A stretch of DNA of 316 nucleotides from a phage: the sequence record BH153105.1, one strand, 5' to 3'. A program made the position numbers and the translations under genes. Below are positions 1 through 316 of the stretch, one piece after another. The notes beneath the pieces were generated by a model that had not been told where the DNA came from, made no database searches, and saw nothing but the letters and a program-made list of their open reading frames with translations. Every line of letters begins with the position of its first letter. Positions within the stretch are counted from its first letter, which is position 1.

Positions 1-38
1 CCAATTAGAATCACGTATCAAAAATGAGAGATGATATT

Positions 39-149
39 ATGAAATTGGAAGCTGGTAAGACCTATGCGTGGAAAGATGTAAAAGATGCAAACCAATTTTT
101 TAAATGGTATGATGTTGATTATTTTGAAATATCTGCGATTACCGTTTAA
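39..149 (+). CDS. Hypothetical small protein, or the N-terminal part of a frameshifted gene. 36 aa from ATG 39: MKLEAGKTYAWKDVKDANQFFKWYDVDYFEISAITV*. An in-frame ATG at 24 would give 41 aa (MRDDIMKLEAG...).
   Basis: Frame 3 is open from the TAG at 6-8 to the TAA at 147-149. G occupies codon position 1 in 14 of 36 codons (39-146), far above the base composition, whereas frame 1 over the overlapping stretch 85-147 has G at position 1 in only 1 of 21 codons. Wobble positions are A/T-rich and the residue mix (K, D, E, W, Y, F) looks like a soluble protein. The purine-rich stretch GAGAG at 26-30 lies 8 nt before ATG 39 as a weak Shine-Dalgarno-like element; ATG 24 has none. No homology search was possible. 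Confidence 0.5.
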   Translation: MKLEAGKTYAWKDVKDANQFFKWYDVDYFEISAITV

Positions 150-150
150 A

Positions 151-316
151 GTTGCGTCGGTTGATGCGAAAAAAGGATACGTGCGGTCTGTTTATCTTCA
201 TGATGGAACTTATATGAGTTCAACCGATGTAGGTCTATCTTGTTGGTTTCTGGATCTCTCCCGTGTTTTTATGGACATTACACCGGATGCATATTGTTTG
301 AATCCTTCCAAATTTA
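151..316 (+). CDS. Hypothetical protein, 3'-partial (runs off the window end); start unresolved. Translation from 151: VASVDAKKGYVRSVYLHDGTYMSSTDVGLSCWFLDLSRVFMDITPDAYCLNPSKF...
   Basis: Frame 1 has no stop codon from 82 to the window end (last full codon 313-315). G is at codon position 1 in 18 of 55 codons (151-315) and the residue composition is protein-like. The only in-frame starts after the upstream stop are GTG 181 (the AGGA at 174-177 ends just 3 nt before it, too close) and ATG 214 (no Shine-Dalgarno), and the coding signature begins before both. The first in-frame ATG at 85 lies in a stretch that does not look coding in this frame. The 5' boundary given is therefore where the coding signal begins, not a start codon. 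Confidence 0.5.

Follow-up and report, generated by a model that had tools for sequence, protein, structure and literature searches.

RB49p050, a hypothetical protein of the T4-type coliphage RB49 (Krischvirus), is annotated as an intact coding sequence of 154 aa. Together with its upstream neighbor, RB49p051, it forms a pair of tandem paralogs (positions 2507 to 3503 of the RB49 locus, L001), both of which belong to PHROG 5347, represented by T4-like accessory proteins of unknown function. The RB49p050 gene is located in the variable accessory-gene region between nrdG and nrdH and is probably dispensable; comparison of its product with Pfam, NCBIfam, and PDB yielded no significant match. The sequence analyzed here, referred to below as the window (the whole 316-nucleotide stretch of sequence record BH153105.1), carries the first 72 codons of RB49p050, which are identical to those of RB49 except for a single extra T. 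The window copy thus differs from the annotated gene in that extra T and in being cut off at codon 72, where a chimeric joint is found.

Several described situations offer themselves for comparison. The window resembles known cases of homopolymer run-length error in showing a one-base change in a mononucleotide run within a gene that is intact in close relatives, with further run changes nearby and no substitutions. It differs from them in that the affected runs are short (T3, A2, and C1), shorter than the runs with which pyrosequencing and nanopore sequencing usually have difficulty; a low-quality single-pass read would fit such short runs equally well. The window is also similar to the chimeras encountered in Sau3AI, MboI, or DpnII shotgun libraries, having a joint at a GATC shared by both parents, a first piece that lies between consecutive GATC sites, and two pieces that are ∼39 kb apart in the genome, and is dissimilar to them in lacking any vector bases and in beginning with the C, rather than the G, of GATC. 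The likeness to the prfB-type +1 frameshift (CUU UGA C stimulated by a Shine-Dalgarno sequence located upstream) is only superficial, being limited to an in-frame stop after a codon and a T-run in the vicinity, whereas in the window the divergence of the frames precedes the stop by 22 nt, no Shine-Dalgarno-like stimulator is seen, the arrangement is not conserved, and the homologs are encoded in a single frame. The window is very probably a chimeric restriction-fragment clone, or a chimeric read, of RB49 DNA, with three errors in run length introduced during reading, the apparent frame jump being due to one of them.

A blastn search of 50,697 phage records matched the window to 59 Krischvirus records (RB49-like, T4-type coliphages), and by its alignments the window is assigned to the DNA of phage RB49. 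Positions 1 to 256 align with positions 32114 to 31860 of the RB49 genome (NC_005066.1) at 99.6% identity (256 query bases against 255 record bases), with zero substitutions and one gap, which falls in the T-run at 122 to 125. This part of the window covers the 3′ end of RB49p051 on the plus strand (positions 1 to 34, with the TGA stop at 32 to 34; annotated in RB49 as a 175-aa hypothetical protein, CDS L001 2507 to 3034) and codons 1 to 72 of RB49p050, whose annotated start corresponds to the ATG at position 39. No match to the window was found among E. coli complete genomes and plasmids, which ruled out a prophage or plasmid origin. Taken over its entire 316 bases, the window does not faithfully reproduce any phage genome.

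Frame 3 of the window is open from position 9 to the TAA at 147 to 149 and contains ATG codons at 24 and 39, and frame 1 has no stop between 82 and 316 and no plausible start near 150. At 36% G+C, a stop codon is expected about every 13 codons (probability of 0.075 per codon), and the 78 open codons of frame 1 would occur by chance with a probability of ∼0.002, so that a split gene is a reasonable reading of the frames. An earlier analysis of the letters alone (the sequence-only reading) had described just such a break, with frame 3 ending at the TAA and frame 1 coding from about position 151 with no usable start, and had proposed that removal of one T from the TTT at 145 to 147 would fuse the two. 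The stop, the open frame 1, and the missing start are all as described, and deletion of a T at 145 to 147 does fuse the frames; the true frame 1, however, begins at 124 and not at ∼151. Both frames are open over positions 82 to 149, a zone of 68 nt in which a base is repeated three or more times in a row at seven places, and the geometry of the open reading frames alone therefore allows a one-base indel anywhere in this zone.

Alignment with RB49 and its relatives bears out the idea that one additional T within a run of T residues has divided a single gene between two frames; it also moves the site upstream. Where every intact relative examined has TTT, the window has TTTT (122 to 125, plus strand); the alignment and pattern check covered the loci of RB49, Brandy, FL15, W115, and KFS-EC. 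The TTT at 145 to 147, by comparison, does not differ between the window and any of these loci. The shift site thus lies 22 nt upstream of the TAA-adjacent site proposed previously. Frame 3 is genuine coding sequence only from the ATG at 39 to the codon TAT at 120 to 122 (RB49p050 codons 1 to 28, positions 39 to 122, plus strand, identical to RB49), and from the TTG at 124 the true frame is frame 1 (codons 29 to 72, positions 124 to 256, plus strand, TTG AAA TAT CTG ..., encoding LKYLRLPFKVASVD...FLD, again identical to RB49). The extra T moves the RB49p050 frame from 3 to 1, and the wrong frame lasts for eight codons until the TAA at 147 to 149 (plus strand), which in the true frame is part of the Phe-Lys codons TTT AAA, split as T-TAA-A. 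The eight residues FEISAITV (positions 123 to 146) that were included in the previously proposed fusion protein are accordingly out of frame and should read LKYLRLPF; the correct join is ...DVDY-LKYLRLPFKVASVD..., as in the intact protein, ...KWYDVDY-LKYLRLPFKVASVDAKKGY.... The pattern YL..PF.V..D..G.VR, encoded at 124 to 165, is kept in the RB49 frame, and not in that of the sequence-only reading, by both the divergent allele of GEC-3S (∼65% identity) and the paralog RB49p051; the frame 1 residues encoded at 124 to 150 agree with both of these as well as with the intact protein. The comparison of GUU-UAA with prfB loses its basis because the TAA at 147 to 149 is merely the first stop in the wrong frame; the resemblance to a recoding site arose from placing the shift at a stop codon. 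Most likely, the frame jump is an artifact, with the extra T at 122 to 125 and not at 145 to 147. A general caution follows from this case: the geometry of open reading frames cannot place a frameshift where both frames are open, here for 68 nt.

Homologs of RB49p050 were detected by tblastn in all 59 Krischvirus records. Intact single-frame homologs spanning the junction, which had been suggested as a check, were looked for and are present in 58 of them, each in one piece and with 100% coverage; 29 divergent alleles (∼65% identity) are among them, as is an independent resequencing of RB49 (OZ035808.1). The sole split record, that of FL15, carries a different change, A6 to A7 at the equivalent of window positions 169 to 174. 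In this genome (PP400778.1, L003 3159 to 3181), the run has seven A residues versus six elsewhere, and the RB49p050 homolog is annotated as two CDSs, which could reflect either a run-length error in the deposited genome or an independent real inactivation.

The last part of the window, positions 253 to 316, does not continue RB49p050 in the alignment. It matches gene 7, encoding the baseplate wedge initiator, in all 59 records and corresponds to positions 71493 to 71430 of NC_005066.1, ∼39 kb away from the RB49p050 piece (31860 to 32114); the two parts of the window are found at separate places in each of the 59 records. Gene 7 is coded on the strand opposite to the window match, so that, beyond the GATC, positions 257 to 316 represent a fragment of the baseplate wedge gene 7 (RB49p138, minus strand of the window). 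The translation of frame 1 past position 256, SRVFMDITPDAYCLNPSKF, is open by chance, being antisense to gene 7 and not coding. The open reading frame of at least 92 codons that was obtained by fusing the two frames is hence partly spurious, because its last 60 bases come from a different locus, one coded on the opposite strand. As this case shows, an open frame can continue across a chimeric joint into the antisense strand of another gene.

The ends of the first piece coincide with restriction sites. The RB49p050 and gene 7 matches overlap at positions 253 to 256, which read GATC and are present in both parent sequences (CTGGATCATGACC in RB49p050 and CTATGATCTCTCC in the gene 7 antisense strand). 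The RB49 bases that precede window position 1 are GAT, which makes the first base of the window the C of a GATC (L001 2998 to 3001); the junction GATC (L001 3252) is the next such site in RB49, and the window has no other GATC. The first 256 positions of the window therefore represent an entire fragment running from one GATC to the next, to which a second fragment, with its own GATC start inside gene 7, has been attached. With 31 GATC sites per 6,255 bp, the probability that random breakpoints would give this arrangement is ∼10^−6, as an order-of-magnitude estimate. The positions of the joint and of the window start are read as the signature of digestion with Sau3AI, MboI, or DpnII followed by co-ligation. 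Such a digest appears feasible, as RB49-type DNA is probably unmodified: RB49-type phages are not listed among those with gene 42, the dCMP hydroxymethylase gene, and genomes of this type have been described as probably lacking modification and as sensitive to type II enzymes (PMC2993671). A Sau3AI insert cloned into a BamHI site would not be expected to be trimmed in such a way that it starts at the C, and not the G, of GATC. DpnI, PvuI, and other enzymes were considered as the source of this start, and none fits better than imprecise trimming.

The differences between the window and RB49 are all of one kind. Over 316 bases there are zero substitutions and three one-base run-length indels, namely, T3 to T4 at 122 to 125, A2 to A1 at 275, and C1 to C2 at 308 to 309. 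The gene 7 piece accounts for the last two (best identity, 96.9%), with GGAACATT changed to GGACATT (AA to A) at 275 and CCTTCAAA changed to CCTTCCAAA (C to CC) at 308 to 309; neither indel is found in any of the 59 matching records, and, if real, the pair would alter a baseplate protein that is essential, 12 of its residues being replaced (EGFKQYASGVMF by GRIQTICIRCNV). Among natural relatives, the proportions are very different: in the same 6.2-kb region, pairwise comparisons of RB49, Brandy, and FL15 give 252 substitutions to 6 indel events, 185 to 5, and 137 to 3, i.e., ∼40 substitutions per indel. Three indels among three differences would arise as natural variation with a probability of ∼10^−5 or less. 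On the alignments, the 0:3 pattern is attributed to a low-quality read. A homopolymer sequencing error had been one of three options left open in the sequence-only reading, and the combination of three run-length indels with no substitutions favors it. Exact-pattern scans of IMG/VR and of JGI metagenome contigs returned no match to the TTTT run pattern or to the junction between RB49p050 and gene 7; little weight attaches to these negatives, as the wild-type TTT pattern, too, is without a match in both collections, which lack close relatives of RB49. The truncated products of 41 and 36 aa had no exact match in the gene-position index.

The sequence of events that would best account for the window begins with the cutting of RB49 DNA by an enzyme of the Sau3AI, MboI, or DpnII type, specific for GATC. 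A complete 254-bp GATC-to-GATC fragment, comprising the end of RB49p051 and codons 1 to 72 of RB49p050, would have been ligated in vitro to an unrelated fragment beginning at a GATC inside gene 7, and the product would then have been read with ∼1% run-length errors (a T gained at 122 to 125, an A lost at 275, and a C gained at 308 to 309). The added T would push RB49p050 from frame 3 to frame 1, involving neither a ribosomal mechanism nor a mutation of the phage. The indels are presumably read errors and not mutations in the cloned DNA, and the joint presumably arose by ligation in vitro. Random sequencing of small RB49 fragments was reportedly performed by Desplats et al. in 2002 (said to have appeared in J Bacteriol 184:2789). 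A point against the chimeric-read interpretation is that a one-base run change in the same gene is also seen in a deposited complete genome, that of FL15. The window reveals no new biology, and the 316-base sequence is unfit for annotating either a truncated RB49p050 or a fusion of RB49p050 with gene 7 in databases.

Among the other explanations, the one that fares best, although still improbable, is a real frameshift mutation, in which an RB49 stock or the cloned molecule itself carries TTTT and RB49p050 is a pseudogene cut to 36 aa, with the joint remaining a cloning artifact. The location of RB49p050 in the accessory region and its probable dispensability would permit such a loss, and the deposited FL15 genome has its own one-base change (A6 to A7) in the homologous gene. 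However, two more one-base run changes occur within 64 bases of the essential gene 7, which argues for a general run-length error process; there are zero substitutions relative to RB49, both RB49 genome records and the other intact records have TTT, and the TTTT allele is absent from every collection scanned. A true pseudogene is thus very unlikely. There is a slim chance that the extra T is real in some laboratory stock of RB49, where RB49p050 would be naturally inactivated, the joint again being an artifact; should TTTT be present in such a stock, then, along with the A-run change in FL15, it would suggest that RB49p050 is dispensable and prone to run-length inactivation.

A natural rearrangement would take the joint itself at face value, as a phage variant in which RB49p050 is truly connected to the gene 7 antisense strand via the 4-bp GATC microhomology, the joint marking either a duplication or a deletion. 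T4-type phages are known to recombine illegitimately at short microhomologies, and the two pieces run in the same direction along the genome, as they would at the junction of a tandem duplication. Judging by the coordinates, though, such an event would need a duplication of ∼39.6 kb, which would not fit in a 164-kb headful-packaged genome, or, alternatively, a deletion of ∼124 kb, which would remove essential genes. Moreover, the start of the window on the neighboring GATC is explained by a restriction digest only, and the junction is absent from the 59 genomes, IMG/VR, and the JGI metagenome contigs. These observations leave a natural rearrangement highly improbable.

Finally, programmed +1 ribosomal frameshifting or transcriptional slippage that restores full-length RB49p050, which the sequence-only reading had rightly ranked as the least likely of its options, could draw on the U-run found where the shift truly lies, which looks slippery (UAU UUU G), and on an out-of-frame stop close downstream but is rejected as exceedingly improbable, given that the TTT of natural relatives keeps the coding sequence in one frame (58 of 59 records), so that recoding is not needed, that the extra T and the shifted arrangement are conserved in no other genome, that the frames do not diverge at GUU-UAA (144 to 149), that there is no stimulator element, and that the window also carries two other run errors and the chimeric joint.

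The comparison of Krischvirus genomes also revealed some features of RB49p050 and its paralog that are separate from the frame jump. The N-terminal ∼90 residues of RB49p051 match, in addition to PHROG 5347, PHROGs 622, 5804, 3710, 20291, and 22975, which suggests a widespread small N-terminal domain, with no function assigned, in phage accessory proteins. RB49p051 is absent altogether from KFS-EC. In W115 (ON286974.1, L005 107 to 628), the RB49p051 homolog is annotated as 6 nt shorter (ending at 628 versus the equivalent of 634), and the blastn match of this genome is as long as the window despite its TTT, which indicates another small indel near the end of the RB49p051 homolog or in the intergenic spacer. 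RB49p050 itself occurs in Krischvirus as two allele classes, with 29 records each. Between RB49 and GEC-3S, DNA identity is 90 to 100% along the two flanks as well as over the final ∼180 bp of RB49p050 and falls to ∼50 to 63% in a sharply bounded cassette of ∼275 bp that encodes residues ∼4 to 95 (RB49 L001 3047 to 3322 versus GEC-3S L007; equivalent to window positions ∼47 to 322). From this identity profile, the cassette looks like a swapped N-terminal module.
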